64,000 nucleotides of DNA from Zancudomyces culisetae HAW-14-8 (lineage: Eukaryota > Fungi > Kickxellomycota), in contig JBNJNM010000012.1 of assembly GCA_052426225.1 (NCBI GenBank), positions 310,001-374,000 on the forward strand, read 5' to 3'. Positions 1 through 64,000 of this stretch are shown here, one piece after another. Made by a program: the position numbers and the translations under genes. How positions within the stretch are numbered: the stretch's first letter is position 1; each line of letters starts with the position of its first letter. The notes under the pieces are model-generated. The model was not told the DNA's origin, ran no database searches, and saw only the letters and a program-made list of their open reading frames with translations.

Positions 1-603
1 AATAGCTAGTCATAACTTTTCGATTTTTTTAATAAAGACTTTTTGCGCTTACTACCACTTATCTATCACAAATAATCTTTATATATTGAATATCTTTATC
101 TCACTAACGCATCCACTTTCTAAAAATAATTCGCATAAATAGTGTCTCAGCAGCACAATTTCAGTTTATTTCAGAACTAACATCGAGTTGACTAATCGTC
201 TAGTTTTGTCTTTGTCTGGTGCCTTAGTCCAGACTGAACTTTATATCTGTTTTCAAACGTAAAGCAGAGTTTCCTCCTTTGAATCATGTGAATGCGTTTT
301 CTGTTGGCATTTTTTATTGTAAACAAAGATATCCAATTACTTGCACGTTTAATTGGTTTGTGTTAGTTTCTATTTTATTTATTTATAAAAAACAGAAACA
401 AATCGAAAAAAATCGAAAAAAATTCAAGATACCAAATTTCCTCCAACATCAAACTCCCTCATTGAAATAAGAACATAACAAAAACCTAAGATTCCGGCAA
501 CCAAATTTAATTTAATTATACGGACACCTGCTTTGAATCAATTTCATGCTTCTAAACTTCAAGAATTGTATAATCCTACGAATAAAGTATCAAGCCGAAT
601 ACG

Positions 604-2754
604 ATGGAAATTGTGAGTACTTTACAAACTGCATTTCCGGGTAGGGAACAACAGATCGCGACACTAACCAAGTACATAGGAAATGTAAGAAACACATCAC
701 TCTCAGCTTACACTTTTATCATTTATACGTATTATTTTCTTGTTAAAAATAAAGAATCTGAAAACTCTAAATGATTTCAATAATAAAAAGTTTGAATTGT
801 TTTACTTTGTAACAGGGTCGAAATTATTCACCACCTTTTATATATATACAAGGTCAGTCAGCCACAGGAAAAACAAGTATAATGAGTAGAATAATCGATC
901 TTGTTGAAACCAGCGTTGAACCTGCAGAAAATGAGGATCCCAGAATTTTATTGTCACTTGTTAACTGTATCGAATGCCTTTACCCAAAGAATTTGCTAGA
1001 AAAAACTATTCAAAGATGGGTAGCGTCTATTCAATCAGAATCAAAAGACTTAAAAACAAAGCTAAAATGCGAAAACGTGACAGATTTTTATGAGCTGATG
1101 TTAGGGACACCAGAGCTTAGGGCAAATAAAAAAATGATGGTATGAAAACATTTTATATCTTTTTTTGTTCAACAGCCGGACATGGTTCATTATCTCTTTT
1201 TGATTTTGCTACAACTAGAGTTAATGTGTCTTTTTACGGAATTTACTTTATAAAGTTTATATATACATTAGATTATAGATAATGCAGAAAGAATACGAGG
1301 TTTTGGGCCTCATTTTTTACCATCACTATTACAGCTGACACAAGAGGTATTTGCTATGTTGAATTATTCTATATTAACCCAAGATAATACGTTAATGTCG
1401 GTACTAACTTTGCGTTTTTCTTATTTTTGATTTTAGATAGATTTTCATGTAGTACTGATTAGTCAAATACCTTGGGAAAGCATCAGGCCGCCATTAGGAT
1501 CATACACAGAGCCAATATTTGTACATTTTCCTCGGTATACCAAATCGGAGATAGTGCAGATATTGGAGTTAAACTGTCCCACAGACGAACCACAATGGTT
1601 TTTTAAAAACTTTGCAGACTCGATTTACGAAACATTTCATCGAAACTGTAACAACCTAACTGAGCTAAAAAGGCTCGTCATTCTTCTTTATCCAAAGTAT
1701 GTCCAACCGGTATTCGAAAAACAAGGTGTGTATCCACTATGAATATTTTTTTCCCCTATTAATCAATACTCCTTGTGTCATACCCGAGCATTTGGGTTTT
1801 ACTTTGTATATAGCCGACGTTTTTATTATATTCATTGATCGTTTAGCTAATTACTTGGTTTATTTACATTTCCCAATTTTTTTTTCCATGTAAAAATAGC
1901 AACTAGACACGAAACTGCCAGACTGTACAAACTATGTCAACCATACTTTGTTTCAGCAGTAGAGAAGCTGTTTCTTCGAGATATTTCGAGCAGCGAGTGG
2001 CAAACGAAATCGCTTGTCGCATCAGCAAAGAACGACCCCGATTTAATTTACCAATCTATCACTAATATGGCGGCGGGAACAGGTAACTTTTACATAACTT
2101 ATATTTGCATATATAAGTATTGTCGGTTCATTTTACCTGTTTAGTGTTTTTGTAGCAATCTTGGCTAAAAGATGTACTAATGTCACCTTTATCTATTTTT
2201 CAACTATTTTGTAAAAAGATATACAGGAATATCCGCATACGACAAAGTATATACTTGTTTCATCCTTTATTTCTTCGTACAATCCTGCTCGTTTGGATAT
2301 GCAGTATTTTGCTAAATTCTCTGAAAAAAAATCTAGAGGTGGGATAGTTAAACGAAATGGTTCAAAGGGTGGGTTAAAGGTAAATCTATCTTTTTTTTTC
2401 TTTACACTTACTTGAAACGAATCTACATCAAATCTATTGTTGGTCTTTTACTTAGTAATACGATGAACATGTTATTAAAAATAGATTCGCCAGCAGCTAT
2501 TGGGGCCAAAATCATTTACGCTTAGTAGAATGCTTGCTATAATGTACAATATTCTAGACCAGAAACCTATACCCGCTGTTGATGTGTATTCTCAACTATC
2601 TACACTTGTAACGCTGAAACTATTAATTCGCACATCCAGCTATGATACTCTAGAAAACATCAAGTATAAGTGCAATTTCGGATACGAATTTGCCAGTAGT
2701 ATTAGTACCAGCATTAACTTTGACCTGAACAAATACTTATTCGATTTCTATTAG
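604..2754 (+). CDS. ORC5: Origin recognition complex subunit 5 (7 exons)
   Basis: Manual GT-AG splicing: 604-684, 816-1139, 1272-1346, 1437-1725, 1900-2082, 2219-2379, 2485-2754. Gives N-terminal FPGREQQI, Walker A GQSATGKT, Walker B-like IIDNAERIR, FPRYTKSEI, and the ORC5 C-terminal motifs SSYNPARLD and LLGPKSFTLSRMLAI. Confidence 0.93.
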
Positions 2755-5700
2755 ATTTTGTAGATGTATAAATCCTAAATTCGATCGTTGGTTCTCAGTT
2801 GCATAGCAAAAGACATCGTCTATTTTTTTATTCCTGGGGATAAAGCGTTTGAAAATCTATTTGCAATTTGCTCCTTAAAGATCGAGATACCAAATATGAC
2901 ATGATCTTGTAGAAAATATGAAACAAGTATTAATCCGGTCACCATAGTGCTTGTGAAGCAGTTTGTTTTGGTTTTGTCTACTAATTTTTCTCGTTTATTT
3001 GGCTATGAACGCAAAGGCGATACTTAATCCGATAGTTGTTTAATTTCGGAATAATATGATCCCGCTATACTCTCCAGAATGATTTATTAAAGTGTTTCTT
3101 AGTATAACGACTCATGAATGTGGTAATTTGGTCTGTGCATCCTTTATTTTATTTTATTTTATTTTATTTATTTACTTTTTGTAGAATAATCGATAACAAA
3201 AGTGATCGAAAAAAATACTCGCAAAAAGCATGCAAGTAATGTAATACTAGTCGTGCTAGCAATTATTATATTATAAAGTTTATGGAATAATACAGCTGTA
3301 GTTAGCTTTCAAGTTAGATAAAAGTTAAAAACAAGGAAAGGCATATTACGACTTTATGGAGTACGAGTTCTACATTTATCAATATTTTGTTTTTATTTTT
3401 GTTTTTATTTTTATCTCATACTTAACTGTTGACCTGTAATAGCTTGTTGAAAACGGTTATACTTTGGTTGTTGCACGTTTTAGATTATAAGGTTTTTGGC
3501 TATTTTGAATTTGTGGTAATTCCATTATTGGCGATTATTGAAGAATCCCATAAATAAAGTTGTTAAAAACAGCCAACTTTTTCAAGGGTTTTTTTGAGAT
3601 ATGTTCAGCATTGAATCATTTCGTTTATTTAAAAATCTAAATGTATTAATAAATATTTGTGTACTAAAACTGTAACTGTCAAGGGTAAATAATGTAAGGT
3701 CAAGTTATGGCGCTGCAATGAGAGAGTGCCCATAAACCAGGCAATTTCACTCAATATTATGTTGAGACCAGAGCTAAACCACTTTTCTGCTACAGTATTT
3801 CACTCATCTAAAATGAATTCTCAAGGATACACAAAATTATAGCTAGCAAATCACTGTTTCAAACATCCATTAAAAAGGAAACTGTATGGCGTTTGTGTTC
3901 TATTTTTACTACCTGTGATACTTTAGTATGAGCTCAACATAAAAAAGCATTTAAAAATGGAGTAGAGGATGGTGGGTTAGGTGAACCAAAATCTATTCTT
4001 GTTTTATTAAACGGAATGAAATTATAGACAAAATCACATAGAGATAGTTTGTGTATCGTTTAGTATTACTTGAGCTTTTTTTTTCAAAAGCAGGTGGTAG
4101 TTTTTCTTTTTTTGTGCTTTGCTTGTTTGATGAGGAAATACCTGACACTCACCACAAAAATATACCACCAAAGCTGCTATTTATTGTGTCTTTTGTTGTG
4201 TGCATCCAAAATAAGAGATTGAAATTTGAATAGACCAATGGGAGCAAACCTACTAGCATTATATTTATTTTCCGTGTCGATTTCCCAAGAATATTTCAAA
4301 TACGATTATGGAGTGCATTCATTCGATTATTGGTGTGCCTAATATTCGCAGTTTCTAAATGCAAACATTTAATTTCAATAATTGTAGTTATTTTTTATAA
4401 GCTGCCCTTAGTTTTTGAAAAAGTAAAAAAAAAGCCCTATTAACTTAATGGTCGAGATTCAATATACACGTAATAGTTACACAAACTTTGGCACCATTAA
4501 TATTGCTGTAATTTAATTCACTGATTTTTATTGAACATCGAGGATTAGATTAAACCGCCTATAATTTGCATTGCTTGAGCTGGCCGGATGTTGAAAATGT
4601 GGAAACATACTCGTTTTTGATGTTTTACCTGAAACTATTTAACCTACCTTTGCTGTTCTCCAGCTTATTTTATTCTTGTTAGTACTTGTACCGGCTTCCC
4701 AGGCTTAGGCTTTATTGGAGCGCATGAGTGTATGACAAGTGTGCTTAGTATGAATTTTAGAGATAAACTTTCCAGTCAAAGGCCACTATTTTTTTTTCTG
4801 AAGGAAGATGCTTTTCATAATTATTTTTTTTGGTGTAACACAATGTGAATTAGCCTTTTTATAAATATACACATAGCTTTTAAGAATTTGTTTATTCCAC
4901 CAAAGCTGATGGGTTCATGGTGAAATTAAAGATTGGTGGGAGGGGGACAAATAGCCGACAGATATAGCTAGGAAGCGGGATTTGTAGTGCTTTTTCAAAC
5001 TGATATAATTTTTCAAGATGTGAAATAGAAGAATGGTCGAAGCCATATTGCGTGAATAAATATAATAGTTGGAGTAATTATTGGTACAAACTTTTGAGAA
5101 TTGACTGGCATTAAATAGTGTTGCTTAGTAAATCACCGTGAACTAAACAGATTGTATTTATTAGCTGTCGATTGACTATTATGTTCTTTTTAATTTCGAT
5201 GACATTACTTACAATTTACGATTTAATTTTTTTCACAAAAATTTTCACTTAAGTGGTTAAATACTCCACCATTATTTTCTCAATTTGGTAAAAGACGAAA
5301 GTTTAATTCAAGAAAATAGCAGATTCAAGGCCAATAATTTTGAAAACCCCTCCTCTACATGTAACCTTCCACAATAAAATCTCCGATACCAGAGGCGTGC
5401 TCGTTTTCCTGGGAAACCATAATCAAGGACTGGCTTTTATGATTTGAGATTGACGCGTTTTCAAATTACACTCCACCTCACTCCCATAGTAACCCAAAAG
5501 CAATATTTCACGCAATGTTCTGATTAAGGCGTTGGATTTTAGTGGTAAAGTAACAATCTCGCAATAGTTGAAAAAAGTTTTAGTGTTGATGTTCATCTAT
5601 TCGCAAAACAGTGTTCTAATTCCAGTAATAGTCTTGTTTATGGTTATTATTCAAAAGTCAATATGAGAATCTTCTGTTCATACATTGGAAGGTAGATATA

Positions 5701-7242
5701 GGCAATGAAAGTCAAAAGCAGAAATAAAGTAACACACGCCTATACTTTCTAGAGTTTGTTAGATCTCTCGTATCTCAGCTTAATTATAACATTATATGGC
5801 TGTTAGAGCCCCTCCAATGGTCACTTAGAGAAAGATGGGGGAGGTGTTTTGATGTGAAGAAGAGTGCTATTTCGAATATAGAGCAAAAGGGTAGGCAGAA
5901 GGTATCATAATCATGTTATTTTCAAAGTGCTGGTCATTTAAAACACTGATATATCAAAATAAGGGAAATAAAAAAGACAACAGTATAAATAAATAACAAC
6001 AAACTTTCCATCTAGTGTTATATCCCCTCGTCTCTTCCCCTCCCCCCTCTCTCCCTCTCCCCCTTATCGATTGATCAACTGGCACAGCAGGTTTTGGCAA
6101 ATGCTATCTTCATTTGTATTATACATACTGGGCAAATCTATAATCCAACTTTGCCAACTCATCAAGATGAAAAACATATTTGGATTTGCCCAGTGTTGAG
6201 CCTTTTTTTTTTGCCGCCGATTGGTGGCAGGATGGTGTGGTTTGCCATAAGGCCTGGATGTTTATCTTTGTTTTTCACTAATACATTCACTATATAGGTG
6301 GTTAAAAGCATGCCACCAATTACAGCAAGAAGAATTGTTCTGCACTTTTGTAATTGTACAATTTGTCATGAGCTTCAAAATTGAATAGGTCAACTCCAAT
6401 AAGAGCATTGGAAATGCTACACAAGAACAACCATGACATAAAGGTATTACACATATAATATCAATTTTGTTTTATTTTTCGGTGGTAAAATTTCTGTGTA
6501 AATAAATTTCCATTTACAGAATTTTCAATTCCACCAATTTAGTTGCGATATTTGATTCGTATTATTTATCAAAAAATAATATTATTTGATTTTATTAATA
6601 CTGCTATAAAAGCTTATGTAATAGAAAAAATAGCGGAAAATGTGATATTTTTCAATAGGGCATAAGCATTGGAAGACTAAGGTTATAGATACCAACTAAA
6701 ACTGCCGGTGATTAATAACAGTGTATTCTCTTTTGTGCGTTTAGAGCATTTCGGGTTGGGATTCAGCAATATGCTCAAATCATGGGTCATTTTCAGATTA
6801 AGAAAATAATTCGCATAGATACCTACAGCCTATGATTTTGAAGAATGTACTAAATTCATCTAAAAAGCATGGACCCAATTTGTTGTATTTTGCCTTCACT
6901 CATAGGAACTCGCCCAAAAAATAAACAGGTAGAGAGCTCTATTTGTTCATAAAAACGTTCTGTTTAAAAAAGAAAAAGTAAAGCCCTCGAATTTTGAAAT
7001 GATGATAAGGATTTATGTAAACTTTTTAGTTTTTCAATATTCAGAGGTTTAAAAACGAACTTGGTATTAGTTATACAGATAATCGTGGAGTATATAACAT
7101 CTCTTTTTTGTAATTTCTTAACACAATACTTTTGTTTACGCTTTTTTAATATTGTATTTGACCATAAACAAAAGAGGAGGCAAAAAATAAACTAACAAAC
7201 ACTATAAACCTAAACTGTATTACTGTATTTACTGTACTAATG

Positions 7243-8440
7243 ACTGGTATACAGATTAAACAACGAAATACCTTATTTACATTATAACAGTTATCAGATA
7301 TAAAGGTTCTGCATTTTAAATAAAGAAAAAAAGAAACCTTGGGCTTCTTTGTGAACGAGGATTTGGGCGAATATAACGACCAGTCCATAGAAGAAAAGCA
7401 AGAAACCCTCCCTTCCCCTCTTCCCACGAAAAGGAAATTAAGTCAACGTGCTACGGTTTTAAGCGAGCGTGCTACTGTGATATCACGTTATTATTATACA
7501 GAAACTCCAAATATCAGCCCGGATCACAGCGTTTAATACTTGCATATCTCGACTACGAACGCTCAAGAGGTAAATTTTGAACTTTTCGAGTTGAATAATT
7601 TCGTTCGATACTGGTTCTTTTGACTTTAGCTTTGCCTGTAAAATTAAAAAAATACTTGTATTCGAATGCTTTATATCGTCTTTCCATAATACAATTAGAT
7701 TGTTTTAATATCCTGTAGACCAGAGGATTTGTTAATTAACCAATATAATATTGAGCTAGTACTCAAGATAATCGAAACAACATCAGCACCAGCACCAGCA
7801 CCAAAACTAGAACTAAAATCAGAACCAAGAAATAAGTGACGTTTTGGTTTAGCCTATCAAGATAAAAAAAATAGCACTTTTTAGCATAAAAGCATACTGG
7901 ATCCAAGGAAAAATCTTAGATTGACCTGAAGTGAAGACGTGAACAGGGTAAGTAAGGTTTTGTGACTTTTTTTATGTATATTTCGTGTGCTATTTTCTCA
8001 AGTTCTTGGTCGTTAATAATACCTGCTACTTGATTCATATTTATGTGATTGTATTTCTTTGCTAACATTCGGATACTCTTTTTTTTATTATCTAAAACAC
8101 ATAGCATTTTTCAAGCTTTAATCAGGTATAGATCAAGGACAGCCATAGTTGAGTATAAATAGAAAAGGAGATTACTAATCTTGTGAAAGCAACGATAATT
8201 CAATTGGAAAAAGAAAGATAGAGTATATTTCTACATATATAAAAAATTCATTCTTGATATCAAGGGAGCTTTGTTTCACCAAGTACGATTTTTTTTTTGG
8301 TTCGAAAAGTTTAATTTATAGCTATATCTGTTGGGTCTTAAAAAAAATACAGCAAAATCAAAAGCGACAACAGTACATTTGGTGACAGTAGTAACAGCAA
8401 CAGAAGTGGCAAATAAAATTCAACGATTCTAAAATTAATA
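7243..8440 (+). promoter_or_regulatory. Probable long spliced 5' UTR of the STE12-like gene (two leader introns)
   Basis: Donor GTAAAT at 7570 with acceptor TAG at 7718. Donor GTAAGT at 7948, branch GCTAAC at about 8061, acceptor at 8104 or 8125. The predicted exonic parts contain no ATG, whereas both introns do. Confidence 0.55.
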
Positions 8441-11400
8441 ATGCGTTTATCAAAGGAAATTCGGGAAACCACTGAAAATGGCAGTGTATCGCAACAAGAG
8501 GATGCTCAAACAGAGATTGATGCCGATGTCAACAATTCGCTTGTGTTTTTTCTACAAAATGGACCAAAGATAGTAGAAAGAGACGAAAAAAACAAGATAT
8601 TAGATTCAAGTAAAGCAGAGAACACGATAAAAACCGACAGAGCGACGATTAAACAATTCCGTCTTGGAAACGGAGAGTTCATATCATGCGTAAGGTGGGA
8701 TGGGGAATACTACATCACGAGCACCGATATCATACGTTCACTGGTGCACAGGTTTGAGGAGATCCATCGCCATGTGATTCATATCAAAAAATTTGAGGAA
8801 GGTGTGTTTTCGGATTTAAGGAGTTTGAAACCAGGGCATGGAGCAAGGTTGGAATTACCACGATCGGAATTTCTAGACCTTTTGTATAGAAACCACTGTG
8901 TAAGAACACAGAAAAAACAAAAGGTCTTTTATTGGTACTCTGTTCCTCACGACCAACTGTTTAGAGAGGCGCTAGAACGGGATTTGAAGCGCGAATCTAT
9001 GGGAATAGAACCAACTACGAAACTACAAAACCCAGAATTGGAGAATGCGATGGTTAATATAGGCGGTATTGAACTTCCTCTTACAATTGGCTCCAAAATC
9101 AAGCTTGACTTGGCCAAGATGAATAATATTGATTCATTGGTAGCGAGCGGTTTAGATAAGGCCGGCAGTAATGGAATTGATCTTAATCATTTTCTTTCTA
9201 GTTTACCCAAAGGCGAGCTTATCGATTTACAAGGTGACGGTAGCAGAAAAAGTATTCAAAACGGGTTAAAGTCTCTTGAAAAAATATCAACAGAAGCATC
9301 TCTAAAAGAGGATAGGGATCATAAAATGTTGAATGGGTCATATCAAAATGGGAACGGTACTGGAGATGATAGTGTAAATGGTGGTGATGATGATGGTGGT
9401 GATGATGACGATGATGACGAATGTAATAATGGAAACAAACACGAAAAGACTGTTGATGCCAATGTTTTGAAAAATGAATTTCAACTATATCTACAAAGCC
9501 ATTTTGGTGTAAACAAAAATATAATTCCAGTACTAGAGAGCGGACTTATCTCGGAACTACCTGCAAGAATCCAGTCAAGTAGCAGGATGGATTATGAAAA
9601 GTTTATGCCTACACCTACTCCTCGACATTCACCAGAGCTTCGTGCAATGAACGATCCAGATGTTTTGAATCTTTTGAACACCAAGGACTCGCTTATTAAT
9701 GACTATACTTTTGAAATGCTGGTCGACTCGTTAAAAGGTGCTTCTGATTTCAATGCTACTGGTGCACAGATTGCTTACCAGAATCCATTTTCTCAACTGA
9801 ATGGGAGTGGAAATGATGAGAGCTCTAATGTGTTGAATTTGGCCAACGTGACGAATAAAGTGGATTCTATATTAAGCAAATTAGAGCAAGACGTATATTC
9901 ACCGCAAAGTAGTTCTGAGGTTACTTTTGATTCTACTGGTAAATATAACTCATCTCCACAAAGTAATGCTAGGACAGACGATAACCTTTCGTTTCTTTCA
10001 AACGGCCAAATGGACACACAAAAGACCGGTTCTTTCTCAGAAAAATCTAGAGGTAATACACAGCGGAAAAGTGAAAAGAATAAACGAAATGCCGATATTC
10101 CATCGGGTTGGGGTGGTTCTCTTCCTTTGGGACTTCAGGCCGAAATGGAAAATTTAAGATTCCATCCATACTTGAAAAACAAAAATCCAATTCTCTCAGA
10201 CTCACCGGAAAACAATCCCAACAACAACAGCAGTAATAGTAGTAATAAAACGTTGACACCAAACACTGTATTTGAAGACAAAGTCCAGGATGATGGAACT
10301 GCAGAAAGCAGGTTCACAACCAACAGCAGATTGTTGCTGGAGGAGTTACAAAATGAGGTGCTGAAGAATAGTAAAAGCATGGACAACCACTTGTTGCTTG
10401 TGGAACTTCCTAACAAGTCGCTAATAATAAATCAGCTTGAGGGAAGCGTAATAGACGAAAATGGAAGGCGGTATGTGTGTGGCTATCCCAACTGTGTCAA
10501 ACAGTTCAAGAGACACGAACATTTAAAACGCCATATTCGCACACACACTGGTGAAAGACCATACAAATGTCCGCTTCAAGGGTGTGAAAAGGAATTTTCG
10601 AGAATGGACAATCTGCACCAACATGTCCGTACGCATATAAACAAAAAATCCATTGGCTCAAACGAGACATTTTACGATTTTCTTGAGAACTGTACTCAAG
10701 CTAGTGAAAAATCTTCGAGTAGTGATGGGAAAGGAAAGAACAAACCAGACACTTCTGTACAATCACAAGACACTCAACAACAAAGACTTGAAAGGGGTTA
10801 CAAGGGTATGAGTATAGCTCAGCAGCTTAGTACTAGCTTACCGGAAAGAAGCCTGTTAAATCTTTTTGCGCCAAACTCATCTAACTCCAGTGCATCCAAG
10901 CTGAATGGAAAAAATGATAGCCTAAAATCCAAACTATCTAAACAGGGGATACTTCCCAACTCAAAGACAATTCGCCGTTCCGAAAACAAATCTGGAAAAA
11001 ACTCCATTGCTGCTAAACTGGGGAGAAGTTTCAAGGATTCCAACCTGTCCACCAGCAATCGGAGGGATTCCACCGCTGGTTTGTCTTTAAGCAGGGCCAG
11101 CTTTGATGTGGGAACACTGAAAGAGCTGATGTCAAAGAGCTTTGGTCTCCAGTCAAAAGGTAGCAATTTGAACGGTCTTGCTGACTATACCATAGCTGAA
11201 ATAGATACTCTTTCTACTGTAAAGCCATCAAATCAGCATGGATCTGCCCTAAGCAAAACACTTCATGGCAAGAACTTTGATTCTGGAATTACAGCAACAG
11301 GCGAAGCTGCTACTTTGGATGTGTTGGGGGTAGGACTGGACGATGATGGTGGCAATAGTAGAAACACAACTCTAGAATTAGAAGACTTTCAAAGTCAAAT

Positions 11401-13051
11401 CACCAATCTACAACAACACACTGTCCTTACAAACGCTATTTCTGACTATCTAACTTCCACAGAGCCCGAATCTGTGTTCAATCACTCGATATTGGATCTA
11501 CATAACAATCTGTCTTCATCTGCTCATCCCAGTAACGTCAAGCTGGAGTTTCCAGACTTTTACGAGCAGTTGGGTTCTCTACAGTTTAATCAGCATGAGC
11601 ATCTGAAACAACCTACCGATTTTGTTTCTGATTTTCTCACCAATCATGCCCACTCAATGCCTGTGCATCATACTCACGGGTTTGCTGCGAAAAATTTGGG
11701 AAATAGAGACTCTGTTTTGAACCAGAACCAGAACCAGAACCAGAATCAGAACCATTGTGCTGAATTGGATATAATTGGAGTTGCCAGTGGTAGAAACCCT
11801 GGTGTTGGGACACCCCGTTTGGCAAATAGCCACGTGCCATCGGATATCTACACACTTGAGAATTTCAATTTGCCAAAGATAGAGACGAGTAGTGAAGCCA
11901 ATGACCACGATGTACAGTTTGATTTGGATGTAAATAGTATCTTAAACACCAAAACTTCGGTGGGCGGTATCACACCAATTCCGAATCGTATTGGTGACAA
12001 GGCAAGGGAGTCTATGCTTGGGCTCAAAGGCGATGATTTCCAGCACCAGCACCACGACCATGCATCCATGCAAAGGGTTTTTGACAGTCTTCCACGCGTA
12101 TCCAGTCCCTTGCTATCTAATTATTTAAAACAACAATCTCATAACCAAGGTGGCTTTGTAGACACTACTACAGTAACTGGTGATGCTGCAAACATGCCAA
12201 ATTTAGGTTCTACCAAGCCGAAATCCCAAAAACAAACATCCACAAACATAAACATAAACGAAGAGGACAATTCTAATCTGGTAAACTCATTCCTCAACTT
12301 TTCTCCATTGACAGCTAGTCATGATATTGTTATAAATTCTAAAAAGACCCACCCTGTATTTGGGAAAACTGAAACTAACAGCACTTACAACATACTTTCT
12401 CCGGCCGAGTTTAAAAAATCATTCACAGAGATCAAACACACAACTTCAGAAAGCCCACAGTCCAAAGCTCACCTTTCAAATAATGCACAGGCTGCTGCTC
12501 CCTCTGTAATGCGATCATATACACTTTCTAGTTTAGCAAAGTTACAATCTCTTTCAACAGCTATTCCTACGACCACAACAACTACAGCTGAGCTATCACT
12601 TGGATCAGAAAACCCGACTACTGTCCAGAACTCTGCCAAAACAAAGACTAACACGAACACGAACACTAACACAAAAACAAAGACAAAAACTACATCGATA
12701 CTGTCGGAACTTGCTTTATGCGCTGGAAAACCCCTAAACACTGAGTCCACATCTTATATGAACGCCACTGTGCCACCAACACACCATTCACCCAGTATCC
12801 CTTTGAATAGCCACGACTTTTCGTCACCTGCGTTTAAAAACGACGCGCTTCTGAGTATGCTAAAATCCAATTCGGAAACTGGTGGCTATGACATTGATAT
12901 TGAGATGGACATGGATATGGATACATTTGATGACCAGAGTAGAATATCCAATGCTATCCAGTTGGACACCAACTATGGCGATATAACCGAGGGATTTTTT
13001 AATAAATCAAATGAGTTTTCTTCACTGTTAGATTCTGAGTTTCAGTTTTAA
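8441..13051 (+). CDS. STE12: STE12/SteA-like transcription factor (STE domain plus two C2H2 zinc fingers), 1536 aa
   Basis: STE-domain motifs [31 protein letters not shown] and [33 protein letters not shown]. Zinc fingers [31 protein letters not shown]...[14 protein letters not shown]. Confidence 0.95.
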
Positions 13052-13067
13052 TCCCACCTCACCTCCC

Positions 13068-13099
<32 letters not shown>

Positions 13100-13725
13100 T
13101 TACCTTACTTTCACCTTACTTTTTATTTATTTTATATTTGATTTTTCATTATATTCTTTTCTTTTTTATATTTTTATACACCAAGTATTAAAACTAATAG
13201 CACATCCAATCACTAAACATCTTTTAATTAAATATTTCCATTTTTCATTTCAATGTAAATTTCTTTTGCCTGGATTTGGAATCAGTTAACCCAAACAAGT
13301 AGTATACTGTACTGTACTGTATTTATTTATTTATATTTTTTTTTGTTATTTAATTTATATGATGAAATTTAATATATTAGTTCAATATGAAATGTCTCAA
13401 ATAATGGTTTCCCCACCCCACCCCACCACCCGCCACCCTTCCTCATCTTGTACAACACCAAAAAAAAAAATAATGGTAAATAAAGTGGCAATAAAAAATA
13501 GTAGCAACAATAGTTGATTTGTTTTAATTTTCCTTCTTTCCCCTTTTGCCTGTTATATGTATATATTTCCTAATTAAGGTGTTTACATGACTGTGTTTGC
13601 TGTTAAAAGTTGGGGGGTTTTTTTTTATGCGTAAAAAAAAAGGCGTAAATATCGGTCCAATCTAAAGCAGACGGGTATACTTTGTTATATATCCAGATCT
13701 TTTTTTTCTCCCTCACTCCCCCTCT

Positions 13726-13757
13726 CACACACACACACACATACACACACACACACT
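13726..13757. repeat. (AC)n microsatellite between convergent genes
   Basis: cacacacacacacacatacacacacacacac. Confidence 0.9.
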
Positions 13758-13925
13758 CTCTCTTAGATTTGCATTCTTTTGTATTCTTTCAGAATCAAAT
13801 ATAAAACAAAACAGATTGTTTGACTATCAATACACCACCACCACCCCCCCTCCTTTCCTCGTTCTTCACCTTAGTATCCTAATTTTATGAGGTGTATTTG
13901 TTTGTTTATTTATTTATTCATTAAT

Positions 13926-16412
13926 TTATTTTCTGAATGTATAATACCGATGGTCGTGCTCGCTGACCTCGAGAAACTTTGAAACTGAGGGCAGAGTGGT
14001 TTTGACAGGGTGACCTATGTTATTAACAGGAGGAACAATATTGGTGTATGGAGATTCGGAGTCAAGACTGATGTAGTTTCTACGCGATTCTGGGATGCTC
14101 GTGCGGTTGCTCTGAGTGCTACTGGGTTGTGTGGGCATATCAGCATCATTCTTGCAGGAGGGAGTAGTGTTTTCAGAGGAAGATCTAAAGCGCGCAACAA
14201 GTCCGCTGTGGGCTGGGTCAATGTATTTTGATTCACCTAAGTGATACCTTTGAGTGCTCTTATCGGAAACAGGCGAAGTGTTGGGGTTTGTGTTACCTCC
14301 TTGGAAATATGTTTGGCGATGGTACGGCTCAGTTTTAGAATTATCTACACCTACACTTTCTGGAATTGTGAGATTATCTTTTTCTTCAGGAATAATTACA
14401 GATGCACAATCTGATTCGGAATCTGAACTGCCCACCTTTTGGACTGTATCGTCTCCAGAATCTGATGAAGTTGTAAGCAAAATGTTGTTCTCGCTTGACT
14501 TGGAAAACGAAATACTCGGAGAACGGCGAGTAGGTGGTTTGCCAGAACGATTTGAAGGAGTAGGAGGAGGACGAGGACGAGGAGGCGTTGTTTCTTTTGT
14601 GTTAGAATTCTTTTGCGAATTTGAAGACAGAATCGAACGAGAAGCAGCGGAGGAATGGTTACCTGACAGAGTTCTAGGCCTTGATCGCATCAGAGGTGCA
14701 GAGTTGGGCAGTTTCGAGGCAATCTCGTCGCTCAATAGATCCTTGGTTACTTGGGCCGGATCCAGGTTTTTGATCGTCAACGGCTTTCTGGGCTTCCTTT
14801 GCGGTTGAGCTTTAGTAGGCGTACTGAATCTGCTGAGTTGTTGCGGTTCTGCTCCACTATTAGACTTCAAATGTTCGGAAGAGCTTTTTTGTGGAAGGCC
14901 AGGAAGCTTTTTAGCATCTGGTGCCTTTTCATCCGCATTTGTCGTCGAGCCTTCTTCCAGATTATCGCCAGCTTTCCGTTGTTTACTGAGTATTTTTCGA
15001 CGAAGAGCCAAAATCACATCCTCTCTCAATACCATCTTTTTTTTAGACGCCACTCCCTCTACTGGCGCCGAAAGTGGGCCACTACTACTACCAGGCCCAT
15101 CAGTACCCGTGTGTGTTCTCTTTAATTTATCTTGTGATGTCTGTATCATTAGTCCTCCTCCATTGCCACCGAACCCCTTTGAAGTGGAAAACGATCCTCG
15201 GTTTCTGCTTTTTGCACCTTGATTTGCCACAGTTGTAGCTGTTCCAGTTGGGTTTTCCCTTTGATCATTACCTGGTTGTGTCGGTCCTTCCTTGTGCTTT
15301 ATTGTGTCTTCATCCTCCTTTGTAACTTCGGCTTCACCAGGTTTCTTTGCTGAGTGAATAATATTCGCTTTGTACCTGTAACCAGCATTCTCATTCATGT
15401 ACCTGCCATCATATCCTTCATAGGGCTCAAATCCCTTGCGCTCTCCCATCCCAATAGGATAATGCCTTTTGTAACCTCCACCACCACCACCACCAGCGCC
15501 ACCAGCGCCACGATCGTACTCATGTCTATATAGTGGGGCACTGTGTAATGGCACACGGTGCGCATAAAACTTATTAACTCTTTCCATCACATTGGTTGGA
15601 TTTTGTGCAAATGGAAAGGGTTTATCATGTTGAAACCGTGATTTCCTATCTATGTCGTTATAAAAACCATCATACTCTTTTGGAAAAAAAATCGGTGGTT
15701 CAATATGTGATGGGGCTGCACGCCCTGGACGCTGAGGAATTGTATGTTCGTACTGCCTTGCTGATATAACCCCTCTGTTTAATGGTCCCATATACTCTTC
15801 AGGTGATATGGAGTCCTCAGCTGATATACTTGGGAATTGTACAATTCCCGAATTGTTTTTCATAGTATGGAGGTGTGGTCTATCCTGCGGATTTATCGCC
15901 TCTCCATGCTCAGCAACCCGTTTAGCCCTAGCTCGGTCTCCAGCATCAGCGTTTGATTCTTTTAGTTCATGGATTATTGGCTTCGGTTTAACCAGACCCT
16001 CCTGTCTCAACACTCTGGGCTCTCCAAATGCCATATAGTTGTCGTAATTGTTCGGATAGCCAAAAGTGTCATATCCTTTGCTATTTTTCACAATTGCGAG
16101 GTCTGCCTTTTTTTGCTCCAGTCTAAGCTCTTCGGCAAGTCGAAGTTCTTTTCCTGCTTTTGCTTTACTCTCTTCGGTCTTTGCAACCAATATCATTTTT
16201 AATAGCTCGGGGTTGTCCTTAAATCTCTCTACTATATCAATAAGATCATCACTGTACCTCTCTTTTGTCTTACTCACTTCAAAGGGTTGAGTTTGCACAG
16301 AATAGTCTTTCTTAGATGTGACCTCTCGATCATTGTTATGTCCTCCTCCTACTGATACCTTGTTGCTGTTTTCGTTTTCAGGCTCGCCATCTCTCTTTGC
16401 AACTTTATTCAT
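13926..16412 (-). CDS. Uncharacterised, largely disordered protein with two short helical motifs
   Basis: Uninterrupted ORF of about 828 codons. First ATG is at 16412; the ORF-track start at 16433 is a TTG. Ser/Pro/Gly-rich, with ordered-looking segments NPELLKMILVAKTEE and LREDVILALRRKI. Confidence 0.8.
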   Translation of the reverse strand: MNKVAKRDGEPENENSNKVSVGGGHNNDREVTSKKDYSVQTQPFEVSKTKERYSDDLIDIVERFKDNPELLKMILVAKTEESKAKAGKELRLAEELRLEQKKADLAIVKNSKGYDTFGYPNNYDNYMAFGEPRVLRQEGLVKPKPIIHELKESNADAGDRARAKRVAEHGEAINPQDRPHLHTMKNNSGIVQFPSISAEDSISPEEYMGPLNRGVISARQYEHTIPQRPGRAAPSHIEPPIFFPKEYDGFYNDIDRKSRFQHDKPFPFAQNPTNVMERVNKFYAHRVPLHSAPLYRHEYDRGAGGAGGGGGGGYKRHYPIGMGERKGFEPYEGYDGRYMNENAGYRYKANIIHSAKKPGEAEVTKEDEDTIKHKEGPTQPGNDQRENPTGTATTVANQGAKSRNRGSFSTSKGFGGNGGGLMIQTSQDKLKRTHTGTDGPGSSSGPLSAPVEGVASKKKMVLREDVILALRRKILSKQRKAGDNLEEGSTTNADEKAPDAKKLPGLPQKSSSEHLKSNSGAEPQQLSRFSTPTKAQPQRKPRKPLTIKNLDPAQVTKDLLSDEIASKLPNSAPLMRSRPRTLSGNHSSAASRSILSSNSQKNSNTKETTPPRPRPPPTPSNRSGKPPTRRSPSISFSKSSENNILLTTSSDSGDDTVQKVGSSDSESDCASVIIPEEKDNLTIPESVGVDNSKTEPYHRQTYFQGGNTNPNTSPVSDKSTQRYHLGESKYIDPAHSGLVARFRSSSENTTPSCKNDADMPTQPSSTQSNRTSIPESRRNYISLDSESPYTNIVPPVNNIGHPVKTTLPSVSKFLEVSEHDHRYYTFRK

Positions 16413-18274
16413 TTTTCGAATATGCTTTTTCAATTGGTGGGAGGGAAAAAAAAAAGAAAGAAAAGGCCTTTTGGGTTTTAATAGTTTAAGTTTGTAAGGT
16501 CTTGTATTGGTTGTGTCCTTCCCCTTTTCCTTTTTTACTCCAAGTACTGTCTTTTAGTTAATATTCAAATCTCGATTAACAAGTAAAAATACCTAAATAA
16601 TTCCTTTTTTAAATGTTTTTATAGAGAATAATAGATATAATAATGCTTATCCATAATAAAAATATAGTTTAGCAATGTCAAAAGGCTTTTTTTTTTAATT
16701 ACAAGTAATTAGTATACGAAATTTACCGAAAATATCATTTACTTTTCAAATATAGGTCACCTTTACTCGCCTATATTCAGATGGTTATAATTAGGGAAAT
16801 AGTGAATATTATTTTTTTCTTTTTTTGGTGTTTACTATAAAGTTGGTCGTGAAATTGCAGTGATTGAAATCGAGGATTTTTTGTTCTATTTCGATTTGAG
16901 TTTTGTTCATTCTGGTAATCAAACCAACTACGGTGTACACCAGGGCTCAAATCAGATTCCCTATTTTCTTTTACTTGAGGTTCTATATTTTTTTTTAATG
17001 TCTTTTTTTAATTTTAGGAATCAATTTTTTGTCACAGAAAAGTTAGTATTATATTTGGTTTTTCAGTGTAAACAAATAATATTACTTGCAAATAATCTAA
17101 AAGGTGTGCATTTACAAATCAGGCACCGTTTCCAATTTATATGCAAAAAAATTTTATACCCAATTGTGAGATAATTAGTTATGCTATAATTACAATTTTA
17201 TTATGGCAGATTTGTACTAATTATGAGGAGTAAAAATAGATTTCCATTTTTAATCATTTTTTCAGTAATCATACAACTTTATGTAATGCTCAATGCCGCG
17301 TGGTCCAACTATATATCAAAGTTCTTTTCAAAACATCCCCTGGTCCATCTTTATTCATAACTTTATTATTAAAAGAGATATCTATAAATACCACTGCATT
17401 GCGTTATCAATATCACGTCCCGCTCCATACAAAATAAAGCAGCCTGACTTGAGATGACCAAGCTTTCGTTATACGCTTTACAATCAGTTTAAATACTCTT
17501 GTTCGCGAAACAACATCGATTTTAAACTCTTTACCATATAATTTTGTAATGGTTGTAATCAACCTCCTCTTGCTTTGATTTGTTCGGTTTTTATTTTATT
17601 TCATTTTATTTTATTTCATTTTTTCTTTTTGAGTCAGTATTATCTGCCTCGGAGGTACATCACTTGAAGTCATTCCAACAATATTTCTGTAGAAAATGTA
17701 TATATATAGTGTGTACATATTTGTTATTTGTAAGTCGAATTCCATGTTATATTATTTTTAGAGATGTTGTGGTGATAATGATGTTTTCTAGACATAGTAA
17801 TGTTTGTACCAGCTAAACAAGGCCACGTTCCAGAATCATTTTTTTCTTTCTTTTTAATATTTCCAGTCTTTTTTCTTCCAAAAAAAAAAATACACAATGC
17901 TGTGCACTGATTAGACCCAGAGCCTTGCCATCCCCTTCACAACTTTGCTTTACGAATCATGTATGACCTTTTTAAGCATTATAATTTCTTTGTTTTCTCA
18001 ATAGTTGCTCCCCCCCTTCCCTTCCCCCACTTTAGCACCCTTTCAGTTAAGCAACTGAGTACAAGTAGAGGATTGAAAACAGGTCTCAAAATCCCAAAAG
18101 CTTAAATAAAAAAAAAGACATTCCATATCAATTTTATTCCAATAGGAAGATACATTATATTCGTGAAACATGAAAAAAAAATAAACGCAAAAAATAAACT
18201 ATTAAGGTGGTTCTGCCACTCAGTGCATGACATATAAAGATAATTACTAAAAGTCATTTTCCACCAAAGTAATA

Positions 18275-21046
18275 TCAGAATCCGGCGAATAGAATTGTGG
18301 CATACCCAACTGTTACAATAACAAAGAACGCCACAACAGAAGCTGGAATGCCGGCCTTAAAAAAGTCCTTGACTGTCAAATATGGAGTTCCGGTTTGGTC
18401 CTCAATCATAATCGCATTCATATTGGGAAAACCACTTACAGGCAAACCCATCGCTCCAGAACACATCAAAGCAGAAGACATTACAAGCATGCGCGATTGG
18501 TTTCCAGGTAATGTCAACCCAATTTCGTGGAAAATGGGCAGAATGATCAATGCACCAACAGTATGTGAAATAAATGTGCAGGAAACAAGTACCATGAGGC
18601 AGAAATAAAACATGACCATATATGTAGACAATCCGTTTACCGAAGAAGCAATTCCTGTGGATATTTTATGTAGCAATCCACTTGACATTACTGCTTTTCC
18701 AAGGGCAGACCCGCCCATAGCCAAAACAACCACAGTCCACAAAAAGTTGTTAAAGTCCTCTTTAGATAGAACGGATGGCGATCCAAACAAAAATATTATA
18801 GGAAGAATGGCAAGTACACCCATATCCCCAAAGAGCCAAGAAATTTGAGAGGAAAGACACCAGAGTGTTATTGTAGCCACGCTCACAACTATAACGTATA
18901 TTTGAGTATTGTTTAGCTTTTCTGGAACAAATCTGGTTTTGTTTAGTTTATATGGAACAGTTGATGGCTTATAGACAAGCAGCAGGAGCAACCAAACTCC
19001 AAGATTTGATATTATACAAACTGGGATAGACACAATAAACCACTGCAGCCAAGATGGTGCTGGGTCCATAATTCCAATTGCAATAATATTTTGAGGAGAC
19101 GCGATCGGGGATGCCATCCCACCAACATTGGAAGCCAGAGCAATACCGATTATCAGGCACGGTGCGAGAGGGTGTCCAGGTGGAAGAGTGCGTAGGATTG
19201 GCTGAATCAAAGAAAAGCACAAGACAGGCGATGCTACATTACTGATCCACATACTCAAAAACGTCGAAACAAACATGTTTGCCAATAGAACGGACGCTGG
19301 GTTGTTATCCACCTTGGAAAGGACCCACGATGCGGCCATCTTGGCAAGATTATGCTTGCTTAGCGCTGCTGCAATAGTAAATCCGCCCAAAAGTAGCATT
19401 ATAACAGAGCTGAACATGGATGAAAAAATCATTTTTGCTGCTTCAACTGTACCATATGGTTCCTGGGTATCTGGATTCAGTAGAACCTGTAAAGCCACAA
19501 CCAGCAATGGAACAGTCAACGCAGTTACATGTAGTGGAATTGCCTATACCGATATCATATATCTGGGTAAATACACATACGTTATAATAATAATATTGCC
19601 ATCAGCATAGGAAAATGATCTAGCTGAACAAGATAAAGTATACTCAACCACCAAGCTACTTACCTCAGTGGCCCACATTAGCGACACGAATACCAATAAC
19701 GCCCAGCATCTTCTTGTAGGATTGTCGGTGAATGGACTAAATATCATGAAAAAGATAAAAACAGCAACACAGAGCGCAATGGTAAACAGACGCACAGTGT
19801 TTTTAGACCATTCCTCTTTTTTCATTTTTTCCAGTGTTGAGCTGGCTGCAACCATTTCAACAGCACCCACTTTCCTTTCCATCTGAATCATGTCTCTCCA
19901 AATAGTATTTCTGTCCCAAACCACTTGGTCCCTGACAAATGTTTTTAAATCAGTTATGGCGTCTTTCAATGTTTTGTGCCCAACAATGTCTGAGTATATC
20001 AAGACAACATCGTCCCTTAAATCATTTGTTTTAGTTTTAGCCTCATTGCTAAACATATATGATTTTTGGAGCACAAGTTCCTCATAAACTAGCTTCAACT
20101 TGCATCCTATTACTTTGTCAAACTTTTTCAGTATCTTTTTAAATCCAGTAAAATTCAACTGAATATACATCTGTAGGTCGGAAATGGATATATACATTTC
20201 TCTTGCTTTTGTGGTAAGCGATCTCTTGGTGGATTGTGCCTCTCTAATATCCTCTTTAGTTTTTAAATCTGAAAGTTCATCTTGTGTTCTTTCACCACCA
20301 CTAAAAGAGCCCAACATATGAGCATCGCTTCTACGGCTGAAAAAAGAACTCTTTCTCATCATTTTGGAAAAGCTCTTTCTTGTGCTCTCCGCTTCAGAAT
20401 CCGAATCCGAATCTTCGTCGAGTAGATCAGCATCCGTTCGTGCCGACTGCGATGGTCGTGCCACATTTTGTTCATCAATCCACAAACCTGCTACAGAATT
20501 CCTTCTCGCAAAGCTAGCCGCATCAGTTTCAACCCTACCTTTCAACTTGTCCAAGATATCTTCATATTTTTGTAAAAAGTTCTCATAATCCACATTTAAC
20601 TTGTGGGTTTTGACGGATAGTTCGCCCTCCTTTTTTCTGTAAAAGTCTTCTATCTTGAGCATTTCTTTATTCAGTTCAATTACAAATTTTCTCACCGCGA
20701 TTCTCTGAGCAGGAGACACATCAGGAAGCTCAGATAATATCAAGGAGAAATTGTTCTCCAGCCCCTCCTCGGTTGGTGATAGTGGTTCGTAATCCTGTGC
20801 AGCACTATCATACACTCCAGAAACCAAGTCTTTTTCAATGTTATATAGTACCTTTTTGAGGTACGAGTACCTATTTTGTTTGTGTAGAAATTTATTAAAT
20901 ATTTTTTGTCATTCCCACGTTCCGATTCCTCAACAGCAATACTGCTGATATAAAATATAAGGTATAAAATCTTCTTGCACTTACGCAATGTAGTACTCAG
21001 CCCATTCTGGGACAGAATTGAATTGAAGAGCACTCGAAAATTTCAT
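18275..21046 (-). CDS. SPX-domain low-affinity phosphate transporter (Pho87/Pho90/Pho91 family, SLC13/DASS type)
   Basis: Exons 21046-20985, 20870-19664, 19543-18275. SPX motifs MKFSSALQFNSVPEWAEYYIAYSYLKK and LNFTGFKKILKKFDK. Transporter motifs WATEAIPL, SMWISNVA, SPIASPQN and LPVSGFPNM. Confidence 0.93.
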
Positions 21047-22895
21047 TGTACTTTCGCGGATCTATAAGCTTTCAACGTGATTATATTCTGCTTTTGTTAT
21101 CGAGTTGCTGCTTTATATTAAAAAGTCTCAAAGGCATACGATCTTATTTTCTTTTTAATTGAAAAGTAGATGAGAAAAAACAACAAAAATAAAGCGGATT
21201 AATCTTAGTAGATTGGTGTATGGTATCCGAAATAGATTCTTAGTTACAGGGAATATGTGAATATCTAGTATCTAGTGCCTGCTTGTTATGCATCAGTCCA
21301 TTAGTATAGCATATTTGTTAGTTCTTTCAACCCGAGATATTTGGCATGTTCTATTTTAATCTGGCTTTTGAAAAACCTAAATTAAATTTCATTAAAAGAA
21401 AACGGATTTTAAAACGTGGGTTGGGAGAAAGAAAATATAAAATCCCTGGGTTTAAAAACCAATGGCTGACTCGACAGAAAACTGGACAATGGGAGCTAGA
21501 TATGTAACCCCTTGTCCATTGGCCATACCCCCAACCCAACATAGTTACACCACTTAAAAGCTGATTACAAATATTTACTCAGCTAAAGACCTATTTTCCA
21601 CTGCTTAAATTACAATACAATTTTGGCTAGTGCTTCAGCAATTATTATTGGCCATCTTGGCTGGCTTTTGGTTGAAAATATTCAGAAAAAAAAATACAGA
21701 GTAGTGTTTGTACTTGTTTTCCCTGTACACTTTGTAACTTTGCAGGGAGGTCTTTTTTTATGGTGCTTGGTTAGGACAATAAACTTTTAGTAGTAGTAGT
21801 CAGCAACCTATAATAATGCAAAAATACCACTGGGAAAATTCAAAAATTATATTAATTTCACTGGCACAAGTTCAGAATAATTGAAATATTTCTGCCTTAA
21901 CATCAGTGTTGTCTATTTACCTTTCAATCAAAGTAATTATGTTCTTGAGAGTTTTTAACAACTGTACTGGAATGAAAATTCAGTTGCATTTTCTAGTTGA
22001 TACAAATATAAAAATGGACCAACCCGACCCTACTAGCCAATATGACCGGGTATCCTGTTCACAATCAGAGATAACAATAGAGCAAGGTGTTTTTTTTTAC
22101 TCGTATAATCGATATACTATCTTTTTCTTAAAAGCTAAACAACAAATACTATGACTGTAAGTCTACTACCACAATCAGTGAAAATATCAGATTGAAAATT
22201 GTTCGGAAAAAAACAATGTGTGGTGTGATACTAACATAAGCTGTTAGCACGTCATTTCTTTGCCTCGAACATTTCTCAGTTCAAAGCCTAACAACTTTTA
22301 ACAAGTATTCCGTGATTATTCTCATAATACACGGCCTCTTTATCAAGTTAAGCTTATGATGCGTAAACTATTGCAAAAACTATTCAAACCATCACCTAGA
22401 AAAGTCAATCACGTATCGTTTTTTTTTTGACATCAAATAAGGATCCTTGTAGTATATCCATGGATTGATTTCTGAAATCAATGGCATGTAAAGTGTCGAG
22501 TTTATGCAATATATTGCATTAGAGATACAAATAGCTAGACTTACATGAGAAGTAGTTAATTCGGTTTCATTTCCTATTTTAGCAGAAATATGTCAAGTGG
22601 ATATTTCCGATTTTCAACACAATCGGCTATCGATGTGTTTGATCAACTCTGGCTCAATTACCACTCATTAATCGTACAAATCAGGTAAAGCACCAACTCT
22701 GATTTCTAGCATGCGATTGGCTAACTGTTATCAACAATAGACGAATTTTTTTTAAGGGTTTGTAGAGAATATCAGTTATATTACTCTTTGTGATTAAGAA
22801 GTGTATGGCTTTACTGTTAATTTATACACAGCAATTCAAACCTCACGACAAACTAAAGCTAGAATAACCCTATAGGTTCTCGAGTATTTAAGAAA

Positions 22896-25510
22896 ATGCC
22901 TTCAGGTAAGTTAGTAATCTTTTAATTTAATTTAATTTTTCTCTACAGTAATTCGAAATCCTAGCTAGATCAAAAACTTAAAAATTCATCATATGTATAA
23001 CATCAACCCAAAAATGTGTACCCATAAAATAAAATATAAACATGTGAATTGAATTGAATTCAATACATTTTAGGTTTCGGTAGAAGCAAATCGAAAGAGG
23101 GTGGCGAAGTGAGAAACAGACAAAAAAACAAAATAGAAAATCGGTTAAAATCAAAAGCAGGTACATTTCAAATTACATTTGTGAAACGCACTGTCCTTTC
23201 TCTTTTGTTGTTGGTATTTGTATCTTTTTTTGAGACAAAAACATCTGTAATATATACTATTAGAAAAAAAGCTGAGCAGTGTCATAGAAAGCCTTTCAAA
23301 CTCAAAACAGGCAATAACAGTAAGAGCAAGAAATATCCAAAAAACCAAATGGATATCATTTGGCATAATTTTGGGAATATTAATTAGTGCATACTTTGCC
23401 TATTTTAATCAGGATGTGGATTCGAAATTTAAAGATTTGCAGAACAAGTTTAAGTATCTTTCTGGAGAAAAATGGGAGTTTATGCAAAAATTGCCCTCAG
23501 AATATTTTTCAGAAGAAAACATTACAAAAATTTACAAGCTACTAAAGTCAGATGAAAAAGATACACCCAAGGTAACCGAAGAAACGTTCGAGCCTGCGAA
23601 AAGCATGATGCGCGATAACAAACTGAAGCCTAAACATCCAGTTGTGCTAATCCCTGGTGTTATAACGTCTGGTTTAGAGAATTGGAGCACAACAGGAGGT
23701 TTTCAGGCCTACTTTAGAAAGCGAATATGGGGAACTTTCAGTAAGACAATTCTTATAACCTGAATTTACTATTTTATCCAGACCAAGCCTATTCTCCGAA
23801 AAAAGGAATAGTCTAATACGTTTTACTTGTTAAATAGCAATGGTACAGGCATTATTATCTGATAAAAAATGTTGGTTAAAGCACATGTCTTTGGACCCAA
23901 GAACTGGAATGGACCCCCCAGGTATTAGACTGCGTGTTGCCAAGGGACTCGAAGCAGCGGATTATTTTATGACAGGATACTGGTTATGGTCAAAAATTAT
24001 TGAAAACTTTTCGACCGTTGGCTATGACAATTTTAATATGTTCATGGCCTCGTATGACTGGAGATTGAAAATGGATTCTCTACAAGCACGCGATAAATAT
24101 TTTTCCGAGATGAAGCATCGCATAGAAATGAATAAAAGTGTCCTGGGAGAAAAGACCGTCTTGATATCTCACTCAATGGGTAACTTGCATTAATCTTTAA
24201 GTAAAAAAAGTATATTTATGAAAACCCACCTCATTCCATTGCGAATAGTAGTCTTAAAGTTGATTGCATTTTTTAAATAGGTGGTTTGGTAGCAATGTAT
24301 TTCCTGAATTGGGTCAGATCCCCCGCACACGGAAATGGTGGTGAAAATTGGGTCAACGACCATATAGAATCATGGGCAAATTTGGCTGGACCCCTCCTAG
24401 GAACACCAAAGGCATTTTCAAGCTTATTCTCAGGGGAACAAAAAGAATCTGTACAACCAATTGTTAGCTATTTGCTTGAAAACTATATGAGTAGAGCAGA
24501 GCGCGCGAAGCTGTTTCGCAATTGGGGATCATTTTCAGCAATGCTGCCCAAGGGCGGTGTGAAGGTATGGGGTGGAGTAGATAGTGCTCCTGATGATATT
24601 TCTGCCATTAATATCGATATTTCTGCTAAGAAAGAGCAGGAAGCTGGAAAAGGACGGGTATCTACTGTGAATACATCTTCTGTGGGTTCATTTGGAAGAT
24701 TTCTAAATATTTATGGAGAGACCGGCGAGGGTGAGTTGGGTGATACCCGTTTTCTAGATGTCGAACAATCACTGAACATGTTGCTGGAAATGCTTGATCC
24801 AGTCACAAGAAAAAACGTTTTAGAAAGCAATAACTTTGGAGCATTTAATCAAACTTCGGAATTTGAAAAACACAAGTATGACTCAAGCACATGGATAAAC
24901 CCACTTACTCACCAACTACCCAACGCAAAAAACATGACCATTTATAATTTTTATGGAGTTGGTATACCTGCCGAAAGAGGGTATCATTACAAACTCAACC
25001 CAAAATTTGATGAACAACAAAATTATCTCGAAGATGGGTCAGATGTTGATGTTATGAAATATGTGGTCAACAATAATAAAAACACACAAGGAGTGATAGA
25101 ATCGGGCATTACATATTCGGATGGGTAAGTCCTGTTTTTGTACTTGTTTTAGAGAAATAATACCACTAGAATTTTAAGCTCGGATTTTGATGCAGCAAAA
25201 TTTATATATTTCAAATAGAGATGGAACGGTATCACTTCTATCACTAGGTTTGATGGGAGCGAAAGGTTGGAAAAGTAAAAAATATAACCCCCACGGAGTT
25301 AAAGTGGTCGTTCGAGAGCTTCCTTCCAAACCTGTCTCTTTCATAAAAGGACTTGGGATAGGGGGAGGTGCAGAGCTTGTCGACCACCTTGGCATGCTTG
25401 GGAATTATGAGCTATTGACAGATTTGATAAATATCGTAACAGGAAACAAAACGGTTTCAGAAAAGATTTATTCCAATATTACCACAATGGTCGAACGGAT
25501 CGACCTATAG
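22896..25510 (+). CDS. LRO1: Phospholipid:diacylglycerol acyltransferase (LCAT/PDAT family)
   Basis: 10-nt first exon ATGCCTTCAG (22896-22905), then 23074-23160, 23264 to about 23740, and further exons to 25510. Single N-terminal TM helix; motifs HPVVLIPGVITSGLENWS, YDWRL, lipase motif HSMG|G split by an intron, CFYG-like NFYGVGIPAERGY, and DGTVSLLSLG. Confidence 0.93.
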
Positions 25511-25895
25511 ATTCGTTAATTGATGTTTAAACTTTTTTTTTGCGTGGAATAGTAATCTATATGAGATTTGTTTTGTAACGAAGTGGTATTTTGGATGATG
25601 TTGTTTATTTTTGGCTAGAGAACGTAGTCCAGAATAATTTAGCTTTCATTGATACCAACAATTTTTATGCGGTCCAAAATGAAGTTTTATCAATGTATAC
25701 TCAATAAGTCTATTAAAAAACGCTCACAAGGCTAAATACTAAATTAACCAGACCATCAAATAAAATGGAACAAAAAGCATAATCCTGACACATAATCTGA
25801 CCACAATGTGATTTTGGGGTTAATAGATCTCGAGTTTGATCTGAGAAGAGAATACAAGTTTACCAGTTGTATAGTACTGTTGTAATGTACATATT

Positions 25896-28800
25896 CTAGA
25901 ATATCCCATTGTACTTTTTCTGCCCGTTGATCCCGCAAAATCCTTCTCCCACTCCACATTGTCCCCACTCGCTACAACATTGATAATCCGGACACCTTGC
26001 CCTTTCTGGCGATTCTTCACCACATACCTGGGTTGAATCAACTATTCTTGGCATGGTTCCATGTGAAATACATATGTGTATTCCGGTATGTATATTTTCA
26101 CATCCATGAAACTTTCTTGTATTTTTGTTAAATTCATAGATATCCTGTACGGAAATATTGTTTGCGCGAGCAATTGAAATACATGAATCCCCTAGTTGTG
26201 TACGATATACACCACAGGGAATAAACCGATCCGGTGATGCCCAATCATAGCTTTCTTCGGATGGATGATGATCCCGACCATGGTCAAACTCATGATATTT
26301 CTCATGGTTATAGCTATGATCAAAATACTCGTCATCATTAACATGATCAAATAAGTGTTTATCTATTTCTATATCCTGGTATCGGTGCTTATGGCGTTCA
26401 TTTTTGTAGTTTTTGTAGTTTTTGTAGCTTTTGTGGTTTTTGTGGATGCTGTTGTCTTTATGAATGCTGTTGTCATTGTGGTTGTTGTTGTCTTTATGGT
26501 TGCTATAGTTTTTGTGGATGCTATAGTTTTTGTGATCTTTATGATTCCTGTTAGATTTTGCTCGACTTCTCTCGCTATCACCATCATAGTACTCTCGACC
26601 ATGTCCTAACGTGTAGTTATAAAAGATGTTTATAATATATCTTCGAAAATAAGATTATATAAGCTACGGTATTGTTTATATAGTGAATTATATATTATAT
26701 GCTCTAAAACTCAAAAATAGTACTAAATAGCACCAAATAGTGTCAAAATAGAGTTGCACGCTACTCACCTCTATCATGATTGCTAGATTTATCACTGATT
26801 TTTTGATTGTGGTTATGGACATTTTTATTATGGTTTTTAAACTTATGGCCACCTCTACCATCATCATTGTGTTTTTCATGCTTAAATTTGTCGGAGTATT
26901 CAGAGTTGATATTATATCTTATATGATCTAGAGAAAGCTTGTGACGAGAAGAGCCATGATTTTGGTAATTTTTGTTGGATGGTAATTTTGTTTTAGTAGG
27001 ACGTTGTCTGTTATCCCTGTTATCCCTGTTATCCCTGTTATCCCTGTTACTCCTATGATCTCTGCCATCACCATTGTTTCTACGGTTTTCATGTTTGTTG
27101 AATTTACATCTGTTGTGACACCACATTTTAGAAGCTGGAAGTTCAGACTGTTTGGGATTTGTACGAGAGCACTTCGGCGACTTCGTTTTAGAGATTGTGG
27201 GTTTACACTTTCGTGTTTTAGTTTTAGTTTTATTTTTAGTTTTACTTGAATTTTGCGTAGAATATGATGGGTAACTATTAGTGCGTGTTGTTTTATGCCC
27301 GTCCTTAGTTTTGGTTTTATCTTCACCCTTAGTTTTGGTTTTATCTTCATCCTCGCTCTTGGTTTTATTCTCGTCCTTAGTCTTGGTTTTATCTTCCTCC
27401 TCCTCCTTATTTTTAGTTTTATCCTCGTCCTTAGTCTTGGTTTTATCTTCAACCTTATCTTTGGTTTTATCTTCGTCTTCGTCCTTAGTCTTGGTTTTAT
27501 CTTCATCCTTATTTTTGGTTTTATCTTCATCCTTAGTCTTGGTTTTATCTTTGTCCTTATTTTTGGTTTTATCCTCGTTCTCGTCCTTAGTTTTGGTTTT
27601 ATCTTGATCCTTAGTTTTGGTATTATCTTCATCTTCGTCCTTAGTTTTGGTATTATCCTCGTTCTCGTCCTTAGTCTTGGTTTTATCTTCGTCCTTAGTT
27701 TTGGTATTATCCTCGTCTTCGTCCTTAGTCTTGGTATTATCCTCGTCCTTAGTTTTGGTTTTATCCTCGTCCTTAGTCTTGGTTTTATCTTCATCCTTAT
27801 CTTTGGTTTTATCTTCGTCTTCGTCCTTAGTCTTGGTTTTATCTTCATCCTTATTTTTGGTTTTATCTTCATTCTTAGTCTTGGTTTTATCTTCATCCTT
27901 ATCTTTGGTTTTATCTTCGTCTTCGTCCTTAGTCTTGGTTTTATCTTCATCCTTATTTTTGATTTTATCTTCATCCTTAGTCTTGGTTTTATCTTTGTCC
28001 TTATTTTTGGTTTTATCCTCGTTCTCGTCCTTAGTCTTGGTATTATCTTGATCCTTAGTTTTGGTATTATCTTCATCTTCGTCCTTAGTTTTGGTATTAT
28101 CCTCGTTCTCGTCCTTAGTCTTGGTTTTATCCTCGTCCTTAGTTTTGGTTTTATCCTCGTCCTTAGTCTTGGTTTTATCTTCATCCTTATCTTTGGTTTT
28201 ATCTTCGTCTTCGTTCTTAGTCTTGGTTTTATCTTCATCCTTATTTTTGGTTTTATCTTCATCCTTAGTCTTGGTTTTATCTTCATCCTTATCTTTGGTT
28301 TTATCTTCGTCTTCGTCCTTAGTCTTGGTTTTATCTTCATCCTTATTTTTGGTTTTATCTTCATCCTTAGTCTTGGTTTTATCTTTGTCCTTATTTTTGG
28401 TTTTATCCTCGTTCTCGTCCTTAGTCTTGGTATTATCCTCGTCCTTAGTTTTGGTATTATCCTCGTCTTCGTCCTTAGTCTTGGTATTATCCTCGTCCTT
28501 AGTTTTGGTTTTATCCTCGTCCTTAGTTTTGGTTTTATCCTCGTTCTCGTCCTTAGTTTTGGTTTTATCTTCGTCTTCGTTCTTAGTCTTGGTTTTATCT
28601 TGATCCTCGTTTTTGGTTTTATCTTTGGTTTTATCTTCATCTTCGTCCATATTTTTGGTTTTATCCTCGTCCTCGTCCTCGTCCTTAGTCTTGGTTTTAT
28701 CTTCGTCCTTATTTTTGGTTTTATCCTCGTTCTCGTCCTTAGTTTTGGTTTTATCTTGATCCTCGTTTTTGATTTTATCTTCATCTTTATCCTTGGTGGT

Positions 28801-29202
28801 ATCTGTGGTTTTATCCCCGTCCTTAGCATTGGTTTTATCTTCATTCTTAGTCTTGGTTTTATTTTCATTCTTAGTCTTGGTTTTATCTGTGGTTTTATCC
28901 CCGTCCTTAGTTTTGGTTTTATCCGTGGTTTTAGTATCATCTGCATCACCATCACCATCTGGTCCTACATTTGTTCCTGTCTCGATATCTGATGTGGTTG
29001 TTTTTGTATCTTTCCGCTTTTCCGAGATCCCTGTCGAGTCTTTATTCCCAAACAAGTCGATTTTCAAAATGTTTTCGTTTTGATTTCCTATCTCCACTAA
29101 CTTTAGAGTTGGTAGTGTAAAAGCGCTGGCCTTTTGCATCATACCTACACCAAGTATGACAAACAACACCACACTCAACAGTATCTTTACACTTGCTCGC
29201 AT
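25896..29202 (-). CDS. Secreted repeat protein: signal peptide, KTKTKDED array, His/Asn-rich region, LysM, hevein/CBM18 (about 1047 aa)
   Basis: Exon 1 29202-26769 (donor GTGAGT), exon 2 26605-25896 (acceptor TTAG, phase 1 preserved). Exon 2 ends ...CGVYRTQLGDSCISIARANNISVQDIYEFNKNTRKFHGCENIHTGIHICISHGTMPRIVDSTQVCGEESPERARCPDYQCCSEWGQCGVGEGFCGINGQKKYNGIF*. Hydrophobic N-terminus ending ASA-F. Confidence 0.88.
27300..28935 (-). repeat. Coding minisatellite of 24/30-nt units (KTKTKDED, KTKTKDEDED) with higher-order periodicity
   Basis: Recurring unit such as ttagtcttggttttatcttcatcc. The variant atctttgtcc recurs at 27547, 27991 and 28381 (spacings 444 and 390 bp). Confidence 0.95.
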
Positions 29203-30725
29203 TTTTCAACATGTACTCTTTAGTTTTTGCTTTTTTTCAATAAATGCTTTCTTTACCAGCTGCTGTATGTTAGTGTAGAAATAAAATGTAGCAAGTGCAA
29301 AGTTGAACAAGTATTTATATTTGAGTGTGGAGCTTTATACAACATACAACATACAACATTGATGAATGTTTAATACGTATATTTTATTTGAACATTTTAA
29401 TTTTATGATGTGTGATGATCCAAAATATATTGATATTAAAACTTGCTTTATTTAATATTACTCTTTTACAAAGATACTGAGCGAGTTTCATTCAATTTAA
29501 TATACCAGGATGTTTCTTGTTTATGATTCAACTTGTTATAAGCTATTTAAATTAAATAAGCTTTTCATCTTCCAGCAAATGTGTTGCGCTGCTAAAACTA
29601 CAATTGATTGAGTGTCAACATAGCGTGTTTTATTAACTTTGAATAAGATGTCCTCTTCTCAACGTTTTTTCGAACTAATGTTGATTATAAGTTTTTATTT
29701 ATAAACTTGATATATAACGGGCAATAGTTTATATGAGCAATTTCCACCTTCATCAGCCCTATTGCTTAATTGTGTTCATCTAATTACTCTTCTTTCCTCT
29801 CCTTATTAAACGGATGTTAGCGATTTTGAATGGCTTTAATTTGTTTTTTCACAATGTGAATATCTAGTTTTCTTTTGCCGGATATCAGAAAAGTAAACAT
29901 TTTCTATGGTTGTTAGTAATGGGCTTGTAAAAAGCTGAATCGCTATGTTTTTTTAGTAGCTATATTTATTAAACCTAATTGGATAAATTGTATGTACTAT
30001 AGTGCCTTTGTAAATATATTATGACACCTATTTTTCAGAAATAGCCGTGTACACAACTGCAAGAACAGATTTGGTCGTATATATTCGTTTTTCTTTGAAA
30101 AGTAACGAATAGTGGTTCCAACTTCCTAGCCACTTTTTTTTCTTGGTGAATCTATTTAGTAACTATTCATAAAATACTACAAAACAAATAATCTTACACA
30201 CTACCTATTTAACTAATTACTCCTCGTCCCTCTTAGCTTTATATTTACCGGGTGTCGATTCAAGGAGATCGCCTCTGCTCTGAGTCGATTAAATGTAATT
30301 ATCCTAAATGGAAAGACTTTACCCAAAAAGCTAGTTATGTTTAGCTAGATTAGGGATGGTATTTTGGCTTCAGTCTCCCTTGAAGTCAAGGTGACCGGTC
30401 TTTATGATTTTCCTCCAATAATTCTACTCAGCCACTTGATACGGGAGCGTTAAAATTTTTCTGCGTACTCTATGTTTTAAACGATACGTCACACAATGGG
30501 TTTTTGCTCATATAAACTATATCCCCCTCCCGAGATTATAATCTTGTACTTTGAAATAGAGAATATACACTTTTCCCGTTAAGTGGTAAAGTGAAATTTA
30601 TTTGGTCAAATACCCCGTTAATAAAAAATAAATATGCGACTCCGGTTTCTAAAGGAAAAATGATTGCTTTACTCTACATATTATTGAAAACTACTCATTT
30701 CTCATATCTAAGGATACTGATGGGT

Positions 30726-33700
30726 TTAATATATGCTTTCGTTATCCTCCGTAATACTCGGATCTTCAATGACTTTTAAAAACACTTTATATAACGAGGC
30801 TTGAGTGATTGACCAGCTATCAACATGATACATTGATTGATTGGTTTTTATCTCATTGAAAATTTTGGGGATTAGCCCGCTGTGGTTATTAAATGACCAT
30901 GTTGAAGTATTAAACATAGTTTCAATATTCTCAGAATCCTTTGGGAGGAAACTATCAATAAATTTTCTGGCTTGGTCCAAATAACTTGTTTCGCACGATA
31001 TTTTCAACAAAAATCCGCCCCCATAGAGCTCTTTTAGCCTTAACTGAGACCCAATACATCTCATCACACCATCTTGCATAATTGCTACTTTTGTGCATAG
31101 AACCTCCGCCTCTTCCATACTGTGCGTTGTTATAACAATTGTTCTATCTTTTCTGTTTGTTTTTATTAACTCCCATATACTTCTACGCGATTCAGGGTCC
31201 AGCCCGGTCTAATTATAACATTCGATTATTACTGATATTAATCTATTATTCTGTTGCTTACTCGTATAACAAATAACACAAACATTGTTAGAAATATTAT
31301 AAATATAATATCGCTGATAGTATACTTACTGTAGGTTCGTCTAGAAAAATAACACGAGGATTTCCGATAAAAGAAATAACTAGACTCAACATTCGCCTTT
31401 GGCCCCCTGATAGGTGTCTTACAAGTTTCTCTTTGACTTTATACAGCATTGTATTGTTTAGCAATAAATTTACATGATCATTTTCCTCTGAAGGCTCAAT
31501 TCCCTTTAGTCGTGCGTAAAAATATAAATGATCAGTAACTGTCAAATCTTCCCACAGGATATCATGCTGAGGACATATACCAAAACTAAAATATATCTCT
31601 GAGCTAAATGAACCGACGTCGTAACCATCAAGTTTGGCACTCCCAGATGTCATGGAATGTAATCCCGATAACATTGAAATTAGTGTCGTTTTTCCTGCGC
31701 CATTTGGTCCCAAGAGCCCCAATATACAGTCGCTTTCTACAGCCATTGTTACATTTTTTACAGCGTATTTCCCGGATTTATAGCGTTTTTGAACGTTGTG
31801 CAATACAAGAGGAGAAGATTGACAGTAAAGATTCTCCTCTACATTTAGTCTTTCGTTTTTCACATCTTCATCCTCTTTATCGAGATCAATTTCTGTATTC
31901 CTATCGCCACAACCAGGTAGGGTTCTGCGTTTGTTAAAGGGGCGTAGAAAAAAATACCAGGGTCTTTTTATTCCATATCCCTGAGACAGTACGTTACCAA
32001 AGTATACTGTGAGAAGTAGATAGATCACAGAAGCGACAACAAGTGCCATGAAACAATTAAAGACGCCATCGTGTGGTTTCAAATCAGAAAGCTGATATGG
32101 TGATTTTTCTAGTGACATTGAAGAAATGTTGAGCAGGTATAGTGCTCTATACATAGCGAATGGAGGCCACAACAGATACATAAAGGACATGTTATCCAGA
32201 GATTGCATATTAACTGTTGTATTAATAACTACACTACAGATCACCAATAAACACGATATTGTTAGTGCAGTTCTGGTTTTTTTAAACAGCGTGCTCAGGA
32301 AAAATGATAAAGTGATCTGCGCATTATTCCATAGCAAGAGTAAGGTAATGTACACAGAAGGATCTGTTCGAGTAAACAACTCTGTGCGGAAAATGTACCC
32401 CGATAATGTTAGAAAGAGAGTTGACCACAAGAAAAGCACAAAAAAATGAATATAGTGTGCACAATAGTAATACAACGTTCTTATTCCATTCATCCTCATC
32501 ATAATCATTATTTTGCTCTCCTTTTCCTTTACAAGAATCATTACAAATATAGGAATAAGAAATGATACGCCAAAGGGATAAAGGATAGCACCCACAAATC
32601 CACCTATTGGTATTTGCAAACTGTTGTCAAAGAATTGTGGCATTGCTCTCAATCCATGCGATAGCATTGCGCTTGGATCTTTTAGCGATGTTCTGAGAAA
32701 CGCATTGGTTAGTTGTGTATGTTGGGTTATTAATCTATCCATAAGCGAAGGAAACAACCCCAGAATTGAGATATCTCTATCTTCTCCAAACTGCATAGTA
32801 TATTGCCACTCGCTATTTTCTGGATCTATCTTATCCATAAGGAGCGCTCCCCATGGCATTTTATTTATTATAGGCGCCAATTTTTCGTAATATTTGAAAA
32901 GAACCTCGACCTGACTAAGTTTTTTTGCTCTTGATGCTTGTGCCTCCTTTACGTAATCTTCAATCTGCCTTTTCGTTGTGATAACGCTATCCTTGGAGCT
33001 TAGTATGTATGCTTTGATCGTATCGTCAATGCTTGGGCCGCTGTTTTCAGCTCCTATATTGTCAAACCAAGGGACCGGCTTCAGCCCATTTATTACTATT
33101 GCGTTTTCGGCTTCCTTGTCTTGACTGACATCCATAAAAAAGTTGGTTTTTATTTGGTTCAATAGCCTAAGATCGAGTGAACTTTTTACATCCTCCAGCA
33201 TCACGTAAGAATAAATTGATTCAATATCAGGAATGATAGTTCCAGAAAGATTTGAGCCTTCTGGCGCATTTAACACTAGTAACGGGCGTTCAACTCTACT
33301 ACCTGCATTGTTTTTTGTTGAATCTCGAACTAGTACAAACTGACTTTTTTGATTTGATAATAACTTTAGAAAGTTTTTTTGTAGGAATTTCACATTGAAC
33401 CAGCCACCAGCCGGATCAGGCTTCATAGTTCTATAATTAATGAAATTGGTTATAACAATATAGTCAATACTTGCTTTTACAGACATGAGTGCGGTGTAAA
33501 ACTTTTTCATCAAGATATATCAGTGATTTTTTTTTAGTGTGTTAACTTTCTTTTGGAGATATTTGTAGTAGTAAAAATAACTTACGAATCTCTTCTTAAT
33601 GCATCTGAAATGTTTGGTGATATCTCGTATGGCGATGAAAAGGAACTACTGTGCTCAAACTGCCATACACAACTAGGTGATCGATCGGTTATCGATAGTG

Positions 33701-34151
33701 CGCCGCTTTTGGAAATATCTGTATCGATTATACTCATAGGTAGCAAATAGTGGTTCAGATGATAAACTGTTTTATCTTTTGGAAGGTTTGGAGCTTCAAT
33801 GCCCTGTACCATCGGTAACTTTTCCTTGCTGTAGTTATTGATAGGTATATTGAATATATCTGATGCGTTCTTGTTAGAACACATTAAATAGTTTTGTTCT
33901 GAATTCAAAGTTTGAGCTACACTTCGCACTATCATGGTTATTATTCCACCTGCTGCAAACATCAGAAACGGGCATAGCGCTACACAAAACACATTTATAA
34001 GGTACTGCCGTTTTTGATAACTAATTTTACTTCTGGCCAGTGCTCTAATCTGAAAAGTTCTTTTTTGCCCATAATTTCTGTTAATGTTGTGCGATGAATC
34101 AAATATTATTTTACTCGATTCCAGTGTAGTACTATGTTCATCTATCCTCAT
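30726..34151 (-). CDS. Half-size ABCA-family transporter (TMD-NBD), paralog 1
   Basis: Exons 34151-33586, 33430-31330, 31208-30726. One N-terminal TM helix, large exocytoplasmic domain, LVKEKESK..MRMNG, Walker A GPNGAGKT, CPQHDILW, signature LSGGQRR, FLDEPT|TGLDP and TTHSMEEAEVLC. Confidence 0.92.
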
Positions 34152-36157
34152 TGTGGCTCAAAGCTTTTTTTTGTGTGTTACCAGGCTCTATTTTCTAAAG
34201 CAAGTCTATACCCTTCACTTTTTCTTTTTCTTTTTTTTTTTTTTTTTTTTTTCTTTTTTTATTCAGTTGTTTTTGTATGTGAAGCCGATTACTTTGTTGA
34301 TTGCTCTTATAGATGGATCCCTTTATACTTAAGAAGACAAATGCGAGTTTTTAAAAGAAAAGACTAGTGAATTATTATAAAGATGTTGACAGTATTATTG
34401 TTAGTATCCCTTAAAGTTCTCTACTGCGGGTTTGTACAAACATAACTCAATGTTTTAAAGATACTCTACGATTTAGAAATATTAAATACATAGTGTGGAT
34501 AATATCCAAACGTGTATAGATATGCTAGACTCAAATAATCGCAAGACTTGGTTCTAACCTTGAGCTTCACATAAAGTTTATGAACTTTGTAAAATACTTT
34601 CTTTTTCTGTTTACGCTTTAAAAGCAAGTATATCATTGGAAAACAATTCATTGTCGAGATAACTTAGCCGAGTTTAAAGTTAACTCGTCCCAGTATACAG
34701 AAAAAGAATAGCTATCCCAATTAAAGTCTGTTTTTTCTCAGCTCATTATTTGTACCTCAAATTGTAGTGTTGTTTTGTGTTGGGCTTTTTAATGTTGGGG
34801 TTTCTATACTTTTCAAGTATATTTTAAACTATCATACTTGGTACAGCGCTAGTGCTATTGTTGTGGGTTGTTATTTTTTGCGGCTGCTGTTGTCTTTAAA
34901 TCATGTGCAGAGTAGTTAAAATTATTGGGCAAGCAAAACATCACTTTCTCGTTTGTGGTTTACTGAAGCATACTTTCTGGTGCAACAAAAATCAAAGCTA
35001 AGACTAGGATTAAAGCTGAATCGTTGTCTGATAAGTCGTTCCAAGTGATACGATACTACTTTTCCTGTAAATCTGAAACCTAGTTTTAATTTTAAATACT
35101 TCACCACATCACAGCCTACAAATAGAAAGCGGTGTATCAAAGCAAGTCTGCAATAGCTGCGGTTCCGTTGTAGGCTCCTAATACTTTGAGAAGGAACTGG
35201 GGCTTTACACAAATAAAGGTATAACATATAAAGCCAGACTTTATTCAGTAAACCAACAAAACGTTTCGGTTTTTGCTCTTTTTTATTTCATCTTTTTAGT
35301 ACCAGGTAAACCAAAGCTATCAAAAAAAAGTATAACAAACATCCGCGAAATTTGTTCTCCACCAAAAAAAGTATCAAGAGCAAGAGACAGCGAATGGAAC
35401 TCACCTAATAAATGTGATTCAGAATAAAGACACAATGATGCGAATTGTAAGAAACATAGATTCTGTGGGGTTAAAACGCGTATACACTGAATAACAAAAA
35501 TTCCATCAAAATGTGTTTCAGTGAGAAATCACAATGTTGAAAAAGTGAAACACAAGCAGGTATACGTAAACTAAAAATGATACCAATTTATAGATATTCA
35601 TAACCCTATCAGTGAGTGTAGTTATTTTTGCTCTACTTTAATAAGAGGAGACTATGTGATAGTATTTCTTTCAGATGGAAAAGCGTAAACTCAAGGATAT
35701 TATCTAGTAATACACCACTTATATGTATGTCACCTTGGCTTGCTCGTTAACAAAAACATCAATAACTTAAATCTAAGCTAGTTGTGTTGATGAAATTAGT
35801 TGTAAATTATTTGGTGCATTTTTAGCTTGTATGCGATGATTAGTATAGTATGGACTTGTGAAATAGCGGTAACTATAACAAAGATATCAGTGGTAAAAGT
35901 AAAAGGAGTAATTAGTGAGTGTCTTTTAGAGATTCAGGGGGTAAGCACAAAGTGCATATTAGACAGGTTGCAAAAGCCCCCGATTAATGATGATCTCCTT
36001 TATAGTTCAAAAAAATGACAGGTATTCTTGAATAATCAACGCTGGGGAGAAATTAGTTTGTAATACACTGATAATTTAAAAGTTAGATGGAAATAATGTT
36101 GGTTTTGTGTTGGTGTTTATTGAATATACCAGCCCACTAGTCACATTTTTTGAGTAC

Positions 36158-38344
36158 GATCTGAGAAGAGAATACAAGTTTACCAGTTGTATAGTACTGT
36201 TGTAATGTACATATTCTAGAATATCCCATTGTACTTTTTCTGCCCGTTGATCCCGCAAAATCCTTCTCCCACTCCACATTGTCCCCACTCGCTACAACAT
36301 TGATAATCCGGACACCTTGCCCTTTCTGGCGATTCTTCACCACATACCTGGGTTGAATCAACTATTCTTGGCATGGTTCCATGTGAAATACATATGTGTA
36401 TTCCGGTATGTATATTTTCACATCCATGGAACTTTCTTGTATTTTTGTTAAATTCATAGATATCCTGTACGGAAATATTGTTTGCGCGAGCAATTGAAAT
36501 ACATGAATCCCCTAGTTGTGTACGATATACACCACAGGGAATAAACCGATCCGGTGATGCCCAATCATAGCTTTCTTCGGATGGATGATGATCCCGACCA
36601 TGGCCAAACTCATGATATTTCTCATGGTTATAACTATGATCAAAATACTCGTCATCATTAACATGATCAAATAAGTGTTTATCTATTTCTATATCCTGGT
36701 ATCGGTGCTTATGGCGTTCATTTTTGTAGTTTTTGTAGTTTTTGTAGCTTTTGTGATTTTTGTTGTATTTATGAATGCTGTTGTCTTTATGGTTGCTATA
36801 GTTTTTGTGGATGCTATAGTTTTTGTGATCTTTATGATTCCTGTTAGATTTTGCTCGACTTCTCTCGCTATCACCATCATAGTACTCTCGACCATGTCCT
36901 AATGTGTAGTTATAAAAGATGTTTATAATATATCTTCGAAAATAAGGTTATATAAGCTACAGTATTGTTTATATAGTGAATTATATATTATATGCTCTAA
37001 AACCCAAAAATAGTACTAAATAGCACCAAATAGTGTCAAAATAGAGTTGCACGCTACTCACCTCTATCATGATTGCTAGATTTATCACTGATTTTTTGAT
37101 TGTGGTTATGGACATTTTTATTATGGTTTTTAAACTTATGGCCACCTCTACCATCATCATTGTGTTTTTCATGCTTAAATTTGTCGGAGTATTCAGAGTT
37201 GATATTATATCTTATATGATCTAGAGAAAGCTTGTGACGAGAAGAGCCATGATTTTGGTAATTTTTGTTGGATGGTAATTTTGTTTTAGTAGGACGTTGT
37301 CTGTTATCCCTGTTATCCCTGTTATCCCTGTTATCCCTGTTACTCCTATGATCTCTGCCATCACCATTGTTTCTACGGTTTTCATGTTTGTTGAATTTAC
37401 ATCTGTTGTGACACCACATTTTAGAAGCTGGAAGTTCAGACTGTTTGGGATTTGTACGAGAGCACTTCGGCGACTTCGTTTTAGAGATTGTGGGTTTATA
37501 CTTTTGTGTTTTAGTTTTGAGGGTAGCAGATTTACATTCTCGAGTTTTGGATTTAGAAACTTTAGGATTGCATTTTTGGGTTATATGCTTAGTTGAGTAT
37601 TTTTGAGATGAATAAAAGGTAGAGTAACGCGAATTATTTTTTGTAAAGCTGGAAACGGAGCTAAAAACAGGATGCGTTGTTGTAGATGAAGAGATCAAAT
37701 AATTTTGAGATTCTGAAATTCTCGCAAAATCCAAGGATGTATTTGATGATGTAGTTGATTCTGAGGATGTTGATGATGTGGTTGAGGATGTGATTAATTT
37801 ATCTGGCTTATTTGGTGATTTAGCTGATGTGGTTGATGTGGTTGATGTGGTTGATGTGGTTGATGTGGTTCATGTAGTTGTTTTTGTATCTTTTTGTTTT
37901 TCCGAGTTCCCTGTCGAGTCTTTATTCCCAAACAAGTCGGTTTTCAAAATGTTTTCGTTTTGATTTCCTATCTCCACTAACTTTAGAGTTGGTAGTGTAA
38001 AAGCGCTGGCCTTTTGCATCATACCTACACCAAGTATGACAAACAACACCATGCTCAACAGTATCTTTACACTTGCTCGCATTTTTCAACATGTACTCTT
38101 TAGTTTTTGCTTTTTTTCAATAAATGCTTTCTTTACCAGCTGCTGTATGTTAGTGTAGAAATAAAATGTAGCAAGTGCAAAGTTGAACAAGTATTTATAT
38201 TTGAGTGTGGAGCTTTATACAACATACAACATACAACATATAACATTGATGAATGTTTAATATGTATATTTTATTTGAACATTTTAATTTTATGATGTGT
38301 GATGATCCAAAATATATTGATATTAAAACTTGCTTTATTTAATA
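36158..38344. repeat. Direct segmental repeat, copy 2
   Basis: Near-identical to both ends of 25838-29457. The central part, about 37500-37875, is largely unrelated to the copy 1 array. Confidence 0.95.
36216..38082 (-). pseudogene. Paralog of the LysM/CBM18 secreted protein with a Ser/Thr stalk and an in-frame TGA at codon 71 (pseudogene, recoded gene or sequence error)
   Basis: Exon 1 38082-37062, exon 2 36898-36216, 568 codons in total. ORFs 37870-38082 and 37054-37734 are in the same frame, separated only by TGA at 37872-37870, where copy 1 has TCA (Ser). Confidence 0.7.
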
Positions 38345-38978
38345 ACATTTATTCGTTAACAGTGATAGTTAACGCTGATCCCAAACTCGGATATATTCTT
38401 TTCAAAAAAAATGGGATTTAGCTGCTACTTTAAATCACCTGTCTATATCAATAAAGCTTATATATTTGATGTTTTTTGTTTATACCTTTATTCTGCTAAA
38501 AGAAAAAATTGACTATGAAACCCGACTAGTCTATATCACCAAGAAATCTACCTGCTATTATCATTTCACATGAAAGGTGTTTACCCGAGTGTGTCCTCAG
38601 TAAATACCTGAGCAATCTCCCTTCTTGTTACAAATATATTACTAAATTCCTGTGCTAATTTACTCTTTATTATCTTACTTATATGCCTTCCCCTTCCACT
38701 CCCACTCCCACTCCCCCTACTTAACTGAGATCTGTGCTTGATTTACTGAAATATGGTTGTGAATTTTCCTTCAATTTTGTGACACTCAAATTTCTGGTGA
38801 CAAATTCAAATTAAGTGGTAAAAAATGACTGAGAAATTAATTACAAAACCTCTAGAAATTTAACTGATATTTAGGGCTTTTCAAAACCCGAAATGCTTGT
38901 ATACAACTTAGAGTAATTTCAAGCAAAGGAAATACGAAAGGGATTGGAACCGGAAAGAGGTAAAAATAAAGTGCAAAA

Positions 38979-41900
38979 ATGGCAGAATATTTAAATCGAG
39001 CGGTAATCCTTGCGAAAGATGTGGCTTTGGCGTCTGCACAGATATCCGAGGATTTAATGGAAAATGTTAAAGACTTGAATTTTGAGATTCTGGGGAATTT
39101 GTATGACGAAGCCGAAAACAAAATGGATAGCATTAACAAAGAATTAAATTCGAGCTATGATAAGGAAAAACTAGAGGCCCTGAATAGACTGATTGTGGTA
39201 AGTTGTCCATTTATATTTCTATCAACGATACTCGCGTCATTTGTACTCTCTTTTTTTTTAAATACACAATTACTACTAATTCAAAGGAAAATAATATTAA
39301 TCAAAAGATAAACAATCTAGCTAATAGCGAAAGGAGTGGATGTATCTTCGTTTTTTGCACAAGTTGTGAAAAATATTGAGTCGGGGAACAACGAAGTCAG
39401 GCGTAAAGTATATGTATATCTTTTGGAGTATGCCGAACGTCAACAGGATTTGGCTTTGTTATCAATAAACACATTTCAAAAGGATATGTCGGATAAGGAC
39501 CCGATTATTCGTGCTCTTGCACTGCAGGTTCTATCAGAAATACGTATAAAAGCAATAAGTACAGTTGTAGTTCTATCTGTTAGAAGGGGAAGCAAGGATT
39601 CTTCACCATATGTTAGGCGAGTAGCAGCTTTATCAGCTCTTACGGTATATCAGTAAGTTAACCGAAATAAATGCTTAGGAAGGATAAAATAATTGTCTTT
39701 TATTGTTGTTTTTTTGTTTGTATTACAAGGTACCAACTTGGATAACGACTGTGCGAATGTTTTAAATAGGCGTGATTATGAGACAAAGGAAGAGTTGCAA
39801 GAAATAATCATGGAAATGATGGATGAGCGGTCGAACATAGCATTTGGATCGGTTATGAGAGCATTTATGGTGATATGTAGTTCAGACTTCGAGCTAGGAT
39901 ATAACGACTACATAAAGTGCTGTGAAATGCTAATTGATTTGGACGCATGGGGGCAACTGACACTCTTGGATATCATAATGCGGTATTCAGCTTCATTTCT
40001 CAGTGCATCAAATATTAAGGTAGGTTTTTATCTGCATTTACCAGGAGAACTGGGACCTAGGGAATTCAAGACTAGTTACTAACATGATTGGTATTGTAAT
40101 ATCAATTTAGAGAGAAAAGGATAAAGAGTATCTGATTGAAAAAATAAAACTGCTATTTTTCAGTACTAGCAATGCTGTAGTGATGGCAGCGGTTTCAGCA
40201 TTGGCACGGTTGATGGATAAAGAGTCACTAGAAAACGTGATATGGAATCCGATTATGCGTATTATGAATGTCAACGAAGGGGTAGTAAAGGAAAATGTAC
40301 TTTTTGAAATGCTTTCTCTTACTAATAGGCTTCCGGTAAGATTGTTTAGTCTTGTTCTTGTAATTTATTACCAAAAAAAAAGAAAAAAGGTTTTTATGAA
40401 CGACAAAATGAAAATATATTGTACTGAATGTGCTTTTTATTTGTTTGATATTACTAAGTTTGAGAGCAAGAATTACAAAATACTGGTAAACAATAGGGGA
40501 TATTTCAAGGAAAATCGGGAATGTTTTGTATAGCATGTTCGGATAGTGAAAAAGTTGCAGAATACAAGTTAAAACTGATCGCAAGAGTGATAACTGAAGA
40601 TACTAGTTTGGGTATGCTTAGCGAGTTGGAAAAATACGCGAGTATTTTAGGGGATGATAATGTTGCTGTTTTATTTGAGACGGTACTTGTTTGTACAATA
40701 AAGTCGGGTAGGCATAGAAACAGGTATATAGGTATGATACTAGGAATGCTGGAAAGTTCACGAGGTAAATTGGTTGATATTCATATTCATACTCACATTC
40801 ACATTCATATACTATTCTTTCTTTTTTTTTTGAGTTTAAAAGTAGTTGTAGGGCTAGGTAGGGGGTTTTGATATAATACGGAGGGATAGGGGATATTCGA
40901 AATTAACAATGTTTTTTCGAATAACAATAATATAATAATAATAGATTCGGTGGTAAATGGAAGTGCAAAGGCGTTAATAGGGTTGGTCAGCATTTCTGAG
41001 GACAGAACAGACATTTTCAGCGATAAATCTAGACAAGTTTACGAAATCACATGTTTGCTGGCCAGAAGAATCAAACAGATAAAAGGTGATGAGGTACGAT
41101 CAATGATATATCGACTAGTGGCTAATAAGTTTGAGGGAATTGGTACATATGCAACATATGTAATGAAATACGGAATATTAAACTTCAAAAACGAAAAAGT
41201 TATGGCAAAAAGGGAAATTTTAACGCTATGTACAGTATTGAAGGCAAAAGATGATATGACAAGGGAATCGAATGAGATGCATTCTACGATGACTGAGTTG
41301 TATGAGTATGTATTTACACTGGCTCGATATGATGTGGAATATAGTGTGAGAGATTGGGCAAGAAGTTTAAAAGGAATAATATCTATGGCTGAACAACAAA
41401 GAGAAACGCAAAGCAAGGAAAGTGGCGGTAATAGCAGTAATACTAGCAGCAAAACGATGGATAAAAATTTATTTAATAGTATTACTGGTTTAGGCAGAGA
41501 CTACGATGAAAGTAGTAAAGCATTCAATGATGAACTCGAAACAGACAACTTGAAACTGTCATTTGACAAGCTGAGTGTAAACAGTGAAGGACTTGGATCC
41601 ACCAGAGCATATAAAGGAAGAACCACTGGTGCGAGATCTACATCCAAGGCCAATTATAGAGTGGGAGGCGGGCAAGAAGATTGGGGTGGCTCAATGGAGG
41701 ATTACGAAGGCGATATTCCAATGACAGTGCCATTAGTCTTATCGCCGCAGTCGCCACCGACAGGTACTGTTTTTGATAACAGTAGCAACACTAGAGACCA
41801 TGGGTACCTCAACAATCATGGGGAAATTGACGAGAAGGAGGAGAGCGAGGATGAGCTAGAGGCATTTTTGAATAAAAGCGACAGTCCAAAGGAGCATAGT

Positions 41901-42248
41901 ATGATAAAGCAAAATCAAAATGCAATTCTAGAGGAGATGATGAGAAGGAACACTGTGTATGTATACAACAAAGAGTTAGAGGATATTAGATATAGTAGTA
42001 GTAGTAGTAGTAGTGGTAGTGGTAGTAGTGATGATTATAGTGATGATAGTGATGATAATGATAACGATAACGATAAAGATGGCGAGAGAAATAAACATGA
42101 TAATAGAAACACTCATGACCACAATAGTGGCAGCAGCAAGAGAAATTCTTATAACAAAGATACAGAAAACACAGGCAAAGCAGAGGTTGATCCTTGGAAA
42201 CACACAACTTATCCATATGGGAACGAATTTCGAGAAAATTGGGATTGA
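38979..42248 (+). CDS. APL6: AP-3 adaptor complex beta subunit (multi-exon)
   Basis: Adaptin N-terminal motifs EKLEALNRLI, GVDVSSFFAQVVKN, VRRKVYVYLLEYAE..QDLALLSINTFQKD..DKDPIIRALAL, D.SPYVRR and LDAWGQ. AP-3 beta hallmark YVFTLARYDVEYSVRDWAR, followed by an acidic Ser-rich tail. About six exons, boundaries approximate. Confidence 0.88.
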
Positions 42249-42465
42249 TTGATTGATTGATTAGTTGATAGATTAGTTGACAGATCGGTTGAAATCATTA
42301 GGCTATTTGTTTATCTGTTTGTTTGTTTGCTTCTTACTAAATTTTATTTTATTTGCGATTAGTTTGTTGTGGACAAATAGTATTGTTTATAAATCAATAG
42401 AATAAGATGTATATGTAATTAGATTAAACTAGGGGGGGGGGTGGGGGGAAAAAATCTACTCAAAC

Positions 42466-44475
42466 CTAATCAAAAGTGATGCTTTGTTCACTAATAATAT
42501 CGTCAACCTGAGACGCAATCTCGTCAAGATGGTCGCTAAGCGTAGACAGATCAGAGTCGACAAGTTGGAGTTTTGGATTGCCCTGGAGTTCGTGGTAAAT
42601 GGTTTTGGTAGTAGCAACTTTATCCTTGATGGAACGGATGATATCGTTTAGGTGTTTGTTCTGGTCTCTATATTTAGAAACCTGCTTTTTCTTGGAATCT
42701 ATTATAGATTCAGAAGCGCCGAGATCAGCAACGCTTTGAACATATTTGCTATTGAGTGTCTGGAATGCCTCGCTATCTTCCTTGAGTTGTTTTTCAAAGC
42801 TCTGTTTCTGTTCATCCAGCTGATTTTTCAACAGTTCGATGGTCTTGTTTAGTTCAGCAAATTTATTCACATGCTCTTCAGTCATCTTCCTAATAGTGTC
42901 GCTCAGGTTGTTGTTTTCGTCTTCTTTAGCCATTAGTTTGTTGACAAAGCTCTTTGATTGTTCGTTCATTGCTTCAACCTGCCTGTTCATCTCAACAATT
43001 TCTTGATCCTTGCGTTTTATGGATTGTTCATACTCGTCGCTCTTGCTGGAATACGAAGATAGTTGATCACTGACTTCATCTTTGAGGCTTTGGATTTGCT
43101 TATTGAGAGACTCGATTTGTTTGCTGTGTTTAGCACTCATTTCTTTTGTGTGAATTTGATGCTGTTCCTCGGTTTTCTTGGCAGCTTCACCCAATTCGTT
43201 GATCTGTAATTCTGCTTGTGCCAAATCCTCGCTTACAACAGCAAGTTGTTTATGTAAATCATCAAGCTGCTCGGTATGTGAAGCATCAATCTTTGCTGCT
43301 TGTGCTGCATTCTGTGCTTCTTTTTCCTCGCATTTTTCAGATAGCTCCTTGTTTTGCTGCTTCAGCCGTGCTACCTCCTCGTTTGCACTTGCAAGATTTC
43401 TAGCTGCTTCTTCTATGGATTTCTCATTCTGAGCCTTCAACTCAGCTTGTAAAGCTTCTAGTTTTGCCACTTGCTCCAAAAGTGCCTCCTTTTCTTCTCG
43501 CACTTGGGATAACTCCTTGTTGAGGTTTTCGATTTCTGCTTTGGTCTTTAAAGTCAACAGTTGGTGTTTGGCCTCTGCTTCTGTGCCCATAGTTTCCTGC
43601 AATGTCTTGCTTTTTTCATTCATTTCCTCTAATTCCTTAGTTATGTTTTCTACTAATTCTTTTTTTGCTTCCAAATCTTTTTTATATTCATCGAGCTTCA
43701 TTATATATTCCTTTTCTCTCTTGGTGCTACTTTCCTTCAGCTCGTTCAATTGTGTCTCAAGCTGCATTGCCTTCTTTTGTTGTTCGCTGAATTTTATTGC
43801 ACTCTCTCCTGCCTTTTTCATAGCATCAGAATGCTTTCTCTCCATCTCTCTACTGAGCTCCTTACCCTCCTTTCCAAGGCTCTCGAACTCGGCCTGTATT
43901 TTTTTGTTCTCCTCTCGGCTATTTGCTATCTTTTCATTTAAACTATCCGCCTTGAGCGTCAACTTTTTCACTTCTTGGTCCTTGATCTCAAGTTTTTTTT
44001 CGTACTTGCTTTCCAATTCGCCAATCTCTCTGGTTAGCTTTTTTACTTTTTCTTGCTCCTCATACAGTTTATTCTTCATTGCCTTCAGTTCGGCTTCTGC
44101 CTTTGCGTCCCTACCCTCAGAATCGATCCTGAATTGGCGCGTAGCTTCCTTTGGAATTGCCGCTTTCCTCTCCATACGAACTCTACCGGACCTACTCTCA
44201 TTGACTCCCACTGATCCTGATCTAGACGCCACGCGACCCTGAGTGCCTGCTTCAGATTTTTCTCCATTTGAAAACGTACCTGTTTCTAGTACATTTCGTT
44301 TAAGTGAGGACTTGTCTACTTTGCTAAGGCTCCCGTATCTCAAACTATTGCTCTCCTCGCCATTTGACACCTCGTACTGCCCAGGTCCTGGAAATTCGGG
44401 GTTGGTAGGGTCGAAAATATCCCTTCCTATAGCCACACCGTTGAAAACCATTTTTTTACCTTTTTCGCTAGCCAT
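42466..44475 (-). CDS. Long coiled-coil protein with an N-terminal PGPGQY motif (HMMR/RHAMM-like)
   Basis: 669-aa ORF, heptad-rich in E/K/Q from about aa 120 to the end. FPGPGQYEV...RYGSLSK resembles the HMMR N-terminus and STPG (SHIPPO) repeat motif. Confidence 0.7.
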   Translation of the reverse strand: MASEKGKKMVFNGVAIGRDIFDPTNPEFPGPGQYEVSNGEESNSLRYGSLSKVDKSSLKRNVLETGTFSNGEKSEAGTQGRVASRSGSVGVNESRSGRVRMERKAAIPKEATRQFRIDSEGRDAKAEAELKAMKNKLYEEQEKVKKLTREIGELESKYEKKLEIKDQEVKKLTLKADSLNEKIANSREENKKIQAEFESLGKEGKELSREMERKHSDAMKKAGESAIKFSEQQKKAMQLETQLNELKESSTKREKEYIMKLDEYKKDLEAKKELVENITKELEEMNEKSKTLQETMGTEAEAKHQLLTLKTKAEIENLNKELSQVREEKEALLEQVAKLEALQAELKAQNEKSIEEAARNLASANEEVARLKQQNKELSEKCEEKEAQNAAQAAKIDASHTEQLDDLHKQLAVVSEDLAQAELQINELGEAAKKTEEQHQIHTKEMSAKHSKQIESLNKQIQSLKDEVSDQLSSYSSKSDEYEQSIKRKDQEIVEMNRQVEAMNEQSKSFVNKLMAKEDENNNLSDTIRKMTEEHVNKFAELNKTIELLKNQLDEQKQSFEKQLKEDSEAFQTLNSKYVQSVADLGASESIIDSKKKQVSKYRDQNKHLNDIIRSIKDKVATTKTIYHELQGNPKLQLVDSDLSTLSDHLDEIASQVDDIISEQSITFD

Positions 44476-46714
44476 TTCCTTTTCTTTTCGATTTCTTTCA
44501 CCTTTTTCTGTTATTCTTGAATTTGAATATTCTAATTTTACGCGAATTTCTGTAGGTTATTGCACAAAGTTAGTATGCATCTACTTATTTCTGAAAAGAA
44601 AAAGAATTTTCCTTTATTCAAGAATGTTCAGCAGGGAATTGGGAGAGAGAGGGGGGAGGAAATCAACAGAATAATCCTTGAACGCTTTGAAAAGTGTGTG
44701 TATGCTACCAATTTCTTGAACAACAGTGATAAACACGAGTAAATGTCTTTCCTATCTCTGTACTTGATGGGCTTCCTTGTATATCCCTAGAAAAGTGTCG
44801 CGAATAGATAAAATAAACGTTGTTGAGATTTGTTTTGGACTTTATTTTCTCTGTGAACAAAGCCTGTTTTATAAAGTTTGAACTTTGATTACCAACTACA
44901 CTTCAAGTCTAAAAGCTAAAAGAAAAAAAAAGCTGAATACACAGACATACAATTAATAAATTAGTGATGATTTTATAGTTGGATGATTTATCAGTCAATT
45001 AATTATGCCTTGTTCCTTTATATTTTTTTTTGCAAAATAGCATGGGTATTTTAACATCGCAAATGTTTAGCCCAATAAACTCGGTTAATTTTCCTATTTT
45101 TGTTATTTTTGCCCTGTACCTTATACCTAAACAGATTCTATTAGCAAAAAAAAAACTGTCAAAACTGGAAAATCAACCACAAATTTGCAAAGTGCAATGA
45201 ATTAGAAAACCATGAATTCTTCTTTTTTTCTTTCCTGCATTCCATTCGATCTTTGATTGATGATTTACCGTTCGTTCATTATTTTATTTCGTTTTATTAG
45301 TGCTAGAATTTACCCCTACATCACAATTGTTAGTAATATAGCTTATTCGCAGTTTTAGAGCTTTCTTGTTTGATTAAATACAAATGTGATACTTGCAAGA
45401 AAATAACAAACATCAATATATAGTATATATAAGGTGAACCCACATTCTTGTTGGATTATTGGCTGGATCGATAGATGAAAATTCTCATTTTGGTACCATC
45501 AGAAAATAAAATGGAATAAAAAAGCTTGATTAGAGAACACTGCATACAAAAATAGTGCAGATACATATACCATTTTTAATCAAGTATAAACTGGCATTTT
45601 ATCACTTCTTGTTTTTTGGTGGTAAAGCTTGTGAACTGCAAAATTGGTTTGTCAGTTCGTATTTGGGTATACTTTACTCATTTATCTAGTTAGTTTTTAC
45701 GAAAAGTGTTGGGTTTTTACGGTTCGAAAAGTTGGTTTCCCCACAGACCTTTGATTATTCCATTTTCATATATGGGCAGATTTGGAACCTAAGATATTAA
45801 AAAGAGAACGTTTTTTTTTCTTGAGTAAGGAGTATTTTAGCTAAACTCTGAGTAGCAGTATTATTATCATAGTATTAGTATAATTTTTGCTATTGTTAGG
45901 CTTGTTAAGCAAAAAGGCAAAAGTAGTTCTGCACAAGTCTATTAACAGAGTCATAAATAGCAGGACTATACGAGACCAGGGAAAGAGGAACAATTATAGT
46001 TTTTGATTCAAACTCGCTTCCAGAATTGGCTACCATCTTTCACAAGTAAATACACCATAACCAAAGTGTTGGGTCAGAACGTTTAAAACCTAGCAACGCT
46101 ACTTATTATCCGTGGCACTATCTTCTCATTATGTTTACGTGCATTTTTGGGTAATAAAAATCGAATGGGTGATATACCCAAAAAGAAGTCTAGCCCCATC
46201 CTAGTTTTCTCACATTCCTTTGATGTTTTGTTTTTTTTTTAGCATAATTATACCACTCAATCCCCTTTTTCTCCCTTTTACATGAATGAATTGTGTAAAA
46301 TACATCCTAATACCACCATCCTGGTAATGGGCTATTTGAAATAACATCTTGTATTACAAGCAAAAATATAATACTTACACCTGTCCTTTTTTTTAAAAAA
46401 AAAGTAGGTACTGTAAGTATCCTAATACTAGGCTGCCTTGTTGATCTTGAAACATGATATCATTTCTCAAACGTCTATTATAGTCGGTGCAAAATTTCCC
46501 AATTTCCAAGTAATGGACATTTCCATAAAAAAATAATACAACCAATTTTATTTACTCTAGAATAAATTGCTAAACTACTAAAGAATACTAGCGCATAAGA
46601 GTGATTGATCCATCCAAGTGAGCATTGAAAGATATATTCAAAATGTTACAAGCAATAAGTGTTGACAGCTCGTCTGAAAGCAGCGAATGAGATAGTTACT
46701 GGAAATAACCGTTT

Positions 46715-47957
46715 TCAGTCCTCCATTATCTTGAACTATTAGACATAGGCGTTGCAAAAAAAAAAGGAAGGGTTAAAACTGTGATAACCAAATTTGATTC
46801 CATACGAATTCAATATAGCGTAAAAAGTAAAGGCTTACATAGTTGCTTGGGACAATACCAGATTTCCCATCAGATTTCTTAGCACTCCACCATTTTCCTC
46901 TATCATCCAGGATATCCAACATCTCTCCCTTTTCAAATCCAAGTTCAGATGGATCGTCCGTTGGTGCATCTATTTTTAAAATTATTCTTTAACTTATCCC
47001 CAACATTATATAAAAATAGCAATAGAAAATGGTATACTAGTTAGAAATACATAATGATAAAAATTACATGAGTAAAGGGCAACGGCTCTGAATAGGATAC
47101 CACCAGCATCAAACTGATTCATTGAGTGTGTTTTTCCAAAGCTCAAGCTTCTGAAAAGTGCATTTGATGCCCTTACTTGTGTCGTATTTCGTGTATTGAT
47201 TCTTCCTTCTGCTAGCTTAAATAAAGTCGTCTCCGTGCTTCCTCCCAAAATAAATGTCCAATATACCTATATATCACCATAATTATAAGTACTTTTTTTT
47301 AAAAAAATAAGAGCATATAGGCTGAGTGAAATTTGACTAGCATTAAAACTTTACCATTGCCACAATCATAATTATAAAACCGGAAGATAGGGTTTGGAGC
47401 GCTGCGACATTTGAGTCAAAGTAGTAATTTATATTTCCATAAATGATAGACATTAGGAATACGTTAAATGAAAGTGCCTATCATCAATTGTAAAGATAAG
47501 TTAGTAATTGTTGCAATCTAGATATTTGCAAAAGCAAAGTATGTAAATTTACTTGTATATACAAAAAGAAGTGAAATTGTACTATAAAAATCTTACCACA
47601 TTCCTATAATCCAAAATGAGATCAAACAAAATCAGAATCGCCAAAAATATGAGTTGGGCAGATACAAGTGCAATAACCACATAAGTGACGGAAACCACAG
47701 CCTTATCCGAGGCAAGCGCACCCACTATGGATACCACCAATCCTATCTGTTATTGATAGTTAGTACTGTTAAAATTATGCATTTCGAAAGCCGCAGAAAA
47801 AGAAAACAAAATTAAACTAAACTAGTAGCAAAAACAAAAACAAAAGCAAAAACGGTCAAATTATAGTTTTTATATTAAAGAAAATAGTTACCAGCAATAA
47901 TAGGAAGCTTGAGGTATATACCGGATTGTATATTAACTTTTTAAATCTGGAATCCAT
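46715..47957 (-). CDS. SHO1: Sho1 osmosensor (four TM helices plus C-terminal SH3), 229 aa, 6 exons
   Basis: Exons 47957-47892, 47746-47597, 47477-47355, 47266-47068, 46969-46839 and 46735-46715 join in frame (690 nt). SH3 domain FRAVALYSYAPTDDPSELGFEKGEMLDILDDRGKWWSAKKSDGKSGIVPSNYFKIMED follows four hydrophobic segments. Confidence 0.9.
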
Positions 47958-48422
47958 TCTGCCTTTTCTCTCTATCGTAACTTGAAGTTAAAATAAATTA
48001 TTGTATAAGAGACAAATATGTATCTTTCAGCTTTTGGTTTACTAATAAATTTTATTGCAGATATAGCAGGGTTGAGTTTAGTATTAAAAGCCCCTCAAAG
48101 CAACTCGGAATTAACTTTTTTTTTATGGGGACATTGATGATCAACTATCGAGAAGTTCAGCAAACCGCTTTATCATATACTTTTAATTACCGGGTTATAT
48201 TTCTACAATTCGCTGAAAATTAGCGTTTATTGGTAACATCGATAATTAGTGTTATAATTTTAGTAAAATTAGAATACCATAGCTAATAATTACAAGCTAA
48301 TTACCATTGGTGCGGGATGAAGGTGCTGTAAAGATGCGCAATATTACTTTATACATTTCACTTAGCACATAAAAAGTATTAACGTTAAACAAATACATAC
48401 ACTGTAATTACAAATAAAAGGT

Positions 48423-51400
48423 TCATTCATAGGCATCAGCATCCTCTTCACCTATGACCCTCAAGAACACTTCGTCTAGCGAGGTCTGGCTGATCCCCCA
48501 ATCTTCAATAAAATAGGCGGACTTGTTTACGCTAAGCTCTCTAAATATGGTGGACAAGAACCCTGTTTGTGTGCTAAACTCCCAAGTTATAATATTAGAG
48601 AAACTATCAATGATTCTCCCATTATTTTTTAATAACCTGCCAATGTACTCTTTACAATTTTCGATATGCTGAGACTTGGTATATACCGAAAGTAAATATC
48701 CATTTCCATAAAGCTGGCGGAGCTCGACTGGTGATCCGAGACACCGCATGGTTCCTTTAGCCATTATTCCGATTTTGTCGCAGAGTACCTCGGCTTCCTC
48801 CATGCTATGTGTGCTGATGACAATGGTCTTATCCTTCTTACCATCTTCTATAACTTTCCAAACAGTTCTGCGTACTTCAGGATCCAACCCTGTTGTAGGC
48901 TCATCAAGAAATACAACCGTAGGATTTCCCACAAAGGAAATGGCTATACTTAGCCTGCGCTTTTGTCCACCCGAAAGATGCTTTGCTTCCACTTCAGCAA
49001 ACTCTTTCAGGTCCACACTGGCAATTACTTTGCTTACTACATTTTTTTCCATTTGCGGAGATATGCCTTTCAGTCTTGCAAAAAAATAAAGATGCTCCGA
49101 AACAGTAAGGTTATCCCAAAGAATGTCGTGTTGGGGACATATGCCAATATGACGGTAGACCTGTGCAGTTTCAGTATTTATATCAAATCCTGCGATTTTT
49201 GCTGTTCCGGAACTCAGTTTGTACATTCCAGACACAATGGAAATAACTGTCGTTTTTCCGGCACCATTAGGTCCTAGGAGCCCGAAAATTTGTCCTTTGT
49301 CAACAGCAAGTGTGACATCTTTTACAGCAAGCTTTCCTGTTGGGTAAATTTTACGAAGTCCCTTAAATACCAATGGCGTATCTTTTGTGTATTCACCATT
49401 CATTACTCTTTCTCTCTCATTTTTAACATAGACATCCTCATATTCTAGCTCTGTTTTATCAAGCGCACCCAACCTCGCTACTTCAAGGTCTTTTCTCCTG
49501 AAAAAGTCTGAAATAAAAAAATGCCATGGTTTTTTGATCCCGTATTCCGATGGCAAAACCTGATTGAGGTACAGTGCCAAAAGGAGATACACAAACCAAC
49601 CAATAAGGAGCGCCATGAGACAAGAAAAAACCTCATCGCCTGGCACAATGTCTGAAAGTGTGTATGCAGGTCTAATGGTTGAGATAGATGCACCATTCAG
49701 TAAATCTAACACCCTAAAGGCTGCAAATGGAGGCCAGATAAGGTATGCCAACGGCACACCAGTGGGTATGATCTGTGAAATCGCATTGTTGATTCCTACG
49801 CTCCAAATAACCACAAGGTAGGTTATTACAAATGCCGAGCGGCTCCCTTTGAATATCGAACTAAAGAAAAAGGCCAACGCGATTTGGACATTGCTCCACA
49901 AGAAAAGCAGTAATACTAGTACTGAACTGCCTGTCTTTGTGAATAGTTCCAATTTAAATGCATATCCTCCCACCAAAAAGAAAAAGAAACATAAAACTGA
50001 AAGGATGAGGAAATGGACATAATTTGCAATATAATATGTGTAAAGTTTAAGTCCATTCATTTGCATCAACACCAGAATTCGTGCTTCCTTTTCTTTGACA
50101 AGCATAAGTGTGAATACAGCTATTAGCGAGGATATTCCTAGAGGGTTCAATAGAGCTCCAATTAATGCACTTATAGGCACTCTATAGCCTTGAAAAAATG
50201 CCTGTGGCATTGCTAATAGCCCATGTGATATTGTAGCACCCTGATCATTGCTAGCTGCTCTAAATAGCCCATTTCCTAGCTGTGTTTGTTGTACTATCAT
50301 TCTATCTATCGTTTCAGGAAATAAGCCAACCGAACTTATTTGAGAGTTGGTGCCTGTCTGTAACGTGTACTTCCAGCGCATGTTTTCGTTGTCTGCTTCA
50401 TCAAAAATGATTGCACCCCAAGGTACTAGTTCCAGTATACGTCCGACAATTGAAAAGTATCTTAGCATTTGGTTTCTGTTGTTCTGGTTGTTTGGGTTTA
50501 AACCCAAAACATAAAACTCACTGGGATCAATATCGGAAAGCTGGGATTTTACATTGGTGATGATATCCTTTAGTCTTGCGTCTATTTCTAGCGTAGTGGT
50601 ATTGTCAAAACTCATCGTGTCAAACCACGGTGCTGCAACTAACTTATTTGGTGCATACGTGCTGGTCCCTGCAACATTTAGCTCACCAACACCCATCCAA
50701 AAATTGGTGTCCAAACCTCCCAATATTCCTGTCGAGTTTCTAGAGTTTAAACTGTTCTGGACTTTGTCGCTGGATATAATCTGTTGAATCCCTGAGATGC
50801 TGGAGTTATTGGTGTCAAGAATCGATGAAACCGAAAGAGGAATCGGTTCCACTTTCCCCAGACGTCCTACCTGACCATTTGGGGAATCACGAACCAACGA
50901 CCAGTGAAGTTTCTGGTTTAAGAGATATTTCACTACATTTTTTGCAAGAAAACCTTGCCCGAACCATCCACCAAGAGGCTCAGGTTTTCCTGTCCTAATT
51001 GAGGGTGTATTGAATATTGCATTTTATTATGATTAAGAAAGAAATGCTAACTTTTAATGTATTTATTTCAACTGTAATATAGAGCTTTACTTACGTGTCT
51101 AATCTCACGGAAAGCGGCACTCGAGGGTCGTTTTTATACGGTGATGAAAAAGAATAAGTGTGTTCAAACTCCCATGCACAACTGGGAGTTCTATCCGCAA
51201 GCGTAAACATTCTAAACGTTCTTGTTTGATCTACTACATTCACTGGTAGGATGTAACTATTTGTAACATTAAATTTTCTGTTCCTGTACTTTGGATTGAA
51301 AGTATCACCAGAAACCGCAGGAATATCATTCCGTGACTTTGGTGGACTGGGCATATTGTAAGCGTCTGTATAGGCGATATTGGCGCACATCAAGTAACTT

Positions 51401-51600
51401 GATGCTACAAATCCCTTTGAAATAACATTTCTCAAGATTATTCCCAACACTGCTGCCGTAGTAACCATTAACAGTGGACACAATATCACACAAAATACAT
51501 TTACCACTATCTGTCGTTTTTGATAGACAACTTTACTTCTTGCTAGTGCTCTCAGCTGATACGACTTTCTTTTCAAAGCTATTTCCGAGTTATCGACCAT
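48423..51600 (-). CDS. Half-size ABCA-family transporter (TMD-NBD), paralog 2
   Basis: Exons 51600-51095 and 50994-48423. Motifs GPNGAGKT, CPQHDILW, LSGGQKRRLSIA, FLDEPTTGLDP and STHSMEEAEVLC. Colinear with the gene at 30726-34151. Confidence 0.93.
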
Positions 51601-53069
51601 GATTGAGGTTGATTAGGTGGATAAAAAATGTGACTGTGTATAACTCGCATCCATAGATAAGAGCTAAAAATATAGTACACTTGAACTAATATTTAATTTA
51701 ATGATGTTTTTATACTGTTCTTTGTAAATAAAAGAGTCAAGGGGGGAAAACAAAACAAAACAGAATATTAACAATGAGCGTTTTTTTTTATAAATGCTGA
51801 TTCATTACTGATTTATTACTAATTTATAATTTTCGTGGGTTATTACAAATCCAATATCTGGGGTTGGATAAACGTTGGATAACAAAGATACACTGAAGCC
51901 TAAAAAACAACGATATGTAGAGACTCCTCACATGACTGGATCAAAAAAGTTAAAGGTAGTGAATGCCTTGTTATTTATGGCTCTGTATATAGGTTTGCAT
52001 TTAAATATTTTATATCATTTTTTATTTAGTTAGCTTCTTAATAACGATAAATCTTAATGTAATAATAATATAATAATAATGATAATCTGAATTCTTTCTC
52101 ATCTTTAGGTCTTGAAACTCCCTAGTATGAAAAACTATAATAAACCAATTCTTTTCAGAAAGTAAAAACTTAGGACTTTATCATATGACTAGTAATAATT
52201 AACTTGGTTTATAAAATAGAACTGATAACGACTTTCTCAGTTCACACGCCTGATGCCTTAGTGATCTTTGGTCGCCGATCTCTGGTTTTCAATATTAAAC
52301 TACACGGATAGTTCATTAGAAAAACCTAGCAAGCCCAGCTTTGTTGCAAGCGTTTTAACCAAAAGAACTTTCCTCATCCTTAATATTTGAACAAAGCTAA
52401 CTTTATATTTATGGAAATTACAAATCATAGAGGCCAAGAAAGGAGCAAAAAAATAAAAATGACACTGGTATTTCGGTTTACAACACTAACGCATGCTTTA
52501 TAAACCCATTAGTAGGCGTTTGCTCTTTCTATGCTGATAGAGTAATGTATGGGGTGGTCTTTGATGTTTTGTGTGATGTTTACTTCATAATCTCATTATG
52601 CAAAAGCAATAAAATAAATAGGCGTGGTGTCATCTTTGGGTAATAAGAGACAGTACGTGACGGGTTTAGATTACAATTTTAGTCTCATCTACTATTGACA
52701 AAAATGAAAAGTCTCTTTTCCAATAATTTTTAGCCTAGGCTCGGCAAGGTTGCTAGGTTCCTACCCAAAATAAATGCAACAGTTGCTTTAAGTTTCTTAT
52801 ATTTAGCATCACGCGCACCAATTGCAAAGATATGATGCAAATATTTCCACAAATTCATACTTTTATCTTCAAAAAAGGTAATAAACATCCAGTGTTAATA
52901 AAACACTCGGGATAGACTATAGAGGAAAAAAAACAGTACATACATGAAAACCAAAAAATACACAAGACGTGTCAAAGTTGAGATTTAAACTACTGCATGG
53001 ATATAGCAAAATGTCAAATTAAAAGCCATAAATTAGAAAACATGTCTATCCTACAGGCATGTGCTGGAA

Positions 53070-54334
53070 CTAATTGTGTTCAGGCATTTGTGATTTAATA
53101 AAATCCCATTCCACAACTTTGACCGAAAAGTCATCAAAGCAGCTGCAGAGTTGATGCAATGGGCATTTTGTTGCTACAGCAAAGATATGCGTGGTGAGAG
53201 TATTGCCTGTTTTTACGCACCACGAATTTTTGTTAACGCTGTCGAATACCTATTTCGTTACAATTAACCAGTATACAATTGTATATGTCAGCAGCACCAA
53301 AAAAAACATTCTGAAAACCTAAACAATAAACAAAACTACCTTAAATACGTTGTTTTTGATAGCGTTGGGATTATAGGATATAGATTTGTAATCCATACCC
53401 AATCCTATGCCAGTTTGCTTGGATATGGCCTCTTTTACCGCCCAACATGTGAATAATATCTCTTCTGCTTGTCTGTATAGACCCATATTAACTAGATCCG
53501 TTATACAAGAAACTTCGGCAAGGCTAAACTATAATTAGTTAAGTGAAAAAGAATATAAAACTTTTAAAGCTTATACTTTTGTATTTAAAGAATGGATAAT
53601 TTAGGTAAAAGACCTGCTTGTTTAAAATATGTATAGTTTACTTGAGAACCGAGTTCGTTTAAAAAGGTAAGTAAATGTGTATTTCTAGGAACAGAAACGT
53701 GTGTGATATCGACACCCAACTCATTTTTTTGATCCACCCCAACTAACACCCATGGCCAATCATGCGAAATGTTAAAGTGTAAGGTACCCCATTCATCAAG
53801 AAACTTTTGGCTCTATGGTAGTATGTGTTATAAGGTTACTCCCTTTGTGAGCTTAAAAGTTGCCCAATATCTTTTCCAGGATTTATAGCCAATACGTCGA
53901 AATATGCTAATATATACACATATGGGGAGGGAGAAAGGAAGTAGTTACAAATTGTGGCTTGCCAAACTCTCCATTCCAAAACTCAACCGCGTTCCATAGT
54001 TCAAGTCTCTTTGATACGCCCTCGTTGTCCTCGGTACTTAGTAACTGGTTTTGTGTCATTACGCGCAAAATGAGCCGACTGACCATATGCATTATTGCGT
54101 CAGATTTTTTTTTAAATGAGGATGCTTTTTGTTGTTCAAGTTCGCTTAACCATGTTCGAAGATTCTGAAACTCCTAGTTATGTGTTAGTTGCGTTAGAGT
54201 CCTTTTTATAATAGTCGCATGTAAGATTTAATATGTATTAATGATTTATGGAAGAGTTTCAATTGGGATAACATTTATATTTAATCTACCGTATCAAAAT
54301 CAACATCCTGGACATTTACGGCCCATACTAGCAT
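53070..54334 (-). CDS. LYS5: Sfp-type 4'-phosphopantetheinyl transferase (Lys5/NpgA/AASDHPPT family), 266 aa, 5 exons
   Basis: Exons 54334-54290, 54173-53949, 53812-53642, 53528-53349 and 53249-53070, all phase 0. Motifs GEFGKP, HFNISHD, LGVDI and WAVKEAISKQTGIGL. Confidence 0.88.
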
Positions 54335-54770
54335 TGTGTACGTTTAGTGTAGTGTATATAGATGGGTTTTTTAAAATAAGCCACCATTTGGCCTGTTGTT
54401 AGGTAAATATTTTTTGTTTCCGCTTTTGCTGAATAAATGATATTGTCATCAATTTCTGACACCCAAAGATCCACGAACTAAAAAAAATCTTGGAGTATGA
54501 AAATAAGGCGTCCGCGATATAGTCTGAATCGCCTAACATATTTTATTAAACCAATTACATTTCCGCTTCGGAGGTGTAGAAAATCATTAAAAATTTTTTT
54601 TTAGTTGCAGACCAGTGTTAAAAGTTTTTTTTTAAATAGTAATAAATTGGAAAATTAAAAACCGAAATTCCAACACAAATCGAGCGATTAATATTGTGAA
54701 CGAAGAGAAAAATCAAATCAGGGGCACTGTAGACGATAAATAAAGCTAAACATATAATATACTAGGAAAA

Positions 54771-55989
54771 ATGGACACCGATACCAGAGAAATCTCAAGG
54801 ATGTGGAGAGTGTATAAAACTGTCCATCAAATGTGTAGGGATAGGGTAGGTGTTTTCATCATACTCTCACGAATTCTGTCTTTTGAATGTATGTTTTATG
54901 GAAATTTTGAACCTAGATTCTGGATGGAAAACTATAATAGGGATATTTAGTTGGACAAAGAGATTTGGACAGAGATTTAAATTCATTCAAGGAAGAATTT
55001 GCACCCAACAATGCAGTAGAGTAAGATTTTTTTTGTAAAATTCGAATGGTGTTATTAATATTATGACAGGCTCAAAAGGACAAATTGATGAGAGAGCGAG
55101 ATTGTGCATTTGTATATATCTGCGTATACCTAGCTTGTGATAAAAAAATACTTTACTTATTTGTTTATAACTTGTGGTAAAACATAGTCGAAACAGATTG
55201 ACTTTTTTGGTTCAAAAGAGAGATGATCCCTCAGATCAGATGCTTGTATTTTTCCCAGAAGATACCTCTGTAGGAATAAAGCCGATTAGAACGTGAGTAC
55301 AACGTTTTGGATATATTCTCGCTTTTTCATTTTAAACGAATCAAAGCAACACCTACGCATTATTCCACAAAAATGTATATTTAAAACATGAGGCATAAAA
55401 AAACTAAAACATTGGTTGTACTTGTGCAATTGCAAATAGATATGCAGAAAAGATGGTTGCTCAGGGAGTGACAAGGGGAATAATCGTTTACAGAAACAGC
55501 ATCACACCATCAGCAAATAAGGTAATTTTATTTGCTTTTCTTTTTATTATTCACTTGGTTCTAACCGGATAAAACTTTTGTTGAATAGATTTTGTCACAA
55601 ATGTCTTCAAAATACCAGATCGAAGCATTTAACGAGGCAGATCTCTTGGTAAATATAACACATCATGAGTTGGTTCCTAAGCATGTAATTCTAAGTACCG
55701 AGGAAAAGACAACGCTGCTCAAAAGATAGTAAGTTCACACTATTTTTTTTACTATAGCTGTAATTAGTCTGGGTTTGCAATGTTATAACATTTCTTGTAA
55801 TATTCTTTAACATGGTTTCCTTGCTTCTTAATACGCTAAACTAGCCATTTGAAAGAATCACAACTACCAAGAATTCAAGTTACAGATCCTGTGGCCAGAT
55901 ATTACGGAATGAAGAGAGGTCAAGTTGTAAAAATTATCCGAGCCTCTGAAACTGCCGGAAGATATCTAACTTATAGGCTCTGTCTATAA
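54771..55989 (+). CDS. RPB5: RNA polymerase I/II/III shared subunit RPABC1 (6 exons)
   Basis: Spliced translation [25 protein letters not shown]|GYLV...[17 protein letters not shown]...[42 protein letters not shown]. Confidence 0.96.
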
Positions 55990-56368
55990 TTTATTCCAAC
56001 CTTCTCTTTTTTCTTTTATTTTCCCCTTCACTGGTGTTCTGTATATTTTTCTTTTCCTGGCATCCTTTCTCAAGTTCACTAGAGAACATATCGGGCAACC
56101 CTGAGAAAGAAGCAAATCACATATCCGACCTCCTCTAGTGAATATAAGTTTCGCTGATTGTCTATTCTATTGGTATGCTCTCTGATTTATTTTATATTTT
56201 TTCAATAAACTCAATCTGAGATTCCTTTTTTTCGATATTCTCAGGAATAGTTTGAAGCTTCAAATATTGGAAATATCGTAGTATACAGTAGTTATCAAGT
56301 ATAATACAAGAAAGAAAAAAAGAAAGGGAAAGAAAAGGAAAGGAAAAAGAATATATACAAGTTGTAGG

Positions 56369-57100
56369 CTACCCAGAAAAGCTAAAAGTGTCTGCACTCG
56401 TCTTATAATGCAACATTTCGCTCGTGTGCTGAATAGCACCCAATTCTAGTAATGCGTCAAGGATTTTTTTTAGGCCTTTGCTGGTTACCTCGCCGCCTAT
56501 TTCACTTTGCAGCCTACCAAATGAAACCCCCTCGACTCTATTTGAAAACCTGTCTATGAGTTTGTACACAGTCGACATTGGATTCTTTTTAAATGCCTTT
56601 TCCCTTATGGCCATGTTTGATGTATTCAATTCAGAATGATCGCAATCAGTACCAGCTGTGTCGAGCTTTATCCTTTTGGAGGGGTATTCTTTGGTGCTAA
56701 TGTACTCGAGTATGACCGAAAGTCCATGATGAGTAATCTCATTATAATCACATATTGGTCTGATGTTGTGTGCAATTAGGATACGTTCTCCGAAATTTTC
56801 ATGCACCTCGCCGATAATTCGAACATATTTGTTCTTGATAATTTCAAGATCACCATCTAATTCTTTCCCATAAAAGATGTTGTACTCTTCTTTCAGATGA
56901 ACAAACACATATCCGGTTTCGTCTTCAATAATGTATTCTGCAGTATTCGACTTGTTGTTTATACTTGTGACAACACCTACAATCTCAACCAACTTGAGTT
57001 CTTCGTTATGAATATAAAACTTTTTTATTTTTTCCAAATACTTTGCTTTGAACACCTTTTTGATTTTAATGGGCTTAATTCTAACCTGCTCTGCATCCAT
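56369..57100 (-). CDS. RPA2 (RPA32)/Stn1-like OB-fold plus winged-helix ssDNA-binding protein
   Basis: OB fold VEIVGVV...YIIEDETG...YVRIIGEV...AHNIRPICDYNEITHHGLSVI. C-terminal winged helix EGVSFGRL...LDALLELGAIQHTSEMLHYKTS. Confidence 0.8.
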   Translation of the reverse strand: MDAEQVRIKPIKIKKVFKAKYLEKIKKFYIHNEELKLVEIVGVVTSINNKSNTAEYIIEDETGYVFVHLKEEYNIFYGKELDGDLEIIKNKYVRIIGEVHENFGERILIAHNIRPICDYNEITHHGLSVILEYISTKEYPSKRIKLDTAGTDCDHSELNTSNMAIREKAFKKNPMSTVYKLIDRFSNRVEGVSFGRLQSEIGGEVTSKGLKKILDALLELGAIQHTSEMLHYKTSADTFSFSG

Positions 57101-57851
57101 ATTATGAATCGGTAGTGTAAAGATTGTTTTAAAGAGGGGAATTGAATGGTAGTATGAACTCTATTTCAACACAAATTTTCCTCTTTTAGTTTTTGATTTC
57201 TTTATGATCACTGCCCCTGTATCAAATATCACTACTTAAAAGTTACCTATTCATTTCACATTGACGTATTTTAATACCTCCTAACGATAGTTCTTTATGT
57301 ATTTGAAGGATGCGTAGGTTTATGCGGAATATCTGAAATAAGGATCTGCCTCAAAAATATCAAATCGTAGATTAAACAAAAATATTCAAATTGTGCTTGC
57401 GGATCAGCAATTCAACATCAACAGCATTGTCCTTTGATATTATTGTTAGCTATTTGGTATTTTGTTTGCTTTTGTTTTGAAATAAAGCAGATTCACGAAA
57501 ACAGCTGAAATATCATGCAAGACATCAACTATTTCTTCAAGGATCGAATATAGAATTTATCACAACCCCTTTTGGGTGCTCAACCAATTTTCAAATTGCT
57601 CAAGATTTTGAGCTAGAGTAAATAAATTTTAACACAAAGATATTGGGTTCATTGAAATAATCAAACAGTTCGACTGACCAATAATGTCAATGGACAAATT
57701 AAATGCAAAAAAATTTTTTGTTAATGGTATTCAAGAGAATGAAACCCAAAATAAAAATTAAAACGAATTTTTAGACATAGTAAGTTCTAAAAGGGCAAAA
57801 TTTCCTTCTGTCGATATTTTGAATCTTAGAAGTAAAGGTTAGTTTGCAAAC

Positions 57852-58813
57852 ATGGCTGTCGGTAAAAACAAGTAAGTGTTATGATATCTTTGTGTATTGT
57901 TGTTAATTTAAGGCGGTTAAGGCGCTATCTAGGTGTTATATGTTTGCTGCTTGATCGCTTTAGATTCAAATAAATATGTAGCGATTGAAACTAGAAGTAT
58001 TTGAGGGAGAGATAGAAATTTGAATCCATAATCAACGTATAATTGAAATTATTAATTAGGCGTCTTTCAAAAGGAAAGAAGGGATTGAAGAAGAGAATTG
58101 TCGATCCTTACTCACGTAAAGATTGGTATGACATTCGTGCACCATCCATCTTCGAGGTTCGCAACATCGGAAAAACTCTTGTCAACCGTACCCAGGGTTT
58201 GAAAGAAGCAAACGACTATTTGAAGGGACGTTGTGTTGAGGCTTCATTGGGAGACTTGAACAAGGACGAGGAGAATGCTTTCAGAAAATTCAAGTTCAGA
58301 ATCGACGAAATCCACGGTCGCAACTGTCTCACAAGCTTCCACAGCATGAGCTTTACCTCAGACAAGATCAGATCATTGGTAAAGAAATGGCAAACTCTCA
58401 TTGAGGCTCATGTTGATGTAAAGACCAGCGACGGTTACTATATCCGTCTCTTTGCTATTGGTTTTACCAAGCGCCGTCCAAACCAAATCAAGAAGACCAC
58501 ATATGCCCAAACCTCACAAATCAAGGCTATCCGCAAGAAGATGTTCGATATCATGACCAAGGAGGCTACCTCATGCGACTTGAAGGAACTCGTTCAAAAG
58601 TTCATTCCAGAGTCAATTGGCCGTGAAATCGAAAAGGCATGCCAGGGAATTTACCCAATCCAAAACGTGTATGTCCACAAATGTAAGATCTTGAAGGCAC
58701 CAAAGTACGACCCACAGAGAGTATTGGAGCTCCACAGTGGTCTTGATGAAACCGGCACCAAGGTCACCAAGGGTGCTGACTTCAAAGAGCCAGAAGTCTT
58801 GCAAGAAGTCTAA
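57852..58813 (+). CDS. RPS1: 40S ribosomal protein eS1 (S3Ae)
   Basis: Exon 1 57852-57871 (MAVGKNK) and exon 2 58060-58813 ([28 protein letters not shown]...[19 protein letters not shown]). Strong codon bias. Confidence 0.98.
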
Positions 58814-60026
58814 TAACCTGTTTATTATATGAATATTATATATTTTTTACTACAACCTACATTATCTAATTTTTCAATAAATTAGTATTAATTCCTTGAT
58901 ATATCGCACTTTTTGGTTTTTCAATGCCAAGTGGGGAAGAGGGCAACATGACATGCCTGTCAATATTTTTGAGTTGGTGTTAGTGTAACTACTGAGGGGG
59001 GGAGAGGGAGTATCAGTATCACTACAGTATAACTCTTGTTTTTTTTTCGTGTGTAATGTTGTGGGATATCATATCACTCAAACTTTTGTCTCTACTGCAA
59101 GGAGCACAACTGCACAGAGAGTGTGAGATATTTAAAAAAATGGGTTAAAGAGATGGCTAGATGGTTCAACGATTTATGAAACTTTACACACCATACTTGC
59201 AAAGGAAGAGTGCTTTGCCGCACAACTTTCAAATTATCTATATGGCTTATTCTTGGATCTCATCACTACCTAGACCACCAGCCTTTTCTAGAACAGAACA
59301 ATACTGATAAAAAGTTAGTTGTTGGTTTGTAATTAGGCTATGGCTTTTGTGTACTTTAATTTGTTTTTTTTTGTTTGTTTAGTTTTATTTGCTAAAGCCA
59401 CGTTTATAAATATGCCTAAATAAAATGAGCTAAAGAATAGTAAAAAATTGTTTACATAACAAAAACACAAAATTCTAAATTCGAACTTCAAAATTCAAAA
59501 CGTTGAAAGGGCCGGTTACTTAGAGGGTTCAGGTATTTGATGTGAAAAATTTTCGATTCTCGTTTGCCTGATTTATTGAAGAAAAAAAAACATGTATATC
59601 GAACAAAAATTTTTTGGACAAACAAAAAAAAAATCAAAAAACCAAAAAGGTGTAATTACAATCAGAAATAATCAGAATTTCTGGACAATGAAATGAGCTC
59701 TTATTTCGAGTAAAGAAAATATCAAGTTTTATAAAAACATACGTGGAAGAGTGATAGCTAGATTTATAAAATAGTAGTATTGATACTAAATCGCAATTTA
59801 ATACACGCACCAGCGCCATTATATTTTACCTTAATATACTTATTGACAAATCTATCAGAGCAATATAAGCTTCAACAAATGAACAATTTTCGGTGAAATA
59901 CCAGAGGTTCAGAAGGAAAGCATTCTAGTTGGTAAACGAAATCGGAAATTACTCAACATTTCAGCGAGGAATGTTTGAGACACACAGGTGTAAAGGAATA
60001 GAGAATTAAAAGGAGATACAAACGCC

Positions 60027-63000
60027 ATGGCAGCGAATACAAAAAACAAGATATACAAAGAGGAGTATATGTTGGCTAGAATGCCACAAACAGCAAAGAT
60101 GAAACAAGGGATTAGGCAGTTATGGTTTATGTCAATATTTGCACTAGTTTCGGTAGCTCTAATAGGAATCTCACACTATGTTATTAGAGAAAAAGAGGAT
60201 GGGTGCAACATGTCATACATGCATCCATTTTATATAAGACAAAATAGAATGGACAGCAGCGCCTGGACAAGATTTTCCAAGAAATATTCATTATATTTGT
60301 ACCGAGAAGGGGGGCTGGAGGTGGGAGAAGAGGCATACAGAGTGCCACTCTTATTTATTCCTGGGAATGCAGGGAGCTACAAACAGGTTCGATCTTTGGC
60401 CCGGGCAAGCGCTGAAATATTTTCCGAACTAACTAATGGTGGTAGGATCGAACCTACAGAGGGGAAAATAGGAATAGACTATTTTACACTTGATTTGAAC
60501 GAGGAATTCACGGCCTTTAATGGGAAAATACTTAGAGATCAAGCCGAGTATGTTAATGACTGTATAAAATATATTTTTTCGTTGTATAAAATGAATAGGC
60601 CCAAATACCTAAAGGGATATAAAAAGTATAGCACCCCAAGCTCAGTCATAGTTGTTGGGCATAGTATGGGTGGGATGGTTGCGCGAACTGCGCTTGCGCT
60701 TGAAAACTATGCTACAGGATCTATCAGTACGATGATTACTCTTTCAACACCCCATGTTTCTCCCACAGTAACATTTAATTCTGAAATAAGCGAGCTATAC
60801 ACAAAAGTGAATAAAAAAACCACCGAAATGAAATTAGACGGCAGGTTCAATAATATTTCGCTGGTATCGATAGTAGGAGGAGATATGGATGGAATGATAA
60901 ATAGCGATCTAGCGTATTTAGATGGACTGGTCGATCAAAAGAATGGATTCACAGTGATGAGTAGTACTATGAGGGGTGTTTGGATGAGTATAGACCACCA
61001 GTGCATATTATGGTGTAGACAACTAGTTCAAGTTTTGGCACATACATTATACGATATACTGGATGCTCGAAAACTTTCTCAAACTGTTGATGTACAGGAG
61101 AGGATGAGAATTTTTAGACATAGATTACTAAGTGGTGAATTTGGAGCCTCTGACGACATTGCTGGGAGTAAACTACAACCAACAGAAAAGAAAACCAGCA
61201 TAGATGTTCCCGAAAACTATGTGTCGACGATCCATAAGAAAACAAGATTTGTAATGACGGCGTTTGATACGAAAGATGGACATAGCGCAAAAATGCAGGT
61301 GCACATACTTGAAAATCCCAATAAAAACGCACGGAATTCAAGCGAAAGTGTTACCAGCCTGGGGCTGCAGTTTTTGGCACACACTTCACGGAGTACTGGG
61401 GAAAGTAATATAGAATATCTAAATTTAATGTGCTGCAACCCAATTTCTTCGAAAAACAATCCTGAAGTCGGTAGTTTCATCATTGAAAACCAGAGTTTGG
61501 ATGGCTACTTTTCATGTACATGGTTGGATCCTATCAGAGCAGCGGCTATACCTACTGGAAAGCGTGGACAGTCACTAGAAGCACAATTTGTGGAGATGAA
61601 TGCCAATGAATTTGATCAGTGTGGCTATGTTGGGTTAACGCGTCCTACGACTGTTTCAAATGCAAATAGAGGCATTTTGAGAGAAAATTTTGCAAGTAGG
61701 ATTGAACTAAGGTTTGTGGACCTAGAAAGAACAAAGATACTTGATAGAAAAATAAGATTTGGCGATATGCTCTTGTCTAGGAGGTTAACCTGGTCCAAAG
61801 CTGAAAATGCCTCAAAACTAGGGCCTAGAGGAGAAGAGTCGATGCGTGGTCGGATATCAATGGATGTTCCAGAAGATCCGCTATTTCTGTACAAGTTGAC
61901 TGTTTCTGCGCTAAAAGAAAATCGAGGAACGGAGAAGTGGAAACCGATATGTATCCGTCAAACCGACAACAGAAAATTCGAAAGCAAATTTTGGGGAAAC
62001 ACGAACAATGCAAATATAGCAGTTCATGGACGTGGGGCCTATAATTTTGGCCACCAAGCTGAAGTAGATAGATACCAATTTGGTGGGATAGATCTGGATA
62101 TATTTAGTCTCGAGTTCCCGGAAACACAGGGAATCAGCATTAAAATTGAAATTGATTGGTTTTCCTCACTGGCACGGTCCGTTTATCGCCACTATTCATC
62201 TGTGCTCGTCTTGATGTTTATATGGGCGGTGTCTTGTCAATATGTGCAACTTTCACAGATATTTGCCCAGAAAATCATCACAAAAAAAGATAAAAAATCA
62301 GATGTAATAGAGGACGTGCGTGTTATCTCATCGATAACAGCCCTATCCATAATCGGACTGAGAAGATACGGAATGGGTATTATAACATTCATGGTATTGG
62401 CAGGGATGTATTTACAAGAAGCGATTTTGTCGAACCAGGTAATAAGTCGGAATAACATTAAACTGCAAATATTCCTTCAAAATCTGCTCTTTGGATACAG
62501 AGGAAATGGATACCTCGCCCCTTTGTTTCCTATTCTAACCATCCCTATATCATTTGGGCTTTCTTTTCTACTCTTTTGTATCATGAAACTGATATGCGAA
62601 GGACTTGCACTGCTCCTAAGCATCAGAGCCAAAAAAAACCTGTACAATCGCTCCCTGGCCGCGGCTAAGCTTTTTGGAGATGGATCCAAGAGTGACACAC
62701 ATTCTGCTGATACTCTTCCTGAGCACTCATACAATATTGGTAGCCTTGCACTCTTTTCTGCTGAAAATGGACCAAACTGTTGTGTTTACCAACTTACAAA
62801 GCATTTAAACACATTTGCAGATATAGATGACTACGATACTTCGATGCACGATGGCTATGGGGAAGCTACAAAGAATTGCAACCAGGACTGTGTGATAAAG
62901 ACCTCACCAAATACCATAAAAAGTTTGACCATCCCCGGATCATCATTTTCTCTTTATGGAATGTTCCGACCGATATTTGTAATCAAAAAAACATTAATTA

Positions 63001-63635
63001 TGTTGGTCGTGGTTTCAGTACTGGTGAACTTTTTTGTTCCATATCAGCTGATTTTTATTGCTGTGTTTATATGTCAAGCGTTAATTGTAATCCGAAAGAG
63101 CAGCTACTGTCGACTGATAAATGACCTACTAAACCCAGCTCACCGTAAAAAATGTTTAAAATGCGCAAATCTAGTCCGATACTACAAAAACGCCGTAAAC
63201 TACCGGCTTGGGATGTTGTATATTTGGTTCCAGTTGATTCCTTTCTGTGTTTTTGAATCCCTAACATGGTTTAGAAACATTAGTGTCCATTGGTTTGACA
63301 ACGCAATGAGCGCACACCAGTATTTTAGGATTTTGCCCATTCTTCTTCTGATCACTTTGTCATGCAAAGTATTGACAACACCATCAAGCCATCTCGACAT
63401 GAGGAAATCCAATGGAAGTAATATGAAAATCGCTGGCATTTCTGGCGATTCCCTTGAAACTTTTTACAAGAACAACAGATATTATATTACAAAACTGGTC
63501 ATAAAATGGTTTTATTTTTCGATAATTGCCATTTCGGCACTGTTCGGGTTTGCAAGACCGTTTCTGATGTATGACTTCAATCTGCTAATCTCATTATTTA
63601 TCATTTTATTGTACTTTTTAGAGTCAAAGTATTAA
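60027..63635 (+). CDS. BST1: GPI inositol-deacylase (PGAP1 family)
   Basis: Motifs GCNMSYMHP, KYSLYLYREG, PLLFIPGNAGSYKQVRSLA, lipase motif VGHSMGG, TLSTPH and DHQCILWCRQL. Multiple C-terminal TM segments. Confidence 0.95.
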   Translation: MAANTKNKIYKEEYMLARMPQTAKMKQGIRQLWFMSIFALVSVALIGISHYVIREKEDGCNMSYMHPFYIRQNRMDSSAWTRFSKKYSLYLYREGGLEVGEEAYRVPLLFIPGNAGSYKQVRSLARASAEIFSELTNGGRIEPTEGKIGIDYFTLDLNEEFTAFNGKILRDQAEYVNDCIKYIFSLYKMNRPKYLKGYKKYSTPSSVIVVGHSMGGMVARTALALENYATGSISTMITLSTPHVSPTVTFNSEISELYTKVNKKTTEMKLDGRFNNISLVSIVGGDMDGMINSDLAYLDGLVDQKNGFTVMSSTMRGVWMSIDHQCILWCRQLVQVLAHTLYDILDARKLSQTVDVQERMRIFRHRLLSGEFGASDDIAGSKLQPTEKKTSIDVPENYVSTIHKKTRFVMTAFDTKDGHSAKMQVHILENPNKNARNSSESVTSLGLQFLAHTSRSTGESNIEYLNLMCCNPISSKNNPEVGSFIIENQSLDGYFSCTWLDPIRAAAIPTGKRGQSLEAQFVEMNANEFDQCGYVGLTRPTTVSNANRGILRENFASRIELRFVDLERTKILDRKIRFGDMLLSRRLTWSKAENASKLGPRGEESMRGRISMDVPEDPLFLYKLTVSALKENRGTEKWKPICIRQTDNRKFESKFWGNTNNANIAVHGRGAYNFGHQAEVDRYQFGGIDLDIFSLEFPETQGISIKIEIDWFSSLARSVYRHYSSVLVLMFIWAVSCQYVQLSQIFAQKIITKKDKKSDVIEDVRVISSITALSIIGLRRYGMGIITFMVLAGMYLQEAILSNQVISRNNIKLQIFLQNLLFGYRGNGYLAPLFPILTIPISFGLSFLLFCIMKLICEGLALLLSIRAKKNLYNRSLAAAKLFGDGSKSDTHSADTLPEHSYNIGSLALFSAENGPNCCVYQLTKHLNTFADIDDYDTSMHDGYGEATKNCNQDCVIKTSPNTIKSLTIPGSSFSLYGMFRPIFVIKKTLIMLVVVSVLVNFFVPYQLIFIAVFICQALIVIRKSSYCRLINDLLNPAHRKKCLKCANLVRYYKNAVNYRLGMLYIWFQLIPFCVFESLTWFRNISVHWFDNAMSAHQYFRILPILLLITLSCKVLTTPSSHLDMRKSNGSNMKIAGISGDSLETFYKNNRYYITKLVIKWFYFSIIAISALFGFARPFLMYDFNLLISLFIILLYFLESKY

Positions 63636-63838
63636 AAATAAACACACTTTTTCGTTCAATTTACCCAAGCCATATTCCAAGACCAAGTAATTACAAATTA
63701 TAAAACTAATGATGTAAAAAAAAGAAACTAGAGTCTGTAAAACATGAATGCGAACAATATTTATTCAAATGAAATGAAATGGAAAAAAAAAACCTGAAGC
63801 ATTCAAAAACTAGCAAAAAAAAAGACAAAGCAGGAACC

Positions 63839-64000
63839 TTACAATGTCCAGGTAGTAGTGTTTGTATACTTTCCAATCCATTGGAATGCCTCTGAGAACC
63901 ATTGCAATCCATTGTATGGTTGAAGCACCCAGTGGTTCTCGTCAGGGAAGTACAACAATTTGGAATCGACACCACGTCTCTGCAAGGCGGTAAAGGTTGA
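63839..64000 (-). CDS. C-terminal end of an S9-family peptidase (dipeptidyl-peptidase V-like), partial at window edge
   Basis: Minus frame from 64000 reads STFTALQRRGVDSKLLYFPDENHWVLQPYNGLQWFSEAFQWIGKYTNTTTWTL*, containing the catalytic-His motif FPDENHWV. Confidence 0.88.
   Translation of the reverse strand, partial: STFTALQRRGVDSKLLYFPDENHWVLQPYNGLQWFSEAFQWIGKYTNTTTWTL

Follow-up and report, generated by a model that had tools for sequence, protein, structure and literature searches.

Gene A, on the minus strand of the window analysed here (64,000 nucleotides of Zancudomyces culisetae HAW-14-8, contig JBNJNM010000012.1, positions 310,001 to 374,000), is best explained as a real nuclear gene of this fungus, apparently intact and composed of two exons, whose product of about 1047 residues is predicted to be secreted and is without an enzyme domain. 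The product consists, in order, of a signal peptide, about 60 unique residues, a 550-residue stalk, a basic linker of about 300 residues rich in His, Asn, Tyr and Lys, and a C-terminal LysM-CBM18 head (Table 1). We regard it as quite probable that this is a real secreted chitin-binding stalk protein. Its unusual part is the long charge-balanced repeat stalk; the LysM-CBM18 head is itself not new and adds nothing new to chitin-binding biology.

Table 1. Features of gene A and its paralogue B, in positions of the window
Feature	Position	Strand	Details and basis
Exon 1	26769..29202	-	811 codons + 1 base; ATG at 29202; ORF list; GTGAGT donor immediately after
Predicted intron	26606..26768	-	163 nt, GTGAGT...TTAG, phase 1; sequence reading; GT/AG and length the same in four copies
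Exon 2	25896..26605	-	2 bases + 235 codons + TAG stop (25898-25896); translation and Pfam
Upstream region common to A and B (presumed promoter and 5' UTR)	29203..29457	-	direct repeats D3/D5
Signal peptide, residues 1-27	29122..29202	-	hydropathy and -3/-1 Ala rule (heuristic); predicted cleavage after A-S-A, before F28
Unique N-terminal segment, residues 28-90	28933..29121	-	nearly identical in paralogue B to about residue 70
K/T/D/E polyampholyte stalk, residues 91-640	27283..28932	-	about 60 units K-T-K-x-K-D-E-D(-E-D); coding minisatellite
Basic Asn/Lys/Ser/Arg/His-rich exon-1 tail, residues 641-811	26770..27282	-	4 Cys, (R-D-N)x4 run; common to paralogue B
His/Asn/Asp/Lys/Tyr/Ser-rich tract, exon-2 residues 1-125	26229..26603	-	15% His, 10% Tyr
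Fungal-type LysM (CBM50)	26064..26216	-	4 conserved Cys; Pfam, AlphaFold model, Foldseek
CBM18/hevein-like domain	25917..26024	-	6 Cys, last Cys codon ends 25935; Pfam, phmmer, fold
Paralogue B	36216..38082	-	promoter, signal peptide, tail, intron and head as in A; short Ser/Thr-rich stalk

Most of this layout had been proposed in an earlier note on the same DNA. Exon 2, missed by the ORF track, was found where the note had put it, with the His/Asn/Tyr tract, a LysM at 26216-26064 and a 6-Cys hevein motif at 26024-25935; both domains score above the Pfam cut-offs (PF01476 and PF00187), in agreement with the predicted fold. The signal peptide and the charge-alternating K/T/D/E stalk of about 550 residues were recovered by the hydropathy heuristic, by composition and as a tandem array, and the claimed lack of a GH18 domain, transmembrane anchor or GPI signal is borne out by Pfam and hydropathy. 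The intron proposed at 26768-26606 holds as a sequence prediction, being canonical, in frame and conserved in four copies. The origin from an arthropod-gut fungus, which the note raised as a condition, also proved right: the genes neighbouring gene A find their best matches in Harpellales, and a third family member, on contig C15, has 97-100% identity with a protein of record LSSK01001670.1, which belongs to Zancudomyces culisetae (PMC5954228).

The ORF list gave exon 1 as 26761..29202 (minus strand, 813 codons), the frame being closed by a TAG two codons past the GTGAGT at 26768. The exon-2 frame is open from 26654 only and runs without a stop in translation down to 25896; the AG at 26607-26606 is the sole acceptor there in phase with the 26768 donor, and excision of these 163 nt unites the two frames. 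The signal-peptide exon and the domain exon would thus connect solely via this canonical GT-AG intron. Exon 2 has no ATG ahead of the LysM, and therefore it cannot stand alone. Both the splice sites and the intron length are kept in A and B, each on contigs C12 and C6, and the exon indels among these four copies are all multiples of 3. Divergence of intron against exon was considered as a further test of the intron, but the argument was dropped: between A and B alone the intron seemed the more variable part (4 differences in 163 nt), while across the four copies intron and exon rates are similar. A neighbouring gene of the LCAT family contains a 94-nt GTAAGT...TAG intron (25125-25218), the removal of which restores a conserved G-D-G-T-V motif. 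The sequence shared by A and B reaches upstream of the start codon as direct repeats of 97-98% identity (28992-29291 = 37872-38171 and 29337-29457 = 38224-38344).

Database searches of gene A were made exon by exon, and the signal peptide and GPI signal were judged by simple hydropathy rules. The predicted signal peptide has an n-region followed by a 16-residue hydrophobic core, with a Kyte-Doolittle 19-residue maximum of 2.39 at residues 4-22. A single KR site (residues 62-63) is present in the N-terminal segment. The Pfam profile search detected no family in exon 1, and no match to GH18 (PF00704) in either exon. By hydropathy, no hydrophobic stretch that could span a membrane follows residue 30, and a GPI signal is absent, the C-terminus just past the hevein domain being hydrophilic (mean hydropathy of the last 20 residues -0.09).

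The stalk is composed of 32% K, 24% D, 20% T, 14% E and 7% N. Its fraction of charged residues is 0.71, the net charge per residue -0.06 and the net charge about -34, while kappa is about 0.14, equal to that of shuffled sequences, indicating well-mixed charges. At the DNA level Tandem Repeats Finder gave a 24/54/102-nt array at 27290-28935, and autocorrelation added higher-order periods of 444 and 390 nt. Codon position 1 is A or G in 98% and position 2 is A in 78% and C in 20%, while position 3 is even (AAA/AAG 94/82, GAT/GAC 90/44, ACC/ACT 63/41), and yet 97% of the residues are K, D, T, E or N. Since positions 1 and 2 are almost fixed and position 3 is evenly mixed, the stalk is coding and clearly under protein-level selection. 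The open frame and the multiple-of-3 indels were also considered as proof of coding for the array, but they carry little weight, since several frames of the repeat are open and slippage by units that are multiples of 6 nt preserves the frame automatically. Gene A and its copy on contig C6 both keep full-length frames across 12 indels, and the stalk sequence is unique in the genome to these two. An ESM Atlas feature search with exon 1 returned no usable match.

A single-alpha-helix stalk was judged unlikely from the composition (20% Thr and 24% Asp, with only 14% Glu) in view of known helix propensities. In the Das-Pappu polyampholyte scheme, well-mixed charges give a swollen hydrated coil and not a self-sticking coacervate; read in this way, the mixed charges of the stalk would favour a spacer or brush over a glue. 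The stalk is a natural, nearly neutral, well-mixed polyampholyte of 550 residues, arising from a fast-changing minisatellite and held under selection, and may interest researchers on disordered proteins and biomaterials.

Between stalk and head lies the basic linker. The exon-1 tail has a net charge per residue of +0.16 and is identical in A and B from about 27200 downstream, and a 27-nt in-frame indel between A and B falls inside the exon-2 His/Asn/Tyr tract. The two segments together contain 32 His and many Tyr and Lys. Neither exon 2 nor the exon-1 tail found a match at E <= 0.001 in a word-index search of proteins.

The LysM scores 25.2 bits against PF01476 (cut-off 20.9; 28.0 bits in the genome scan), the match covering profile positions 1-28 of 43 only. 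Its AlphaFold model (pLDDT 87-97) has the beta-alpha-alpha-beta fold, with strands at 13-15 and 57-59 and helices at 22-28 and 33-40, and Foldseek superposed it on the LysM of Pteris chitinase-A (4pxv/5ylg) with TM 0.89-0.91 and rmsd 1.4 Å. The CBM18 scores 31.3 bits against Chitin_bind_1 (PF00187; cut-off 27.8; 34.3 bits in the genome scan), matches wheat germ agglutinin (4e-13) and Ac-AMP2 by phmmer, and superposes on pokeweed lectin, wheat germ agglutinin and Ac-AMP2 with rmsd 1.2-2.1 Å. An alignment of 34 homologous heads has 14 invariant columns, and all 10 Cys are among them. Of the Cys, C11, C22, C49 and C59 represent the Cys pairs of the fungal-specific LysM, and C75, C85, C90, C91, C97 and C104 follow the CBM18 pattern C-x(n)-C-x4-CC-x5-C-x6-C. 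The CBM18 is not a full 8-Cys hevein, since it lacks the last Cys pair, a trait shared with Ac-AMP2 and the majority of chitinase-type heads. Its CCS-x-WGQCG motif agrees with the chitinase-type head consensus, and on its sugar face Ser, Trp and Phe are present and the middle aromatic is Gln, the consensus of the chitinase-type subfamily. From these features we infer that the gene A head binds chitin. The binding could be altered or weakened, because the W-G-W motif present in most related LysMs is replaced and the head stands on a very long branch of the tree (3.48 changes per column). With a single head per chain, anchoring would be of low valency only.

The earlier note did not recognise this architecture from characterised proteins. 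Its reading as a secreted, non-catalytic LysM and CBM18 protein on a long disordered stalk probably stands, but the architecture is not a novel one: the combination of signal peptide, LysM and CBM18 with no catalytic domain is published as type D of the fungal LysM proteins in the scheme of de Jonge and Thomma (2009), which bioRxiv 10.1101/789925 quotes, and the head is the module of subgroup C chitinases. Type D calls for a signal peptide and for one or more LysM and CBM18 domains in the absence of a catalytic domain; gene A, its signal peptide judged by heuristic, shows this combination and so belongs to it. Fusarium verticillioides FvLcp1, a functionally studied member of this type, binds chitin through its ChtBD1 domains (bioRxiv 10.1101/789925). 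Like gene A, it combines a signal peptide, Cys-containing fungal-specific LysM and ChtBD1/CBM18 without an enzyme; it differs in having three LysM and two CBM18 and no long charged repeat, whereas gene A has one LysM and one 6-Cys CBM18, and these lie at the extreme C-terminus behind about 850 low-complexity residues. The head also corresponds to the LysM-CBM18 binding module found in GH18 chitinases of subgroup C (killer-toxin-like) and in zymocin alpha, with which it aligns as a whole (query residues 5-107), sharing the 4+6 arrangement of Cys, the P-P-x-P linker and the CC-x-x-WGQCG motif. In subgroup C, however, the module precedes the enzyme; gene A has it C-terminally, with the W-G-W of the LysM replaced and with no match to the GH18 catalytic domain (motif DxxDxDxE), and is thus not a member of this subgroup. 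Named relatives of the head include chitinases of Metarhizium, Cunninghamella and the dictyostelid Heterostelium, along with unnamed chytrid proteins, and the GH18 catalytic motif was present in 72 of the 150 head matches listed. Several short, apparently enzyme-free database matches with a C-terminal head turned out to be fragments of Metarhizium subgroup C chitinases of 950-1370 residues and were not counted as further cases of this architecture.

Enzyme-free secreted chitin binders such as the LysM effectors Ecp6 and Slp1 and the CBM18 effector Avr4 shield wall chitin or scavenge its fragments (PMC4392113), and Verticillium VnaChtBP is a CBM18 chitin-shielding effector (bioRxiv 10.1101/462499); non-catalytic LysM/CBM18 proteins that bind or shield wall chitin are also treated in PMC7176902 and bioRxiv 10.1101/789925. 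By analogy, the gene A protein may work like these effectors. The effectors are nevertheless small, consist of binding modules only and have zero or one Cys in the LysM, while gene A has a Cys-rich LysM of the fungal-specific kind and consists by mass mainly of disordered stalk; the presence of CBM18 and this type of LysM also set gene A apart from type A LysM effectors (Ecp6-like). With the yeast wall adhesins and mucin-like wall proteins of the Flo/Als type it shares a signal peptide, a low-complexity repeat stalk of variable length and a C-terminal wall anchor, and the Flo/Als Ser/Thr stalks resemble that of paralogue B. Unlike Flo/Als, gene A lacks the C-terminal hydrophobic attachment signal of GPI-anchored wall proteins and a folded N-terminal ligand-binding domain, has a charged stalk and a proposed non-covalent chitin anchor, and shows no homology. 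Compared with Ac-AMP2, the 6-Cys truncated heveins and wheat germ agglutinin, the 6-Cys knot and the conserved Ser, Trp and Phe/Tyr of the sugar face are kept, but the second aromatic is Gln and the domain sits within a large protein instead of forming a peptide or lectin by itself.

In the genome scan all nuclear CBM18 matches fell in stalk-type genes, namely A and B (twice each) and the gene on contig C15. The window copy of paralogue B has an in-frame TGA at 37872-37870, which is absent from its copy on contig C6. The C15 gene encodes signal peptide, polyQ/P stalk, LysM and a CBM18 with all 8 Cys in one uninterrupted ORF; its public annotation had spliced out the polyQ/P stalk and is a mis-annotation. 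That one kind of head is joined to a Ser/Thr stalk in B and to a polyQ/P stalk in C15 suggests that stalks are exchangeable as spacers. Exact look-ups of the window ORFs in public protein sets did not recover A or B, and in the databases searched the family is restricted to Zancudomyces culisetae; CBM18 has been described as otherwise rare in Kickxellomycotina (PMC9866270).

To our knowledge, no molecular account has been given of how gut fungi fasten to the chitinous hindgut lining of mosquito and blackfly larvae and withstand the chitinases there. Comparative genomics of gut fungi proposed a fasciclin-domain protein as the only candidate adhesin (PMC5954228). Because the present family holds every nuclear CBM18 match found, it is a concrete candidate for a component of the surface coat or of attachment. 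For gene A we favour a chitin-tethered brush or spacer, a reading in general terms to which we give an even chance. The head would dock non-covalently on chitin and so replace a GPI or glucan link as the anchor, most likely in the fungus's own wall, with the chitinous hindgut cuticle as the alternative; the own wall seems about twice as probable a target, and sequence does not separate the two. The stalk, possibly O-glycosylated on Thr, would behave as a swollen hydrated coil with a radius of gyration of roughly 10 nm (self-avoiding-coil estimate) and a contour length of about 200 nm. Such a hydrated steric brush could act as a spacer or shield between the chitin surface and the chitinases and lectins of the gut, and would display the short conserved N-terminal segment.

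A glue for holdfast or spore, released at attachment, is unlikely by our estimate, although several features fit it. The head would bind chitin of the hindgut cuticle, the fungal wall or both, and the acidic-leaning stalk (about -34) would pair with the basic His/Tyr/Lys tail (about +27) of neighbouring molecules into a hydrogel cementing the thallus, possibly switched through its many His by a pH shift in the gut. The insect hindgut lining is indeed chitinous, the charge asymmetry runs block by block, His, Tyr and Lys abound in the tail and the exon-2 tract, the family is confined to this species in the databases searched, and CBM18 is reportedly rare elsewhere in Kickxellomycotina. The shuffled-like kappa disfavours self-association, however, and each chain has a single chitin-binding head and no second adhesive domain. 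The Ser/Thr and polyQ/P stalks on the same type of head indicate that family members can do without the special charge pattern, and the public protein sets, which include other holdfast-making Harpellales, yielded no head homologue above about 45% identity. Somewhat less likely still is the extended proposal that A, B and the C15 protein are structural proteins of Harpellales attachment (holdfast cement, trichospore glue or appendage), forming a His-rich, pH-switchable hydrogel that bridges wall and hindgut cuticle. If it were true, this would be the first molecular component of the glue and a new kind of polyampholyte bioadhesive.

We consider it improbable that the gene or its model is not functional as drawn, with the array spliced out, the 163-nt intron unused, or the gene a decaying, unexpressed, lineage-specific duplicate. 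The premature TGA in the window copy of B, the very long head branch and the missing identical or close protein in public sets point in this direction, and the C15 annotation illustrates that models lacking the stalk are possible; against them stand the strong protein-level constraint on the array, the full-length frames of A and its C6 copy through 12 indels, all 10 head Cys and the other invariant positions intact, the canonical and conserved splice sites, and the intact C6 copy of B. Most improbable among the readings considered is a decoy against docking of a killer toxin, in which the bulky stalked proteins, through their enzyme-free heads, would cover wall chitin and keep the toxin from binding to the producer's own cells. 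Zymocin-type toxins use chitin as their wall receptor (PMC4392113; bioRxiv 10.1101/2024.10.25.620242), and the sole GH18-linked LysM-CBM18 in the genome belongs to a killer-plasmid-like element, contig C24, in the front end of a 1149-residue toxin precursor (B_lectin, LysM, CBM18, GH18 and NucA/NucB-like) whose head is 37% identical to that of gene A. In the tree, however, this head groups with the chitinase heads of Cunninghamella and Heterostelium and away from A and C15, which form an unsure long-branch pair, and therefore gives no sign of recent capture; derivation of the nuclear head from the killer element was considered for the same tree and found no support. Known zymocin immunity, moreover, acts inside the cell. 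On C24 the toxin precursor adjoins a fused Rpb2/Rpb1 polymerase, and the element comprises at least five tandem 26-kb units.

The gene under study (gene A) was predicted to consist of two exons joined by a 163-nt intron, and its coordinates in an earlier note, made from the sequence alone, were correct to within a codon. The exon-1 frame meets a stop two codons past the GTGAGT at 26768. Between 26654 and 25896 a second frame is open, and in it a LysM and then a hevein-type domain follow a 125-residue tract in which His, Asn, Asp, Lys, Tyr and Ser are abundant. The AG at 26607-26606 is the sole acceptor within this open stretch in phase with the GTGAGT donor, and with the predicted intron excised the coding sequence runs on through both frames for 1047 codons. 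Since exon 2 carries neither an ATG upstream of the LysM nor a signal peptide of its own, an upstream exon is needed. The predicted intron is canonical, and resembles the motif-verified intron of the adjacent LCAT/PDAT-family gene (94 nt, GTAAGT...TAG), a useful local reference for splice signals because its excision restores the conserved G-D-G-T-V. The locus is present in four copies, all of which preserve the donor GT, the acceptor AG and the intron length of 163 nt, and every exon indel among them is a multiple of 3. In a third family gene, on contig C15, the same domain order lies within one uninterrupted ORF.

Features of the gene A locus and related loci (coordinates without a contig prefix refer to the window)
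Feature	Location	Strand	Description
Gene A ORF	29202-26761	minus	813 codons
Gene A exon 1 (predicted)	29202-26769	minus	signal peptide, stalk, basic tail
Gene A intron (predicted)	26768-26606	minus	163 nt
Gene A exon 2 (predicted)	26605-25896	minus	LysM and CBM18 (hevein) head
Stalk array	27290-28935		tandem repeat
Basic tail, gene A	26770-27282	minus	one and a half K-C-x(12-13)-C motifs
Basic tail, paralogue B	37054-37600	minus	two K-C-x(12-13)-C motifs
Paralogue B	36216-38082	minus
In-frame TGA in paralogue B	37872-37870	minus
Intron of LCAT/PDAT-family gene	25125-25218	plus	94 nt
ABCA-type transporter gene	29458-36157
Second ABCA-like gene	48426-50933
Counterpart of tested window parts	C6, about 2489918-2545184	reverse
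C15 paralogue	C15, about 1412408-1413814	minus	signal peptide, acidic segment, ~130-residue polyQ/P stalk, LysM, full 8-Cys CBM18
LysM-GH18 gene	C15:632186-634060	plus	signal peptide, four Cys-type LysMs, GH18 (DGFDIDWE)
Repeat unit region examined	C24:6000-15999		26,032-bp unit

The gene A product begins with a textbook signal peptide (cleavage predicted by hydropathy rules after A-S-A, residue 27), separated by about 60 unique residues from a stalk of 550 residues, 97% of which are K, D, T, E or N (32, 24, 20, 14 and 7%, respectively). Some 60 units with the pattern K-T-K-x-K-D-E-D(-E-D) make up the stalk, and its DNA is a tandem array with periods of 24, 54 and 102 nt and super-periods of 444 and 390 nt. 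C-terminal of the stalk is a basic tail of 171 residues in which Asn, Lys, Ser, Arg and His are abundant; it includes four Cys and an (R-D-N)x4 run. The Pfam search, performed for each exon separately, matched exon 1 to no family. The basic tail, shared with the neighbouring paralogue B, also contains a C-x3-C pair and gave no Pfam match; its Cys motifs may form a small disulfide-bonded element.

As several frames of the repeat array are open, the openness of the ORF by itself is little proof of coding. The decisive observation is the codon-position pattern in the frame of gene A: position 1 is A or G in 98% of codons, position 2 is A in 78% and C in 20%, while position 3 is A, C, G and T in 26, 22, 22 and 29%, respectively. 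Synonymous codons are freely mixed (AAA/AAG 94/82, GAT/GAC 90/44, ACC/ACT 63/41, GAA/GAG 43/34), yet the residue alphabet is restricted to five letters, indicating that the array is under protein-level selection in this frame.

The domains of exon 2 claimed in the earlier note, a LysM and a 6-Cys hevein, both scored above the Pfam cut-offs (LysM, 25.2 bits against 20.9; Chitin_bind_1, 31.3 bits against 27.8). A phmmer search against solved structures detected the four hevein domains of wheat germ agglutinin (E = 4e-13), the 6-Cys Ac-AMP2 and the LysM of Pteris chitinase A. In an AlphaFold model of the 116-residue head (34 homologues as input; mean pLDDT 82), the LysM half superposed on 4pxv and 5ylg (TM 0.89-0.91, rmsd 1.4 A), and the hevein half on pokeweed lectin, wheat germ agglutinin and Ac-AMP2 (rmsd 1.2-2.1 A). 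Pfam detected no GH18 domain in either exon, and hydropathy rules gave no hydrophobic stretch past the signal peptide and no hydrophobic C-terminus, in agreement with the earlier note, which had also placed a signal peptide and a large charged repeat ahead of the domains and had seen no membrane or GPI anchor. The gene A product is probably secretion-competent and enzyme-free, its sole folded part being the C-terminal, putative chitin-binding head.

An exhaustive HMMER search with the head against 1.84 billion cluster representatives gave 778 matches at E <= 0.001, with identity never above about 45%; in most of them the alignment spans the whole head as one unit. The GH18 motif is present in 72 of the 150 matches listed. 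Named relatives include subgroup C chitinases of Metarhizium and a chitinase of the dictyostelid Heterostelium, accompanied by unnamed chytrid and Cunninghamella proteins. The alignment includes ten invariant or near-invariant Cys, a Pro-rich linker and a CC-x-x-WGQCG motif; both the 6-Cys form and the Gln that takes the place of the second aromatic residue are the norm in this chitinase-type CBM18 subfamily and need not be defects. Several short, apparently enzyme-free matches were rejected as examples of the same architecture, being fragments of long chitinases. In the tree, gene A joins the C15 paralogue with support of 97/93, a grouping that may be false because both are long-branched. The branch of gene A is extremely long (3.48 changes per column), so its head has diverged fast.

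In the genome of 27.09 Mb (25 contigs), CBM18 matches are confined to gene A and paralogue B (two copies each), the C15 paralogue and a toxin precursor on C24. The genome scan found just one further LysM gene, the LysM-GH18 gene, which is nuclear and carries no CBM18. The 16.5 kb around gene A recurs on C6 at 97.5%, and two housekeeping genes near the window ends are about 100% identical there, in reversed order; the copies on C6 and C12 are therefore haplotigs (alleles), or else a stretch of 55 kb or more was duplicated very recently. The neighbouring PGAP1 gene matched best to Harpellales (Furculomyces 59%, Smittium 50-56%), then to Kickxellales. Between gene A and its C6 copy the array has 12 in-frame indels (exon 1, 811 against 806 codons), and of the 23 point differences between the two, 14 are at third codon positions; the array therefore behaves like a coding minisatellite undergoing rapid change. 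The K/T/D/E cassette was found genome-wide only at gene A, in both copies. Genes A and B share the upstream region (97-98%), as well as signal peptide, tail, intron and head (over 99%), whereas the stalk of B is short and Ser/Thr-rich. One in-frame TGA interrupts the window copy of B, at a place where the intact C6 copy reads through a Ser/Thr run; a null allele, a young pseudogene and a base error would each account for it. A protein on record LSSK01001670.1 shares 97-100% identity with the C15 paralogue, the LSSK records being those of Zancudomyces culisetae (PMC5954228). The public annotation of this paralogue, of 240 residues, begins at an internal Met, drops the signal peptide and splices out the stalk, hiding the architecture.

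Most fungal LysM proteins are either subgroup C chitinases or LysM effectors (PMC4392113), and a "type D" combining LysM with a chitin-binding domain and no enzyme domain has been described (bioRxiv 10.1101/789925). Its member FvLcp1, of 733 residues with three LysM and two ChtBD1, is secreted and binds chitin via ChtBD1 (bioRxiv 10.1101/789925). Without GH18, gene A falls outside the subgroup C chitinases, nor is it of the effector type; it fits the definition of type D. The architecture of the head, which the earlier note did not recognise from characterised proteins, is thus already described. Of the note, the observation stands, and the interpretation is supported in part. Unlike known type D members, gene A has only one LysM-CBM18 pair, placed at its very C-terminus behind about 850 low-complexity residues that include the 550-residue strong polyampholyte. 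The papers retrieved by full-text search describe no such stalk, and none comparable was present in the best 150 of the 778 head relatives; the stalk is the new part. CBM18 is reported to be almost absent in Kickxellomycotina except for the mycoparasitic Dimargaritales (PMC9866270), which, together with the C15 mis-annotation, helps explain why the family went unnoticed.

Under the Das-Pappu classification, a well-mixed, near-neutral strong polyampholyte is predicted to form an expanded coil. With a charged fraction of 0.71, near-zero net charge and kappa of about 0.14 (mixing as in shuffled sequences), the stalk should form a coil that is expanded and strongly hydrated, not collapsed or self-sticking. 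The head would tether this chain to chitin, and the stalk would act as a brush or spacer with a depth of tens of nanometres. That B and the C15 paralogue carry this head type on Ser/Thr and polyQ/P stalks, respectively, suggests a generic spacer with the C-terminal head as anchor, a layout mirroring that of GPI-anchored yeast wall proteins. Our preferred reading is a coat that the fungus would bear on its own wall, shielding chitin in the chitinase-rich gut. The adhesive role proposed in the earlier note, here as a holdfast glue for Harpellales attachment, is a speculative and less likely alternative. Harpellales spores do release glue at certain pH (PMC5954228); the product is also charge-asymmetric from block to block (about -34 for the stalk, about +27 for the tail), and 32 His are spread over the tail and the exon-2 tract. 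It is also conceivable that the product serves as a decoy against the toxin of a resident killer element on C24, but the tree, which places the C24 head with Cunninghamella and Heterostelium instead of with A and C15, gives this no support.

Contig C24 (116,273 bp) contains at least five copies of its repeat unit. Each unit encodes a 1149-residue protein with B_lectin, LysM, CBM18, GH18 and a C-terminal NucA/NucB-like domain, and its gene adjoins that of a 919-residue fused Rpb2/Rpb1-type RNA polymerase. C24 resembles a killer plasmid or virus-like element that carries the precursor of a zymocin-like toxin, here in an early-diverging fungus. In each copy of the locus (C6 and C12), genes A and B flank an ABCA transporter gene, with no functional link evident between the ABCA and chitin-binding genes. 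In the window this transporter gene occupies precisely the interval from A to B, with the direct repeats of these genes on either side, and the second ABCA-like gene is located 12 kb further on.
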